A stretch of 64,000 bases of DNA from an uncultured Acidimicrobiaceae bacterium (GTDB taxonomy: Bacteria; Actinomycetota; Acidimicrobiia; Acidimicrobiales; RAAP-2). The DNA lies in contig CAWDVF010000011.1 in NCBI GenBank assembly GCA_963805665.1, forward strand, positions 393,966-457,965, given 5' to 3'. Below, one piece after another: positions 1-64,000 of this stretch. The notes under the pieces are model-generated. The model saw only the letters and a program-made list of their open reading frames with translations. It ran no database searches and was not told the DNA's origin. Position numbers and translations under genes: made by a program. How positions within the stretch are numbered: the first letter of the stretch is position 1; every line of letters starts with the position of its first letter.

Positions 1-365
1 AGGTTCTTCGAGGCCAGGTACTGGAGCGGGGGCGAGTTCTCGGTGAAGAAGACGTCGGCCGGCGAGTGCCCTCCCTCCTCGACGATCTGGCTGGCCAGCA
101 CGTCCTCGTCGTCGAAGCGCACGTTCACCTTGATGCCCGTCTTCTTTTCGAACGCGCTGACGAGCGCCTGGGTGGTCTGGACGTGCTGGCCGCTGTAGAG
201 GGTGATGGCGGGCGGCGCGGCCCCGGCGGTGCCCGCAGCCCCGAGCACGAGCACTCCCCCGCCGAGGCAGCCGGCAGCCAGCGCCAGGCGGGTCGCCCGC
301 AGCCACGGTCGCCCGCGCCGGCCGGCCGCCGCCGATCCTCGGGCCCGGCGCAGTCTGTTCGGCAT
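1..365 (-). CDS. ABC transporter substrate-binding protein, ferric-iron (FbpA/AfuA-like) family, N-terminal part; 3' end lies beyond the window
   Basis: Own translation of the reverse strand from the ATG at complement 363-365. It is absent from the track because no stop lies in the window. Sequence: MPNRLRRARGS...RLALAAGCLGG (signal peptide with lipobox-like LAAGC), then ITLYSGQHVQTTQALVSAFEKKTGIKVNVRFDDEDVLASQIVEEGGHSPADVFFTENSPPLQYL, typical of Fe(3+)-type periplasmic binding proteins. Confidence 0.7.
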   Translation of the reverse strand, partial: MPNRLRRARGSAAAGRRGRPWLRATRLALAAGCLGGGVLVLGAAGTAGAAPPAITLYSGQHVQTTQALVSAFEKKTGIKVNVRFDDEDVLASQIVEEGGHSPADVFFTENSPPLQYLASKN

Positions 366-386
366 CGGTACGACCTCCGAGTGCCA

Positions 387-2882
<2,496 letters not shown>

Positions 2883-2903
2883 CCCGAGGTCGCCCGCGTT
2901 CGC

Positions 2904-4307
2904 CTAGGCCGCGACGGCGGTCCGGGCGAGCTGGTTCGCCGGGTCGTCCGGCCGCAACAGCCCCGTCTCCTCGGGTTGCGGCGCCAGCAGGTAGGCCCAG
3001 ACGAAGAAGTTGATCGGATAGAGCAGGTAACCCAGCCGCGGGTCGGGCGCCAGCAGGATCAGCGCCGACATGACGACGCCCGAGATCATGCACACCTGCG
3101 CCACCGTGGTCGGCGTGTGCCGCCAGAGGTGGCGGGCCAGCAGCACGGCCAGCACCAGGCCCACCGAGACGGGGAGGACGCGGCTCAAGGAGGGGAACGC
3201 GTTGCACCAAGAGGTGCCCCGGCAGCGCACTGGCCGCCGTCGACGGGATCGCGCTCAACCCGAGCGGGAAGAGGACGACGTCGTCGATCAGCGCGAACGG
3301 CCCGCGCAGCGCGAACGGGAAGATCGCCGGCACCGCCACCACGAGCAGCCCGGCCAGCATGGTCAGCGGGCGCCGTTCCCCCTTGCGGCCGTAGGCGGCG
3401 AAGAGCGCCAGCACGGCCAGCGGCCAGGCGGTGAACTTCATGGCCGACACGATGCCCAGCACGACCCCGGATGCGAACGGGTGTCGCCGCTGGGCCAGGA
3501 CCATGGCGAGCAGGAGGAAGGCGACGACCGGGATGTCGTCGCCGCCCGTGGCCAGCGGGAGCGACGCGATGGGCAAGATCGATCAGCGCCTGGATGGCGC
3601 GGATCTTGCGACGTCCGTCCGCTCGACAGAGATACAGCGCGAGCGCGGCCACCATGATGGTCGTCAGGCAGAAGAAGATGCGCGCGTCGCTGAGCCCGTT
3701 GTTGCGCCAGATGTCGCTCGGGATGCCGAACACCGCCATGAGCGGCAGGTAGGGCAGGAAGCCGGCGTAGTTGGGCTGACCCGGCGCGTGGTACTTCACC
3801 TCGTGGGACGAGCGGTGGATCTTGAGGTAGGGGTCTTGCCCCTTGACCAAGTCCTGCCCGCCGACTTCGACCACGGTCACCTCGGGCTGTTGGTGCGAGC
3901 CGGCCACCCCGTCGAAGCGCCACACGATCTCGAGGCCCATGCGGGATGGCGAGGGCGCCGACGAACACGCAGACGGCCACGACGATGCGTGCCAGCCAGG
4001 CCCGGTGGTGCTGCACCTCGGTCAGCTGGCGCGACGGCCGGCGACGGCGGGCCCGGTGCACCCACCAGACGATGCCCGCCGACGCGAGAGCGCCGAACGC
4101 GAAGGGAGCCAGCGCCATCCGACCCCACACCTGGTACAGCGCGTTGGTCGACGTGTAGATCGTGCCGAGCGCGAAGAGCGCGCTGGCGAAGTACAAGAGC
4201 GCGTCGCCCGCCTCGGGCGAGATCCGGCACACGCGGTCCCACGCCAGCCGCGCCACGTCCCGGGTGCGCTTGCCCCAGTCCATGATGGTGAGTGAGGTCG
4301 TCGGCAT
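2904..4307 (-). CDS. Polytopic membrane glycosyltransferase-like protein (GT-C fold, DUF2029/GT87-like); at least 3 frame switches
   Basis: Four track ORFs in different frames join into one hydrophobic protein: 3438..4475 (from MPTTSLTIMDWGKRTRD, ATG at 4307), 3185..3940, 2842..3576 and 2904..3230. Multiple TM helices are present, e.g. IPVVAFLLLAMVLAQRRHPFASGVVLGIVSAMKFTAWPLAVLALFAAY. The family assignment is from memory of mannosyltransferase-like proteins, not from a search. Confidence 0.5.
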
Positions 4308-4363
4308 GGCGTTTCGAATCCTCGCGCACGGCCCGTTGCAGGCGGAACCCTGCTGCAGTGATC

Positions 4364-6341
4364 CTAGAGCCGCAGCTCCGCCAAATAGAACGACAGTTCC
4401 GCCTCGAGGCATGCGGTGAGGGTGTCGGCCCGCCGGAATCCGTGGCCCTCGCCTTCGAAGAACCGCAGGTCGCACGGGGTGCCGGCCGCGACGAGGGCGT
4501 CACGCATGCGCTCGGCCTGCTCCGGCGGCACCACGGCGTCTTCCGTGCCCTGGAGCAGGAGGACCGCTCCGTTCATCTCGGCGGCCCGGCTGACCGGGGA
4601 GCGCTCGACGAAGAGCGACTCTGCCGCCGGCAGCGGGCCGATCAGGCGGTCGGTGTAGTGCGCCTCGAAGTCGTGGGTGGTGGCGACGAGGCGCACCAGG
4701 TCGGTCACCCCGTAGGAGGCGGTGCAGGCGGCGAACCCCTCCCCCGCCGCCAGCGCGTTGAGCGCCGTCATGCCGCCTGCGCTCCCGCCACGGACGGCCA
4801 TCCGACCGGCGTCGACGTCGCCGCGCTCGCCCAGGTGGCGCGCCGCGTCGAGGCAGTCCTCGGCGTCGGCGACGCCCCACAGCCCGCGCAGCGCGTCGCG
4901 GTAGGCGCGCCCGTACCCCGAGCTCCCGGCGTAGTCGACGCACGCGACGGCGAAGCCGCGCGTGGTGAAGAACTGCAGGGTCAGATCGAGGCCCGGCTGG
5001 CTGGCCGAGGTGGGCCCCGAGTGGCACCACGTCACCAGCGGAGGCGGGCCACCCGCAGCCCCGGCGTGGCCCTCGCGACCCGGGGGCCGGTACAGCGTCC
5101 CGTGCACCGGACGCCCGGAACGGCCGGTCAGGGTGAAGGGCTCGCCCCGGGCGAAGGTGTCGGGTCCGAGGTTGACGGCGAACGAGGGCGCGGGCCGCAG
5201 GGGGCGTGGGGCGGCGGCGGCGCCCGCCCCGCCCAGGTCGACGATCCAGACGTTGGAGGGTACGTCGGGCGTGCTGCCGACGATCGCCAGGCCGTCACCG
5301 TGCGCGCAAAGCGCGGCGATCGACATGCAGGGCTGCGCAACGACCTCGGGCGCCCCGCCCGGGTGCAGGCGCACCACGGCGTCGCGCCCCGACGAGGTCT
5401 GGCGGACCACGAGCGCGCCGCCGGGCATCTCCGCCATCGTCGCCTGGCCGAGGACCCAGTCGGGACCGTGGTACTCGGCCGCCGCGTCGCTCGAGCGCGA
5501 CGGGCTCGGCCCGCTCGTCGAAGGGCGCCGCATGGACGTACGGCTGCCACCAGCCGCGCCGGTCCGAGACGAAGCGCAGCGTGCCGTCGCGCTGCCAGGC
5601 CGGCTGCCCCACCGACTCGTCGGCCCCGCCGGCGACGGTCGTCGGCGGGCCGGCCGCACTGAGCGTGTGGTCGGATCGGGCGAGGGCCACCACGACGAGC
5701 GACGACGCGTCCCACGGCATGTCGGGGTGGTCCCACACCACCACGGCGAGCCGCCCGACCGTCGCATCGACCCGGGGGGCGCCGAAGAAGTCGTGCCCCG
5801 CCAGCACCGTCGACTCCGACGGCGTCGCGGAACGCGTGGAGAACGCGACAATGCTGCGCGTGGGGGGCCCGTGCCCCCCGTGCTGCACTTCGCGGACAGC
5901 CAGCACCCAGTCGCCGTCGGCCGTGGCGGTCAGGCCGCCGTGGCGCGCCGAGTGCGTCGGCGTCGGCGTCGGCGCCGAGAGCGCCCGCGGCGGCACCGGG
6001 CCCGGAGCGTCCGTGCCGCCGTCGCACCACCACACCTGCTGGTCCGCCTGGTCCACGTAGGCGAAGGCACCGGCGGCGTGCCCGGGCACCAGGCAGACGG
6101 CGCCGCCGCCGTATTCGTGCACCCGGCTCCGGATGCTGACGCCGGCGGGCGAATGGTCGTGGCGCCCGTCGGCGTCGGCGCGCACGAACACCACGCGCCC
6201 GTTCTCCTCGGGCCGGGCCTCGAGCCAGTAGAGCGACTCGCCGTCCGAGCACAGGTCGGCCAGCGAGATCTTGCCGCGGGCCACCTCCTCCGCCGACAAC
6301 GGGGAGGGCCAACGCCCGTAGTCTGAAGTCGTGAGCACCAC
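4364..6341 (-). CDS. S9 family serine peptidase (prolyl oligopeptidase / acylaminoacyl-peptidase type); one frame switch near 5500
   Basis: Track ORF 5295..6341 gives the beta-propeller part (SLYWLEARPEENGRVVFV...). ORF 4364..5851 gives the catalytic part, with GGSAGG nucleophile motif, VDYAGSSGYGRAYRDAL and LLLQGTEDAVVP...FEGEGHGF. Confidence 0.85.
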
Positions 6342-7401
6342 CGTGCGAACGTACCCGGCGGAGGCACCCGCGCCGGGACCCGACGCCGTCGACGGGCTCT
6401 ACAGTGAGTCGGTGCGCTTCCCGGCCTACGTGCTGACGAAGTCGGGTGAGGTGATCCGCCCCGCCGTCGTCCAACTGGGAACCGACGACCTCCCGGCCGG
6501 CGACGTGCTGATCGCAGTGGAGTGGTCCGCCATCAACTTCAAGGACGCCATGGTCACCCGCCCCGGGAACCGGGTGGCCCGCCGGTTCCCCCTCGTCCCG
6601 GGCGTCGAGCTGACCGGGAAGGTCGAGGAGAGCACCCACGACGACTTCACGCCCGGCCAGCGCGTCCTGGTCCAGGGGTACGACCTCGGCGTCGCCCACC
6701 ACGGGGGCTTCGCCGCCTACGCCCGGGTGCCGGCCGACTGGGTGGTGCCGCTCCCCGAGTCGTTGAGCTGTCGCAACGCCGCCATCATCGGCCTGGCCGG
6801 CTTGACCGCCCTCCTCTCGCTGCACCGGCTGCGCCAGCACGGGACCACGATCGAGGACGGCCCGGTTTTGGTCACCGGCGCGTCCGGCGGGGTGGGCAGC
6901 ACGGCCGTGGCCATGCTGGCCGCCGCCGGCTACGAGGTCGTCGCGTCATCGGGCAAGACGGCCGAGCACGAGTACTTGAAGGAGCTCGGCGCCGCCCAGG
7001 TGGTCGGCCGCCAGTTCACCGAGGACGACGGGCGCACGCTCGGCCCCCAGCTCTGGGGCGGCGTGGTCGACTGCGTCGGCGGCACCGCGCTGGCCGAAGC
7101 GCTACGGACCGTCCGTTACGGCGGGGCCGTCGCGGCCAGCGGGCTCACCGGGGGCAACGACCTCGCCACGACGGTGTACCCGTTCATCGTGCGCGGCGTC
7201 GCGCTGTTGGGGATCGACACGGTGGCGACGCCCATCGAGGAGCGCCGCGCGCTGTGGACCGAGATGCCCGAGGCGTTCCCGCTCGAGCGCTGCGAGGACA
7301 TGGTCAACGAGGAGATCGGCCTCGACGGCCTCACCGTGGCCCTCGGGCGCGTCCTCGACGCCGCCGTGCGCGGGCGCATCCTGGTCGCCCCGGCCCGCTA
7401 G
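6331..7401 (+). CDS. acuI: YhdH/AcuI-family NADPH-dependent oxidoreductase (MDR superfamily)
   Basis: Intact 356-aa ORF: WSAINFKDAMVT...FPLVPGVELTG...VTGASGGVGSTAVAMLAAAGYEVVASSGKTAEHEYLKELGA...YGGAVAASGLTGG. It aligns by eye along its length with E. coli YhdH. Confidence 0.85.
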   Translation: MSTTVRTYPAEAPAPGPDAVDGLYSESVRFPAYVLTKSGEVIRPAVVQLGTDDLPAGDVLIAVEWSAINFKDAMVTRPGNRVARRFPLVPGVELTGKVEESTHDDFTPGQRVLVQGYDLGVAHHGGFAAYARVPADWVVPLPESLSCRNAAIIGLAGLTALLSLHRLRQHGTTIEDGPVLVTGASGGVGSTAVAMLAAAGYEVVASSGKTAEHEYLKELGAAQVVGRQFTEDDGRTLGPQLWGGVVDCVGGTALAEALRTVRYGGAVAASGLTGGNDLATTVYPFIVRGVALLGIDTVATPIEERRALWTEMPEAFPLERCEDMVNEEIGLDGLTVALGRVLDAAVRGRILVAPAR

Positions 7402-7456
7402 TCCCTCCGAGAAGTCCGGAGGTTCATCGTGCGCCGGGCGCCGCGCCCGGCCCGTC

Positions 7457-8062
7457 CTACGCCTTGTAGAGCGGCGACACCCTGATCGTGCCGTTGCCGC
7501 ACGGGGCGATGGCCAGGGCGAAGCCCGGTGACGACGTCGTGGCGCCGGGCATCGTCACCGACGCCTGCTCGGAGCTCGGGCAACTGGTCTGGGCCCCGAC
7601 CGGCACGTCGGAGAACTGGTAGGCGAACTGGGCGGTGGACGACGGTGCGATCGCCACCGACGCCGGCGGCGCGTTGGCCGCGGGCGACAGGTTGACCGAG
7701 AGGCCGTTCACCATGGTGACGGTGAGCGGGGCGCCGCTCCCCGAGAAGAGCGCCACCGTCGGGTAGCCGTCGACGGTGCAGGTGGTCGTGCCGGTGTTGG
7801 TCACCGTCACCACGCCCGTGATGGTGCCCGCGGCGCCTTGTGACTGTCCCGGTGACGCCGTGATGTGGTTGCACGCCGCCGAGGCGGCCGTCGTGCTCGT
7901 GGCGGGGGCGGCGGTGGTCGAGGTGGTGGACGACGACGTCGTGGTGGCGGCGCGGTGGGTGGTGGTCGTCGTCGAGTGCTTCGGGTTCGGGCTGCTGCTG
8001 CACGCCGCCAGAAGGAAGCCGCCGCCCGCCAGTGCGGCGAGCGCCCATCGCGAGGGGCTCAC
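7457..8062 (-). CDS. Secreted lipoprotein, DUF4232-like
   Basis: Intact ORF with lipobox LLAACSS, a Thr/Ser-rich linker, then TGVVTVTNTGTTTCTVDGYPTVALF...CPSS, typical of DUF4232. Confidence 0.65.
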   Translation of the reverse strand: MSPSRWALAALAGGGFLLAACSSSPNPKHSTTTTTHRAATTTSSSTTSTTAAPATSTTAASAACNHITASPGQSQGAAGTITGVVTVTNTGTTTCTVDGYPTVALFSGSGAPLTVTMVNGLSVNLSPAANAPPASVAIAPSSTAQFAYQFSDVPVGAQTSCPSSEQASVTMPGATTSSPGFALAIAPCGNGTIRVSPLYKA

Positions 8063-8559
8063 CCCTCGAAGTCTTCCGGCCGGACCGAGTCGAGGAACTG
8101 GCGGAATTGTCCCACCAGCTCGTCGGGTGTGTCCTCTTCCTCTTCCTCGGCGTCGAGCGTGAGGATGATCCCCTCGGACTCCATGAGCTCGTCGGACACG
8201 AAGATCGGCGACTCGGTGCGCACGGCGACGGCGACGGCGTCGGAGGGCCGGCTCGACACGATCGTGCGCTCCTCGCCGCGCACCAGGTGCAGCTCGGCGT
8301 AGTAGGTCGACGACCGCAACTCGGTGATGATCACGCGCTCGACGCTGATGTCGAGCGCCCCGAGCATGTCCCGCATCAGGTCGTGGGTGAGAGGGCGGGG
8401 CATCGTCACGCCCTGGAGCGCGTAGGCGATGGCGGTCGCCTCGGGGCTCCCGATAAAGATCGGCAACGTGCGCCCCTCACCTTGTGTCTCCTGGAGCAGG
8501 AGCACTGGAGTGTTCGATTGCAGGTCCACCCGGACCGCACGGAGAAGCACACGGACCAC
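8059..8559 (-). CDS. Bifunctional nuclease family protein (DUF151/BFN domain)
   Basis: Track ORF 8059..8640: VRVDLQSNTPVLLLQE...RTLPIFIGSPEATAIAYALQGVTMPRPLTHDLMRDML...VIITELRSSTYYAEL. The start was moved to an internal GTG near 8559. Occupies the Rv1829-equivalent position downstream of the MerR gene. Confidence 0.8.
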   Translation of the reverse strand: MVRVLLRAVRVDLQSNTPVLLLQETQGEGRTLPIFIGSPEATAIAYALQGVTMPRPLTHDLMRDMLGALDISVERVIITELRSSTYYAELHLVRGEERTIVSSRPSDAVAVAVRTESPIFVSDELMESEGIILTLDAEEEEEDTPDELVGQFRQFLDSVRPEDFEG

Positions 8560-8593
8560 GTAGAGAAATGTAGCGCCCGCTGCCGGCCGTGCG

Positions 8594-9799
8594 TCACCCC
8601 CCCAAGTGCTGGCGCAGAGCCTGGCGGAGCAACGAGGCACGCAGGGACTGTCCCAGGGCCGCCAGCTGCTCCGCTCCCTCGGTGGCCCGCTGCCGGGATT
8701 CGGGGTTCCGCTGGCGCAGCAGAGGGATGACGATCTGCTCGATCAGGCCCATCTCGCGGTCGACGGCGTTGCGGTACAGGCGCAGGTGCCGCGGCTCGAT
8801 GCCGAAGGCCCGGAAGGCGGCCGCCAGGTTGGCCACCGTCAGCGCCTCCTCGTCGTAGGTCTCCAGGCCGGCGACGCGCACCGGGCAGATCAGCCCGAAG
8901 CCCTCGAGGCCGGTCAGCTCCTCGGCCGACAGGCCCGAGGCGGCGCAGAGCTCTTCGGCGGTGAGGCTGGCGCCGGTGACCATGGCGGTCGTGGTCGCGG
9001 CCGCCGCTGCTGCCGCGGCTGATGCCGCCTCGCCGCCGTTGCGCGCCGGCGAGGGACGCGCCGGAGGTGGGCCGGCCGCCGGGGCATTCGGGCGTGCCGG
9101 GGCGTCGGTGGCCGTCGCGGCCGGTGGCCGCTCGTTCCGCGGCGGGCCGCCCTCGGCGCGCGGGGCGCCGCTGCGATCGGGCGCCGCCCCCCGGGCGGCG
9201 TTCGCTGCGCTCGTGCCGGCCGTGACCGCCACCTCGGGCCTGGCCGAGGCGGGCGCGGCGGCGGTCCGTTCGGCGCCGCCTGGCGATCCCGGCCCGGCGG
9301 CCGGAGCGGCCGGGCCGCGCGCCGGCGCGACGTCGGAGGCGGTGCCCTCGCGACCACCTGCAACCCGCGGCGGGGCTGGGCGGTCTCGGGCATGAGCGCC
9401 GTCCGGCGCGAGGCGTCGGCCAGGATGCGCGCCATGGCCTCCTCGTCGGCCTTGGTCGGCTGCTCGTCCTCGGGGGCCATCGCCGCAGCGGCGTGGCGCC
9501 CCGCCGGCTCGGCCGGCTTGCCGTTGGCCCGCTCGGGCGACAGGTCGTCCAGCTCACCGTCGGCCAGGCGGTCCCGGATCACCTTGAGGGGCAGGAAGTG
9601 CTCCCGCTGCTGGCGCAGGACCCAGCGCAGGCGCTCGACGTCGTGCTCGAAGAACTTGCGGTAGCCCGACGGGCGAGCGCTCCGGGTTGACCAGGCCCTG
9701 GCTCTCGAGGAACCGGATCTTCGAGATGGTGACGTCGGGGAACTCCTCTCGCAGCAGCGTCAGGACGTCACCGATGGAGAGGTACGTACGGCTGCTCAC
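8594..9799 (-). CDS. MerR-family transcriptional regulator (Rv1828/FtsR-like); at least 2 frame switches
   Basis: The N-terminal HTH ([42 protein letters not shown]) shifts frame near 9665 to [34 protein letters not shown] (ORF 8914..9582). The C-terminal domain is in ORF 8594..9232 ([21 protein letters not shown]...[13 protein letters not shown]). The GTG start at 9799 overlaps the upstream stop (GTGA). Confidence 0.8.
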
Positions 9800-10299
9800 T
9801 CGTTTCCAGCCACCAGGTAGACCAGCTTGAACTTGCCGATCTGCACCTCGTCGCCGGGTGCGAGCTGCGACCTCGTCGATCCGCTCCCGGTTGACGTAGG
9901 TGCCGTTCAGCGAGCCCGACGTCGCGCAGCCGAGTAGGCGCCGCCGTCCTTGGGCGTGATCTCGACGTGGCGCCGCGAGACCGTGATGTCGTCGAGGAAG
10001 ATGTCGCTCTCGGGGTGGCGGCCGGCCCGGACCACCGTGTCGCCCAGGAGGTAGCGAGCCCCGATGTTGGGGCCCCGGGTGACCACGAGCACGCCCGCGC
10101 CGTGCGGGCACCTCGACCAGGGTGACGTCCGGGCGCCTCGTCGGCGGCGTCGGTGTCGTCGGCGGGATGGAGCGTGATGGTGGCATCGTCGCCGTCCGCC
10201 AGCGAGTGCGTGTCCGCACGAGGAACAGAAGTTGACGCCCTCGGGGTTGCGATGCCCGCAGTTGTGACAGAACACGACGTCCACGGTACCCCACCCCAC
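9796..10299 (-). CDS. FHA-domain protein (GarA/OdhI position) with N-terminal zinc-ribbon; about 3 frame switches
   Basis: Zinc ribbon: [24 protein letters not shown] core: [45 protein letters not shown] (ORF 9907..10299), then [16 protein letters not shown] and [19 protein letters not shown]-stop recovered in two other frames. Confidence 0.8.
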
Positions 10300-10338
10300 G
10301 ACCGCCTTCTCCGTGGCTCGGGCAGCCCGAACACGGGT

Positions 10339-10721
10339 TCAGTCCGCCGTCAGCTCACCGTAGGCGGCCGCGTCGAGCAGGCTCGAGACGTCGGCCCCGT
10401 CGGCCAGGTTCCAGTTCGCAGATCCACCCCTCGCCGTAGGGATCCTCGTTGATCCGCTCCGGCGTCGGCGTCGAGCGCGTCGTTCACCGCCGCGACCGTG
10501 CCGGCGAGCGGCGCGTAGATCTCCGACACCGACTTGGTCGACTCGACCTCGCCGAGCTGGCCGCCCGCGTCCACCTCGGTCCCGACCGCGGGCAGCTCGA
10601 CGAACACGATGTCGCCCAGGGCGTCCTGGGCGTAGTCGGTGATGCCGATGCGGGCACGCGTGCCCTCGACGCGCACCCACTCGTGTTCGGCCGAGTACCG
10701 AAGGTCGTCGGGGATGTTCAT
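10339..10721 (-). CDS. gcvH: Glycine cleavage system protein H; 2 frame switches near the 3' end
   Basis: [76 protein letters not shown] (lipoyl-lysine motif ESTK). The tail ...[23 protein letters not shown] is found in ORF 10339..10938. Confidence 0.9.
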
Positions 10722-10808
10722 GAGGGGCGACCATACCGGACCGGCCACGCACTCGCCGCGGCTGCACGGGGCGTGCGGGCCGGCGCCCAACGCGCGTCGG
10801 CCCGGCGG

Positions 10809-13346
10809 TCAGTCCGCCGCCAGCGCGGCGATCTGCTCGACGTAGGGCCGCGCCAGCGCCACCGACCCCGGCAGGTCGGTGCCCTCGGCCCACACGTGGG
10901 TCACCGGCTCCTCGGGGTCGGGGACGACGAGCACCCACCCGTCGTCGGACTGCACCTTGATCCCGTCGACCAGCACCAGGTCGGCCCCCTCCTCGGCCAG
11001 CTGCTCCATGAGGGTGCGCATGATCAGGCCCTTCTGCTCGAGGGGCGTCGCCACCTCCTCGTGCACGATCGGCATCGGCGGCATGGCGTCGACCACCTCC
11101 GTCGAGCGAGCTCGAGCCGCGGCCGAGCAGCGCCGATCAGGCGGGACCAGGGCGGCCGCGGCGTCGAAGGCGGGCAGGAAGGCCGGGAAGATGTAGCCGC
11201 CCCGTTGGTCGGACGGCGAAGGTCGACGCCGCCCGAGGCGGCCGCCTCCATCAGGCCCGGCGCCGAGAGCGGGACCAGCTCGACCTCGATCGCCGCGCTG
11301 CCGCGCAGCTCGCCGCAGCGTCGCGCGCGCTGCGCCGTCACCGGCAGCGGCGACCGTTCGCCGGTGTCGCCCGGCTCCGCGCCGAGCGTCGAGGAAGGCG
11401 AGCGATCGCCTCGTCGTCGGTCAGCACGTGCCCGCGTGCCGTCGACGAGGGTGAGGTGCTCGCCGCCGGGGTCGATCACCGCGCCGAGGTCGGCGCCCGA
11501 CGCCGCGCACCACCTCGGCCACCCGCGCCTCGCTGACGGCCCGGTCGACGGCGATCATCCCCGGCGTCTGCGCGTACGGGTTGATGCTCAGCACGTCGGC
11601 CCCCACCTTCGACAGCAGGTTGGGCATGACGAAGCTGGCCGCGCCGTAGGAGAGGTCGAGCACGAGCTTGAGCTGGCGGCCCGTCGCACGCGGCGCAGGT
11701 CGAAGGCCTCCACCAGGTCGGCGGTGTAGTGCTCGATGGCGCGGGGCGAGAAGTCGATGTCGCCGATCTCACCCGCCGTGCACCCGACGGAACTCCTCGC
11801 GGTGGTACAGCCGCTCGATCTCGCCGCTGCGTCGGTCTCGGAGAGGTCGATGCCCGCGGTCGTCGAAGAAGCGGATGACCACCGACTGCGGGTCGTCGGG
11901 GCTCAGGCGCACGGTGAGCCCGCCCCGGGTGGCCCGGGTGCGGACGTGGTGGCGGGTCACCGGGACGGTGGCCACCTCGAGGTCGGTGACGTTGACGCCC
12001 GACCGAGTTGCAGCCCGACCATGAGGGCCCGCTTGAGCACCCGGGCCGCCCGGCTGGTGTCGCGCGAGGTGGTGATGTAGCGAGCCCTTCTCGAAGCGCC
12101 GACGCCCACGCCTTGGCCAGGCGCACGGCCAGCTCGGGGCTGATGTCGACGTTGGCGATGCCCGGCGACGCCGTCGCGGCCGAAGAGGGTGCGGGCGCCG
12201 CCGGACTCCCACACGATCGACGAGTTGCACCTGGCGCCGGCCTCGACCGACCTTGTAGGGGTAGACCTTGACGTCGCCGCGCACCTCGGCGTGCGCGCCG
12301 ACGAGGCAGCCCTCGCCGACCACCGACGCCCGGCTCGCAGCGCGCGCCCGGCCGCAGGTCGCACGAGCGCCCGAGCACGGCGCCCTCGCACCCGGACGCC
12401 GGGCCGAGGTAGGAGTTCTCGCCGATGACCGAGCGCCGGATCTCGGCCCGCTCGGCCACCCGCGCGTTGGCGCCGATCGTCGGTGTAGGCGCCGAGGACG
12501 GCGCCGCGCGTCGACCGTGCAGTTCTCGCCGATGAACGCCGGCCACTCGAGCCGGGCCAGCGGGTCGATCGACGACCCCTTGCCCAGCCAGACGCCCGGG
12601 CCGCAGCTCGAAGCCGGAGATGTCGACGTCCACCTTGCCGTCGAGGATGTCCTCGTGCGCCTTGCAGGTAGGCCGCCGTGGTGCCGACGTCCTCCCAGTA
12701 GCCCGTCGGCCACGTAGCCGAAGAGCGGCCGCGCCGTCCTCGAGCAGCGGCGGGGAAGACCTCGCTCGAGAAGTCGACCGAGCGGCCCGCGGGGATGCAG
12801 GTCGAAGATCTCGGGCTCGAGCACGTAGATGCCGGTGTTGATGGTGTCGCTGAAGACCTGGCCCCAGCCGGGCTTCTCCAAGAAGCGCTCGATGGACGCC
12901 GTCCTCGCGGGTGATGACGATGCCGAACTCGAGCGGGTTCTCCACCGCGCTCAGCGCCGATGGTGGCCAGGGCGTCGTTCTTCTCGTGGAACGCGACGAT
13001 CTCGGTCAGGTCGATGTCGGTCAGCACGTCACCGGAGATGACCAGGAAGCGCTCGGTCAGCTGCGTCCATGGCGTTGCGCACCGAGCCGGCGGTGCCGAG
13101 CGGCGTCTCCTCGGTGGCGTACACCATGCGCACGCCGAGCTCGCTGCCGTCGCCGAAGTAGCTGCGGATGGCGTTGGGCAGGAAGGCGACGGTGACGACG
13201 ATGTCGGTGATGCCGTGGCGCCGCAGCAGCGAGACGATGTGCTCCATCATCGGGCGGCCGACCAGCGGCAGCATCGGCTTGGGCAGGTTCGACGTCTGCG
13301 GGCGCAGGCGGGTGCCCTCGCCGCCGGCCATGATCACGGCCTTCAT
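10809..13346 (-). CDS. Fusion protein: sugar-1-phosphate nucleotidyltransferase (GDP-mannose pyrophosphorylase-like, with hexapeptide-repeat region) plus phosphohexomutase (PMM/PGM-like); at least 6 frame switches
   Basis: N-terminus: [38 protein letters not shown] (ORF 13029..13385). Then [39 protein letters not shown] and [25 protein letters not shown] in three alternating frames. Mutase-like pieces follow: [48 protein letters not shown], and the C-terminus [32 protein letters not shown] (ORF 10809..11096). Confidence 0.7.
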
Positions 13347-13989
13347 GCCGGGCGCTTCGCCTGCGCCGCCCGGCCCTGCGCGCAAGGCCTTCCGGGCGGG
13401 GCCGCACGTAGCTGCCCGCCGCGATCCACGCCAAGCGTCAGGCCGGTGATGCCGGTGACCCAGGCGATCACCTTGATCGGCTGCCTGCCAGCCGCGCGTC
13501 GCCGTAGGCGAGGAGGAAGGTCGGATAGGCGAACATCAGACCGAATGTGCCCGCCTTGCCCACCCACAACACATCGATGCGCGGCCGCGCCGAGCGACGG
13601 CCAGCAGGACGACCATGACCGAGACCAGGACCTCGCGGACGATGGTGGCGATGCCGAACCACAGCGGCACCGCGCCGTAGACCATGACCGAGATCACCGC
13701 CGTGCCGACCAGGATCCGGTCGGCGATCGGGTCGAGCACCTTGCCGAGCGTCGAGACCTGGTGGTAGCGGCGGGCCACGAAGCCGTCCACCCAGTCGGTC
13801 GCGCCGAGGACGGCCAGCAAGATGGCGGCCGCCGTCTGCTCGTGCTAGGCCGAAGAGCAGCCACAGGAACAGCGGGATGCACAGGAGGCGCACCAGGGTG
13901 ATCACGTTCGGGACGGTGAGGATGCGGTCCAGACCCTCCTCCTCGGCCTCCTCGGCTGCCGTCACGTCCAGGCCGGTCGCCCGGGTCAT
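13343..13989 (-). CDS. pgsA: CDP-alcohol phosphatidyltransferase (PgsA-like); several frame switches
   Basis: ILTVPNVITLVRLLCIPLFLWLLF, then ATDWVDGFVARRYHQVSTLGKVLDPIADRILV (the D-G-x2-A-R ... D-x3-D motif, ORF 13536..13820), then KAGTFGLMFAYPTFLL. The proposed stop overlaps the downstream ATG (ATGA at 13343-13346). Boundaries are approximate. Confidence 0.7.
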
Positions 13990-14133
13990 TGGCGCGTCCG
14001 CGGGCGTGGTCGTCGGCCGGGTCCCGGGCGGGCGGTACACGCTCCAGGTCGTCCACGTTCTCCACGTCGGCCACACAGCGAGTCTACGGAAGCCCCTGCG
14101 CCCGCCCGGGCCCCTGTGTGCCAGAGTGGCGCA

Positions 14134-15342
14134 ATGCCTCGATTCGAACCGTTCCGCGGTCTGCGGTACCAGCCCGACATGGCGCCCCTCGCCCAGGTCA
14201 TCGCCCCGCCCTACGACGTGATCTCGTCGGCCGAGCGGGTCCACCTGGCCTCGCGGCACCCGGCCAACGCCGTCCTCGTCGAGCTGCCCGAGGCCGACCT
14301 CCACGGTGGGCGCGACCGCTACGCCGTGGCGACCGACCTCTTCTACCGCTGGCATCAACGAGGGCATCTTGGAGGCCGACCCGCAGCCGAGCCTGTACCC
14401 CTACCGGATGACCGACACGTCCGGGCGCACCACGACCGGCGTCATCGGGCTGCTCGGACTGGCCGATCCGGGCCAGGAGAGCGACATCCTCCCCCACGAG
14501 CAGACGCTGCCCAAGCCCAAGAGCGACCGCCTCGACCTGCTGCGCGCCACCAGGGCCAACCTCTCGCCCATCTGGGGACTGTCGATGGCCGACGGCGTGA
14601 CGGCCACCTTCGACCCGACCGACGACGAGCCGATCGGTCGACGCCTACGACGACGACGGCGTGCGCCACCAGCTCTGGGTGCTGAGCGACCCCGACACCA
14701 TCGAGGCGGTCAGCGCCGCCATCGCCCGACGCGCCGGTGGTCCTGGCCGACGGGCACCACCGCTACTCGACGGCGCAGACGTACCAGGCGGAGGCCCGCC
14801 AGGCCAACGGCGACGCGCCGGGCCCGCACGACTTCGTGCTGGCGCTCGTGGTGGAGCTCTCCGAGGACCAGCTGACGGTCGGCGCCATCCACCGCACGGT
14901 GAGCGGGCTCCCGGCCGACTTCGACCTCATCGCAGCGCTCGGCCAATGGTTCGACGTCGTGCGCGCCGGGGCCGCCGACGACCGCACCCTCTCCGCGCTG
15001 TCCGAGTCCAGCTCGCTGGCCCTCGTGACCGGCGGGCAGGCCCACCTGCTCCTCCCCCACGCCGACGTGCTGGAACAGGACGGCAACGACCTCGACTCCA
15101 ACCTGATCGCCATGGTGCTGGCCCAGCTGCCCCCGCACGAGGTCATGCACCGCCACAGCGTGGCCGAGGCGCTCGAGGCGCTCGAACAGGGCGACGGGCA
15201 GGCGGCGTTCCTGCTGCGGCCGGTGACGGTCAAGCAGATCGAGAACTGGGCCAACGACCGCCGCCGGATGCCGCCCAAGACCACGTACTTCAGCCCCAAG
15301 CCGAGGACCGGGATGGTGTTCCGCTCCCTGGACATCTCCTGA
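14134..15342 (+). CDS. DUF1015 family protein; about 3 frame switches
   Basis: MPRFEPFRGLRYQPDMAPLAQVIAPPYDVISSAER..., LPHEQTLPKPKSDRLDLLRATRANLSPIWGL, VLADGHHRYSTAQTY and MPPKTTYFSPKPRTGMVF are spread over four track ORFs (14116, 14306, 14661 and 14737). Confidence 0.8.
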
Positions 15343-15843
15343 GTGGCACCGGACGGCCCGCGGACGATGCACGGCGAGGTCACGGTGCACATGGCGGCCC
15401 CGCCCGAGGCCGTGTGGGGCCTGGTCAGCGACGTCACCCGCATCGGCAGCTACAGCCCCGAGACCTACGAGGCCAAGTGGGAGCGAGGGCGCCGCCGGTC
15501 CCGCCGTGGGCGCAAAATTCCGCGGCCACGTGAAGCGCAACGGGTGGTGGCCGGTCCACTACTGGACGAGCTGCACCGTGTCCGCCTGCGAACCGGGCAA
15601 GACCTTCGAGTTCGGTGTGGGCAACGACCCGTCGAAGCCGCTCAACGTGTGGCGCTACGACATCGCGCGTCCGGCGACGGCTGCGACGTCACCGAGTCCT
15701 TCACCCTCACCCCCACCCGGGGGCTCCGCCTCTACTGGACGCTGATGGGCTGGAGCCGCGGCAAGACGAACCGCGACGGGATGCGCGCCACGCTCGAGCG
15801 CGTCCGGGCCGAGGTCGAGTCACCGCGAGCACCGACGGCGTAG
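15343..15843 (+). CDS. SRPBCC-family (polyketide cyclase/START-like) protein; two compensating frame switches
   Basis: The GTG start abuts the upstream stop. HGEVTVHMAAPPEAVWGLVSDVTRIGSYSPETYEAKWE. The middle part GAKFRGHVKRNGWWPVHYWTSCTVSACEPGKTFEFGV is in ORF 15506..15745. The tail CDVTESFTLTP...RATLERVRAEVE returns to the first frame. Confidence 0.65.
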   Translation: MAPDGPRTMHGEVTVHMAAPPEAVWGLVSDVTRIGSYSPETYEAKWERGRRRSRRGRKIPRPREAQRVVAGPLLDELHRVRLRTGQDLRVRCGQRPVEAAQRVALRHRASGDGCDVTESFTLTPTRGLRLYWTLMGWSRGKTNRDGMRATLERVRAEVESPRAPTA

Positions 15844-15984
15844 AACCCTGTCGACGTAGGGGCGCTTGGAGTCTTCGTCCCGCGTCCGCGACGCACGTTC
15901 ATTGCGTTCTCACGCGAAGCGCTCGCCATTTCTGCCTCGACATGTTTTCATAACGACTCCAACGCGACGCCTGAGGAGGTGCAC

Positions 15985-16065
15985 ATGAAGTTCGACTCGA
16001 CCAACGGTCAGAAGCAGATGCTGTGCGCCTCCGCCGCCGCGGATCTTCACGCTCTGCTGGGCTGA
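15985..16065 (+). CDS. Possible 26-aa small ORF (MKFDSTNGQKQMLCASAAADLHALLG)
   Basis: Below the track threshold. The ATG is preceded by a strong Shine-Dalgarno (cctGAGGAGGtgcacATG). No homology recognised. Confidence 0.2.
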   Translation: MKFDSTNGQKQMLCASAAADLHALLG

Positions 16066-16196
16066 CCGGCATCGAGCTCTCGGGCGAGCGCTGACTGCGC
16101 CGCCCCGAACACCCTCTCTGGGCTTCCGGCGCACGCCGTCGGGACCCTGTCACACCCTTCCTTCATGCTTTTCTTTCGTCCTCAAGGAGTACCCCC

Positions 16197-16397
16197 ATGC
16201 ACCCCGACTTGTTACGGGCCCTCGCCGAGGCCAGACACCACGACCTCCTCGACGAACGCCGCACCCCACGGCCACCAAGAATCCGACGTGATGAGCACTT
16301 CCCTCGCACCCGCCAGCGCGTGGGTTCGCTGCTCATCGGGGCAGGCGCACGCCTGATGGGTGATCGTCAGGCCGCGCTCGAGCTGGCCAATGAATAG
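16197..16397 (+). CDS. Small hypothetical protein (66 aa)
   Basis: Intact ORF with SD (caAGGAGtacccccATG): MHPDLLRALAEARHHDLLDERR...RQRVGSLLIGAGARLMG. Resembles small conserved actinobacterial proteins of unknown function. Confidence 0.4.
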   Translation: MHPDLLRALAEARHHDLLDERRTPRPPRIRRDEHFPRTRQRVGSLLIGAGARLMGDRQAALELANE

Positions 16398-16418
16398 AGC
16401 GGTCGTCTTTCGTCGGGG

Positions 16419-19222
16419 TCAGCCGCCGAGCCCCGCCGTGGTCGAGCTCGGCGCGTAGTCCACCGTGCCCGCGAAGGAAACCGCGTAGCCGCCTGCCTTC
16501 TGCAGGGCGGCCAGCTTCGACGCCGTGGACGCCGCGCAGGTCGCAGTGCCGTCGCTTGCCGTCTTCACGCTGCACAGGATCGTCGAACCCGCCTTGAACA
16601 CGAGCGACGTGCCGGCCACGTCGGCACCGGTGACCGAGGAAGTCAGCGTGGCGTGCATCGTGGCGGTCCCTGCCGCCAGCACCGCGGGTGGGGCACCGAT
16701 GGCGGTGGCGGCCCGAGCGACGGCAACCGTGACGCTTCCATTGCTCGCGTCGAAGGCCCCCGTGCCCGAATAGTGGGCCTCGACGGTATGGCTGCCGGCG
16801 GCCAGGGTGACGGCCAACTGGGCCACTCCGCCGCTGACCGCCACCGGACTCCCGAGCTGCACTCCGTTCAGCGTGAAGCGGACCGTTCCCCCCACCGGTG
16901 CCGGTTGCACCGTGGCGGTCAAGGTCACCGACTGGCCGTAGGAGACGTGGCCGGTGCGATCCCTGGAGCGATGTATGGGTCACTGGCCCGCGTGTAGGTG
17001 TACGCGCTGGCCCTCGAACCGGTTCCGCCGTTGGTGGTGACCGAGACGGCGACGGCGCCCGTGCTCGCCGACGGCGGCGTCGCCACCGTCATCTGCGTCC
17101 CCGCCACGTTCACCATTTCCACCGTGGCGTTGGAAGTCCCGAAGGCGGCCGCGATCTGGCCGCCGAGGAACCCGGTCCCGGTGATCGTCACCGTGGTACC
17201 CCCGCCGGCGCTGCCGGACGTCGGCGACACGCTCGAGATGACCGGAACCGGAAGGTACTCGTACCGGTCGGCGGTGGTGTGGGTGCTCGTCCCGAACGGC
17301 GTGACGACCGTGATGTCGACGGTCGAGGGCAGCGGGCCCGTGCCCGCAGGTGCGACGGCGGTGAGTTGGGTGCCGGCGGCGTTGACGGTGACCCCGCTGG
17401 CCGGCGCCGTTCCGAAGAGGACCTGCGACGCGCCCTGCAGGCTCGATCCGAGCACCGTGACGGTGTTCCCTCCGCCCGCGGGGCCGCTCGCCGGCGATAC
17501 GGCCGTGACGTTCGGCGGTCCCACCAGTACGAACGGGTTGGAGGCCACCTGAGCGCGCGCTGTCTGACCGTCGTTTGCACCGAGACGGTGTAGGTACCGG
17601 GCGCGTCGGGTTGATCACGCCGTCGAGTCGTGACTGCGACGGTGTCGCCGTCGCCGATGGCGTTCGAACCGTCAGGACGTCGCACGTCAGAACCGCTCGA
17701 CTGCGACGATCGGCGCAGCCGCCCATCGGCTCGCCGTTCGTGACATCGGTGACCGACGTCGTTCCCGTGAGCGAATTGAGGCTCGTCGCCACTCGGGAAC
17801 ACGACGCAGATCATGTCACCCGGCGCCCGACGCCATGGCGCCCGTCGAGGACGCGGCAAAGGAGACGGTGTAGTTCGACGCGGCGTTCACCGTACGCGAA
17901 TCGGTCAGGGTGACGGTGACGGCGGACACTGTCTGGGCGGCCGTGATCGCGTACAGGTGTTCGATGCTCACGACCGCGCCGCGTCGTCAGGGGTCGTCTC
18001 GACCCCAACGGTGTCTGCGGCGTTCGCCGTGGACGGGTTGACCACGCCATCGAGCGTGACCGACACGGCGTCTCCGGCCGCGACCGACGCCCCAGCCTGG
18101 TCGATGGCGCAGGTCACGATCGCCGTTCGAGGAGCTACTGCAATGCCCGACGAGTTCGCTGCTCGTCGTGTCCGTGACAACGCCCGACAGGCTGTTCAGT
18201 CCGCTCCCGGATGGGAAGGCGAGGGTGACCGCGTCGCCGGCCCCTGCGGTCATGGCACCACTCGAGGAGGTGAGGAAGGTCACCGTGTAGTTGGATCCCG
18301 CATTGGTGACCGGGCTCGTCTGGGTCGCCGTCACGGCCGAGACCGCCTGGGGTGCGACGATGCTGTACGTGTTCGATGCCACGAGTGCGGCGTTGTCCGT
18401 GCTGGTCTCGACGCCCACGGTGTCATCGCTGCTGGCCATGGCTGGATTGCCGACCCCTTGGATCGACAGCGTGACCAACGCATCGGACGCAATTGCCTGA
18501 GTCGTGGAGCAAGGAAGATTTGACGACTCCGCATCACAGAAGCCCACACGCTGGTCCGAAACGGTGAGGTTCGCGCCCGTGAGCCGCTGGAGCCCGGTAC
18601 CACTCGGGAAGTCAAAGACGACGGAGCTGTCACTTGGCATCGCCCCGGTAGAGGAAGTCATGAACGAAACGGTGTAATTGGAGACTGCTCCGACCGTTGG
18701 GTTCGTCTGCGTCACCGTGACCCCGGACACCGCCTGTGCGGCCGTGATGGCAAAGGGGTTCGAAGCCACCGCTCCCCCGTTGTCAGCCGTCGTCTCCACG
18801 CTCACCGTGTTGCCCGTGCTGGGCGCCGACGGGTTGTTCTCCCTCAACACCAGGGAGACCGTCGACGTTGGCGCCGATGTTCCCGTTCACCGTACAGCTG
18901 TAGCTGGATGCGGATTCGAGGCTGCACTTGCCGACTGATTGGCCACCGAGGGTCAATGGCCCCCCCGCCGTGAGAAGGTTGGCAACTGAGCCGGAAACGT
19001 GACCGTGACCCCGTTTCCGGCGCTACCGGACATCGCCCCGCTCGATGACGTCGTAAAGGTCACCGTGTAGTCGACGACCGCGTTGGTGGCCGAGCTCGTC
19101 TGGGTCACCGTGACGCCGGAGACTTTGGAACCCCCCGTCGCTCCGGACGGGGACCCGGCGACCACGGTGACACCGATCACCAGCAGGCCCGTCGTCATGA
19201 GCGCGCCTACGGCGTGCCACAT
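16419..19222 (-). CDS. Large secreted surface/adhesin-like protein: signal-anchor, about four ~125-aa tandem modules, two IPT/TIG-like domains, C-terminal bacterial Ig-like domain; several frame switches
   Basis: Joined from ORFs 18953..19333 (MWHAVGALMTTGLLVIGVTVVAGS...), 17987..18850, fragments in 17188..17859 and 16980..17792, 16925..17548 (PNVTAVSPASGPAGGGNTVTVLGSSL... and ISSVSPTSGSAGGGTTVTITGTGF...), and 16419..16928 (TLTATVQPAPVGGTVRFTLNGVQLG...HTVEAHYSGTGAFDASNG). The start codon is uncertain (19222 or 19333). Confidence 0.65.
17550..19200 (-). repeat. Coding tandem repeat, period roughly 390-400 bp (~125-aa modules)
   Basis: The recurrent motif AVSGVTVTQT..(T/S)NA...YTV(T/S)F.TSS(S/T)GAM...FP.G.GL...VG.C......C...VET..DN......N is seen four times: SSATNAVVDYTVTFTTSSSGAM, NPTVGAVSNYTVSFMTSSTGAM, SPVTNAGSNYTVTFLTSSSGAM and RTVNAASNYTVSFAASSTGAM. 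Confidence 0.7.
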
Positions 19223-19440
19223 CCACCCTTGCTTTCTCCGACCGCGCCCCGAATCGGTCCTCGCCGCTCCATGCACCGCCTGGCCCACGACATCCGCCTT
19301 CCGCTCGCTCCGCGCCGCGAGCTTGCCCATCAATGGCGACAGCCGACCGCCGGCCCGCCTCCAGTCCCTACGGGACCGGACGAGCGTATTCCACGCTGGT
19401 GGCGAAACGGCCGTGCGGCCGCCCTCCTACGCAGGTGGGG

Positions 19441-20523
19441 TCAGTCGACCGTCCAGCTCGAGCCGGACCGGAGCAGGGACGCCCAGGTCGCCCAGGCCCC
19501 GCTTGGCCTGGGCATCGGTGATCTGCTCGGCCATCTGGGTGCCGTACTCGGGCCGCTCGACGGCGCGGAACACGCCGATCGGCGTCGGCTCGTACGGGCC
19601 CGCGCGCCAGGCGCGACAGACGGAAGGCCAGGCCGGGGTCGGCGCGCGCCTCGTCGTGCACCAGGACCGCGTCGAGCCCGACGTCGGCCACCGACGACGA
19701 CCTCGAGCTTCCCGTCGGGGCGCTGGACGACGCCGCGCTCCTCGCCCTCGGGCCCGAAGACGATCGGCTCGCCGTGGCGCAGCGGGATGAGCATGCTCGA
19801 GCGGACGTCCTTGGCGGTGATCTTCTCGAAGGCGCCGTCGTTGAACACGTTGCAGTTCTGCAGGACCTCGACGAACGCGGCGCCCTGGTGCTCGTGGGCC
19901 CGGCGGAACGTCTCCTGCATGTGCTCGCGGTCCATGTCGTGGGTGCGGGCCACGAACGTCGCCTCGGCCCCGAGGGCCAGCGAGACCGGGTTGAACGGCG
20001 TGTCGACCGAGCCGAACGGCGTCGACTTGGTGACCTTGCCCACCTCGGAGGTCGGCGAGTACTGGCCCTTGGTCAGCCCGTAGATCTGGTTGTTGAACAT
20101 GCAGGATGGTCAGGTCGCACGTTGCGGCGCAGCGCGTGGATCAGGTGGTTGCCGCCGATCGACAGCGCGTCGCCGTCGCCGGTGATGACCCAGACGTCGA
20201 GGTCGGGCCGGGTCGTGGCCAGCCCGGTGGCGATGGCCGGGGCCCGGCCGTGGATGGAGTGCATGCCGTAGGTGTTCATGTAGTACGGGAAGCGGGCGGC
20301 GCAGCCGATGCCCGAGACGAACACGGTGTTCTCCCGGCGCACGCCGAGGTCGGGCATGAGCATCTGGACGGCGGCGAGGATGGAGTAGTCGCCGCAGCCC
20401 GGGCACCAGCGCACCTCCTGGTCGCTGCTCCAGTCCTTGCGGGTGGTGACGGGGACGGCGCTGACAGTCGGTCACCGCCGTCGGCCGATCCGTTGGAACC
20501 GTTGGCCGATCCGTTGGACTCGC

Positions 20524-20527
<4 letters not shown>
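19441..20527 (-). CDS. korB: 2-oxoglutarate/2-oxoacid:ferredoxin oxidoreductase beta subunit; 2-3 frame switches
   Basis: [23 protein letters not shown]...[32 protein letters not shown]...[23 protein letters not shown] (ORF 20073..20414), then [30 protein letters not shown]...FVARTH (ORF 19441..20100). The ATG at 20527 overlaps the korA stop (ATGA). The N-terminus carries a GS/N-rich extension, [18 protein letters not shown]. Confidence 0.85.
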
Positions 20528-22418
<1,891 letters not shown>

Positions 22419-22665
22419 GGGCTGCCTCGTCTCATTGTCTGGACGCGGAGAGGCCTGGCTCACTGCGGCGGGCCACATCGCACCCCCGCCGGCACGGCGC
22501 GCGGCACTCTCCGTCCGAATTTGCACGTTCGACGCATCCTAATCCCGACCTGCGGGACCCGCCTTGCCACCCTGATCGGTGCCGGTGGTCCGCCGAGCCC
22601 GACCTCCGGACCGATTCCGGCGGCACCGGCGAGGCCGTCCCCGTCAGGGGCTGCGCCGCCAGGCG

Positions 22666-23727
<1,062 letters not shown>

Positions 23728-24007
23728 GGCGAGCCAGCCTACCGGAGGGGGGTCGAGGCCCTCGGCTGGTGGTGCGGGTGGTGCGGGTGGTGCGGGTGCG
23801 GCGTGGCGTCACCGTCCGCTGACGCGGTTCATCCGGCGCACACCGAGTGGTTGCGGTGGTCGGCGGCGGCGACGGCTGCCGGCGGGGCGGGGCGTCACGG
23901 GCAAGAAACTCCCACCCCTGACGCATGTGTCCGTGATCCGCGCCATACGCTGGGGGACGGGTTTGGGGGTGCGAGGCAACATCGTTTGCATCGAGCGGAG
24001 GCGGCTA

Positions 24008-25327
24008 ATGAGTGGAGTGCACGAGTCCCAGGGGGGGCCGAACACTCCGAACGCGCCCGCTGATGCTCGTCGCCGGCGCCGTCGTCCTCATCATCGTGGC
24101 CGTCGTCGTCTTCAGCACCCAATCGTCGTCGCCGCCGTCGCATCCCCACGGCTCGGCCTCTTCCTCGCGGTCAGTCCGGGTCGAGCGGCTCGGCCAGCGC
24201 ATCGCTGACGGGGATTCTTCGTCAAGTCCTCGACACCGGCGACCGGCGCGCAGAACGTCGCCTCGAACACGGCGATCTCGGTGACGTTCTCGAAGCCGGT
24301 CTCGCTGGGCAAGGTCACGCCGCATCTCGAGCCCGTCCGTCGCCGGCACGTGGGTGCAGCTCGGGCACCACCACGCTCACCTACGAGCTCGACTTCGCCG
24401 CTCATCCCTTCCTCCCACGAGGTGCTCACGATCCCCGGAGGCTCCTCCGGCGTGCGCGGGCACGAACGGCGCCAAGCTGTCGTCGTCGACCATCGGTCAC
24501 GTTCAGCGTCGTGGCCGGCGACACGCTGCGCCTGCAGCAGCTCCTGGCCCAGCTCAACTTCCTGCCCCTGGCCTTCACGCCGACCGGCCCGGCGCCGAGC
24601 CAAGGCCGACCTGGCCATCGACCAGGCCGGCACGTTCTCCTGGCGCTGGCCCAACATGCCCGCCGAGCTCACCTCGCAGTGGACCCAGGGCGCCGAGAAC
24701 ATGATCAGCAAGGCGGCGGTCGAGGCCTTCGAGACCCAGAACGGGATCGGCGTCGACGGGCTCGCCGGGTCCGGCCGTGTGGACCGCGCTGATCAACGAC
24801 ACCATCAACGCGAAGACGGACGCGACGCCGTACGTCTACGTCCTCGTCAACAAGGCGCTGCCCCAGAACCTGACGCTGTGGAACAACGGAACCGCCCAGT
24901 ACGCGGGCATCCCGGTGAACACGGGCGCTCCCGGCGCCGACACCGTCGACGGGACCTACGCCGTCTTCGAGCACGTGCGCTTCTCGGAGATGAAGGGGAC
25001 CAACCCCGACGGCTCCACCTACGACGACCCCAACGTCCCCTACGCCAGCTACTTCAACGGCGGCGACGCGCTGCACGGGTTCATCCGCTCCTCGTACGGC
25101 TCGCCGCAGAGCAACGGCTGCGTCGAGATGACCTACGCCAACGCCGCCCTGGTCTGGCCGCTCACCCCGATCGGGACCCTGGTCACCGTGATCGGGCCCG
25201 ACTACGGGACCGCTCCCCCGGCGACGACGACCACCACGACGGCAGCGCCACCGCCGACCACCACGACCGCGCCGCCGGCCACGACGACGACCGCTCCGCC
25301 GGCGACCACGGTCGTCCGGGGCCGTAA
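24008..25327 (+). CDS. L,D-transpeptidase (YkuD domain) with N-terminal TM anchor, Ig-like/PG-binding region and Pro/Thr-rich tail; about 5 frame switches
   Basis: TM segment LMLVAGAVVLIIVAVVVF (ORF 24012). Then TFSKPVSLGKVTPHLEP, AVEAFETQNGIGVDGLAG and the catalytic block YVYVLVNKALPQNLTLW...HGFIRSSYGSPQSNGCVEMTYANAALVW (ORF 24777..25823), then APPATTTTTTAAPPPTTTTAPPATTTTAPPATT. Start and stop are approximate. Confidence 0.75.
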
Positions 25328-27079
25328 TCGGCGCTTTAGGCGGGTCGCCTTCTTGGCGGGGCGCTTCGGCCCCGAGCGGCGTTGCGGGCCGAGGCTGCGC
25401 AGGCGGTCACTCACGTCGTACGCCTGGGGATCGGCGTGGCGCACCCGCTCGAAGTACTCGCGTGCCCGCGGGATGTCGCCGGCCCGCTCGTACAGGTCGG
25501 CCAGCACGTACCACTGGCGCAGGTGCCGGTCGGCGGGATTGCGCAGCATCTTGGAGGCGCCGGCCGTCGCCAGCATGGAGATGGCGCCGTTGAGGTCGCC
25601 CGTCTCGGCCAGCGACGACGCCGCCACGATGCGACCTTCCGCGAGCACGTCGGGATCCGGCGAGCTCTGCCGGAGCTCGGTCCACAGCTCGGCGACCTTC
25701 TTCGGCTTGCGCGAGCGCGCGCTGGCAGTCCATCAGCTCGGGGAGGTGCGTCGGCCGAGTCGCTCAGAGTTGCCGAACGCGGTGAGGTGGCGCGCCGCCT
25801 CGCGCCAGCGACCGCTGCGGTAGGCCGCCAGTCCCGCCAACTCCCGGACCGCCGCGACGCCCGGGGCCTCGTCGACCACCGGCTTGATGGCCCGCAGCGC
25901 ATCTTGGTACCGGCCCCGCTCGTACCCGCCGAAGGCCGCCTCGGCCTTCTCGACCAGCCGCTCCCGGTGCGCCTGGGTGGCGATGTCGGCCGCGTTGCGG
26001 ATTTCGGTTGCGACGTCGGGTGGCAGGGCGGACCGGCCGTCGGCGGCCGCGCCGGCGCCGGCGCCGGCGAGTGCCGCCAGGGCGCGTGCGGTGGACGAGG
26101 CGGTCGTGGACCCGCACTGGCTTCGTGCGTGACGTCGCCGCGGAACCCTCGGCTCTGGGGGCGGCCGCGTTCCTCTTGGTTCGCTTCTTGGGTGGGGTGT
26201 CCGCCCACTCGTCACGACCGTCGTCCCGGCTCCAGGCGTCCTTGCGCGGTTTCGGCCGCGCACTCCCCCGCCGCTCCGGTTGCTCCCGGCGCTCACCCGG
26301 CTCGCCGCCGGTCCTCGTGACCTCGCGTGCGCCGCGGCGCGCCACGTTGCCCCATTGCCTGGCCTGACTCGGGAGCGGCTGGCGGGGATCCTCGAAGTCG
26401 CTGCTGCGGGGTGGCCGCTCTGGGCCGCCGGTACGAGAGGCCGGACGGCGTGGACCGCCGGTCGCGGGCCGGCGGTCGCGGCCGCGGTCTTCGCCGCCGC
26501 GGTCGTTGCGGTCGTCGCGGGGCCTTCGGGCTGCCTGACCCGTCGGCCGCGGTGATCGTCGTGCATCCGAGGGGCCGCCTGCCCGTGGGTTGCCGGTGGT
26601 TCTGCTCGAGGCAGTTCGAGGCGGTCTGGGCGACTTTCGTCGTTGTCGCGGCGCGGCGCCCGGGTCGGCCGGGCTCCCGTCGAGGGCTCTCGGGTCCGGC
26701 TCCCCGGTGGGCCCGGACGCCGGCTCGTCGTGGATCCGCGCTCGCCGCGCTCGCCGCGTTCGCGGCCCTCACTGCTTCGTTGTCCGCTTCCGCTGCGGGC
26801 GGTGCTGGGCCTCCCCGACCTTGACGACGTGGCACCTGAACGGCCAGAGCTTTGGCCGCTGCGCCCGCCCGTTCGGCCGCCGGTTGATGCGCTGGAGGCG
26901 CCGGTTCGGCTCGATCCGCTCGAGCGACCGGTGCCGCTCCGCGCTCCTCCACTGGTGGGACGACCTGAGCCGCCGGAACGGCCGGCCCCGGTCGGGCGGC
27001 CGGTCTTGCCAGGACGCGCCGGTCGGCTCGCACCCGTTGACGGGGCGCGACGATTCGGCCGAGGTGAGTCCGGAGGCAT
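25202..27079 (-). CDS. Hypothetical protein: long Arg/Gly/Ser-rich disordered N-terminal half plus TPR-like C-terminal domain; frame switches, 3' end undefined
   Basis: ORF 25733..27079 has GRSGGSGRPTSGGARSGTGRSSGSSRTG..., then VATEIRNAADIATQAHRERLVEKAEAAFGGYERGRYQDALRAIKPVV...AAYRSGRWREAARHL. It continues in ORF 25202..25648 (LAEGRIVAASSLAETGDLNGAISML...WYVLADLYERAGDIPRAREYFERVRHADPQAYDV). No credible stop appears before it runs antisense into the Pro/Thr tail of the convergent gene. Confidence 0.45.
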
Positions 27080-27222
27080 CGATTGATTCTACGTTGCGCC
27101 TTGTTTCCCCGACGTCAGTTTTCCGCAGCTCGATCGCCGTCGAACATGACGGGGGCTTCGCCTCGTCGACGCATTTCCCAAAGGCGAAAAGCCTCGAAAC
27201 TCCAAAGACTTGGTCAGTAAAC

Positions 27223-27263
27223 GACGAAGTCCCCTCGAGCCGGAGCTCAGAGGGGACTTCGTC
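27223..27263 (-). terminator. Stem-loop immediately downstream of 5S rRNA (candidate rrn terminator)
   Basis: The plus strand reads gacgaagtcccctc-gagccggagctca-gaggggacttcgtc, a 14-bp perfect stem that begins 9 nt after the 5S end. Only a weak U tract follows on the transcribed strand. Confidence 0.5.
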
Positions 27264-27271
27264 AATGAGAA

Positions 27272-27390
27272 ATCCCGGCGGCGACCTACTCTCCCAGGGG
27301 GCCTCCCCCCAAGTACCATCGGCGCGGGCGGGCTTAACTGCCGTGTTCGGAATGGGAACGGGTGTTTCCCCGCCGCTATGGCCACCGGAA
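27272..27390 (-). rRNA. rrf: 5S ribosomal RNA
   Basis: The reverse complement reads TTCCGGTGGCCATAGCGGCGGGGAAACACCCGTTCCCATTCCGAACACGGCAGTTAAGCCCGCCCGCGCCGATGGTACTTGGGG...GGGAGAGTAGGTCGCCGCCGGGAT, the canonical 5S sequence. Confidence 0.95.
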
Positions 27391-27803
27391 ATCATGCGCT
27401 CGGCGGGCACTACTCCAGTCTTTTGACTGAATAGGCGCCGCCTGGCTACCTATAAGGCAGCCCCTGAGCGTTCCAAAGCGAGCACGAGCGATTATGTCCC
27501 CAAGCCCTCGGCCGATTAGTACCGGTCGGCTGAATGCATTGCTGCACTTACACCTCCGGCCTATCAACGTGGTCGTCTAGCCACGGGCCTTACCAGGTTA
27601 ACCCTGTGGGAGATTTCATCTCGAAACGGGCTTCGCACTTAGATGCTTTCAGCGCTTATCCCACCCGTAGGTCGCAAACCAGCCGTGCCCTTGGCAGGAC
27701 AACTGGCACACGAGAGCTACGTCCGTCCCGGTCCTCTCGTACTAGGGACAGCCTTTCTCAAATCTCCTACGGCTGCATCGGATAGGGACCGAACTGTCTC
27801 ACG

Positions 27804-28544
27804 CATGTTGATCCCGCATTACTGCGGGCACAGACTATACCTTCACCCTCTTTCGAGGGGCTGGCGTGTTATGGCTTCCACAGGGGTCTGCGGACCGAGG
27901 TTTCGGTCTAAAGAAGCCATCTCTTCGCTGTTGCTGGCGAAGAAGTCGTTACAGGGGCACAACACGCCCATGCTACGTAGATGTTGCTCGACATCTACGG
28001 CGGAAATCCGCTTCGTTTTTGAATAGTTTAGGGTTGCAAACGCATCTACTTGGCGTGCCAGTTGCAGGAACACTTCCGGATCTCTCACTCGTCCGAGGAG
28101 AGGGAGGATCGCAAGCGCTTCCCTGACGTGCTCTCGCTTGAAGATCACGTAGGGCTCGACTTCCTGAAGAAGGCAGACGACGAGTTCTCGGCTTGTGATC
28201 ACAAGATCACTCATGCCGGTTCCTCGATCTCGAAGGTAACCACCGCCGCCGATGAGGGACTGGATCTGCTCCAGGCCCGCTCGGGCAGAGGTGGACTGCG
28301 AGAACGAAACGCTGGCCCGGATGTAAAACCCGAACCGGTATTCCTTCTGCCTGACGAGTTGGAAGTGGATACTTCCGTCCCCGTCTAGGAATCCTGCAAC
28401 ATAGGACGCTGTAGATACATTCACTGTGTGTTGGCCTTCCCTCGGTATTGCCCTGAACATGAACGTTCGGTAGTTCGTTCAGGGTTTCACCGATATGAGC
28501 CAGTGAGCACCCAGAAATTACTTTCTGGGGACGCAGTGTTATCT
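27804..28544 (-). mobile_element. Group I intron (741 nt) in 23S rRNA after the U equivalent to E. coli U2593 (the I-CreI site), carrying a LAGLIDADG ORF
   Basis: The exon sequence GGGTTTAGAACGT|...|CGTGAGACAGTTCGG is continuous once 27804-28544 is removed. The 5' exon ends in U and the intron ends in G. GNRA-capped hairpins: CCCAGAAA-GUAA-UUUCUGGG (28510-28529), CCCUC-GAAA-GAGGG, CCCGCA-GUAA-UGCGGG (27813-27828). A J8/7-like AAGGUAUAGUC lies at 27833-27843. Nested long-range pairs: GGCGUGUU/AACACGCC and AUGGCUUC/GAAGCCAU. Confidence 0.85.
27843..28460 (-). CDS. LAGLIDADG homing endonuclease, single-motif I-CreI-like family
   Basis: Intact 205-aa ORF inside the intron: YVAGFLDGDGSIHFQL..., GYLRDRGTGMSDLVITS, LQEVEPYVIFKRE, TLNYSKTKRISAVDVEQHL. 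This parallels I-CreI (YLAGFVDGDGSI, GYVRDRGSVSDYILS, ALNDSKTRKTT) as I recall it. The last ~45 codons overlap the structured ribozyme 3' core and are probably not part of the enzyme fold. Confidence 0.85.
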   Translation of the reverse strand: MFRAIPREGQHTVNVSTASYVAGFLDGDGSIHFQLVRQKEYRFGFYIRASVSFSQSTSARAGLEQIQSLIGGGGYLRDRGTGMSDLVITSRELVVCLLQEVEPYVIFKREHVREALAILPLLGRVRDPEVFLQLARQVDAFATLNYSKTKRISAVDVEQHLRSMGVLCPCNDFFASNSEEMASLDRNLGPQTPVEAITRQPLERG

Positions 28545-28567
28545 ACGTTCTAAACCCAGCTCGCGTA

Positions 28568-28603
<36 letters not shown>

Positions 28604-28604
28604 G

Positions 28605-28650
<46 letters not shown>

Positions 28651-28875
28651 TCCCGTCGATATGGACTCTTGGGGAAGATGAGCCTGTTATCCCCGGGGTA
28701 CCTTTTATCCGTTGAGCAACGGCGCTTCCACAAGCAACCGCTGGATCACTATGCCCTGCTTTCGCACCTGCTCGACTTGTAGGTCTCGCAGTCAAGCTCC
28801 CTTTTGCCATTGCACTCGACAGCTGATTGCCAACCAGCCTGAGGGAACCTTTGGGCGCCTCCGTTACGTTTTAGG

Positions 28876-29796
28876 CAAACTGTTAGCCCGACAACTTGTA
28901 TCTCATGCTCGGCAGCACTTGCTCGTGTGATGAACGCAGTCAGAGTCGTCACGGAGGGCGCCGGAACGTAAATCTGCAAGCCATCACGCTGCTTTCGCAC
29001 TGTGGTCTCTACTCCGACATCGCGTCGCATCACCTCTTGCAGAAGTTAGACCTCTGCCTGGGTGAAGCTCTGCGTGTTGAGGTACAGCCCACGACACTGG
29101 CTCGATTTTCTCGAGCCATCATCCATGAACCACACAGCCATGCTCAAAGGTGTGAGTTCGAGGTCTTCCGGAATCACCTTTCGGCGATCTCGATAGAACA
29201 CCAACCGAAATCCTTCGAGCTCGACATGCGAGAGGGTTGAAAACCCAACGTTTGTCGACGAGGTTCCGAGTCGGTTACGCCGAACTCTGGCCTTTGGTGG
29301 TGTGCGGACCCAATCTCGCCACTCGAGGTATTTCCAGTCGACATATGCCGTCTGGGCAACTGAGTGTTCGATCTTGAGCCTGGCCGTCAATGCGCCTGCC
29401 TGTCGCTCTAGATGCGCATCGCCGAGAAGCATCCCCACAAGGATTTGCTTCTGACGATCCGTTATCGTCAACGACGCCTTCTGCCTGCGCAGTGCCAGCG
29501 TGTTCATGGACGGAGTTGTCGTCTCGAGGTCATTTCTGCCTCGATCTGCATGTCGCCATGCAGTTCAGACCATTCCATCACCCGTCTTGCGACGGGGCTC
29601 TCGTTGTGGTCGTTGAGGTAGGTGGCAGAGCCACCCAACCTGCTGATTGTCCGCACTGGTCAGATTGTCACTGCCCATGTCATGCACCCTAAAGATGCGA
29701 TGTGACATGGATGAGTACTGCCAGATACTCGGGTGTTCCAGCATACGCCGAGAGTTTTATTTCACATGGTTTCCCATGATTCGCCCCATTTTGTTA
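28876..29796 (-). mobile_element. Group I intron (921 nt) in 23S rRNA after the U equivalent to E. coli U2262, carrying a double-motif LAGLIDADG ORF
   Basis: The exon GACTGGGGCGGTCGCCT|...|CCTAAAACGTAACGGAGGCGCC is continuous once 28876-29796 is removed. The 5' exon ends in U and the intron ends in G (..AACAGTTTG). A core block at 29641-29750 is shared with the third intron. Confidence 0.8.
29046..29507 (-). pseudogene. LAGLIDADG homing endonuclease, two-motif type, interrupted by an in-frame TAA (29046-29048)
   Basis: ORF 29046..29507 has motif 1 ILVGMLLGDAHL and motif 2 LSMAVWFMDDGS, ending ...LNTQSFTQAEV-stop. The same frame continues LLQEVMRRDVGVETTVRKQRDGLQIYVPAPSVTTLTAFI (track ORF 28749..29033), which looks like the expected C-terminal part, and then reads through the intron/exon boundary without a stop. 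Confidence 0.65.
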
Positions 29797-30080
29797 AGGC
29801 GACCGCCCCAGTCAAACTACCCACCTGACGCTGTTCCTGATCCGGATTACGGACCGAGGTTAGAGCTCCGGCACTAAAAGGGTGGTATTTCAAGGTTGAC
29901 TCCACACTGGCTAGCGCCAATGCTTCAAAGTCTCCCACCTATCCTACACAAACAGTACCAAAACTCAACATCAAGCTGTAGTAAAGGTCCACGGGGTCTT
30001 TCCGTCCTGATGCAGCTAACGAGCATCTTTACTCGTACTTCAATTTCGCCGGGTCTGTGGTTGAGACAGTAGGAAAGTCG

Positions 30081-30544
<464 letters not shown>

Positions 30545-31386
30545 AGGTTCAGAGCTTCGCCCGAGGACTAACCCTTCCCCGTAACCTTCCGGCACCGGGC
30601 AGGCGTCAGAGCGTATACATCGTCTTACGACTTCGCACGCTCCTGTGTTTTTAGTAAACAGTCGCTTTCCCCAATTCTCTGCGGCCCCTTCGGGCATCCG
30701 GACGCGAAGTCCTTCACCCTATCGAGGCCCTCCTTCTCCCGAAGTTACGGAGGAATTTTGCCGAGTTCCTTAACCACAGTTCTCCCGATCGCCTTGGTAT
30801 TCTCTACCCGCCCACCTGTGTTGGTTTGGGGTACGGGTACCGTGTCAACTCGCTAGAAGCTTTTCTAGGCAGCATAGAATCAGTGACTTCGCCTGAAACG
30901 GCTCGGCATCGCGTCTCAGGATTAATGGGACCCGGATTTACCTAGATCCCTCCCTACACGCTTACCCCAGGACAACCAACGCCTGGGCTCACCTATCTTC
31001 CTGCGTCCCTCCTTTGCTGTCCGCCCCAGGGTTTGTCGGTTCGACCCGAAGGTCATCCCCTTAGTACCCCTGGCTTGGAATGGGCGTGGACACGGTAGTA
31101 CTGGAATATCAACCAGTTGTGCATCGACTACGCCTCTCGGCCTCGCCTTAGCTCCCGACTTACCCTGGGAGGATTAGCCTTCCCCAGGAACCCTTGGGCT
31201 TACGGCGGAGGAGTTTCTCACTCCTCTCTCGCTACTCATACCAGCATTCGCACTCGACCACGCTCCACGACGGTTCACACCGCCGCTTCGCTGCGAGATC
31301 GACGCTCCCCTACCACTCCCGTCTAATGACGGAAATCCGCGGCTTCGGCTCTTGACTTGAGCCCCGTTACATTGTCCGCGCAGGAC

Positions 31387-31417
<31 letters not shown>

Positions 31418-31418
31418 T

Positions 31419-31455
<37 letters not shown>

Positions 31456-31843
31456 TTGCGTTCCCACATCGTTTTCCACTTAGTCAAGAATTTGGGGCCT
31501 TAGCCGGCGGTCTGGGCTGTTTCCCTTTCGACCAACGAAGCTCATCCCTCGTGGTCTCACTGCCGGGTTCTTGAGCATCGGCATTCGGAGTTTAGTTGGG
31601 GTCAGTAAGCTTGTAGGCCCCCTAGCCCATCCAGTGCTCTACCTCCGATGCTGAACACCCGACGCTGCACCTAAATGCATTTCGGGGAGAACCAGCTATC
31701 ACCGAGTTTGATTGGCCTTTCACCCCTTGCCACAGGTCATCCCCCCAGTTTTCAACCTAGGTGGGTTCGGCCCTCCACGAAGTCTTACCTTCGCTTCAGC
31801 CTGCCCATGGCAAGCTCACTCGGCTTCGGGTCTACAGCATGCG

Positions 31844-31880
<37 letters not shown>

Positions 31881-32066
31881 ACCCATCACTGGTTAACCTC
31901 GCCACACACCGTAACTCGCTGGCTCATTCTTCAAAAGGCACGCCATCACGGCTGACACCCATCTGATGCCATCAATCTCACCCGAAGGGATCATGATGAC
32001 GATGGGGCAACGACGCTTTGACTGTTTGTAAGCCAACGGTTTCAGGTACTATTTCACTCCCCTCCC

Positions 32067-32113
<47 letters not shown>

Positions 32114-32947
32114 TCTAAGAGTACTTAGCCTTACGAGATGGTCCTCGCAGATTCACGCCGGCTTTCCCGGATCCGGCGCTACTCGGGAGTTCAAGCGGAG
32201 TTCAATGCTTTTCGTGTACGGGACCATTACCCTCTGCGGTTCAGCTTTCCTGACTGATTCCACTAAACATTGAATTTGTAACTCCGTGACGGGTCTGGTG
32301 CCCCATCTCTCAAATCCCACAACCCCATACCGGCAACGCCACCAGGCTCATACACCGGCACGGTTTAGGCTCTTCCCGTTTCGCTCGCCGCTACTCAGGG
32401 AGTCACTGTTGTTTTCCTTTCCTCGGGTTACTTAGATGTTTCAATTCACCCGGTTCCCTCGCCCCGCCCTATACATTCAGGCGGGTGTAACACCTCATGA
32501 CAGGTGCTGGGTTGCCCCATTCGGACATCCACGGATCGACGCTTGGTAGACAGCTCCCCGTGGCTTTTCGCAGTCGCCCACGTCCTTCTTCGGCCTTAGA
32601 CGCCAAGGCATCCACCGTTGGCTCTTTGTAGCTTGGAGAACAAAGATGCTCGTGCTCGCTTTGGAATTCTCAAGGGGCTGCGCAGCGCAATCCTGGGCCG
32701 GGACTCTCGAGCAGCGCACGCATCGCGCACATACAGGAGAGCAATTAACCCCCGACCGGGGTTTGCACGGGGTGAGCGGTCCTTGCCGGCGGGCTGAGTT
32801 GCAGCTCGATGCCGCAGCTGGCCACGAGGAGCACACAAAAGGGCTCGACTCGCACCGGCCGGCGGCGCCGCGCTGCGGCACACCGAAAGGGACGTCACCA
32901 GGGATTCGACGCGCCCGACCAACAGGCCGGGCGCAAGTCGCTCCCTC

Positions 32948-34895
<1,948 letters not shown>

Positions 34896-35035
34896 CAAGG
34901 AGCGACCGGGCACACACCACTACTGCCGGTGTTGGTGCCGGGTGTTCCGAAGGACTGTTCCGGACGCACTGCAAGTGCCGGAAAGTCTCCTTCAGATGCC
35001 GGAGGGCCTTGGGGGGCCGTTCCGACGGGAGTGTC

Positions 35036-35064
35036 ACCCTACCAGGGTCGTGCGTGACCGTCAA
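35036..35064 (-). promoter_or_regulatory. Candidate rrn promoter TTGACG-N17-TAGGGT
   Basis: The reverse complement of 35030-35070 reads cacgcgTTGACGgtcacgcacgaccctggTAGGGTgacac: -35 at 35059-35064 and -10 at 35036-35041. It lies about 140 nt upstream of the leader arm of the 16S processing stem. No experimental support. Confidence 0.4.
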
Positions 35065-35242
35065 CGCGTGCGCACGAGTCAAAGTCCCCGGCGCTGCCCG
35101 GGACCGACCAGTGGTCTCGATGCTAGCGGCCCCCTCCCGGCCGCCGGCGGATACCCAAACGTTCGCCACCTGGCTCGATCCACCCGACCGCTCCGCGTCC
35201 CGGGCACGCTGACCAGGAAGTTCCGGAGAGGCCACACCGAAC

Positions 35243-35283
35243 GGTGGCATACGAGGGACCACTCCGGCCCCCCGTATGCCACC
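35243..35283 (-). terminator. Stem-loop between mpg and the rrn promoter region (candidate terminator/insulator)
   Basis: Perfect 11-bp inverted repeat, ggtggcatacg (35243-35253) and cgtatgccacc (35273-35283), with a 19-nt loop. It lies downstream of the mpg stop (35502). No clear U tract. Confidence 0.3.
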
Positions 35284-35501
35284 CGGTGCCCGGGGTACAA
35301 CGGGCTTTCCGCTCCCGCCCTGCGCCAATCAGAGCCGCCTTTTGGGAGCGTGCGCCGCCCGTTGATCCACCTCGATCTACCGCATGTCACACACGTGCGT
35401 GCCAGCATCATGCTCGCTCGCTGTTGCACCGCTGTGACAGCCCGATGACACTCCGGTGCCGACGTGCTCAGCACCGGAAGGCCAGGTCAAGACACCCTTC
35501 T

Positions 35502-36095
35502 TCAGGGCCGCGAGATGTTGGGGTCCCCGGGCACCCAGAAGCGCCAGCGGCGCTCGGTGGCCTCCTTGATGCCGATCCGCGTCCCGCGTCCGGGACGTCG
35601 GGGCGGCGGGGTCCCGTCGTCCCGCAGCCGCACACCGCCGCCCCTGGTCGCCAGCAGGTCCGTGCCGTTGGCGCCGCCGGTGATCCCGAGGGCCTCGCAG
35701 AGCTTGGCCGGCCCGTTGCACAGATCCCGGTCGCGACGGGCCTTGGGCCGGGCCGTCCGCATGGCCTCGATCCCGCGCAACGGCGCCAGCGCGCGGATCA
35801 GGACGGCCGCCGCCTCGCCGTCGGGGCCGCAGACCACGTTGGCGCACCAGTGCATGCCGTAGGTGAAGTACACGTAGAGGAAGCCGGGCGGCCCGAACAT
35901 GATCGCGGTGCGCGGCGTGCGTCCGCGGTAGGCGTGGGATGCCGCGTCGTTGGCCCCGTGGTACGCCTCGACCTCGACGATCCGTCCGGAGCGCCCGCCG
36001 ACCGTCAGGACCTTGTTCAGCAGCCAGGGCGCGACGACGACCGGGTTGCGCTCCAGGTCCGCTCGCTGCACCGGGCCACCCTGGCCCAGCGGCAC
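35502..36095 (-). CDS. mpg: DNA-3-methyladenine glycosylase (Mpg/AAG family)
   Basis: Intact 197-aa ORF: VVAPWLLNKVL...GRIVEVEAYHGANDAASHAYRGRTPRTAIMFGPPGFLYVYFTYGMHWCANVV...LCNGPAKLCEALGI. Confidence 0.9.
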   Translation of the reverse strand: MPLGQGGPVQRADLERNPVVVAPWLLNKVLTVGGRSGRIVEVEAYHGANDAASHAYRGRTPRTAIMFGPPGFLYVYFTYGMHWCANVVCGPDGEAAAVLIRALAPLRGIEAMRTARPKARRDRDLCNGPAKLCEALGITGGANGTDLLATRGGGVRLRDDGTPPPRRPGRGTRIGIKEATERRWRFWVPGDPNISRP

Positions 36096-36147
36096 GGTCT
36101 CACGCCACCGGGGATCCGACGGCGCCCGCCGGCGACCGCGGGACGGC

Positions 36148-37686
36148 TCAGCTCGTGGTGCCGCTCCGGTTCCGCGTCGGGTCGATCGGCGCCTCGGTCC
36201 AGCGGGCGGCGGCGACCGCGGGCGGCTTGGCGGGCGACGCCGACGCCGGCCGGTGGTGGCGGGCCGACGCAGCCGTGCTCTGGCGGCGCGTCCGCATCGC
36301 CATCCGGTTCAGCAGCGCCAGCTCGTCGACCATGGCCCCGGCCAGGGAGGGCAGGTCCGGCACCGCGGTGGCGCAGGCGTTGATCCCGACGAAGAGTGAG
36401 TCGCGGTAGCTCTGCACCGTGATGTTCAGCGCGACGCCGTCGACCACGGGCCCGAGCGGGTAGACGTTGCAGAGCTCCATGCCCGCGAAGTACAGCGGGA
36501 ACGAGGGACCCGGGACGTTGGACACCATCAGGTTGCCGGCGCGCAACTTGCGCATGATGCCCGAGCGCACGCCGAGCTGGATAATCGGCCGGGCGATCGC
36601 CGGCGGCATCGCCTCCGAGAGGAGCGTCGCCATCGGGCCGTAGCCGACGTCGCGCTCTTGGCCCTTGCACGACGCGCTCGCCTCGCTCACCGTGCGCAGG
36701 CGCTCGAGCGGCGTCTGGAGATCGTTCGAGAGCGGCACGAACATGGCCGAGAGGTGGTTCCCCTGGGCCTCGTCGCTTTCGTCGCCGCGTACCGACACCG
36801 GCACGATCGCCACCAGCGGGCTCTCGGTCGCCTGGCCGTTGGCGGTGAGGTGGGCGCGCAGGGCGCCCGAGCACACGGCCAGGACCACGTCGTTGATGGT
36901 CGAGCCGTAGCGGTCCCTGAGCGTGCGCACCTGCGCCAGGTCGAGCTCGGCGAAGGTCACGGCCCGCTGCGCGCACACGGGCGACTCGAACGTGTCCGGC
37001 GCCCCGAGCGGGATCGAGATCGGCCCCGAGGCCTCGTCGAGGGCGTGGCGGGCCAGTCGCACCGCCGTCTTGCCGACCTCGCGGGCGGCCCGCAGCATCC
37101 GCAGCGGGCTCCGCACCATGCTCGGCAACGCGTCGGTGACGAGGCGGGTGTGCGACGGCAGCGCCGGCGGCAGCCACGGCGGGCACGTCTCGGTCACCGC
37201 GCGGCCCTCCGGGGAAAGGTCGAGCAGCTGCGCCAGGAGCTGGGCACCGGCCACGCCGTCGATCACGGCGTGGTGGACCTTGGCGATCAGGCCGACCCGC
37301 CCGCCCGAGAGGCCTTCGATCACGTGCATCTCCCAGGGCGGTTGCCCCGGCGTCAGGGGCCGCCCCATGACGGAGGCGACCATCGCGGTGAACTCCTCGT
37401 CCCCGCCGGGCGCGGGCACGGCCACCCGGTACAGGTGGTTGGACAGGTCGAAGTCGGGATCGTCCACCCAGCGCGGGTGGTCGAGACCGAGGGGCACCGC
37501 GACCAGACGACGCCGGAAGGAGGGCAGCGTCGGCACCCGCTCGTCGAGCACCGCCTGCACCCGCTCGAACGAGTAGCCGCCCGGAGTGGACGACGGGTCG
37601 AAGACGCAGGCGTAGGCGATCTCCATCGGCGTCTCCGGGGTGTCGGAGTAAATGAACATCGGGTCGATACCGGTCATTCGCTGCAC
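36148..37686 (-). CDS. Wax ester synthase/diacylglycerol acyltransferase (WS/DGAT family)
   Basis: Intact 512-aa ORF: MTGIDPMFIYSDTPETPMEIAY..., active-site motif KVHHAVIDGVAGAQLL, ...NLMVSNVPGPSFPLYFAGMEL...GVALNITVQSYRDSLFVGINA. Confidence 0.9.
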   Translation of the reverse strand: MQRMTGIDPMFIYSDTPETPMEIAYACVFDPSSTPGGYSFERVQAVLDERVPTLPSFRRRLVAVPLGLDHPRWVDDPDFDLSNHLYRVAVPAPGGDEEFTAMVASVMGRPLTPGQPPWEMHVIEGLSGGRVGLIAKVHHAVIDGVAGAQLLAQLLDLSPEGRAVTETCPPWLPPALPSHTRLVTDALPSMVRSPLRMLRAAREVGKTAVRLARHALDEASGPISIPLGAPDTFESPVCAQRAVTFAELDLAQVRTLRDRYGSTINDVVLAVCSGALRAHLTANGQATESPLVAIVPVSVRGDESDEAQGNHLSAMFVPLSNDLQTPLERLRTVSEASASCKGQERDVGYGPMATLLSEAMPPAIARPIIQLGVRSGIMRKLRAGNLMVSNVPGPSFPLYFAGMELCNVYPLGPVVDGVALNITVQSYRDSLFVGINACATAVPDLPSLAGAMVDELALLNRMAMRTRRQSTAASARHHRPASASPAKPPAVAAARWTEAPIDPTRNRSGTTS

Positions 37687-38014
37687 GGTGCCTGCTCTCT
37701 GTTGTGGCGGTGCCGTTTAGGAATTGATAGGAGCTCGGGTTACACGAACTCTCGTCCCGCCCAAAAACCTCGCACCCGGCAAGGCGGCTTCACTCCACAA
37801 CTACTCCACATGGTCCACTCGTACAACCGCATTTAGTACTTCTTTACGTTGCGTTCACCTGCCCGTTGCCCACGCCAGGGTGCTGCCGCGCGACCGCCAC
37901 ATGGGTGTCGCTACCCGTTTCTCCGGCGCGGGGCACCGCTGGTGCTACCGGGCGTCCGGTCGACCCCGCGAACAGGGCGACCCGAAGAAGGGCCGCCGAT
38001 CGGGTGCGACTTAG

Positions 38015-39065
38015 GTGTTCTGCCCATGGACCTTGTTGACGCGGAGAATCTGCTGATGAGGTGAGCCCTCAAGGCAATGTGGAGCTGTTGACACACCCAC
38101 AAAGCCAGGAGGGCTCGCAATGCACCGTAATGCTCCACTGACCCCAGAAGGCCGGTTTCGGCTCTGCTGTCGGATCGAAGACGGTTGGACGGTGGCCGCA
38201 GCGGCCGAGTCGATGCACATCTCTCGCCAGACCGCGCACAAGTGGTGGCGGCGTTACCAAGAGGCGGGAGTCGACGGTCTGGCCGACCGCTCGAGTCGCC
38301 CGCGGCGGTGTCCAACCAAGACGCCGGCCAGGGTTGAGCGACGAGTGGTTGCGTTGCGCCGTCGCCATCAACTCGGCCCAGCTCGCCTCGCCCCTCGGGC
38401 GGGACTACCGGCGTCGACGCTGCACCGAGTGCTCCAACGCCACGGCGTCAGTCGTCTGAGCGATCTGGACCGCCACAGCGGCCGGGTGATCCGACGCATC
38501 GAGACCACTCGCCCCGGCGAGCTGGTCCATATCGACGTAAAGAAGCAGGCCCGGATACCTAAAGGCGGTGGCTGGCGGATCCACGGCATCGAAAACAAGA
38601 ACACCTCTCGGTCGCGACCTCGTATTGGCTACGCCCACGTCCACTCCGCCATTGACGCCTACAGCCGACTCGCCTATTCGGAAGTGCACAACGACGAGAC
38701 CTCGGTAACCAACATTGGTTTTTGGCGCCGGGCCAAGGCCTTCTTCGAGAGTTACGGGATCACCATCGAACGGGTGCTCACCGACAATGGTTCCTGCTAT
38801 CGCTCAAAAGACTTCGCCGCCGAGCTGCTCAAAGACGCCATCAAGCACACCTTCACCAAGCCCTACAAACCTCAGACCAATGGCAAGGTCGAACGGTTCA
38901 ACCGGACCCTGCTCAACGAATGGGCTTACGCCAGGCCATATCGCTCGGAGGCGGCCCGAACCCGGGCCCTTGACACTTGGCTGCACCTCTACAACCATCA
39001 CCGACACCACACCGCCATCGGCGGGCCGCCAATCAGCCGCGTCAACAACCTGGTGGGGCAGAACA
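38015..39065 (+). mobile_element. IS481-family insertion sequence (1051 bp) with imperfect ~30-bp terminal inverted repeats and 6-bp target-site duplication CTTAGG
   Basis: Left end TGTTCTGCCCATGGACCTTGTTGACGCGG (38015-). The reverse complement of the right end is TGTTCTGCCCCACCAGGTTGTTGACGCGG (-39065). Direct repeats cttagg lie at 38009-38014 and 39066-39071. Confidence 0.9.
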
Positions 39066-39066
39066 C

Positions 39067-39070
<4 letters not shown>
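38120..39070 (+). CDS. IS481-family transposase (DDE/integrase core)
   Basis: Intact 316-aa ORF. N-terminal HTH: ISRQTAHKWWRRYQEAGVDGLADRSSRP. Catalytic core: GELVHIDVKK...GYAHVHSAIDAYSRLAY...VLTDNGSCYRS...KPYKPQTNGKVERFNRTLLNEWAY. The stop codon lies in the right-hand duplicated target. Confidence 0.92.
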
Positions 39071-40471
<1,401 letters not shown>

Positions 40472-40488
40472 CGTCCGCTCCCCTTGCG

Positions 40489-41745
<1,257 letters not shown>

Positions 41746-41747
41746 GT

Positions 41748-42197
41748 TCAGTCCTCGTCCTTCCCATTCAATGTGATCTTGGGCGCGGCGGCAATGCCCG
41801 CCACGTCGCCCAACCGCGCCGCCATCGCCTGCCCCCCGACCTCCTCGTCGACGACGACGAGCACCGTGTCGTCGCCGGCCACGGTGCCGACGACCGCCTC
41901 CAGCCCGCTCCGATCGAGCGCCGAGCCTACGACATGGGCCGACCCGGGCGGCGTGCGCAGCACCACCAGGTTGCCCGAGTGCGCCACCTCGACCACCCAC
42001 TCGCCCAGCACGCGGCGCAGATGGTCCTCGGGCGCGATCTGGTGCACCGGCAGCTCGGGCAGCGCGTACGCCGTCTCGCCGCCGGGCAGGCGCACCTTGA
42101 CCGCGCCGAGGTCCTCGAGGTCGCGCGACACCGTGGTCTGCGTCGCCTCGACCCCCTGCTCGGCCAGCAGCGCGACCAGCTGCGCCTGGCTGGTCAC
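41748..42197 (-). CDS. argR: Arginine repressor ArgR (true start probably upstream, near 42250-42320)
   Basis: ORF 41748..42197: SQAQLVALLAEQGVEATQTTVSRDLEDLGAVKV...NLVVLRTPPGSAHVVGSALD...VGTVAGDDTVLVV. In the same frame upstream, LTKNQRQHRITKLLEAQP precedes the listed GTG with no in-frame ATG/GTG/TTG. The N-terminus is therefore unresolved (indel or unusual start). Confidence 0.85.
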   Translation of the reverse strand: MTSQAQLVALLAEQGVEATQTTVSRDLEDLGAVKVRLPGGETAYALPELPVHQIAPEDHLRRVLGEWVVEVAHSGNLVVLRTPPGSAHVVGSALDRSGLEAVVGTVAGDDTVLVVVDEEVGGQAMAARLGDVAGIAAAPKITLNGKDED

Positions 42198-42315
42198 CGG
42201 CTGCGCCTCGAGGAGCTTGGTGATGCGGTGCTGGCGCTGGTTCTTGGTCAGCCGCGCCGGTGCCGCCGGGCCGCTCGGCGGTTGCGTCTCGGCGCCGGGC
42301 CCGGCCGCCGCCCGC

Positions 42316-43271
42316 TCACGGCGTCACCTCCGGCGCCGCACTCGTCACCCAGGCCAGGATCCCGCGCATGGCGGTCTGCCGGTGCGCCGCCTGGCGCCAC
42401 ACGACGCTGTGCGGGCCCTCGAGCACGGCGTCGGAGATCTCCTCGCCCCGGTGCGCCGGCAGGCAGTGCAGCACGACGACGTCGGGCGCGGCCTGCTCGA
42501 GCGAGCGCGTCGTCGATGGTGTAGCCCGGCGAAGGCGGCCAGGCGCTGCGGCCCGCTCCTCCTCTTGGCCCATGCTCGTCCACACGTCGGTGTAGAGCGC
42601 GTCGGCCCCGCCCTTGGCCGCCTGCGCCGGGTCGTCGGTCAGCTGCACCGAGCCGCCCCGCCCGGCGCCGTCCGCGAACGACTGTCAGCGCGGTCGAGCT
42701 CCTCGGCCGAGAACGAGTAGCCCGGCGGCGAGGCGACCCGCACATCCATCCCCTCGAGCAGCGCGGCCTTGACCAGCGAACGCGCACATGTTGTTGGCGT
42801 CGCCGATGTAGGCCAGGCGTGCGCCCGGCCAGCGGGCCCGAGCACCTCGCGCATCGTGATGACGTCGGCGATGGCCTGGCAGGGGTGCGCCTCGTCGGAG
42901 AGCAGGTTGACCACCGGCACGTCGAAGCCGCTGCCGGGCGAGCGCGACGGCCATGCGGCCGAGCACGTCGTGGTCGAAGACGCGGGCGCACAGGACGCGG
43001 TGGTAGCAGCCGAGCGTGCGGGCGACGTCCTCGGCGGTCTCGCGCACGTCGAGGCCGACCTCGGCGCCCTGGATGTAGACCGGGTGGCCACCCAGGTCGA
43101 CCACCGCCATCTCGGTCGAGTTGCGCGTGCGCGCCGAGGGCTTCTCGAAGAGCAGCGCCACGCCCTGGCCGCGCGAGCGGCTGCGGCGCCGGCGTCTCGA
43201 GCCCGCCCGCGAGGACGCGGTCCCAGCCGTGCGGGCCACAGGTCGTCGACGTCGAGCAGGTTCGTCACCAC
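42316..43271 (-). CDS. argF: Ornithine carbamoyltransferase; about 4 frame switches
   Basis: Fragments: FEKPSARTRNSTEMAVVDLGGHPVYI (in ORF 42685..44679), DVPVVNLLSDEAHPCQAIADVITMRE (ORF 42639..43271), YTDVWTSMGQEEE and VVVLHCLPAHRGEEISDAVLEGPHSVVW (ORF 42316..42648). Confidence 0.88.
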
Positions 43272-43280
43272 GGGACCGGT

Positions 43281-45431
<2,151 letters not shown>

Positions 45432-45435
<4 letters not shown>

Positions 45436-46610
45436 GACGTCGTCCGGTTCTCGTCGATGTAGCCGTAGCCGAGGTCGGTGCCCAGCACGACGGCCGTGGC
45501 CGGAGCCGAGCCCGAGGTCGCAGTCGATCTCGACGTGGCGCCCGGCCAGGTGGGTGGCCACGGCCGCCTCGTCGTGCGGCACGGCGATCCCGCCGGCGCA
45601 CACCACGATGCCCCCGTAGGCCACCGACACGCGGTCGATGTCGAAGGGCGTGCCGGCCGAGCCGAGCTCGCAGACGATGCGGCCCCAGTAGGGGTCCTCA
45701 CCGAACAGCGAGCACTGCACGAGCATGGAGTCCGCCACCTTGCGCGGCCGCGGTGTGCGCCGCCTCGTCGCTCGGCGCGCCGCGCACCGCGACGTGCGCG
45801 ACCTTGGTCGCGCCCTCGGCGTCGTCCACCATCTGCTCGGCCAGCGACGGCACAGGCCTCGGTCAGCGCCGCGGTCGAGCGCGGCCGGCGTCGGCGTCGC
45901 CCCGCGGCCGCTGGCCAGCACGAGCACGGTGTCGTTGGTCGACGTGCAGCCGTCGACGGTGATGGAGTTGAACGACGCCGCGACCGCGGCCCGCAGCGCC
46001 GCGTGCAGCGTGGGCGCGTCGACGGCGGCGTCGGTCGTGCAGAGCGCGAGCATCGTGGCCATGTTCGGCGCCAGCATGGCGGCGCCCTTGGCCATGCCGC
46101 CCACGGTGAAGCCCGGCGCCGGCGCACGACGACCTCCTTGGGGACGGTGTCGGTGGTCATGATGGCGCGGGCGGCCGCCGCGCCGGCCTCGCGGTCGCCG
46201 GCCCGCGGCCCCGACGATGGCGGCGAGACGGGGCTCGACCGTGTCGATCGGGAACGGGATGCCGATGAGCCCGGTCTGGCAGATCAGGATCTCGTCGCCG
46301 GACGGCACCGATGCCATCGGCCACGGCGGCGCACAGCCAGCTCGGCGGCGGCGCGGCCCGGCTCGCCGGTGGCGGCGTTGGCGTTGCCCGACGTGAGGAT
46401 GACACCGGCGGCGGCGGCCGCCGGTGGCGGCCAGGTGGGCGCGACTGACCTGGACCGGGGCCGCCGTGGCCAGGTTGGAGGTGAAGACACCGGCGCCGGG
46501 ACGGCCTGGCCGTCCTCGGTGGCGACGACGGCGACATCGGGCGCGTCGTTCGCCTTGATCCCGGCCGAGCCGCCGGTGGCGACGAACCCCTTCGGGGCGG
46601 TGACGCTCAC
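45432..46610 (-). CDS. argJ: Bifunctional glutamate N-acetyltransferase/amino-acid acetyltransferase; about 5 frame switches
   Basis: [34 protein letters not shown] (frame of ORF 46284..47450); ICQTGLIGIPFPID, GMAKGAAMLAPNMATMLALCTTDA and SITVDGCTSTNDTVLVLASG (in ORF 44758..47307); LGTDLGYGYIDENRTTS at the C-terminus. Confidence 0.88.
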
Positions 46611-47638
46611 GGGTACATCCCGGCGATGGGCAGGCCGGTCGTCTCGGGCAAGGTCGAGCGCGACGTTGGCGCACTGGATGGCCTGCCCCGAGGCGCCCTT
46701 CACGAGGTTGTCGAGCGCGCACAGCGCCACCACCCAGCCGGTGCGCGCGTCGACCCGCGCCGTGACGTGCGCGACGTTCGAGCCCGACGTGGCCTTGGTC
46801 GACGGCGGGTCGTCGGTCACCACGACGAAGGGCTCGTCGTCGTAGGCCTCGTGCAACGCCTCGAGGACGGTGGCCGTCGTCAGGGGGCCGGCGCCGGCCG
46901 CCGCGCCGACGGGGCGGGCGTAACAGGTGGCGAGGATGCCGCGGACCATCGGGGCGAGGTGCGGGGTGAAGAGCACCTGGGCCCCGAGGATCTGCTCCAT
47001 CTCGGGCGTGTGGCGGTGGGTCAGCAGGCCGTACGCGGTGAAGTCCTCGTCGACGGTCCCGAAGTGCAGGTTCTCCTTTGCGCCCCGCCCGGCACCCGAG
47101 ACGCCCGAGGCGGCGTCGACGACGATGCCGCTCGGCTCGACGAGCCCCGGCCGCAGCAGGGGGGCCAGGGCCAGGCCGGCGGCGGTCGGGTAACAGCCCG
47201 CGGCGGCGACGAGGGTCGCGCCGGGAAGGTCGTCGCGGAACAGCTCGGGCAGGCCGAAGACGGCCTCGGCCAACAGCTCGGGCGCGGCGTGCGCCTCGCC
47301 GTACCACTGCGGGTAGAGGGCGGGGTCCTTGAGGCGGAAGTCGGCGGCCAGGTCGACGATGCAGCCGACCCGGGCGCGCAGTTCGGGCACGAACTTCTGG
47401 GACTCGCCGTGCGGCAGGGCGCAGAAGACCAGGTCGAGGCCGTCGAGCACGGCCGGGTCGGTGTCCTCGTAGACCAGGCCGGGGTAGGCGGCGGCAGGGA
47501 CGGCGTGTGCCCGCCGACGGGCTGTCCGGCGTGCGAATGGGCGGTGACCACCCCCACCTCGAACTGCGGATGGGCGCTGAGCAGGCGCAACAGCTCCGCC
47601 CCGGTGTAGCCCGACGCCCCGATGATCCCGACCTTCAT
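46607..47638 (-). CDS. argC: N-acetyl-gamma-glutamyl-phosphate reductase; 1-2 frame switches near 47450-47500
   Basis: [28 protein letters not shown] (ORF 47021..47653, ATG at 47638), then ORF 46284..47450: [18 protein letters not shown]...[16 protein letters not shown]...[15 protein letters not shown]...[17 protein letters not shown]. Confidence 0.9.
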
Positions 47639-47645
47639 CGCATCA

Positions 47646-47674
47646 GTATACATATAAATGCATATTGATGCAGG
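47646..47674. promoter_or_regulatory. ARG-box-like operator upstream of argC
   Basis: An isolated AT-rich stretch, gtatacatataaatgcatattgatgcagg, lies 8-36 nt upstream of the argC start in otherwise ~70% G+C DNA. It contains the palindromic TGCAT-ATTG-ATGCA and an ATGCATA half-site of the kind bound by actinobacterial ArgR. Confidence 0.5.
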
Positions 47675-47739
47675 TCCGCGGCCTCATCAGGACGAGAAGA
47701 TCGGTCAGACCTCAGCGCAGCCGTGGCGACGCCCGGTGC

Positions 47740-48000
47740 TTACGGCACGGGGTCGCAGATGGAGCCGGCTCCGAGATGGACGAGGCCGCATATCCCATTG
47801 AGGGTCAAGCCCGCGACCTCCTGCACCAGTGCCGCCACGGTCGTGAGCACCGGGTCCAGGGGGTTGGACACAGCCTGCGTGGCAGGTCCGCCGCTCGTTG
47901 TCGTCGCCGCACCAGCGGGTGCGGCCACGAGACCAACACCCAGGCCGAGCGACGCGATTGCCGCGACCGCCACTCCTGCTCTTGCGATCCGCCTGCGCAT
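47740..48000 (-). CDS. Small secreted protein (86 aa, signal peptide, two Cys)
   Basis: The last 86 codons of ORF 47740..48534, from the ATG at 48000: MRRRIARAGVAVAAIASLGLGVGLVAAPAGA|ATTTSGG...LNGICGLVHLGAGSICDPVP. No family recognised. Confidence 0.5.
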   Translation of the reverse strand: MRRRIARAGVAVAAIASLGLGVGLVAAPAGAATTTSGGPATQAVSNPLDPVLTTVAALVQEVAGLTLNGICGLVHLGAGSICDPVP

Positions 48001-48140
48001 TCCGGGTTTCCCTTCTTGTTGCCCCGCCACCAGGTGCGTCTTCCGCCCGATTCCTCGCCGCAGTTCCCTGTCCGAATAACGACGCCCAACTGAAGTTGCA
48101 CACGGGCGAGCTGGGAGCGGGCTGGGTTCGACGTTCCCCC

Positions 48141-49208
48141 TCAGCCGACTCGATCCGGGGGCGGTGGCGGGCCGATCGGGCGGTGCCAGTAGGCCGAATG
48201 CGCCTCGACCCGGCAGCCGAGCTCGTCGTTGACGGCGATCATCGGCGCGTTCTCCGCGGCGTTCCAGGTGTTGATCCAGCAGACGGCGGGATGACGTTCC
48301 TGGACGGCCAGCAGGTTCGCCACCTTCACTGCGAAGCCGAGCCCGTGGCCGCGGTGCTCGCGCATGACGAGCGTGTCGTGCTGCCAGGCCGACACCGGCG
48401 CGCCGAGCGGCACGGCGACCTCCGTGAACGCGACGAGCCGGCCGCTGGCGTCGTGGCGTGCCGCGGTCGTGACCTTGGCCCGGTTCTGCGCGGCCAGAAG
48501 GGCCTCGAGGGCGCGCACGCGCCCGGCGTCCCACACCTCTTCGTCGACCTCCTGGTCCCCCACCGGCACGTCGGTCGACATGCGGCGCCCGAGCTCGCAG
48601 CGGTCATCGAGATACTCGTCGGGCCACCGGTCGGCGAAGGTCAGCAGCGAGTAGCCGGCCGGGGTGGCCTTGGGGTCCCGCCGCAGTGCCGCTGCGTGCT
48701 CGTCGTCGAGCGGCAGGTCGATGCGCCGGCGCACCATCCGCTGCGCCACGGTGAAGCCGAGGTGCCGGGCGAACGGCCCGGCCGTGTCGACGTAGCCGGC
48801 GCGCACGGGGGTCTCGTCCATGCCCGCCAGTTCGCTCCGGCCCGTCGCCGCGGCGATGCGTTCGGCCGCCTCGACGAGCGCGGTGCCGATGCCGCCACGG
48901 CGGTGCTCGCGGAGGACCCGCACGTCGAGGCGGGCGAGGTGGTGGTTCTCGCGGCGGAACATCTCGAGGTCGGCCACGCCGACGACGACCCCGTTCCGGC
49001 GCGCCGCCAGGGGCCGGTGCACCTCGGGCCCGTCCTCGTCAAGGGCCATGGCCAACCGCTCGGCGTACTGCCAGCCGGGTCCCTCGGGCGTGTGCTCCAT
49101 GTCCGTGCGGTGCCACACGGCGAACCACTCGTCGAAGGCGGGCCGGTCGCTGGGATCGACAGTCGCGACCGTGACGGCGACGGCGGCGGCGCGGGGCGGC
49201 CCGCTCAC
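48141..49208 (-). CDS. Two-domain GNAT family N-acetyltransferase
   Basis: Intact 355-aa ORF. Domain 1: LDVRVLREHRRGGIGTALVEAAERIA. Domain 2: LVMREHRGHGLGFAVKVANL...NAAENAPMIAVNDELGC. Confidence 0.8.
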   Translation of the reverse strand: MSGPPRAAAVAVTVATVDPSDRPAFDEWFAVWHRTDMEHTPEGPGWQYAERLAMALDEDGPEVHRPLAARRNGVVVGVADLEMFRRENHHLARLDVRVLREHRRGGIGTALVEAAERIAAATGRSELAGMDETPVRAGYVDTAGPFARHLGFTVAQRMVRRRIDLPLDDEHAAALRRDPKATPAGYSLLTFADRWPDEYLDDRCELGRRMSTDVPVGDQEVDEEVWDAGRVRALEALLAAQNRAKVTTAARHDASGRLVAFTEVAVPLGAPVSAWQHDTLVMREHRGHGLGFAVKVANLLAVQERHPAVCWINTWNAAENAPMIAVNDELGCRVEAHSAYWHRPIGPPPPPDRVG

Positions 49209-50227
49209 TGCGCCGTGAGGTGCTTCTGCCAGAAGGCGCCCTCGCTGGCGATCTCGAAGCCCAGCATGTCGTTGACGGCGATCATCGGTTCGTTGACTGA
49301 CGCGTTGCCCGTCTGCACGAGGCGCACCCCCGGCGCGCGCTGGGCCAGGAAGTCAAGGTTCGCGAGCTTGACGGCCAACCCGAGGCGATGTCCCCGGTGG
49401 TCGGGGTGCACCACGGTGATCATCTGCCACGCCTGGGCCGGCGCGTCGTCGGCGATGAGCAACTCGGTCATGGCCACGAACTGCCCCGACAGAACGTGTT
49501 GCGCCACGGCCGCGAGCTTGCGGACGCCACGCGCGGCCAACAACTCGTCGTTCTCGCGGAGGCGCTCCTCGTCCCAGTGCTCCGCCTGGCGCTCGCCGTC
49601 GCCGGCGGGCTCGTCGGTGGACATGACCCGGAGGAGCGTGCACTCGTCATCGAGCGATTCGGGCGGCCACGGCGTCTCGAACGCGTCCGTTCGGTAGTCC
49701 GAGGCATCAGGGGCGCGGGCGACCGCGTCGCGCAGGTCGTCGTGGCGGGTCTCGGGGAGCGGGAGGTGCAGGTGACGCATGTTCCCCGACAGCGTCGACG
49801 TAAAGCCGACCTGGGGTGCGAAGTGGCGCGACGCCTGGTCGGCGCCGGGGGTCAGCGGCACATCGACGATCGTGTTGAGGGTCCGCCGACCGTTCGCCGC
49901 GGCGCGGGCACCCATCGCATCGACGATCGCCGTCCCCGCGCCGCGGCGCCGGTGGTCGGGGTGGACGGCCACCACGATCTCGGCGCTGTGGGGATTCTCC
50001 AGGAGGGGGAATTCCATGAGGCCGATCCCGAGGATGGGGCCGCCCGGCTCCGACGCCGCCAGCAGCTCCCAGCGCCGGCTCTTGCCCTCGAACCGCGCGT
50101 AGGCACGCAGGTCGGCCAGCTGATACCCGCTCACGTCGGGCCACATGTCCTTGTCCGACGCCACGAGGACGGCGGCGAATTCGGCCAACCCGTCCTCGTC
50201 GTCGGGATCGATCAGTCGGACCTCCAC
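49205..50227 (-). CDS. Two-domain GNAT family N-acetyltransferase (paralog of the downstream gene)
   Basis: C-terminal 340 codons of ORF 49205..50647, from the GTG at 50227: VEVRLIDPDDEDGL...VAVHPDHRRRGAGTAIVDAM...VVHPDHRGHRLGLAVKLANL...NASVNEPMIAVNDMLGF. Its stop overlaps the next gene's start (GTGA at 49205-49208). Confidence 0.8.
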   Translation of the reverse strand: MEVRLIDPDDEDGLAEFAAVLVASDKDMWPDVSGYQLADLRAYARFEGKSRRWELLAASEPGGPILGIGLMEFPLLENPHSAEIVVAVHPDHRRRGAGTAIVDAMGARAAANGRRTLNTIVDVPLTPGADQASRHFAPQVGFTSTLSGNMRHLHLPLPETRHDDLRDAVARAPDASDYRTDAFETPWPPESLDDECTLLRVMSTDEPAGDGERQAEHWDEERLRENDELLAARGVRKLAAVAQHVLSGQFVAMTELLIADDAPAQAWQMITVVHPDHRGHRLGLAVKLANLDFLAQRAPGVRLVQTGNASVNEPMIAVNDMLGFEIASEGAFWQKHLTAQ

Positions 50228-50285
50228 CCGGCCACCTTGCCACGATCGGGCGGGCAAAACGGACGCGCACGAAGGTCCGCTCGGG

Positions 50286-52852
50286 TCAGCGCAGGACGGC
50301 GCCGTACTCCTTCTCGACCGTCTCGATGCAGCGAGCGCGGCAGCGCGCCGACCTCTTCGTCGGTCAGCGTGCGCTCCGGCGAGCAGAAGCGCAACCGGTA
50401 GGCGAGGCTGCGGGCGTCCGCCGCGATCCCGGTGCCGCGGTAGACGTCGAACAGGCGCACGGACTCGAGCAGGTCGCCCGCCGCCGTCCGCAGGGCGTCG
50501 GCCACGGCGTCGGCCGGGTATCGGTCCTCGACCACGAAGGCCAGGTCGATGTCGGACGAGGGGAAACGGCTGACCGCACCACCGACCACGGTCCGGCGGG
50601 GCACCCGGTCGGCGTCGAAGAGCAGGCCGAGGTCGACCTCGAGCCACCCGATGCGCCGGGCCGCGGTGCCGTTGCCCGCCGCCCGGGTGAGGCCGAACGT
50701 CGTGGCGACAGCCGGATCGATCTCGCCGACCGAGCCGATCGTGAGGTGCTCGTCGCTGCCGCCCGACGCGCTGACCACGAGGTGGGCCGAGCGGGTCGGA
50801 TGCAGGCCTGGCAGCGGCGGCCGCCCGTCACCGGGCGGGAGCAGCCGGACCCGGTCGAGGTGGAAGGCGTCGGCCACCACCTGCCACGCCGCAACGGCCA
50901 AGCGGGCGTCGTCGTGCTCCTGGGCGAACACCGCGGTGAGCAGTTCGCGTTCGCCGGGCAACGCTGCGGTCTCCCGCCCGCCGGCGCCGGCGCGCTCGAC
51001 GACCCGCGGCGAGCCCTCGTCGGGATGCGAGAACACGACCCCCACCTCGAACAGCCGCACGTCGGGCTGGCGCCGGCTGGCGTTGTACGACAGCGCGCCG
51101 AGCAGGCCGGGCATCAGGCTCCGGCGCAGGAACGGCTTCTCGGCGTCGAGCGGGTTGGCCACCCGCACCTCGGGACCGGTGAGGCCCACGTCGGCGTGCG
51201 CGGACGCGGACACGAAGCTGTCGGTCCACCCCTCGGAGGCGCCCAGACCGCACAGCACGTCCTTGGCCAGTCGCCGCGAGCGCTGCAAGGTGGTGAGCCC
51301 TCCGGGCTGCGGCCAGGTCGGGACGTGGCGCGGCACGTTGGAGTAGCCGAACGTCCGGGCGATCTCCTCGATGACATCGTCGATGCCGAAGGGCTCGGGG
51401 CGCACGTCGGGCCGGTTGGTCGGCACCTCGACCACGAGGCTGGTGCCGGCCGACCCGGAACGGGCGCCGGTCCCCTCCAGCACCGCGAACCCGATGGGCT
51501 CGATCAGCCGTGCGATCTCCTTCGCGTCGAGCTCGACGCCGATCTGGCGGTGCACCCGGGCGATCGGCACAGAGACCACGAACGGCTCGGGCACGTCGCC
51601 GACGCACATCGAGCAGGCCGTCCGCAACGCGAAGGTCCGGCACGCTCTCGGCCAGGAGCTGGCAGAAGCGGCGGACCGACGGTTCGATCCCCCACGGGTC
51701 GCACCCCCGCTCGAAGCGCGCCGAGGCCTCGGTGCGCAGGCCGAGCCGCTTGGAGGTGCGGGCGATCGCCATCGGCGTGAAGTAGGCCGCCTCGAGCAGC
51801 ACCTCGGTGGTGGACGCCCGAGATCTCCGAGGACGCGCCGCCCATGATGCCCGGCGATCCCCACCGGGAGCGCCGTCGGCGTCGCAGATGAGGCAGTCGT
51901 CGCCGGTGTCGCCCAGGCTCCGACCCGGCACCCCGGTCGTGCGCTCGATCCCGTCGAGCGTGACGAGCGTCTCGCCCGGCTCGGCCCGGCGCACGCGCAG
52001 CCCGCGTCCGGGCAGCAGCGCGAGGTCGTAGGGGTGGGTGGGCTGGCCGAGCTCGAGCATCACGTAGTTCGACGCGTCGACCACGTTGTTGATCGGGCGC
52101 ATGCCCGGCCAGCAGCAGCCGGCGGGCGATCCACTGCGGCGACGGCCCGACCGTCGACGTCGTCGCAGCACGGTGACGGTGAGGCGGGGGCACAGGTCGA
52201 GGCGACGTCCACGGCGGCCGACGCGGCGGACTCGACGGGGCGGCCGCTCGCCGGCGGATCGGGCGGCTCGGGATCGGCGAAGGGCAGGCCGAGGCGGGCG
52301 GCCAGGTCGCGGGCGATGCCGGCCATCGACCAGGCGTCCGGGCGGTTGCCCTCGACGGTGATGTCGAACACCACGTCGGGCTCGAGCCCGAGCGCCTCGG
52401 TGAGCGGCGTGCCGGGGTCGCCCGGCGCCTCGTCGCCCAGGATGAGCAGGCCGGCCTCGTCGTCGGAGAGCCCGAGCTCGCTTGCCCGAGCACAGCATGC
52501 CGTTGGAGACGACGCCGCGCATCTTGCGTCGGCCGATCTCGAAGCCGCCGGGCAGGATCGCGCCCGACCGGGGCCAGCGGGACCCGGTCGCCGACCGTCG
52601 AAGTTGTCACGCCCCGCACACGATCTCGAGCGGACTCGGCCGCCGGCGTCGACCGTGACCCGGCGGATCTTGTCGGCGCCCTCGATGGCGTCGATCTCGA
52701 GCACCCGGGCCACGACGACGTCGTCGAGGCCCTCGCCGACGCGCTCGATCCCCTCGACGACCAGGCCCAGGTCGTCGAGCGCGGCGCGCAGCGCCGCCGA
52801 CGTCGTCGGGGAAGGGGGCGAAGTCACGGAGCCAGCTGAGCGGGGCGCGCAC
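50286..52852 (-). CDS. pheT: Phenylalanine--tRNA ligase beta subunit; about 6 frame switches in the 5' third and one near the stop, middle 1.6 kb clean
   Basis: [17 protein letters not shown] (GTG at 52852), [59 protein letters not shown], and the long clean block in ORF 50212..51864 (...[32 protein letters not shown]...[25 protein letters not shown]...). The C-terminus is restored as ...[16 protein letters not shown]-stop at 50286-50288. Confidence 0.9.
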
Positions 52853-52893
52853 GATAGGTGGGAGGTGTCTTTCCGTTCGTCGGTGTGGTCAGG

Positions 52894-53971
52894 TCAGAAC
52901 TGCGAGAGGAAGCGGATGTCGTTCTCCACGAAGGAGCGCATGTCGGCGACCTCGTGGCGCATCTGGGCCAGGCGGTCGATGCCGAAGCCGAAGGCGAAGC
53001 CCGGACCACTCGTCGGGGTCGATGCCCGACGGCGGCGAACACCGCCGGGATCGACCATGCCGCAGCCGCCGAGCTCGATCCAGCCCGTGTGCGAGCAGGT
53101 GCGGCAGCCCTCGCCCCGGCAGATGGTGCAGGTGATCTCGAACTCGGCCGACGGCTCGGTGAAGGGGAAGTACGCCGGCCGCAGGCGCGACTGCATGCCG
53201 GCGCCGAAGTAGGCCTCGGTGAAGGCCTCGATGGTGCCGGCCAGGTCGCCGAAGGTGATGCCACGGTCGACCACCAGGCCCTCGATCTGGTTGAAGACCG
53301 GCAGGTGGCGGGCGTCGGGGGTGTCGCGCCGGAAGCACTTGCCCGGCATCACGGCGTGGATCGGCAGCGTCCCGCTCGCACCGCCTCCTCCATGAGGTGG
53401 ATCTGCACCGGCGAGGTGTGGGTGCGCAGGAGCACCGTCTCGGGCTCGCCGATCTCGAGGTACATGGTGTCGTACATGCCGCGGGCCGGGATGGGCCGGC
53501 GGCATGTTGAGGGCCTCGAAGTTGTACCAGTCGGTCTCGGCCTCGGGCCCCTCGGCCACCGCGAAGCCCATGCCGACGAAGACGTCCTCGAGCTCGTCCC
53601 GCGCCTGGGTCACCAGGTGGAGGTGGCCCCGGGCGGGCGGCGACAGGACCGACGACGGGATCACCTCGGTGAGATCGAGGCGGTCGGCGCGGAGGGCCTC
53701 GCCCCGTTCGGCCTCGACCAGCTCGGCTCGCCGGGCGGCGGCCATGGTCTCGAGGCGCGTCGCGGACCTCGTTGAGCCGGCGACCGGCCTCCTTGCGCTC
53801 CTCGGGGCTGAGCGCTCCGAGGGAGCGATGGGCGCGGGTCAGCACGGAGCGCTTGCCCAGCAGTTCGCTCTCGACCTCGCTCAGGGCATCGGTCGACGAG
53901 GCGGCCGCGATGGCCCGTTCGCCGTCGCCGGCGATGCCTTCGATGTCGAGTTCCACGTTGTCGGTCACCAT
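52894..53971 (-). CDS. pheS: Phenylalanine--tRNA ligase alpha subunit; about 4 frame switches
   Basis: N-terminus in ORF 52889..53971: SEVESELLGKRSVLTRAHRSLGALSPEERKEAGRRLNEVR. Catalytic part in ORF 52894..53745: HLHLVTQARDELEDVFVGMGFAVAEGPEAETDWYNFEALNMP...FNQIEGLVVDRGITFGDLAGT...RLRPAYFPFTEPSAEFEI...GWIELGGCGMVDP...GFAFGFGIDRLAQM. Confidence 0.9.
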
Positions 53972-54822
53972 GTCGATTCGTCCACGTTCCCCGAAATGCT
54001 ACGCGCCCCGGCACTCCCTCCTCGGCGCTGGCGGAACGCCTCGAAGCGACGACCGCACTGGCCACGCCCACGTTGAGCGACTCCGCCCGGCCCGCCATCG
54101 GGAATGGCGACGGTGCCATCGAGCTCGGCGGCCAGGCCGAGGTCGAGCCCGGAGGACTCGTTGCCGAAGAACACCGCCGTCGGCACCGACCAGTCGAGCC
54201 CGGCGTAGTCGTCGCCGTCGCGCACGACGGTCGCCAGGGTGCGGTAGCCGGCCTCGGCCAGGTCCGCCGCCAGCGCGGCGGCGTCGTCGCGGACCGAGAA
54301 GGGAACATGGAACAGCGAACCCGCCGACGACCGCACCGTCTTGGGGTTGTACGGATCGACCGATTCGCCGGCGAAGACGACCGCGCCCGCACCGGCGGCG
54401 TCGGCGGCCCGCAGCACGGTCCCGGCGTTGCCGGGGTCCCGCACGTCGACCAGCACGATGACCAGGGAACCGGGGCCGGCCGATACGGTCGCCGACGCGA
54501 CGTCATCGAGCATGGGTACGACGGCGAGCACCGGCTGGGGCGTCACCGTGTCGGCGACGCGCTCGAGGACGCCGGCGGCCAGCGGGAACACCCGGACTCC
54601 GGCGGCGGCCGCCCGACGACACACGTCCTGGGTGGCCGGATCGCCGTCGCCGGCGGGCGCCACGTAGATCGACTCGACCGGCGCGCCGGCCTCGAGGGCA
54701 CAGCGGAGCAGCTCGGCTCCCTCGGTCACGAAGGCGCGTTCGCTCCAGCGCGACGAACGCTTCTGCAGCAGCCCGCGCAGCCGGCGGACCCGCCGGTGCG
54801 TGAAGGCCAGCCGCTGGGTCAG
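53965..54822 (-). CDS. TrmH/SpoU-family RNA 2'-O-methyltransferase (TsnR position); two compensating frame switches near the 3' end, start unresolved
   Basis: ORF 53965..54729: [27 protein letters not shown]...[19 protein letters not shown]...FGNESSGL. The motif [18 protein letters not shown] is in a second frame. Similarity continues upstream ([26 protein letters not shown]) to 54822 with no canonical start codon in frame. Confidence 0.75.
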
Positions 54823-55202
54823 GAAGCGACCTCGGCCACGGGCGCGCTCGCCAGCGCATCCTGCGCCGTGCTGACGAGTGCGGCAAAGGCTTCGGGCTCG
54901 CTCACGGCGAGGTCGGCCAGCACCTTGCGGTCGACTTCGACGCCGGCCAGGTGCAGTCCGTTGATCAGGCGGCTGTAGCTGATGCCGTTCAGGCGGGCGC
55001 CGGCGTTGATGCGCTGGATCCAGAGCTTGCGAAAGTCGCCCTTGCGCGCCCGACGGTCGCGGTAGGCGTACTGCATCGAGTGCATGAGCTGCTCGTTGGC
55101 CGCCCGGTAGGAACGGCTCTTGTTCCCGTAGTACCCCTTCGCCTGTTCGAGGACGGCGCGGTGGTGCTTGCGGCCGTGGACGGACCGCTTCACTCTGGCC
55201 AT
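54819..55202 (-). CDS. rplT: 50S ribosomal protein L20
   Basis: Intact: [70 protein letters not shown]. Confidence 0.97.
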
Positions 55203-55304
55203 GGGGGTGCTCCTCTCTCGAGATGTCTTGTTCGGTTGGGTCAGCCCCGGCGCGGTGGTCCGCGGCTGGGGGCTCTGGTTCGGTGGTCGGGGGTGGACGG
55301 CCGC

Positions 55305-55499
55305 TCAGATGCCGAGCATCCGGCGCACTGCCTTCTCGTCCGACTTCGAGATGTCCGTCTCGCGCCCGAGCCGCCGTGTGCGCACGCTGCTCTTCTTCTC
55401 GAGAATGTGCGAGCGGAAGGCCTTGCGGCGGCGCAAGCGCCCGCTGCCGGTCACCTTGATCCGCTTGGCGGCACCTCGGTCCGTCTTCATCTTCGGCAT
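55305..55499 (-). CDS. rpmI: 50S ribosomal protein L35
   Basis: MPKMKTDRGAAKRIKVTGSGRLRRRKAFRSHILEKKSSVRTRRL, from the internal ATG (55499) of ORF 55305..55550. Confidence 0.95.
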   Translation of the reverse strand: MPKMKTDRGAAKRIKVTGSGRLRRRKAFRSHILEKKSSVRTRRLGRETDISKSDEKAVRRMLGI

Positions 55500-55503
55500 G
55501 GCG

Positions 55504-56191
55504 TCATCCCTCTTCGGTTGATGCCGCGACTTCGCTGTCTCCACCTGCACCCTCGACCGGAGCAGCGCTGCCGTTCGCCTCTGCGGCGGCGGGCTTCTCC
55601 GACGCCGGAGCGGGCGTCTTGTCGGGGCGCTGCTGGTTCGCGGCCCTCGACTGGGCGGCCTGGCGGGCCCGCTTGTCGGGAGCGAGCACCATGATCATGT
55701 TGCGGTTGTCGAGCTTGGGCTCGGCCTCGACCTTGGCGATGCCCTCCACCTGCTCGGCGATGCGGTCCAGGATCCGCTTCCCGTGCTCGGGGTGGTACAC
55801 CTCACGGCCTCGGAACATGATCGTGATCTTGACCTTGTGTCCCTCGCCCAGGAACTTGGCGACCTGCCGGGTCTTGGTGTCGAAGTCTCCGGGGCCGATC
55901 TTCGGCCGGTACTTCATCTCCTTGATCCCGACGTGGACCGTCTTGCGCCGGCTCTCCTTGGCCCGTTGGGCCTCGTCGAACTTGAACTTTCCGAAGTCCA
56001 TGATCCGGCAGACGGGCGGGTTGGCCATGGGGGCTACCTCGACGAGGTCGAGGTCGAGCTCCTTGGCGATCGCGAGGGCCTCGGGCAAGCGGCTTGATGC
56101 CGAGTTGCGCACCATCGGGGTCCACGAGCCGGACTTCACGGGCACGGATTCGGTCGTTGATCCGGTGCTCAGTTGTGGTTTCAGCGACGAT
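55504..56191 (-). CDS. infC: Translation initiation factor IF-3; one frame switch near 56090, non-canonical or unresolved start
   Basis: INDRIRAREVRLVDPDGAQLGIKPL (frame of ORF 55802..56125), then EALAIAKELDLDLVEVAPMANPPVCRIMDFGKFKFDEAQRAKESRRKT...MFRGREVYHPEHGKRILDRI (ORF 55504..56412). In frame upstream the only start-like codon is ATC at 56191. An ATG at 56198 is one base out of frame. Confidence 0.88.
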
Positions 56192-56393
56192 GCGGCATCA
56201 CACCTCTCACTCGGGCCCGCGGTCCTTCCGCGGGCCAAATGGTGGAGCGGAGCCGACCCGCGGGCAAGCACCCGCGCCGGAGACGATCGACCTGGCGCAC
56301 GGGTGCTCACCAAGACGGCGAGGTGGTGGCCAGGTGGAGGCCCCGCAAAAGCAGGCCCCGCTTCCATGTAGTCAAGATGCATACAGTACCAGC

Positions 56394-56831
56394 ATGAGCA
56401 GCATCTGGACACCGTCGGGCGAGCATTTCCCCGAGGAAGAGGAGGCCGGAGCCTCCGAGCAGCCGATGACCCACCCCGGCGACGGCGACGTCACCGGATC
56501 GTCACCGGAGGAGGCGGAGGCCGCCGTCGAGGCCATGCGGGCCCAGCTCGCCAACACCCCGGCGGAGATCGTGGTCGCCAACCATTGCTACGGCCTCTTC
56601 GAGCTGGCGGCCATCTACCTGTCGCAGACCCCGCCGATGCTGTTCCAGGCCCGCCTTCCCATCGACGCGCTGGGCTTCATCCTGGACGGCCTGGCCGGCC
56701 GCCTGGGCGAGGCCGAACCGGCCCTCCACGAGTCGCTCTCCCAGCTCCGCATCGCCTTCGTGCGCCTCGAAGAGGCCGAGCGCAGCGGCGCCGAGAACTC
56801 GGCCAACAAGGGCAACGGCGAGACGGCCTAG
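56394..56831 (+). CDS. DUF1844 domain-containing protein
   Basis: From the ATG at 56394 inside ORF 56094..56831: MSSIWTPSGEHFP...PAEIVVANHCYGLFELAAIYLSQTPPMLFQARLPIDALGFILDGLAGRLG. Confidence 0.7.
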   Translation: MSSIWTPSGEHFPEEEEAGASEQPMTHPGDGDVTGSSPEEAEAAVEAMRAQLANTPAEIVVANHCYGLFELAAIYLSQTPPMLFQARLPIDALGFILDGLAGRLGEAEPALHESLSQLRIAFVRLEEAERSGAENSANKGNGETA

Positions 56832-56834
56832 CCG

Positions 56835-57281
56835 TCAGGCCGCGTGCGCCGGCTCGGTGGCGGCGGCCAGGGCCACCACGCAGCGGCCGATGAAAGCCCC
56901 CAGCTGGCGGCGGTAGAGCCACCCGAGGCCCGGCACCTTGGACGTGAACGTCGAGCGCCAGTTGATGGTGGTGCCGCCCCCGACAGCGGGGCGGAGCGTG
57001 ATGATCGCCTTGTAGTCCCGCAGGGGCAGGCCGGCTTCGAGCACGTAGGAGAAGGCGGAGCCGGGGCTCCGCTCGACCACCCGTTCGCGACTCTTGTAGC
57101 GCCCCGTGGTGAAGAGGCGGATAGCGCCGAGGCCCTCGGGCGCGCCGTCTCCGGGCTCGAGCAGCTCGAACGAATCGATCGGTGACCACGTCGGCCACGT
57201 CGACCCGTCGGCCAGGAGCTCGTAGACCGATGCCGGATCGCCGGACGTGGTCGCCGTCTTGTCGATGACCTGCTGTGCCAT
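56835..57281 (-). CDS. SRPBCC-family ligand-binding protein
   Basis: From the ATG at 57281 inside ORF 56835..57767: MAQQVIDKTATTSGDPASVYELLADGSTWPTWSPIDSFELLEPG...RERVVERSPGSAFSYVLEAGLPLRDYKAIITL. Divergent from a TetR gene. Confidence 0.7.
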   Translation of the reverse strand: MAQQVIDKTATTSGDPASVYELLADGSTWPTWSPIDSFELLEPGDGAPEGLGAIRLFTTGRYKSRERVVERSPGSAFSYVLEAGLPLRDYKAIITLRPAVGGGTTINWRSTFTSKVPGLGWLYRRQLGAFIGRCVVALAAATEPAHAA

Positions 57282-57323
57282 GGGTGCCTCCTGTCTGTCT
57301 GCCCCGACTGTACCATTTGGTAC

Positions 57324-57907
57324 ATGTCCACTCAAACGCCCAGGGACCGCCTCCTCGACGCCGTGATCGACCACTTCACCGCAGCCGGGCTGGCCGACCA
57401 GAGCCTGCGCCGCATCGCCGAGGCGGTCGGGACGAGCCACCGCATGCTGCTGTACCACTTCGGGTCGAGGGACGGCCTGCTGCTCGCGGTCGTCCGCGAG
57501 GTCGAGGCGCGCACGCAGGACCAGTACGCCGCGGCCGCCGCCAGCGCCGGCGATCGGACCGACGAGCTGGTGCGCGACATGTGGGCCTACGTCGCCGACC
57601 CCGCGCTCGGCGACTTCGAACGCCTGTTCTTCGCGCTCTACGGCCGGGCGCTCCAGGGCGACGAGGCGACGAGGCCACTGCTCAAGGACGAGATCGAGCA
57701 TTGGATCGACGTCCAGGCCGGGCTCGCGCAGACGGCCGGCGTCCCCGACGCGGTGGCACGAACCCACGCCCGCCTCGGCCTCGCCGTCTCCGCGGGCTGT
57801 TGCTCGACCTGTTGGCGACGGGCGACCGCGCCGGGGTCGATGCCGCCCTCGACGTGTTCGCCCGCGGCTATGCGGGGCGCTGGTGGGAAGGGGCTGACGA
57901 GACGTAG
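57324..57907 (+). CDS. TetR-family transcriptional regulator; one frame switch near 57790
   Basis: PRDRLLDAVIDHFTAAGLADQSLRRIAEAVGTSHRMLLYHFGSRDGLL (HTH). The C-terminus GLLLDLLATGDRAGVDAALDVFARGYAGRWWEGADET is in ORF 57275..57907. Confidence 0.8.
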
Positions 57908-57950
57908 GCCGAGCCGACTTGTTCCGGCCGAGCCGCCAGTTCGTCCAGCG

Positions 57951-58715
57951 TTACGAGCGCCCGGCCCCGCCGCCCGGCGGCGACACCTCGGGCGAGTTCG
58001 TGGTCCCGCTTCGCGGCCCGACGTTCGGTTGAGGGGGTGGAGGGGTGCCAACTCCCGGGCTGCCGGGTCCGGTGCCGGGGTTGCCCAGATTCCCGGTGTC
58101 GCCCGGCCCGCCCGCGTTGCCGGGTCCCCTCCCGGCGCCCGGGCCGCTCGAACCGCCCGGGCCGCCCGAGTTCTCGCTTCCGGTGTTGCCGCTGTTCCCC
58201 GCGGTGCCGGTACCGGTGCCGCTACCGCTACCGCTTCCGGTGGAGCCCGTGGCGATCGTGGTCGTGGTCGTTGTCGTCGTGCCCGTGTTGCCGGAGTTGC
58301 CCGAGCTGCGATCGGCCGCGATCTTGGAAGCGGAGGCGGACGACGGCACGGTCACCGATGGCGACGACGTCGTCGAACTCCCGGTACCGGTGGCGGTCGC
58401 GCCATCGAGAATCCGGAGCAAGGACGACCCTGGTGCCGCGCCGCCCGATCCCGACTGGGTCCCGTTCGCAAAGGCGTTGGGCGGGAGGTCCAGGATCGTC
58501 GTCCCCCCCGGCCCCGAACCTGCGGGGGCCGTGCCGGTGCCCGCAGGGACCGAGGGGTTCGTCTCCAGAGCGACGATCGTCGGGACGTGGGGGACGCGGG
58601 CAAACCCGAGGACGACCGTGATCGCTCCGATGATCAGGGCGCAGCTGACGAGGTTGATCACTACCGTCCCCAGCCGATTCCGGCGCCGGCGCCGGCGCCT
58701 CAGCGAGGTCGTCAT
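57951..58715 (-). CDS. Membrane-anchored Gly/Ser/Thr/Pro-rich low-complexity protein
   Basis: Intact 254-aa ORF: MTTSLRRRRRRRNRLGTVVINLVSCALIIGAITVVLGF (signal-anchor), then GSGSGSGTGTGTAGNSGNTGSENSGGPGGSSGPGAG... Coding status is supported only by ORF length and the TM segment. Confidence 0.45.
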   Translation of the reverse strand: MTTSLRRRRRRRNRLGTVVINLVSCALIIGAITVVLGFARVPHVPTIVALETNPSVPAGTGTAPAGSGPGGTTILDLPPNAFANGTQSGSGGAAPGSSLLRILDGATATGTGSSTTSSPSVTVPSSASASKIAADRSSGNSGNTGTTTTTTTTIATGSTGSGSGSGTGTGTAGNSGNTGSENSGGPGGSSGPGAGRGPGNAGGPGDTGNLGNPGTGPGSPGVGTPPPPQPNVGPRSGTTNSPEVSPPGGGAGRS

Positions 58716-58922
58716 CGGAAGGGCGCTCCGGCCTGGTGCCGCGCACGGGCGTCTGATGTCCCCAACAGGGCTGCCGCCGATGTGACTGTCATGCCGGGTC
58801 GCACGCCTTTCAACCCCTTACTCGCTGATCAGAATTTACCCCCAGCGTTTCGTGCCTCCAACCGCCGTGGCTTTTTGCAGGCGATTCGAGCTTCCCGGAG
58901 ATCGCCCGGGCACACGCCACAC

Positions 58923-59156
58923 CTACGCGCGAGCGATCGGCGTGACCGCCCGCGCTTCATCGCGGCCACGGTGGCCAGGCGCGAGCGTGAAGCTGACGGC
59001 GGTTCCGACGTCGATGCGACGGGTGCCGTCCGCGATCGCGGTGGCGTGGAAGTCGTAGGCGTCGCCGCCGTCGCCGGTCACGGTGCCGATGCCCCGGGTG
59101 GCGTCGAACGAGGCGACCCGCCCGAGATGCGGCCCGGCGGTCGAGGCGGGGCCCAC
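58923..59156 (-). CDS. Cold-shock-domain-like small protein
   Basis: GRVASFDATRGIGTVTGDGGDAYDFHATAIADGTRRIDVGTAVSFTLAPG resembles a CSD/OB fold lacking the canonical RNP motifs. It sits immediately downstream of hisG. Confidence 0.5.
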   Translation of the reverse strand: MGPASTAGPHLGRVASFDATRGIGTVTGDGGDAYDFHATAIADGTRRIDVGTAVSFTLAPGHRGRDEARAVTPIARA

Positions 59157-59160
59157 CAGG

Positions 59161-60058
59161 TCAGTGGACGATCTTGGACAGCGGGAGCTCCAAGATGTCC
59201 ATGGCCCCGTGGTCGCGCAGCGCCGGGATCAGCACGTTGATCTCCGACTTGGGCGCCACCGCCTCGAGCGCGAACGCCCCGCCGCCGGAGAGCTCCGAGA
59301 TGGTCGGCGCACGCATGGAGGGGAGGACGGCGAGGACGGCATCGAGGTTCTCCGCCGAGACGTTCAGCTTCACCAGCACCTTGCCCCGGGCCTCGAGCGT
59401 GCCTTGCAGGAGCGTGAGGATCTGCTCCATGGCGTGGCGCTTGTCCGGGTCGGCGGCCGCCTTGGGGTTGGCGATCAGCTCGGTGTGCGACACGAGCAGC
59501 GTCTCGATCACCTTGAGGCCCGCGGCGCGCAGCGCACTGCCGGTCTCGGTCATGTCGACCACCGCGTCCGCGATGTCGGGCACCTTGGCCTCGGTGGCGC
59601 CGTAGGAGAGCGCGATGTCCGCATCGATGCCGTGGGCGACCAGGGCGCGGCGCGGTCAGCTCGGGGTACTCGGTGCTCACGCGCAGGCGGCCCGGGCGAT
59701 CGGCCACCGTGGCCGCCAGCTCGGCCAGCGACGTGGCCGGTGAGTCCGCGCCGACCGCCAGCACGACACGAGCCGGGTTCGAGGTGTTCTTCGAGTAGGA
59801 GAGCTCGCCGAGCGAGACGACCTCGCTCCCCCGCTCCTCGATGCAGTCACGGCCGGTGATGCCGAGGTCGAAGAGGCCGTCGGCCACGTAGACCGGGATC
59901 TCCTGGGGCCGCAGGATGCGCACCTCGTCGACCCGGGGGTCGTCGATGCTGGCGCGGTAGGCCACGTCCGAGGCGCGGTTCACCGCGAGATCGGCGTCTT
60001 CGAACAGCTGCATGGTGGCGCGTTCGAGCGAGCCCTTGGGCAGGACGAGGCGGAGCAT
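59161..60058 (-). CDS. hisG: ATP phosphoribosyltransferase (long form); 1-2 frame switches near 59600-59650
   Basis: MLRLVLPKGSLERATMQLFEDADL...ILRPQEIPVYVADGLFDLGITGRDCIEE...RVSTEYPELT (in ORF 59078..60736), then PDIADAVVDMTETGSALRAAGLKVIETLLVSHTELIANP...GKVLVKLNV...PTISEL (ORF 59161..59583). Confidence 0.9.
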
Positions 60059-60109
60059 GGGGCTAGATCTTCGCAGACCGGCGACGGCCCTTGGGGCAAG
60101 CTGTCCCGA

Positions 60110-60506
60110 ATGCCGCCTCCCTACGACGCTTCGAACTTCCTGCAATTTGCTCGGGATCGAGCTCTCACCGGTGAACCCCGAGCAATACCCGATCGCCCGC
60201 TTGACCGTGACCCACGACCTCATCGCGGGCACGGGCTTCCTGTGGGCGCCGGTGGTCATCACGCTGGCCGACGCCTTGTGCGCGTTCGGGGTCAACCACC
60301 ACTGGCCGGAGGGCGCCAAGGGCTTCACGACCGTCGACTGCTCGGCGAACTTCATCTCGAGCGCAAAGGAAGGCGACCTCGTGATGGCCACCGCGTCGCC
60401 GCTGCACACCGGCCGCACCACGCAGGTGTGGGACGCCCGGGTCACGAACGAGACCTCCGAGCGGTTGATGGCGTCGTACCGCTGTACCCAGCTGATCCTG
60501 TACTGA
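60110..60506 (+). CDS. PaaI/4HBT-family hotdog-fold thioesterase; start unresolved (ATG 60110 plus an indel, or TTG near 60147)
   Basis: ORF 60012..60506: LLGIELSPVNPEQYPIARLTVTHDLIAGTGFLWAPVVITLADALCAFGV...GFTTVDCSANFISSAKEGDLVMATASPLHTGRTTQVWDARVTNE. Confidence 0.75.
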
Positions 60507-60557
60507 CGGCTCGCCCGAGGTCGCCGCCGCTCGCTCGGCGCAGGCCTCGGCTCAGTC

Positions 60558-61655
60558 TCAGTTGGCGGAAGGCACCGCACGCAACGCCGACTCGGTGACG
60601 AGTGCCACCTCGTCGGACACCGCTTCGGTCGAGCCGACCGGACCTGGCCCGCCCTGCAGGATGCGCGTCCGCCAGCGCTCGGAGTCGAAGCGTGCTGGAG
60701 CGGTGGTGCGCACGAACTCGGCCACGACGTGCGCAAAGCGATCGGGGTCCACGTGGTGGGGGAAGTGGCCTGCTTCGTCGAAGATCTCGAGACGGCTTCC
60801 CGGAATGGCTGCGTGGGCCAAGCGGCCGTGGCCGAGCGGGATGATGGCGTCGTGGCGTCCCCACACGATCAGCGTCGGAACGCCCTCGGCCAGATAGGCC
60901 CGGTCCAGCATCGTGATCACCTGGCCCCGCCAGTCGACGCCTGAACGGAGCGTGCGCAAGATGGCCCGGCGCGCCTCGGTGTCGGGCAGGGCGTCGAAGA
61001 CGGCCAGGATCTCCTCGGCGTCGCGTCCCAATGCGGTGTTGCAGATGTGCAGGACCAGCGCGCCGAGCCGGCTCGCGGCCCGCACGGGCGGCAGACCCAG
61101 CAGCGGCATCAACGCTTCTACGCCCGGGACCGCCGCCAGGCGGAGCAACGGGCTCACCGTTCTGCCGACGCCGCCGCTCCCAACCAACACCAGGCGTTCG
61201 CAGCGTTCGGGGAACTGGTACGCGAACTGCGCAGCGACACCGCCCCCAAGCGAATGCCCCACGACCGTGACGCGATCGACGTCGAGCACCGAGAGAAGGT
61301 CACGCATGCCGTTCGCGAAGCCGGCGATCGTGTAGTCGGCGCGCGGCTTCTCGGAGCGCCCGTGGCCGAGCAGGTCCGGCGCGATCACGGTGTGAGAGCG
61401 AGCCAACTGCTCGAACACGGGGCGCCAGGTGTCGGAGCTGTCCCCGATGCCGTGCACGAGGAGGAGCGCCGGACCGTCGCCGGTCTTGACGTACGCCCGG
61501 CGATACCCGTGGACGGTGACGTAGTGCACGCCGAACGGGCCCTCCCGTCGCAGGCCCGGCCGGAAGCGGAGCCCGGCCGGGTCCACTGCGCCAGTGGCCG
61601 CCTTGGGCGGCGCACCCTCTTGGACCGATTGGCTCCCGGGATCCGTCTCATGCAT
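60558..61655 (-). CDS. Alpha/beta-fold hydrolase
   Basis: From the ATG at 61655 inside ORF 60558..61790: ALLLVHGIGDSSDTWRPVFEQL...VTVVGHSLGGGVAAQFA (nucleophile elbow)...TLIVWGRHDAIIP...FDEAGHFPH. Confidence 0.85.
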   Translation of the reverse strand: MHETDPGSQSVQEGAPPKAATGAVDPAGLRFRPGLRREGPFGVHYVTVHGYRRAYVKTGDGPALLLVHGIGDSSDTWRPVFEQLARSHTVIAPDLLGHGRSEKPRADYTIAGFANGMRDLLSVLDVDRVTVVGHSLGGGVAAQFAYQFPERCERLVLVGSGGVGRTVSPLLRLAAVPGVEALMPLLGLPPVRAASRLGALVLHICNTALGRDAEEILAVFDALPDTEARRAILRTLRSGVDWRGQVITMLDRAYLAEGVPTLIVWGRHDAIIPLGHGRLAHAAIPGSRLEIFDEAGHFPHHVDPDRFAHVVAEFVRTTAPARFDSERWRTRILQGGPGPVGSTEAVSDEVALVTESALRAVPSAN

Positions 61656-61790
61656 GGGTGACCCTCGTCGCACGCCTTTTCCGACCGGCGGGCGGTCGCC
61701 CGCGCCCGTCACGGTACGAATCCGACGTGTCGGCCCCGTGTCACCGCTGTGAACGCTCGATGAATCGGCGTTGTCAGTCGATAACCGCAC

Positions 61791-62325
61791 CTAGGAGAGG
61801 GGGCCGCTGCGCAGCAACCGCACCATCTCGATGCCGGTGAGGGCCGCCTCGCGGCCCTTGTTGGTCTCGTCGGGCTCGGAGCGCTCGAGCGCCTGGTCGA
61901 GGGTGTCGGTCGTGAGCACGCCGAAGACCACCGGGACGCCGGTGTCGAGCTGCACACGCTGGATCCCCGACGCGCACTCCCCCGCCACGAAGTCGTAGTG
62001 GCCCGTGTCGCCGCGGATGACGGCGCCGAAGCACAGGACTGCGTCCACCTTGCCGGCGAGGGCGAAGCCGCGGGCCACCAGTGGCAACTCGAAGGCGCCC
62101 GGGGCCCACGCGACCGTGATGTCGCGGCGGTCCGTGCCGGCGTCGGCGAGCGCGTCCAGCGCGCCGTTGAGGAGGCGCAGGGTGATGCCGCCGTTGAACA
62201 GGGCGCAGGCCGACGCCCACCCGCAGGCCGGTCCCGTTGTGCTCGCCGCGGAGCGACGCGCCGACCCGGGCCGCGACGTCGTCGAAGGCTCCGTCGGGCA
62301 GGGCGATGATGTCGGAGCCGGCCAT
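61791..62325 (-). CDS. ribH: 6,7-dimethyl-8-ribityllumazine synthase; 1-2 frame switches
   Basis: N-terminus MAGSDIIALPDG... (ORF 61774..62325). Core ELPLVARGFALAGKVDAVLCFGAVIRGDTGHYDFVAGECASGIQRVQLDTGVPVVFGVLTTDTLDQALER (ORF 61791..62087). Confidence 0.88.
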
Positions 62326-62369
62326 CAGGCGGGGCGGTGTGGGGTGGTGAGGGTCACGCCCTCACTGTG

Positions 62370-62600
62370 TCACAGGACGTCGTCGAGCCCGTGCAGGAGG
62401 TGGCCCATGCGCTCGCGCTTCGTGCGCAGATAGGCGATGTTCTCGGGGTTGGCCGACGTCTGCAGCGGGACGCGCTCGGTGATGTCGAGCCCGAAGCCCT
62501 CGAGGCCGCCGTACTTGACGGGGTTGTTCGTCATGAGCCGCATGGTGGTGACGCCGAGGTCGACCAGCATCTGGGCGCCGATGCCGTACTCCCACTCCAA
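62370..62600 (-). pseudogene. ribBA: 3'-terminal remnant (~75 codons) of ribBA / GTP cyclohydrolase II
   Basis: ORF 62370..62627: ..[66 protein letters not shown] matches only the C-terminal end of RibA. Nothing RibB/RibA-like lies upstream. Similarity stops where the composition changes, near 62600. Confidence 0.75.
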
Positions 62601-62994
62601 TGCGAATTTGGACGTCAAGCTTTTCACGAAGCGTGTTCATCATGATGCAACCTCGATCCGCGATTTCCACGAGCCGTTCCAAAAGCTCGCGACTCTGGCA
62701 GTCCGCGGTGATGTACAGCTCGATTGCCGCAAACCGGGACGGCGAATCGACAATAGTGCCGATCACCTCGGTCCGGACGCTGGAAACATTCGCTTCCCGA
62801 GCCCTAATCGCAGCCAGCACGTTGCTCATGAAGCAGCCTCCCACGGCGGCAAGGAAAAGTTCTCCCCCCATCGGCCCAACATCGGCGCCACCTTTTTCGG
62901 CGGGCCTGTCGATGAGTACGCGGTGGGTGCGGAGGGTGGCTTCGGAGGTTGTCCCCGAAATCTGGTTTAGTTGAATCTTCATTTGGTTCGTCAT
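62597..62994 (-). CDS. OsmC/Ohr-family protein, lacking its own stop (ORF reads on to 62362 through the ribBA remnant)
   Basis: ORF 62362..62994: [49 protein letters not shown]...[12 protein letters not shown]...[26 protein letters not shown], carrying the two conserved Cys. Beyond about residue 133 the translation is Arg/Pro-rich out-of-frame ribA sequence. Confidence 0.7.
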
Positions 62995-62996
62995 GG

Positions 62997-63671
62997 CTAT
63001 CGTATTTCCATTACCTCGGCGAGCGTCTTCTTGGGGATTGCCGGAACCGTCGCGTCGTGACTCGGGAAGCCGACCGGAATCAGAACAAACGGCCGTTCAT
63101 TCTGCGGCCGCCCCAAAATGGTGGTCAGGAAGCCCATGGGACTCGGCGTGTGCGTGAGGGTCGCCAACCCGCTCATGTGGAGAGCGGCCAGCAGAAAGCC
63201 CGTGGCGATTCCGACCGATTCCTGCACGTAGTAGTGCTTTACTTTCCTCTCGCCCTCCAGCCCTTGTGCCAGACCGAAGTCGATGCGAAATACCACGATC
63301 AAGTAAGGCGCGACTTCGAGGAACGCCTTATGCCAGTCCGTACCCAATGGAGCTAGCGCCTCAAGCCACTCGGCAGGCATCCGGTGTGCGTAGCTCTCGC
63401 GCTCTTCAGCTTCCGCGGCTTCACGAATTCGACGCTTGATGATTGGATCTTGCACTACAATGAACCGCCAAGGCTGTTGATTCGCGCCGCTCGGCGCCGA
63501 CGACGCGCAGCGAATGGCGTTTTCGATTAATTCGGAAGGCACCGGTTCCGGCGAAAGGGAGCGGACCGAACGGCGTCCCGACATGCGGGACAGGAAGTCG
63601 CGCGAAGCCCGCATTTGTTCGTCAGCCGGCAAGCGGGGAAAGACTAGCGGAATATGCTTGTATTCTTCCAT
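62997..63671 (-). CDS. Nitroreductase-superfamily flavoenzyme, iodotyrosine-deiodinase (IYD)-like subgroup
   Basis: Intact ORF (ATG at 63671; the track starts at an upstream TTG): MSGRRSVRSLSPEPVPSELIENAIRCASSAPSGANQQPWRFIVVQDPIIKRRIREAAEAEERESYAHRMPAEWLEALAPLGTDWHKAFLEVAPYLIVVF...HYYVQESVGIATGFLLAALHMSGLATLTHTPSP...LGRPQNERPFVLIPVGFP. The subgroup call is from remembered IYD features, not a search. Confidence 0.7.
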   Translation of the reverse strand: MEEYKHIPLVFPRLPADEQMRASRDFLSRMSGRRSVRSLSPEPVPSELIENAIRCASSAPSGANQQPWRFIVVQDPIIKRRIREAAEAEERESYAHRMPAEWLEALAPLGTDWHKAFLEVAPYLIVVFRIDFGLAQGLEGERKVKHYYVQESVGIATGFLLAALHMSGLATLTHTPSPMGFLTTILGRPQNERPFVLIPVGFPSHDATVPAIPKKTLAEVMEIR

Positions 63672-63676
63672 GCCCG

Positions 63677-64000
63677 TCAATCGGTCAGGACCACGATGCT
63701 CTGCCGCCTCCGGTTCACCTGGAGGCGCGTTACGTCCGGCCGCGCATAGTGCCCGGATGGATCGAAGTTCTGCCTTTCTTCACGCACGCGCCTGTGATCG
63801 ATGGTTGCCACGAGCAGCGTCTCTACCGCGGGGGCCGGAGGAAGTACCCATTCCCCGTCCGGACCCGCGATGCACGAACCGCCATCGGCGAGGATCTCCG
63901 CGCTCGCCGACGCCACCCTCTCCCGCCACTCGGCGCCGGCGCCGATGTCCGCCCGGCGCATCAGCCCCGAGACCGACACGACGTAGGACCGCGATTCCAT
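63677..64000 (-). CDS. Nitrilase/carbon-nitrogen hydrolase, C-terminal part (5' end beyond the window)
   Basis: SRSYVVSVSGL...ADGGSCIAGPDGEWVLPPAPAVETLLVATIDHRRVREERQNFDPSGHYARPDVTRLQVN. The D..GHY.RPDV motif is typical of nitrilase C-termini. The stop lies 5 nt before the nitroreductase ATG. Confidence 0.65.
   Translation of the reverse strand: MESRSYVVSVSGLMRRADIGAGAEWRERVASASAEILADGGSCIAGPDGEWVLPPAPAVETLLVATIDHRRVREERQNFDPSGHYARPDVTRLQVNRRRQSIVVLTD

Follow-up and report, generated by a model that had tools for sequence, protein, structure and literature searches.

The 23S rRNA gene on the minus strand of the window (the whole 64,000-nucleotide stretch of an uncultured Acidimicrobiaceae bacterium analysed here) is interrupted by a 741-nt insert (28544..27804), which we interpret, with a probability of about 0.85, as a mobile IA-like group I intron at L2593 carrying an I-CreI-family gene in its P6 loop, with a frame that runs on into the ribozyme core. 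All features described below lie on the same strand. The gene was recognized by its match to the Rfam LSU model; this match was forced to stop at 28506 and left out the 3′ exon. A BLASTN alignment with E. coli rrlH puts the break exactly between E. coli positions 2593 (window 28545) and 2594 (window 27803), i.e., directly after U2593, which is the I-CreI homing site, and returns the limits given in the preliminary description of this DNA. The intron starts with base 28544 and closes with its terminal G (omega G) at 27804. The sequence reads ...GGGUUUAGAACGU at the end of the 5′ exon, ...CAACAUG at the end of the insert and CGUGAGACAGUUCGG at the start of the 3′ exon; these boundaries, together with the preceding U and the final G, are common to all 66 homologous introns, and the 3′ exon is invariant across the aligned introns. 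The same 23S gene contains three insertions, at L1931, L2262 and L2593; the L1931 intron matches Rfam RF00028 at 57 bits, and the L2262 insertion contains a frame-broken LAGLIDADG_2 gene.

The longest ORF of the L2593 intron (27843..28460, 205 aa) is open, as described earlier and as confirmed by the ORF listing, and it carries the three motifs on which an I-CreI-family layout had been proposed: GFLDGDGSI, GYLRDRG..SD and LNYSKTK. A single stretch of the protein matches Pfam LAGLIDADG_1 (E=3e-7). Phmmer searches against the PDB retrieved I-CvuI (3.7e-18, residues 19-167), I-CreI (2e-17) and I-MsoI (8e-17 to ~9e-16 per domain), with matches spanning residues ~11-167 of the ORF and full-length homology to the three enzymes over residues 18-167. 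These matches are not due to chance. BLASTP against I-CreI, with an I-CreI sequence that agrees with the PDB alignments, gave 32% identity over 147 residues (E=2e-23). The protein contains a single LAGLIDADG motif, and its one core domain aligns with I-CreI 12-156. Counted from the family-conserved GUG, the putative homing endonuclease ORF spans 27843..28424 (193 aa; stop UGA 27845..27843), and its I-CreI-homologous part (27966..28403) corresponds to residues 8-153, matching I-CreI 12-156 and including GFLDGDGSI and the C-loop NYSKTKR. In our reading of the BLASTP alignment, the catalytic residues D20, Q47 and K98 of I-CreI have their counterparts in D16, Q43 and K96 (193-aa numbering), and R68, R70, D75, Y33 and S138-K139-T140 (the SKT inside NYSKTKR) are also kept. 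The ORF is thus a predicted single-motif LAGLIDADG enzyme of the I-CreI/I-MsoI/I-CvuI family. The entropy at the three codon positions of the ORF body (0.56/0.37/1.17 bits) argues that the enzyme part is under purifying selection. We found 823 relatives, mostly full length. No NCBIfam model matched the endonuclease protein, and its AlphaFold2 model, built from a 20-sequence alignment, is of low confidence (mean pLDDT 48).

The reconstructed exon junction, TTAGAACGT|CGTGAGACAGTTCGG, shares 21 of its 24 positions with the published natural target of I-CreI, TCAAAACGTCGTGAGACAGTTTGG (PMC1904291), in agreement with the resemblance to the I-CreI recognition sequence pointed out previously. The intron-less 23S site TTTAGAACGTCGTGAGACAGTTCGG is the predicted substrate of the endonuclease; from an enzyme of this family, a cut leaving a 4-nt 3′ overhang around GTGA would be expected.

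The 84 nt before and 39 nt after the coding region that had been reported are correct for the longest (205-aa) ORF, whereas the start of this ORF, the AUG at 28460..28458, is not the conserved one: it is in frame and open in only 6 of the 66 introns. The conserved start of the family lies at intron position 121 (the GUG at window 28424), where ATG, GTG or TTG is present in 60 of the 66, and ~117 nt of 5′ core, from P1 to the 5′ strand of P6, precede the conserved ORF. A purine-rich GAGGGAAGG run in the 5′ strand of P6/P6a could be a Shine-Dalgarno sequence for the GUG start. Both GUG 28424 and AUG 28460 are candidates for the start used in this window.

The ribozyme fold was derived from a comparative model built on an alignment of the 66 homologues, nearly all of which come from MAGs of Acidimicrobiales. 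The model includes 86 pairs in 13 helices that are 98.6% paired, and 50 of these 86 pairs show changes on both sides. None of 500 shuffles reached the observed pairing and covariation values; slid controls gave ~40% pairing and a covariation score of 0.05, compared with 0.224 for the model. These comparisons support a group I fold from P1 to P9 with P7.1 and P7.2 and with the ORF in the P6 loop (L6). A P3-P8 core with the P3/P7 pseudoknot, a P4-P6 domain and P9 are all present, P7 resting on one compensatory sequence. The architecture is IA-like, as drawn for the cyanobacterial L2593 introns, with P7.1 and P7.2 hairpins, a short P2 and a short P5. The Rfam model RF00028, which covers IA-type introns poorly, did not match the L2593 intron of the window at E<=1, nor a 448-nt relative lacking the ORF (L077) at E<=10, so that group I membership rests on our own comparative model.

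P1 (28531..28548) pairs the 5′ exon ACGU and the intron AG (28548..28543) with the internal guide CUGCGU (28536..28531). It is 100% paired, with a U.G wobble at the splice site in 66/66, and in five sequences two of its pairs are altered on both strands (AG/CU becomes CA/UG). The P2 hairpin (28510..28529), CCCAGAAA-GUAA-UUUCUGGG, has a GNRA-type loop and changes on both sides in 7/8 pairs. The 5′ strand of P3, CUGGC (28499..28503), pairs with the 3′ strand GCCAG (27861..27865), just before which stands the invariant junction AUAACAC; UA is replaced by CG in 28 sequences, and UUGGC/GCCAA is found once. P4 (28493..28489/28446..28442) and P5 (28484..28478/28457..28451) are taken from the comparative model. 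The loop L5 contains a conserved ACCGAAC (28471..28465) in 56/66 introns and also the AUG at 28460..28458, which is in frame in a lineage-specific manner. The 5′ strand of P6/P6a, GG..GGCCAACAC (28426..28440), pairs with the 3′ strand GUGUUG(U)GCCCC (27954..27965), with changes on both sides in 6/11 pairs, and it is from this 3′ strand onwards that the ORF reads the ribozyme core.

The 5′ strand of P7, A[C]GACU (27944..27949), lies inside the invariant GUAACGACU, an R-like element, and pairs with AGUCU (27832..27836) inside the S-like element GAAGGUAUAGUC, invariant in the comparative alignment; the compensatory change seen in one sequence is AU to UA. Between the 5′ strand of P7 and the 3′ strand of P3, 73 nt are occupied by P7.1 (7 bp) and P7.2 (an 8-bp stem with its tip). 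All seven pairs of the P7.1 hairpin (27922..27943), UCUUCGC-CAGCAACA-GCGAAGA, change on both sides, as do 6/8 pairs of the P7.2 stem AUGGCUUC/GAAGCCAU (27871..27920), the tip of which consists of two small, variable hairpins that are absent in two introns (L063 and L068). The P8 hairpin (27846..27859), CCCUC-GAAA-GAGGG, is followed directly by the ORF stop UGA (27845..27843) in J8/7, and the P9 hairpin (27813..27828), CCCGCA-GUAA-UGCGGG, changes on both sides in 4/6 pairs. Two candidate strands were dropped during modelling. CGCAGAC/GUCUGUG had been considered as P7, and the alignments show CCGCAG-ACCC-CUGUGG to be a small variable hairpin at the tip of P7.2; the first GCCAG (intron 609-613) had been considered as the 3′ strand of P3, and the alignments place it on the loop side of P7.1.

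Covarying hairpins also underlie the final ~65 nt of the coding sequence for the truly conserved part of the enzyme, all of them within the region coding for the C-loop and C-helix of the endonuclease. P6c (28011..28007/28004..28000) and P6b (27998..27991/27984..27977) have three and four pairs with changes on both sides. A tentative P6d (28023..28020/28015..28012), UUCG/CGAA, is mismatched (A.C) in the window, and compensatory changes in it are seen in only two sequences. The entropy at third codon positions falls from ~1.3 to ~0.45 bits from intron position ~513.

The ORF frame reads through P6′, J6/7, P7, P7.1, P7.2, P3′ and P8 to the UGA in J8/7. The covariation-supported fold therefore upholds the overlap of the ORF tail with the ribozyme core, and the core is incomplete without the segment read by the ORF, which contains the 3′ strand of P6, the 5′ strand of P7, P7.1, P7.2, the 3′ strand of P3 and P8; this is the opposite of what was expected to speak against the preliminary description, namely a core complete without that segment. 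The helices originally drawn there were three nested ones, with GGCGUGUU/AACACGCC as an outer stem around AUGGCUUC/GAAGCCAU and with P8. Their complementary segments are all present, and P7.2 and P8 are supported. We give almost no credence to the outer stem: its two 8-mers complement each other fully in the window and pair in 92% of the alignment cells, but their covariation does not rise above that of shuffles (289-337 of 500 do as well), pairing is broken in ~10 sequences when the 5′ strand varies, and both strands covary with other partners, GGCGUGUU with the upstream GGCCAACAC as P6a and the GCC of AACACGCC within P3, as its 3′ strand.

Among the 66 introns, the stops of the homologous ORFs vary (intron positions 634-640, 674, 700, 708 or 721), and the same conserved core nucleotides are read in different frames. 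Stops in all three frames are provided by the invariant motifs CAUAAC, GGGUGAAGG and UAUAGUC. In the frame of the window, P7.1 codes for ..FFASNSEE..; in lineages without the bulged U in P6a, P6′-P7-P7.1 is read as ..CAPVTTSS.. instead of ..LCPCNDFFASNSEE... Codon periodicity is absent from intron positions 577-624 (0.48/0.41/0.39 bits), and L077 has lost ~280 nt of the gene and kept the whole 3′ region. Judged from these alignments, the conservation beneath the last ~41 codons is that of an RNA, not of a protein. The proposal that the same ~135 nt serve both as ribozyme and as translated sequence thus stands for the RNA; translation is formal only, and the tail peptide does not appear to be selected, because neither the end point nor the frame is constant among relatives. 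The end points agree with published work on 'core creep', according to which the end points should vary and the enzyme should not need the extension (Edgell, Chalamcharla and Belfort, 2011; PMC3073962): the variable extension ends at the next in-frame stops of the core. We infer that the tail is dispensable for the enzyme.

It would be quite different if the C-terminal extension were a working part of the protein, e.g., a tail that binds RNA or acts as a maturase, or one that makes a dimer contact, with ~125 nt selected at once as ribozyme and as peptide. A 'double role' has been proposed for such regions (Haugen et al., 2007; PMC1995217), and maturase activity is mentioned for some bacterial 23S-intron LAGLIDADG proteins, e.g., in Thermotoga (cited in PMC3984707). 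Most relatives have the peptide ..GVLCPCNDFFASNSEEMAS with few or no changes, which fits RNA constraint and, taken alone, would leave room for a protein role in that clade. We nevertheless consider a working tail very unlikely. The four or five end points and the different frames over the same conserved nucleotides speak against it, as do the one-base difference in the P6a bulge, which alters the whole peptide while the ORF survives, and the lack of codon periodicity in the tail stretch; moreover, I-CreI has its C-terminus at the equivalent point and does not need its C-helix to bind DNA (PMC1904291). That the endonuclease gene is instead a decaying relic, its open frame left over in a vertically inherited ribozyme and the enzyme inactive, strikes us as highly improbable. 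Early stops or frameshifts break about 20 of the 66 related ORFs, L077 has its large internal deletion, the gene in the neighbouring L2262 insertion is frame-broken and the start codon in the window is GUG, not AUG. Against this, the ORF of the window is intact across the whole I-CreI-like domain, with catalytic and DNA-contact residues kept, the family has a clear coding signature at third codon positions, and the 823 relatives are mostly full length. The broken ORFs could reflect either widespread decay or assembly errors; many of them stem from long-read MAGs, in which indel errors are common.

We thus favour a mobile intron that would self-splice from the pre-rRNA, with the U.G splice site presented in P1 and guanosine docked in P7, and that would encode a working enzyme of ~150 residues corresponding to the I-CreI-like domain. 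This endonuclease would act as a homodimer and cut intron-less 23S genes across GAACGT|CGTGAGACAG, after which repair would copy the intron in. The tail would be a by-product of a stop codon lost or never acquired ('core creep'). Ribozyme folding and translation are probably mutually exclusive on any one RNA molecule, because the purine-rich start region lies in P4′/P6 and the ORF ends in the core. Since, in addition, the hairpins P6b-P6d are coding, a translating ribosome would have to unfold the ribozyme. That the overlap is for this reason a regulatory device and not an accident, so that splicing and the making of the endonuclease are timed and exclude each other, seems to us unlikely. A second element of such a device might be the conserved ACCGAAC of L5, which could pair with GUUCGGU of the 3′ exon and free the 5′ exon from rRNA helix 93 for P1.

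Of the systems already described, the chloroplast 23S intron of Chlamydomonas reinhardtii (Cr.LSU), which encodes I-CreI, occupies the same site, has a homologous enzyme and a target identical at 21/24 positions. Its ORF is located in the P6 loop, as here, and at 888 nt it is longer than the 741-nt intron of the window. It differs from the present case in that our host is bacterial, that several DNA-contact positions are not the same (the equivalents of K28, N30, S32, Q38, S40 and Q44, in our reading of the alignment) and that the protein here has a ~40-residue core-encoded extension, whereas I-CreI is 163 aa long. By sequence, I-MsoI and I-CvuI are the best structural relatives; both are homodimeric LAGLIDADG enzymes from the I-CreI group with solved structures and, unlike the bacterial enzyme, come from green-algal chloroplasts. 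We know of no long core-encoded tail reported for either.

Similar in layout, as far as published descriptions allow the comparison, are the L2593 introns of the cyanobacteria Synechococcus lividus C1, Synechococcus sp. C9 and Thermosynechococcus elongatus (Haugen et al., 2007; PMC1995217). These introns occupy the same 23S site, measure 744-748 nt and encode single-motif LAGLIDADG proteins of 159-189 aa (193 aa here, from the GUG). Like the intron of the window, they have a short P2, a short P5 and P7.1/P7.2 (~65 nt), their ORFs run from a peripheral loop into the core, and their 23S genes contain several introns, including one at L1931. The differences are the position of the third intron, at L2262 here and not at L1917, and the host, which is a member of the Actinomycetota (Acidimicrobiaceae) and not a thermophilic cyanobacterium. 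'Core creep' has been described for T4 td/I-TevI, the B. thuringiensis nrdF intron and the S. lividus LSU intron, in which the coding region likewise enters P6/P7 and beyond up to the next in-frame stop; the overlap with the core is ~123 nt here, compared with 20 nt in td and 81 nt in S. lividus (PMC3073962). In contrast to these cases, the process is traceable here within one family, with all three frames closed by invariant core motifs. The arrangement is not new, as the same L2593 layout and the ORF/core overlap were published in 2007 and 2011 (PMC1995217, PMC3073962): an L2593 intron with an I-CreI-type gene is a kind already described in cyanobacteria and in CPR bacteria.

Searches of the literature for introns in rRNA genes of Acidimicrobiia or Actinobacteria yielded no relevant report, and with the present intron the Actinomycetota (Acidimicrobiaceae and related soil MAG lineages) join the few bacterial groups with endonuclease-bearing 23S group I introns. 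Several hundred natural I-CreI-type variants with an almost identical predicted target offer material for studies of drift in DNA contacts and for meganuclease scaffolds, and the 66-intron set is a clean natural illustration of 'core creep', in which the frame and length of the tail shift and the RNA beneath stays fixed. rRNA and gene finders mis-handle such loci, and a homing endonuclease gene of this kind is easily given a wrong start and a spurious 40-residue tail.

The CPR (Patescibacteria) cases are 23S insertions at 2593 with LAGLIDADG_1, i.e., the same site and the same Pfam family in a phylum different from that of our host, likened here by their description (Tsurumaki et al., 2024; PMC11270868). 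Site 2604 is also listed in that study, and some relatives of the L2593 intron have a second insertion at 2604.

The rRNA operon is encoded on the reverse strand, with the 16S rRNA gene at window positions 34693..33171, the 23S rRNA gene starting at ~32638 and the 5S rRNA gene at 27389..27273. A BLASTN comparison of E. coli rrlH with the region revealed three insertions interrupting the 23S gene on this strand: after E. coli position ~1931 (window ~30499..30128), after 2262 (29796..28876) and between 2593 (28545) and 2594 (27803). The last confirms the 741-nt third insertion (28544..27804) announced in the preliminary description and fixes its site, the 5′ exon ending in ...GGGUUUAGAACGU, the insert in ...GGGAUCAACAUG and the 3′ exon starting with CGUGAGACAGUUCGG. 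The L1931 insertion is a second group I intron of ~372 nt without notable ORF, and is the only one in the window matched by the Rfam group I model (Intron_gpI, 57 bits, 30193-30516), which detected neither the L2593 intron nor the L2262 insertion. The latter (921 nt, after E. coli U2262, with the 5′ exon ending in U and the insert in G) encodes a LAGLIDADG_2 gene (Pfam 2e-33; ORF 29046-29507, reverse strand) that appears frame-broken and resumes in another frame as a 94-aa ORF (28749-29033). The Rfam 23S match (28506-32638) is reported as complete (model 1-2925), yet it ends within the L2593 intron and misses the true 3′ exon (27515-27803); automatic rRNA annotation will therefore go wrong at such loci.

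The longest ORF of the L2593 intron (27843..28460, reverse strand, 205 aa) contains one Pfam LAGLIDADG_1 match (E=3e-7). Among solved enzymes, phmmer aligned residues ~11-167 with I-CvuI (4e-18), I-CreI (2e-17) and I-MsoI (about 9e-16), per domain. The BLASTP alignment with native I-CreI (32% identity over 147 residues, E=2e-23) shows that the catalytic D20 of the motif, Q47, K98, R68, R70, D75, Y33 and the C-loop S138-K139-T140 are retained, while several base-contact positions differ. These comparisons establish the family of the predicted enzyme and the presence of its key residues.

We found 823 homologues of this endonuclease in the protein collection, the best being 75-95% identical, with lengths of 171-173, 193 or 205-212 aa. 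Scanning a single genome for each species gave 76 loci, which belong almost entirely to MAGs of Acidimicrobiaceae or Acidimicrobiales; in all 66 whose intron could be delimited, an insertion of 695-744 nt at this 23S site contains the gene. The window (69.6% G+C) and its closest loci, in several Acidimicrobiaceae MAGs, share 99.7-100% identity over 620 nt of exon around the intron, and 85-89% in the introns themselves. The window can therefore be assigned to the lineage of these loci. The 11-15% of intron differences (window 27515-28875 against loci L002-L066) mainly affect third codon positions and the P7.2 tip.

A secondary structure was derived from alignments and tested on a tool alignment of the 66 introns (A2), itself not fitted to any structure. 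In this model, exon ACGU and intron AG pair with CUGCGU (P1), followed by P2 (CCCAGAAA-GUAA-UUUCUGGG), P3 (CUGGC with a GCCAG 630 nt downstream), P4 (UCGGU/ACCGA), P5 (CCCUGAA/UUCAGGG), P6/P6a (GG..GGCCAACAC with GUGUUG(U)GCC..CC) and P7 (A[C]GACU/AGUCU, within R-like GUAACGACU and S-like GAAGGUAUAGUC elements), together with P7.1, P7.2, P8 and P9. P2 and P5 are short and the P7.1/P7.2 block measures 73 nt. On A2, the 86 pairs are formed in 98.6% of cells, with both-side changes in 50 pairs, values that none of 500 shuffles matched; the covariation score was 0.224 for the model and 0.05 for slid controls, which reached about 40% pairing. This covariation establishes the predicted group I fold. 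Its weakest element is P7, which is nearly invariant, with one compensatory sequence (locus L051). Of the nested helices proposed in the preliminary description, the inner two stand, as P7.2 (AUGGCUUC/GAAGCCAU) and P8 (CCCUC-GAAA-GAGGG). The outer one (GGCGUGUU/AACACGCC) is not supported: 289-337 of 500 shuffles equal it, about 10 sequences break the pairing, and its strands belong to P6a and P3. In 56 of the 66 introns the P5 loop carries ACCGAAC (window 28465-28471), complementary to the 3′-exon GUUCGGU (27788-27794) located 10-16 nt past the splice site; it repeats the 5′-exon GAAC, the partner of the GUUCGGU segment in rRNA helix 93. By pairing with this invariant exon, the motif might either anchor the 3′ exon or release the 5′ exon so that P1 can form.

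The endonuclease gene sits in the P6 loop. Its family-common start is intron position 121 (ATG in 45, GTG in nine and TTG in six of the 66), a GUG at 28424 in the window. The upstream AUG (28460) belongs to the P5 loop; owing to a 2-nt insertion, just six introns have it open and in frame. The 5′ core ahead of the conserved start therefore amounts to about 117 nt, not 84 as previously described. The purine-rich GAGGGAAGG, 11-19 nt upstream of the GUG and part of P4 3′/P6 5′, may serve as a ribosome-binding site.

The end of the I-CreI-like domain, near residue 153 in the 193-aa form, coincides exactly with the start of the P6a 3′ strand. From there the frame crosses P6 3′, J6/7, P7 5′, P7.1, P7.2, J7.2/3, P3 3′ and P8 to a UGA in J8/7 (27845..27843), an overlap of 41 codons (123 nt), not far from the ~135 nt and ~45 codons first estimated. 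The ORF body shows codon-position entropies of 0.56/0.37/1.17 bits, against 0.48/0.41/0.39 at positions 577-624; a coding signature is thus present in the enzyme part and absent from the tail. Stop positions differ among the relatives: 16 loci end in the P7.2 tip (positions 634-640), 17, the window among them, at the UGA in GGGUGAAGG (700) and 12 at a UAG in UAUAGUC (708); others end at a UAA in the invariant CCAUAAC (674) or in P9 (721). All three frames are thus closed by invariant core motifs. Where a lineage lacks the bulged U of P6a, these nucleotides read ..CAPVTTSS.. rather than ..LCPCNDFFASNSEEMAS. A 448-nt intron copy (locus L077, 2409-2857) has an internal deletion of ~280 nt in the endonuclease gene and is complete from position ~474 to its 3′ end. 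Both ribozyme halves are preserved, the state that a late phase of the homing cycle should produce. Entropy, variable stops, frame shift and this deletion together show a stretch evidently conserved as RNA and not as peptide. This pattern fits the prediction of 'core creep', the extension of an ORF into the ribozyme core (Edgell et al., 2011; PMC3073962). Third-position variability drops already at about position 513, within the segment coding for the conserved C-loop and C-helix (..TLNYSKTKRISAVDVEQHLRS), which contains two covarying hairpins (GCGGA-UUU-UCCGC and GUAGAUGU-CGAGCA-ACAUCUAC) and a third, weakly supported one (UUCG/CGAA); here both protein and RNA appear to be constrained.

By analogy with established group I introns, the L2593 intron would excise itself from pre-rRNA by guanosine-initiated self-splicing. 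A homodimer, as in I-CreI-type enzymes, would cleave intron-less alleles across the junction, and repair would then copy the intron. The core-encoded tail is probably dispensable, and translation and ribozyme folding would be mutually exclusive on a single RNA molecule.

Among the closest known cases are Cr.LSU/I-CreI, the LAGLIDADG_1 genes at 23S position 2593 of CPR bacteria (PMC11270868) and the cyanobacterial L2593 introns (744-748 nt in total, with about 65 nt of P7.1/P7.2; PMC1995217). The latter resemble the window intron in site, size, gene type and an ORF entering the core, and share its layout of short P2, short P5 and P7.1/P7.2 block. ORF/core overlaps, including that of the Synechococcus lividus LSU intron, have been listed (PMC3073962; Haugen et al., PMC1995217). 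Our literature search found no report of such introns for Acidimicrobiia or other Actinomycetota; the present one is therefore an additional example of a described intron type. Together with its relatives, it illustrates core creep clearly, if unsurprisingly to the specialist, and offers a large natural series of I-CreI-type variants.

In about 20 of the 66 related introns the ORF is broken early, which may reflect decay or assembly error. Four related genomes (L028, ~3140-3160, and L043, L046 and L071 at the same relative position) have a second interruption of the 3′ exon, which reads CGUGAGACAGU before a further insertion 11 nt downstream (site 2604); the 11-nt micro-exon between the two insertions falls within the presumed endonuclease target.

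Follow-up and report, generated by a model that had tools for sequence, protein, structure and literature searches.

Close to the right-hand end of the window (the whole stretch of 64,000 nucleotides that was analysed, equivalent to C11:393966-457965) the last part of the riboflavin gene ribBA lies one base away from a gene for an OsmC-like protein, beyond which the genes of a nitroreductase-family and a nitrilase-family protein are found (Table 1). The genome of this uncultured Acidimicrobiaceae bacterium consists of 15 contigs with a total length of 3.76 Mb, and is 55.9% complete with a contamination score of 1.13%.

Table 1. Features on both sides of the break, with positions in the window
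Feature	Position	Strand	Remarks
Host ribH (6,7-dimethyl-8-ribityllumazine synthase)	61791..62325	-	at least one frame shift near 62200
Host ribBA, 3' remnant	62370..62591	-	last 73 codons and stop; GTP cyclohydrolase II domain
Fusion ORF of 210 aa, probably artefactual	62362..62994	-	OsmC read out of frame through the ribBA remnant
Junction base	62592	n/a	C on the + strand; G in C4 and G in L090-L093, so that neither side is matched
Acidobacterial OsmC-like gene	62593..62994	-	codons 1-134 of 136; PF02566 match
Acidobacterial nitroreductase-family gene	62997..63680	-	227 aa; PF00881 match
CN-hydrolase (nitrilase-family), 3' part	63677..64000	-	full ORF L007:1642-2703(-), 353 aa, PF00795; extends past the window
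Start (1.4 kb) of the foreign tail of 23.2 kb (C11:456558-479781)	62593..64000	n/a	G+C profile to the contig end

On C11 ribBA is a fragment. In the ORF 62370-62627 on the minus strand only positions 124-165 of the 165 positions of PF00925 (GTP_cyclohydro2) were matched and PF00926 was not found on the contig, in agreement with an earlier note on this DNA, which had described the gene as reduced to its C-terminal end. The ribH gene that was said to come after this remnant is indeed there, yet it is itself broken: ORF 61791-62087 corresponds to positions 48-139 of the DMRL_synthase domain, and the N-terminal part is located in another frame (ORF 61774-62325). The stretch from ribH to the ribBA remnant was 77-83% identical in all 12 same-genus genomes that were sampled. 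Three WhiB genes are present on other contigs of the genome; among 14 control genomes this family was matched in Corynebacterium only. The host is assigned to the Actinomycetota, as a member of a WhiB-bearing lineage.

The continuation of ribBA was found on a second contig of the same bin, C4 (46.4 kb, 72% G+C). C4:1-4366 aligned with C11:452227-456556 at 91% identity, the final 251 bases being 97% identical without a gap. Past this point C4 encodes the entire bifunctional ribBA (C4:4145-5354), with several frame shifts amounting to at least four changes of frame. The claim that the rest of the gene is absent holds for C11, therefore, and not for the bin. The search for an intact copy elsewhere that had been proposed gave an ambiguous answer, as a second ribBA exists on C4, but in a co-binned sister lineage of ~91% identity and not demonstrably in the same genome. 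Of the substitutions between C4 and C11 in three genes, most fall on third codon positions (91 of 152, 14 of 18 and 6 of 7). Because of this bias C4 is regarded as a real sister lineage and not as sequencing noise; that it could be a noisy copy of the same genome was ruled out on these grounds. At its other end C4 overlaps C14:1-10529 at 88-92% identity and thus bridges C11 and C14. The latter contig begins directly in native DNA of 70% G+C that is colinear with C4, and no foreign sequence is present at its start. The ~31 kb of the main lineage that belong between C11 and C14 are absent from the bin, in which the sole other ribBA is the one on the sister-lineage contig. In four same-genus genomes C4 was colinear over the full 2.3 kb compared, whereas the homology of C11 was lost exactly at 456556. 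The usual upstream rib genes, also reported as missing, could not be confirmed even on the native contig C4: ribE was looked for near ribBA and no Lum_binding match was obtained anywhere in the genome. An rpe-like ORF, recognised by eye only, lies ~3 kb upstream of ribBA on C4.

On the other side of the break the OsmC domain was matched over positions 3-99 of 100. The family assignment is sound, and the gene as assembled has been cut short. In the ORF 62362-62994 on the minus strand OsmC covers residues 38-130, after which the reading continues in the wrong frame across the ribBA remnant as far as 62362, as the earlier note had described it; the same ORF was recovered. The fusion ORF owes its existence solely to the loss of the OsmC stop codon at the join. 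The best seven OsmC homologues are 95-98% identical and have 136 aa, and the six whose C-terminus was read end in …IRIGVPV; the protein of the window reads …IRIGV and then passes into host sequence. Its gene is without the final two codons (Pro-Val) and the stop. Of the earlier description of an OsmC protein that reaches its expected C-terminus and has no stop, only the missing stop was borne out. In the metagenome contigs L090-L093, where the gene is intact, its last nine bases are CCTGTCTAG.

Location of the break

The abrupt change in composition that had been noticed at about 62.6 kb is real, as a sliding G+C profile, a change-point estimate, third-codon G+C and the tetranucleotide distance agreed. 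Between window positions 62591 and 62593 (C11:456556/8) the G+C content drops from ~70% to ~59%. It amounted to 70.2% at 60001-62591 as opposed to 60.9% at 62593-64000, and over the whole of C11 to 69.3% on the left of the break and 58.6% in the 23,224 bases on its right. In a 200-base sliding profile G+C fractions of 0.67-0.78 were found until ~62.5 kb and of 0.56-0.62 thereafter. The third-codon G+C was 0.84, 0.97 and 0.97 in three genes on the left and 0.67 and 0.69 in two genes on the right. The tetranucleotide distance of the tail to the genome mean was 0.053, which exceeds the 99th percentile (0.049) of 10-kb windows from the same genome. There is no return to a higher G+C content, since the low values continue for all 23,224 bases up to the last base of C11; a small insert, as which the stretch might be taken, is not what is found. 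The maximum-likelihood change point has a support interval of 62343-62605 (2*deltaLnL 49.5), within which the breakpoint determined by homology falls. The shift in composition is thus abrupt and occurs at a single point, as is expected for a chimeric contig.

The position of the break was determined to one base by comparison with relatives of either side. Homology between C11 and C4 stops at C11:456556, i.e. window position 62591. Beyond that base C4 continues with GCGGCTGTCGACC…, by which the rest of ribBA is encoded, and C11 with CCACTCCAATGCG…. The homology of the tail to the three metagenome contigs L090-L092, which show 93.5-94.3% DNA identity to it with zero gaps, begins at C11:456558 (window position 62593). 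In the alignment the window tracks these metagenome relatives until …ATTGGAGTG, which is followed by one base that fits neither partner and then by GAGTACGGCATC…, identical to C4. The join is blunt. The break that had been placed near 62597 is therefore confirmed, its position being moved by 5-6 bases to the left. Around the breakpoint C4 and L090-L093 have no word in common and share nothing else. Both ribBA and OsmC are cut at arbitrary points by the join, and both sides are carried by one gap-free contig without any N at the join.

Gene content and affiliation of the tail

Taxonomy was assigned to each flank separately, as had been proposed. The left flank matched same-genus actinobacterial genomes and the right flank Acidobacteriota. 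Among the best 80 genome loci for the nitroreductase, 78 were from Acidobacteriota MAGs, mostly Bryobacterales, with 60-83% amino acid identity; the other two were from a Dictyobacter MAG and an unclassified bacterium. The top loci belonged to Bryobacterales or Bryobacteraceae and were 77-82% identical at the amino acid level. The DNA of the CN-hydrolase gene was 94% identical to that of a genome from the order Bryobacterales (G359), and the best matches of the regulators in the distal part of the tail were likewise Bryobacterales. The affiliation of the genes changes from one phylum to another at the same base as the composition, which again is what a chimera would show. To judge from these matches, the tail is Bryobacterales-like DNA of the Acidobacteriota.

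The close metagenome relatives L090-L094 (93-94% DNA identity) have the genes in the order CN-hydrolase, nitroreductase, OsmC and HAD hydrolase, and it was only in such close contigs that the complete order was observed. The HAD hydrolase gene starts 10 bases after OsmC in the five contigs that encode a 96%-identical OsmC homologue as well as in that with the closest homologue (P0002, 98% identical), for which the gene order alone, OsmC and then HAD, was compared. Conservation of a four-gene operon throughout the Acidobacteriota was considered and rejected, as OsmC adjoins the nitroreductase gene in none of the best 80 genome loci and a CN-hydrolase gene is nearby in 17 of the 80. The absence of OsmC beside the nitroreductase in these 80 Acidobacteriota representatives indicates that this arrangement of the operon is confined to a narrow lineage. 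No exact match of the tail nitroreductase was found in public assemblies, nor was an independent assembly of that acidobacterial strain. Among ~400 genomes of the order Bryobacterales none was colinear with the whole tail and no source genome was recognised; G359 reaches its 94% over the CN-hydrolase gene only and elsewhere resembles the tail at the level of paralogues.

Further along, the tail encodes DsbD, a tyrosine integrase, a Reg_prop protein and three sigma-54 activators (enhancer-binding proteins), as well as a TonB-type receptor (CarboxypepD_reg/Plug/OMP-barrel) that is split into three ORFs (C11:469847-473306). Two of the activator genes (C11:464496-465436 and C11:473429-474366) are 81% identical paralogues that lie ~9 kb apart, and the third activator domain forms the end of a PAS/GAF-rich protein of 1587 aa, the gene of which extends past the end of the contig. 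All of the strong Sigma54_activat matches of the genome, three in number, and its single Plug domain are located in the tail. The sigma-54 DNA-binding domain was not found in this genome, which is 56% complete, and in 150 genomes of the host's class nothing better than two marginal matches (19.8 bits) was obtained. A gene content of sigma-54 activators and an outer-membrane receptor would not fit an actinobacterium. Cargo that is able to work in its recipient, as is expected of a true island, was not recognised in the tail.

Origin of the join

The sequence at window position 62591/62593 is very probably an inter-phylum chimeric join that arose in metagenome assembly, and hence an artefact. 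The chimeric contig was one of the two explanations offered in the earlier note, and it is strongly supported by the switch of phylum at the same base, the intact continuations, the single junction and the unfit gene content; the other one, insertion or deletion of a horizontally acquired segment, found no support. An artefact is suggested in particular because this junction is the only one, because foreign DNA reaches the contig end and because intact native continuations of both sides exist elsewhere. The actinobacterial contig of ~456.6 kb would have its true end inside ribBA and should have run on through this gene towards C14. Instead it appears to have been extended by 23.2 kb from the chromosome of a co-occurring Bryobacterales-like acidobacterium, the acidobacterial piece entering nine bases before the stop of the OsmC-like gene. 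Probably this happened by way of a chimeric long read, or because the assembly graph was traversed wrongly at the contig end. If so, nothing would function across the join, the fusion ORF would be a by-product of the lost OsmC stop, and the riboflavin operon of the host would be intact in nature, its continuation merely missing from this contig.

The few long contigs, the many indel-broken genes and the low marker completeness for a 3.8-Mb bin suggest that an error-prone long-read assembly is dealt with. Genes broken by indels occur on both sides of the break (ribH, the ribBA of C4 and the receptor of the tail). Inter-phylum chimeras have been documented for the long-read metagenome assemblers metaFlye, metaMDBG and hifiasm-meta (bioRxiv 10.1101/2025.04.22.649783). 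The C11 join resembles these in the sudden shift of G+C and gene taxonomy at one point, with two phyla on one contig, in the indel-broken genes of the assembly and in the silence of the marker contamination score (here 1.13%). It differs from them in the way it was recognised: the diagnostic in that study was 100% read clipping at the breakpoint, whereas the C11 join is known from the assembled sequence alone. Marker-based scores are known to miss foreign sequence that is joined within a contig (bioRxiv 10.64898/2026.10.15.759294). The de Bruijn-graph chimeras of short-read assemblies that were described in MEGAHIT MAGs (10.64898/2026.10.15.759294) are likewise interspecies joins inside a contig of a MAG that passes marker checks. 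These, however, are normally joined through a shared k-mer, whereas no word is shared at the C11 join and one base fits neither side. A k-mer-mediated join is unlikely because the native continuations (C4 and L090-L093) share nothing around the breakpoint. As the join is blunt and word-free, a chimeric read or a wrong graph edge would be favoured over a k-mer collision.

Among the alternatives a true transfer between phyla has to be considered first. A double-strand break in ribBA would have been repaired by illegitimate end-joining, by which at least 23 kb of acidobacterial DNA were captured and the remainder of the rib region was replaced or displaced, and the assembly would then have broken inside the insert. 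Actinobacteria are known for Ku/LigD end-joining, by which foreign DNA could in principle be captured bluntly. A blunt junction with an ambiguity of 0-1 base is what such an event would leave, the genome contains other low-G+C islands, and the 5' part of the main lineage's ribBA is indeed missing from the bin, the only other copy being on the sister contig C4. But with one junction and foreign DNA up to the contig end a coincidental contig break inside the insert is required, and C14 starts cleanly with native DNA of 70% G+C, colinear with C4. Moreover, the tail does not show any shift towards host composition and is 93-94% identical to contigs of free-living acidobacteria, and it was not found in 60 same-genus genomes. 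Its cargo would be useless in the host, which would have gained sigma-54 activators without sigma-54 together with an outer-membrane receptor. The event would also have inactivated the riboflavin-biosynthesis gene ribBA, and no intact main-lineage copy of it is present in the 56%-complete bin. Such a transfer is considered improbable, and it is considered quite improbable that the junction is real and that, in a soil actinobacterium, Bryobacterales chromosome in unmodified form and at least 23 kb in length was taken up via end-joining at a ribBA break. If true, it would represent a very recent and large cross-phylum transfer, seen before sequence adaptation or decay of the foreign genes.

It is very improbable that the tail is a bona fide integrative element or genomic island, in which case its tyrosine integrase would have driven site-specific insertion into ribBA. 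The integrase in question, the sole one of the tail (Phage_integrase family, L007:6606-7772), is located ~6 kb inside and away from the edge. No tRNA gene was found in C11:456001-468000, i.e. none within 11 kb of the join, and only short repeats at chance level were found around it, a search in which flanking direct repeats are not fully assessable as there is one boundary only. A recombinase, a tRNA or att site, an att-like or direct repeat and a target duplication were thus not seen at the junction. Host DNA on both sides, as an island would have, was not found either, as the foreign DNA reaches the contig end and C14 starts native. A site-specific element would keep its own end. Here the terminal OsmC gene breaks off nine bases ahead of its stop codon and is without the HAD hydrolase gene, its natural neighbour, whereas in the relatives of the tail OsmC and HAD continue at precisely this point. 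The cargo (regulators, DsbD and a TonB-type receptor) has the appearance of ordinary acidobacterial chromosome. What speaks for an element, besides the integrase, is that real ones exist in this genome. A genuine-looking integrated element of ~20 kb with ~59% G+C is present at C10:19000-39000, with host DNA on both sides; at its edge are a resolvase and, on the right, a tyrosine integrase, and it further encodes a Ser/Thr protein kinase and a class-2 lipase and has a large primase/helicase-like ORF. Since such real low-G+C islands are part of the genome, a low G+C content is no proof by itself. With genomic islands and integrative elements the tail has in common a deviant G+C content and tetranucleotide composition and the presence of an integrase gene in the segment. 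Unlike them, and in contrast to the C10 element, the tail has a single junction, no recombinase at its edge and no tRNA or att repeats, its terminal gene is cut and its cargo appears to be incompatible with the envelope and the sigma factors of the host.

That the join was made at binning or scaffolding and not during contig assembly is scarcely credible, for although the bin holds co-binned related lineages (C1, C3, C4 and C12, 77-92% identical to parts of large contigs), binning cannot fuse sequences and scaffolders leave gaps, whereas both sides are on one gap-free contig without an N at the join.

Other contig ends and use of the genome

With an assembly chimera as the preferred explanation, C11 should be cut at 456556 and the bases 456557-479781 should be assigned to an acidobacterium. 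No destroyed riboflavin pathway, OsmC-RibA fusion protein or cross-phylum island would then be left to explain. For quality control it would mean that a species-representative genome holds 23 kb of acidobacterial DNA in a 480-kb contig despite a contamination score of 1.13%. If the genome were mined as it stands, sigma-54 regulators, a TonB-dependent receptor, DsbD and a nitrilase-nitroreductase-OsmC operon would be attributed to an actinobacterium in error; this low-G+C operon is to be taken as acidobacterial.

Several small contigs of the bin are 77-92% identical to stretches of large ones. C4 bridges C11 and C14 as described above, C1 bridges C9 and C15, C3 resembles C2 and C12 resembles C7. 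Because C1, C3, C4 and C12 resemble large contigs, the bin appears to be a mixture of a main lineage and fragments of related lineages, with a contamination score of only 1.13%. The frame shifts in ribH (61774-62325), in the ribBA of C4 and in the receptor of the tail are consistent with residual indel errors throughout the assembly.

Two other contig ends deviate in composition; in the comparison of both with genus relatives the adjoining host DNA is itself poorly conserved. One is the end of C6 (C6:255300-263030), which has 54-64% G+C as opposed to ~72%, and where homology to genus relatives is lost at about 255.3 kb. Among its products are a GstA-type glutathione transferase, the best plasmid matches of which are all from Proteobacteria (54-59% identity), a DUF4142 protein and Hsp20. 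This end may be a second chimeric tail. The other is the start of C2 (C2:1-13000), where the G+C content is 54-57% and the tetranucleotide profile deviates more than anywhere else in the genome. A MASE1 histidine kinase is encoded there, together with VOC/glyoxalase-, methyltransferase-, futalosine-pathway-like and HtpX-like proteins that were recognised by eye; sequence shared by C2 and genus relatives begins with a DNA-ligase gene, at 13.2-14.3 kb. The start of C2 could be either a real island or yet another foreign end, the third.
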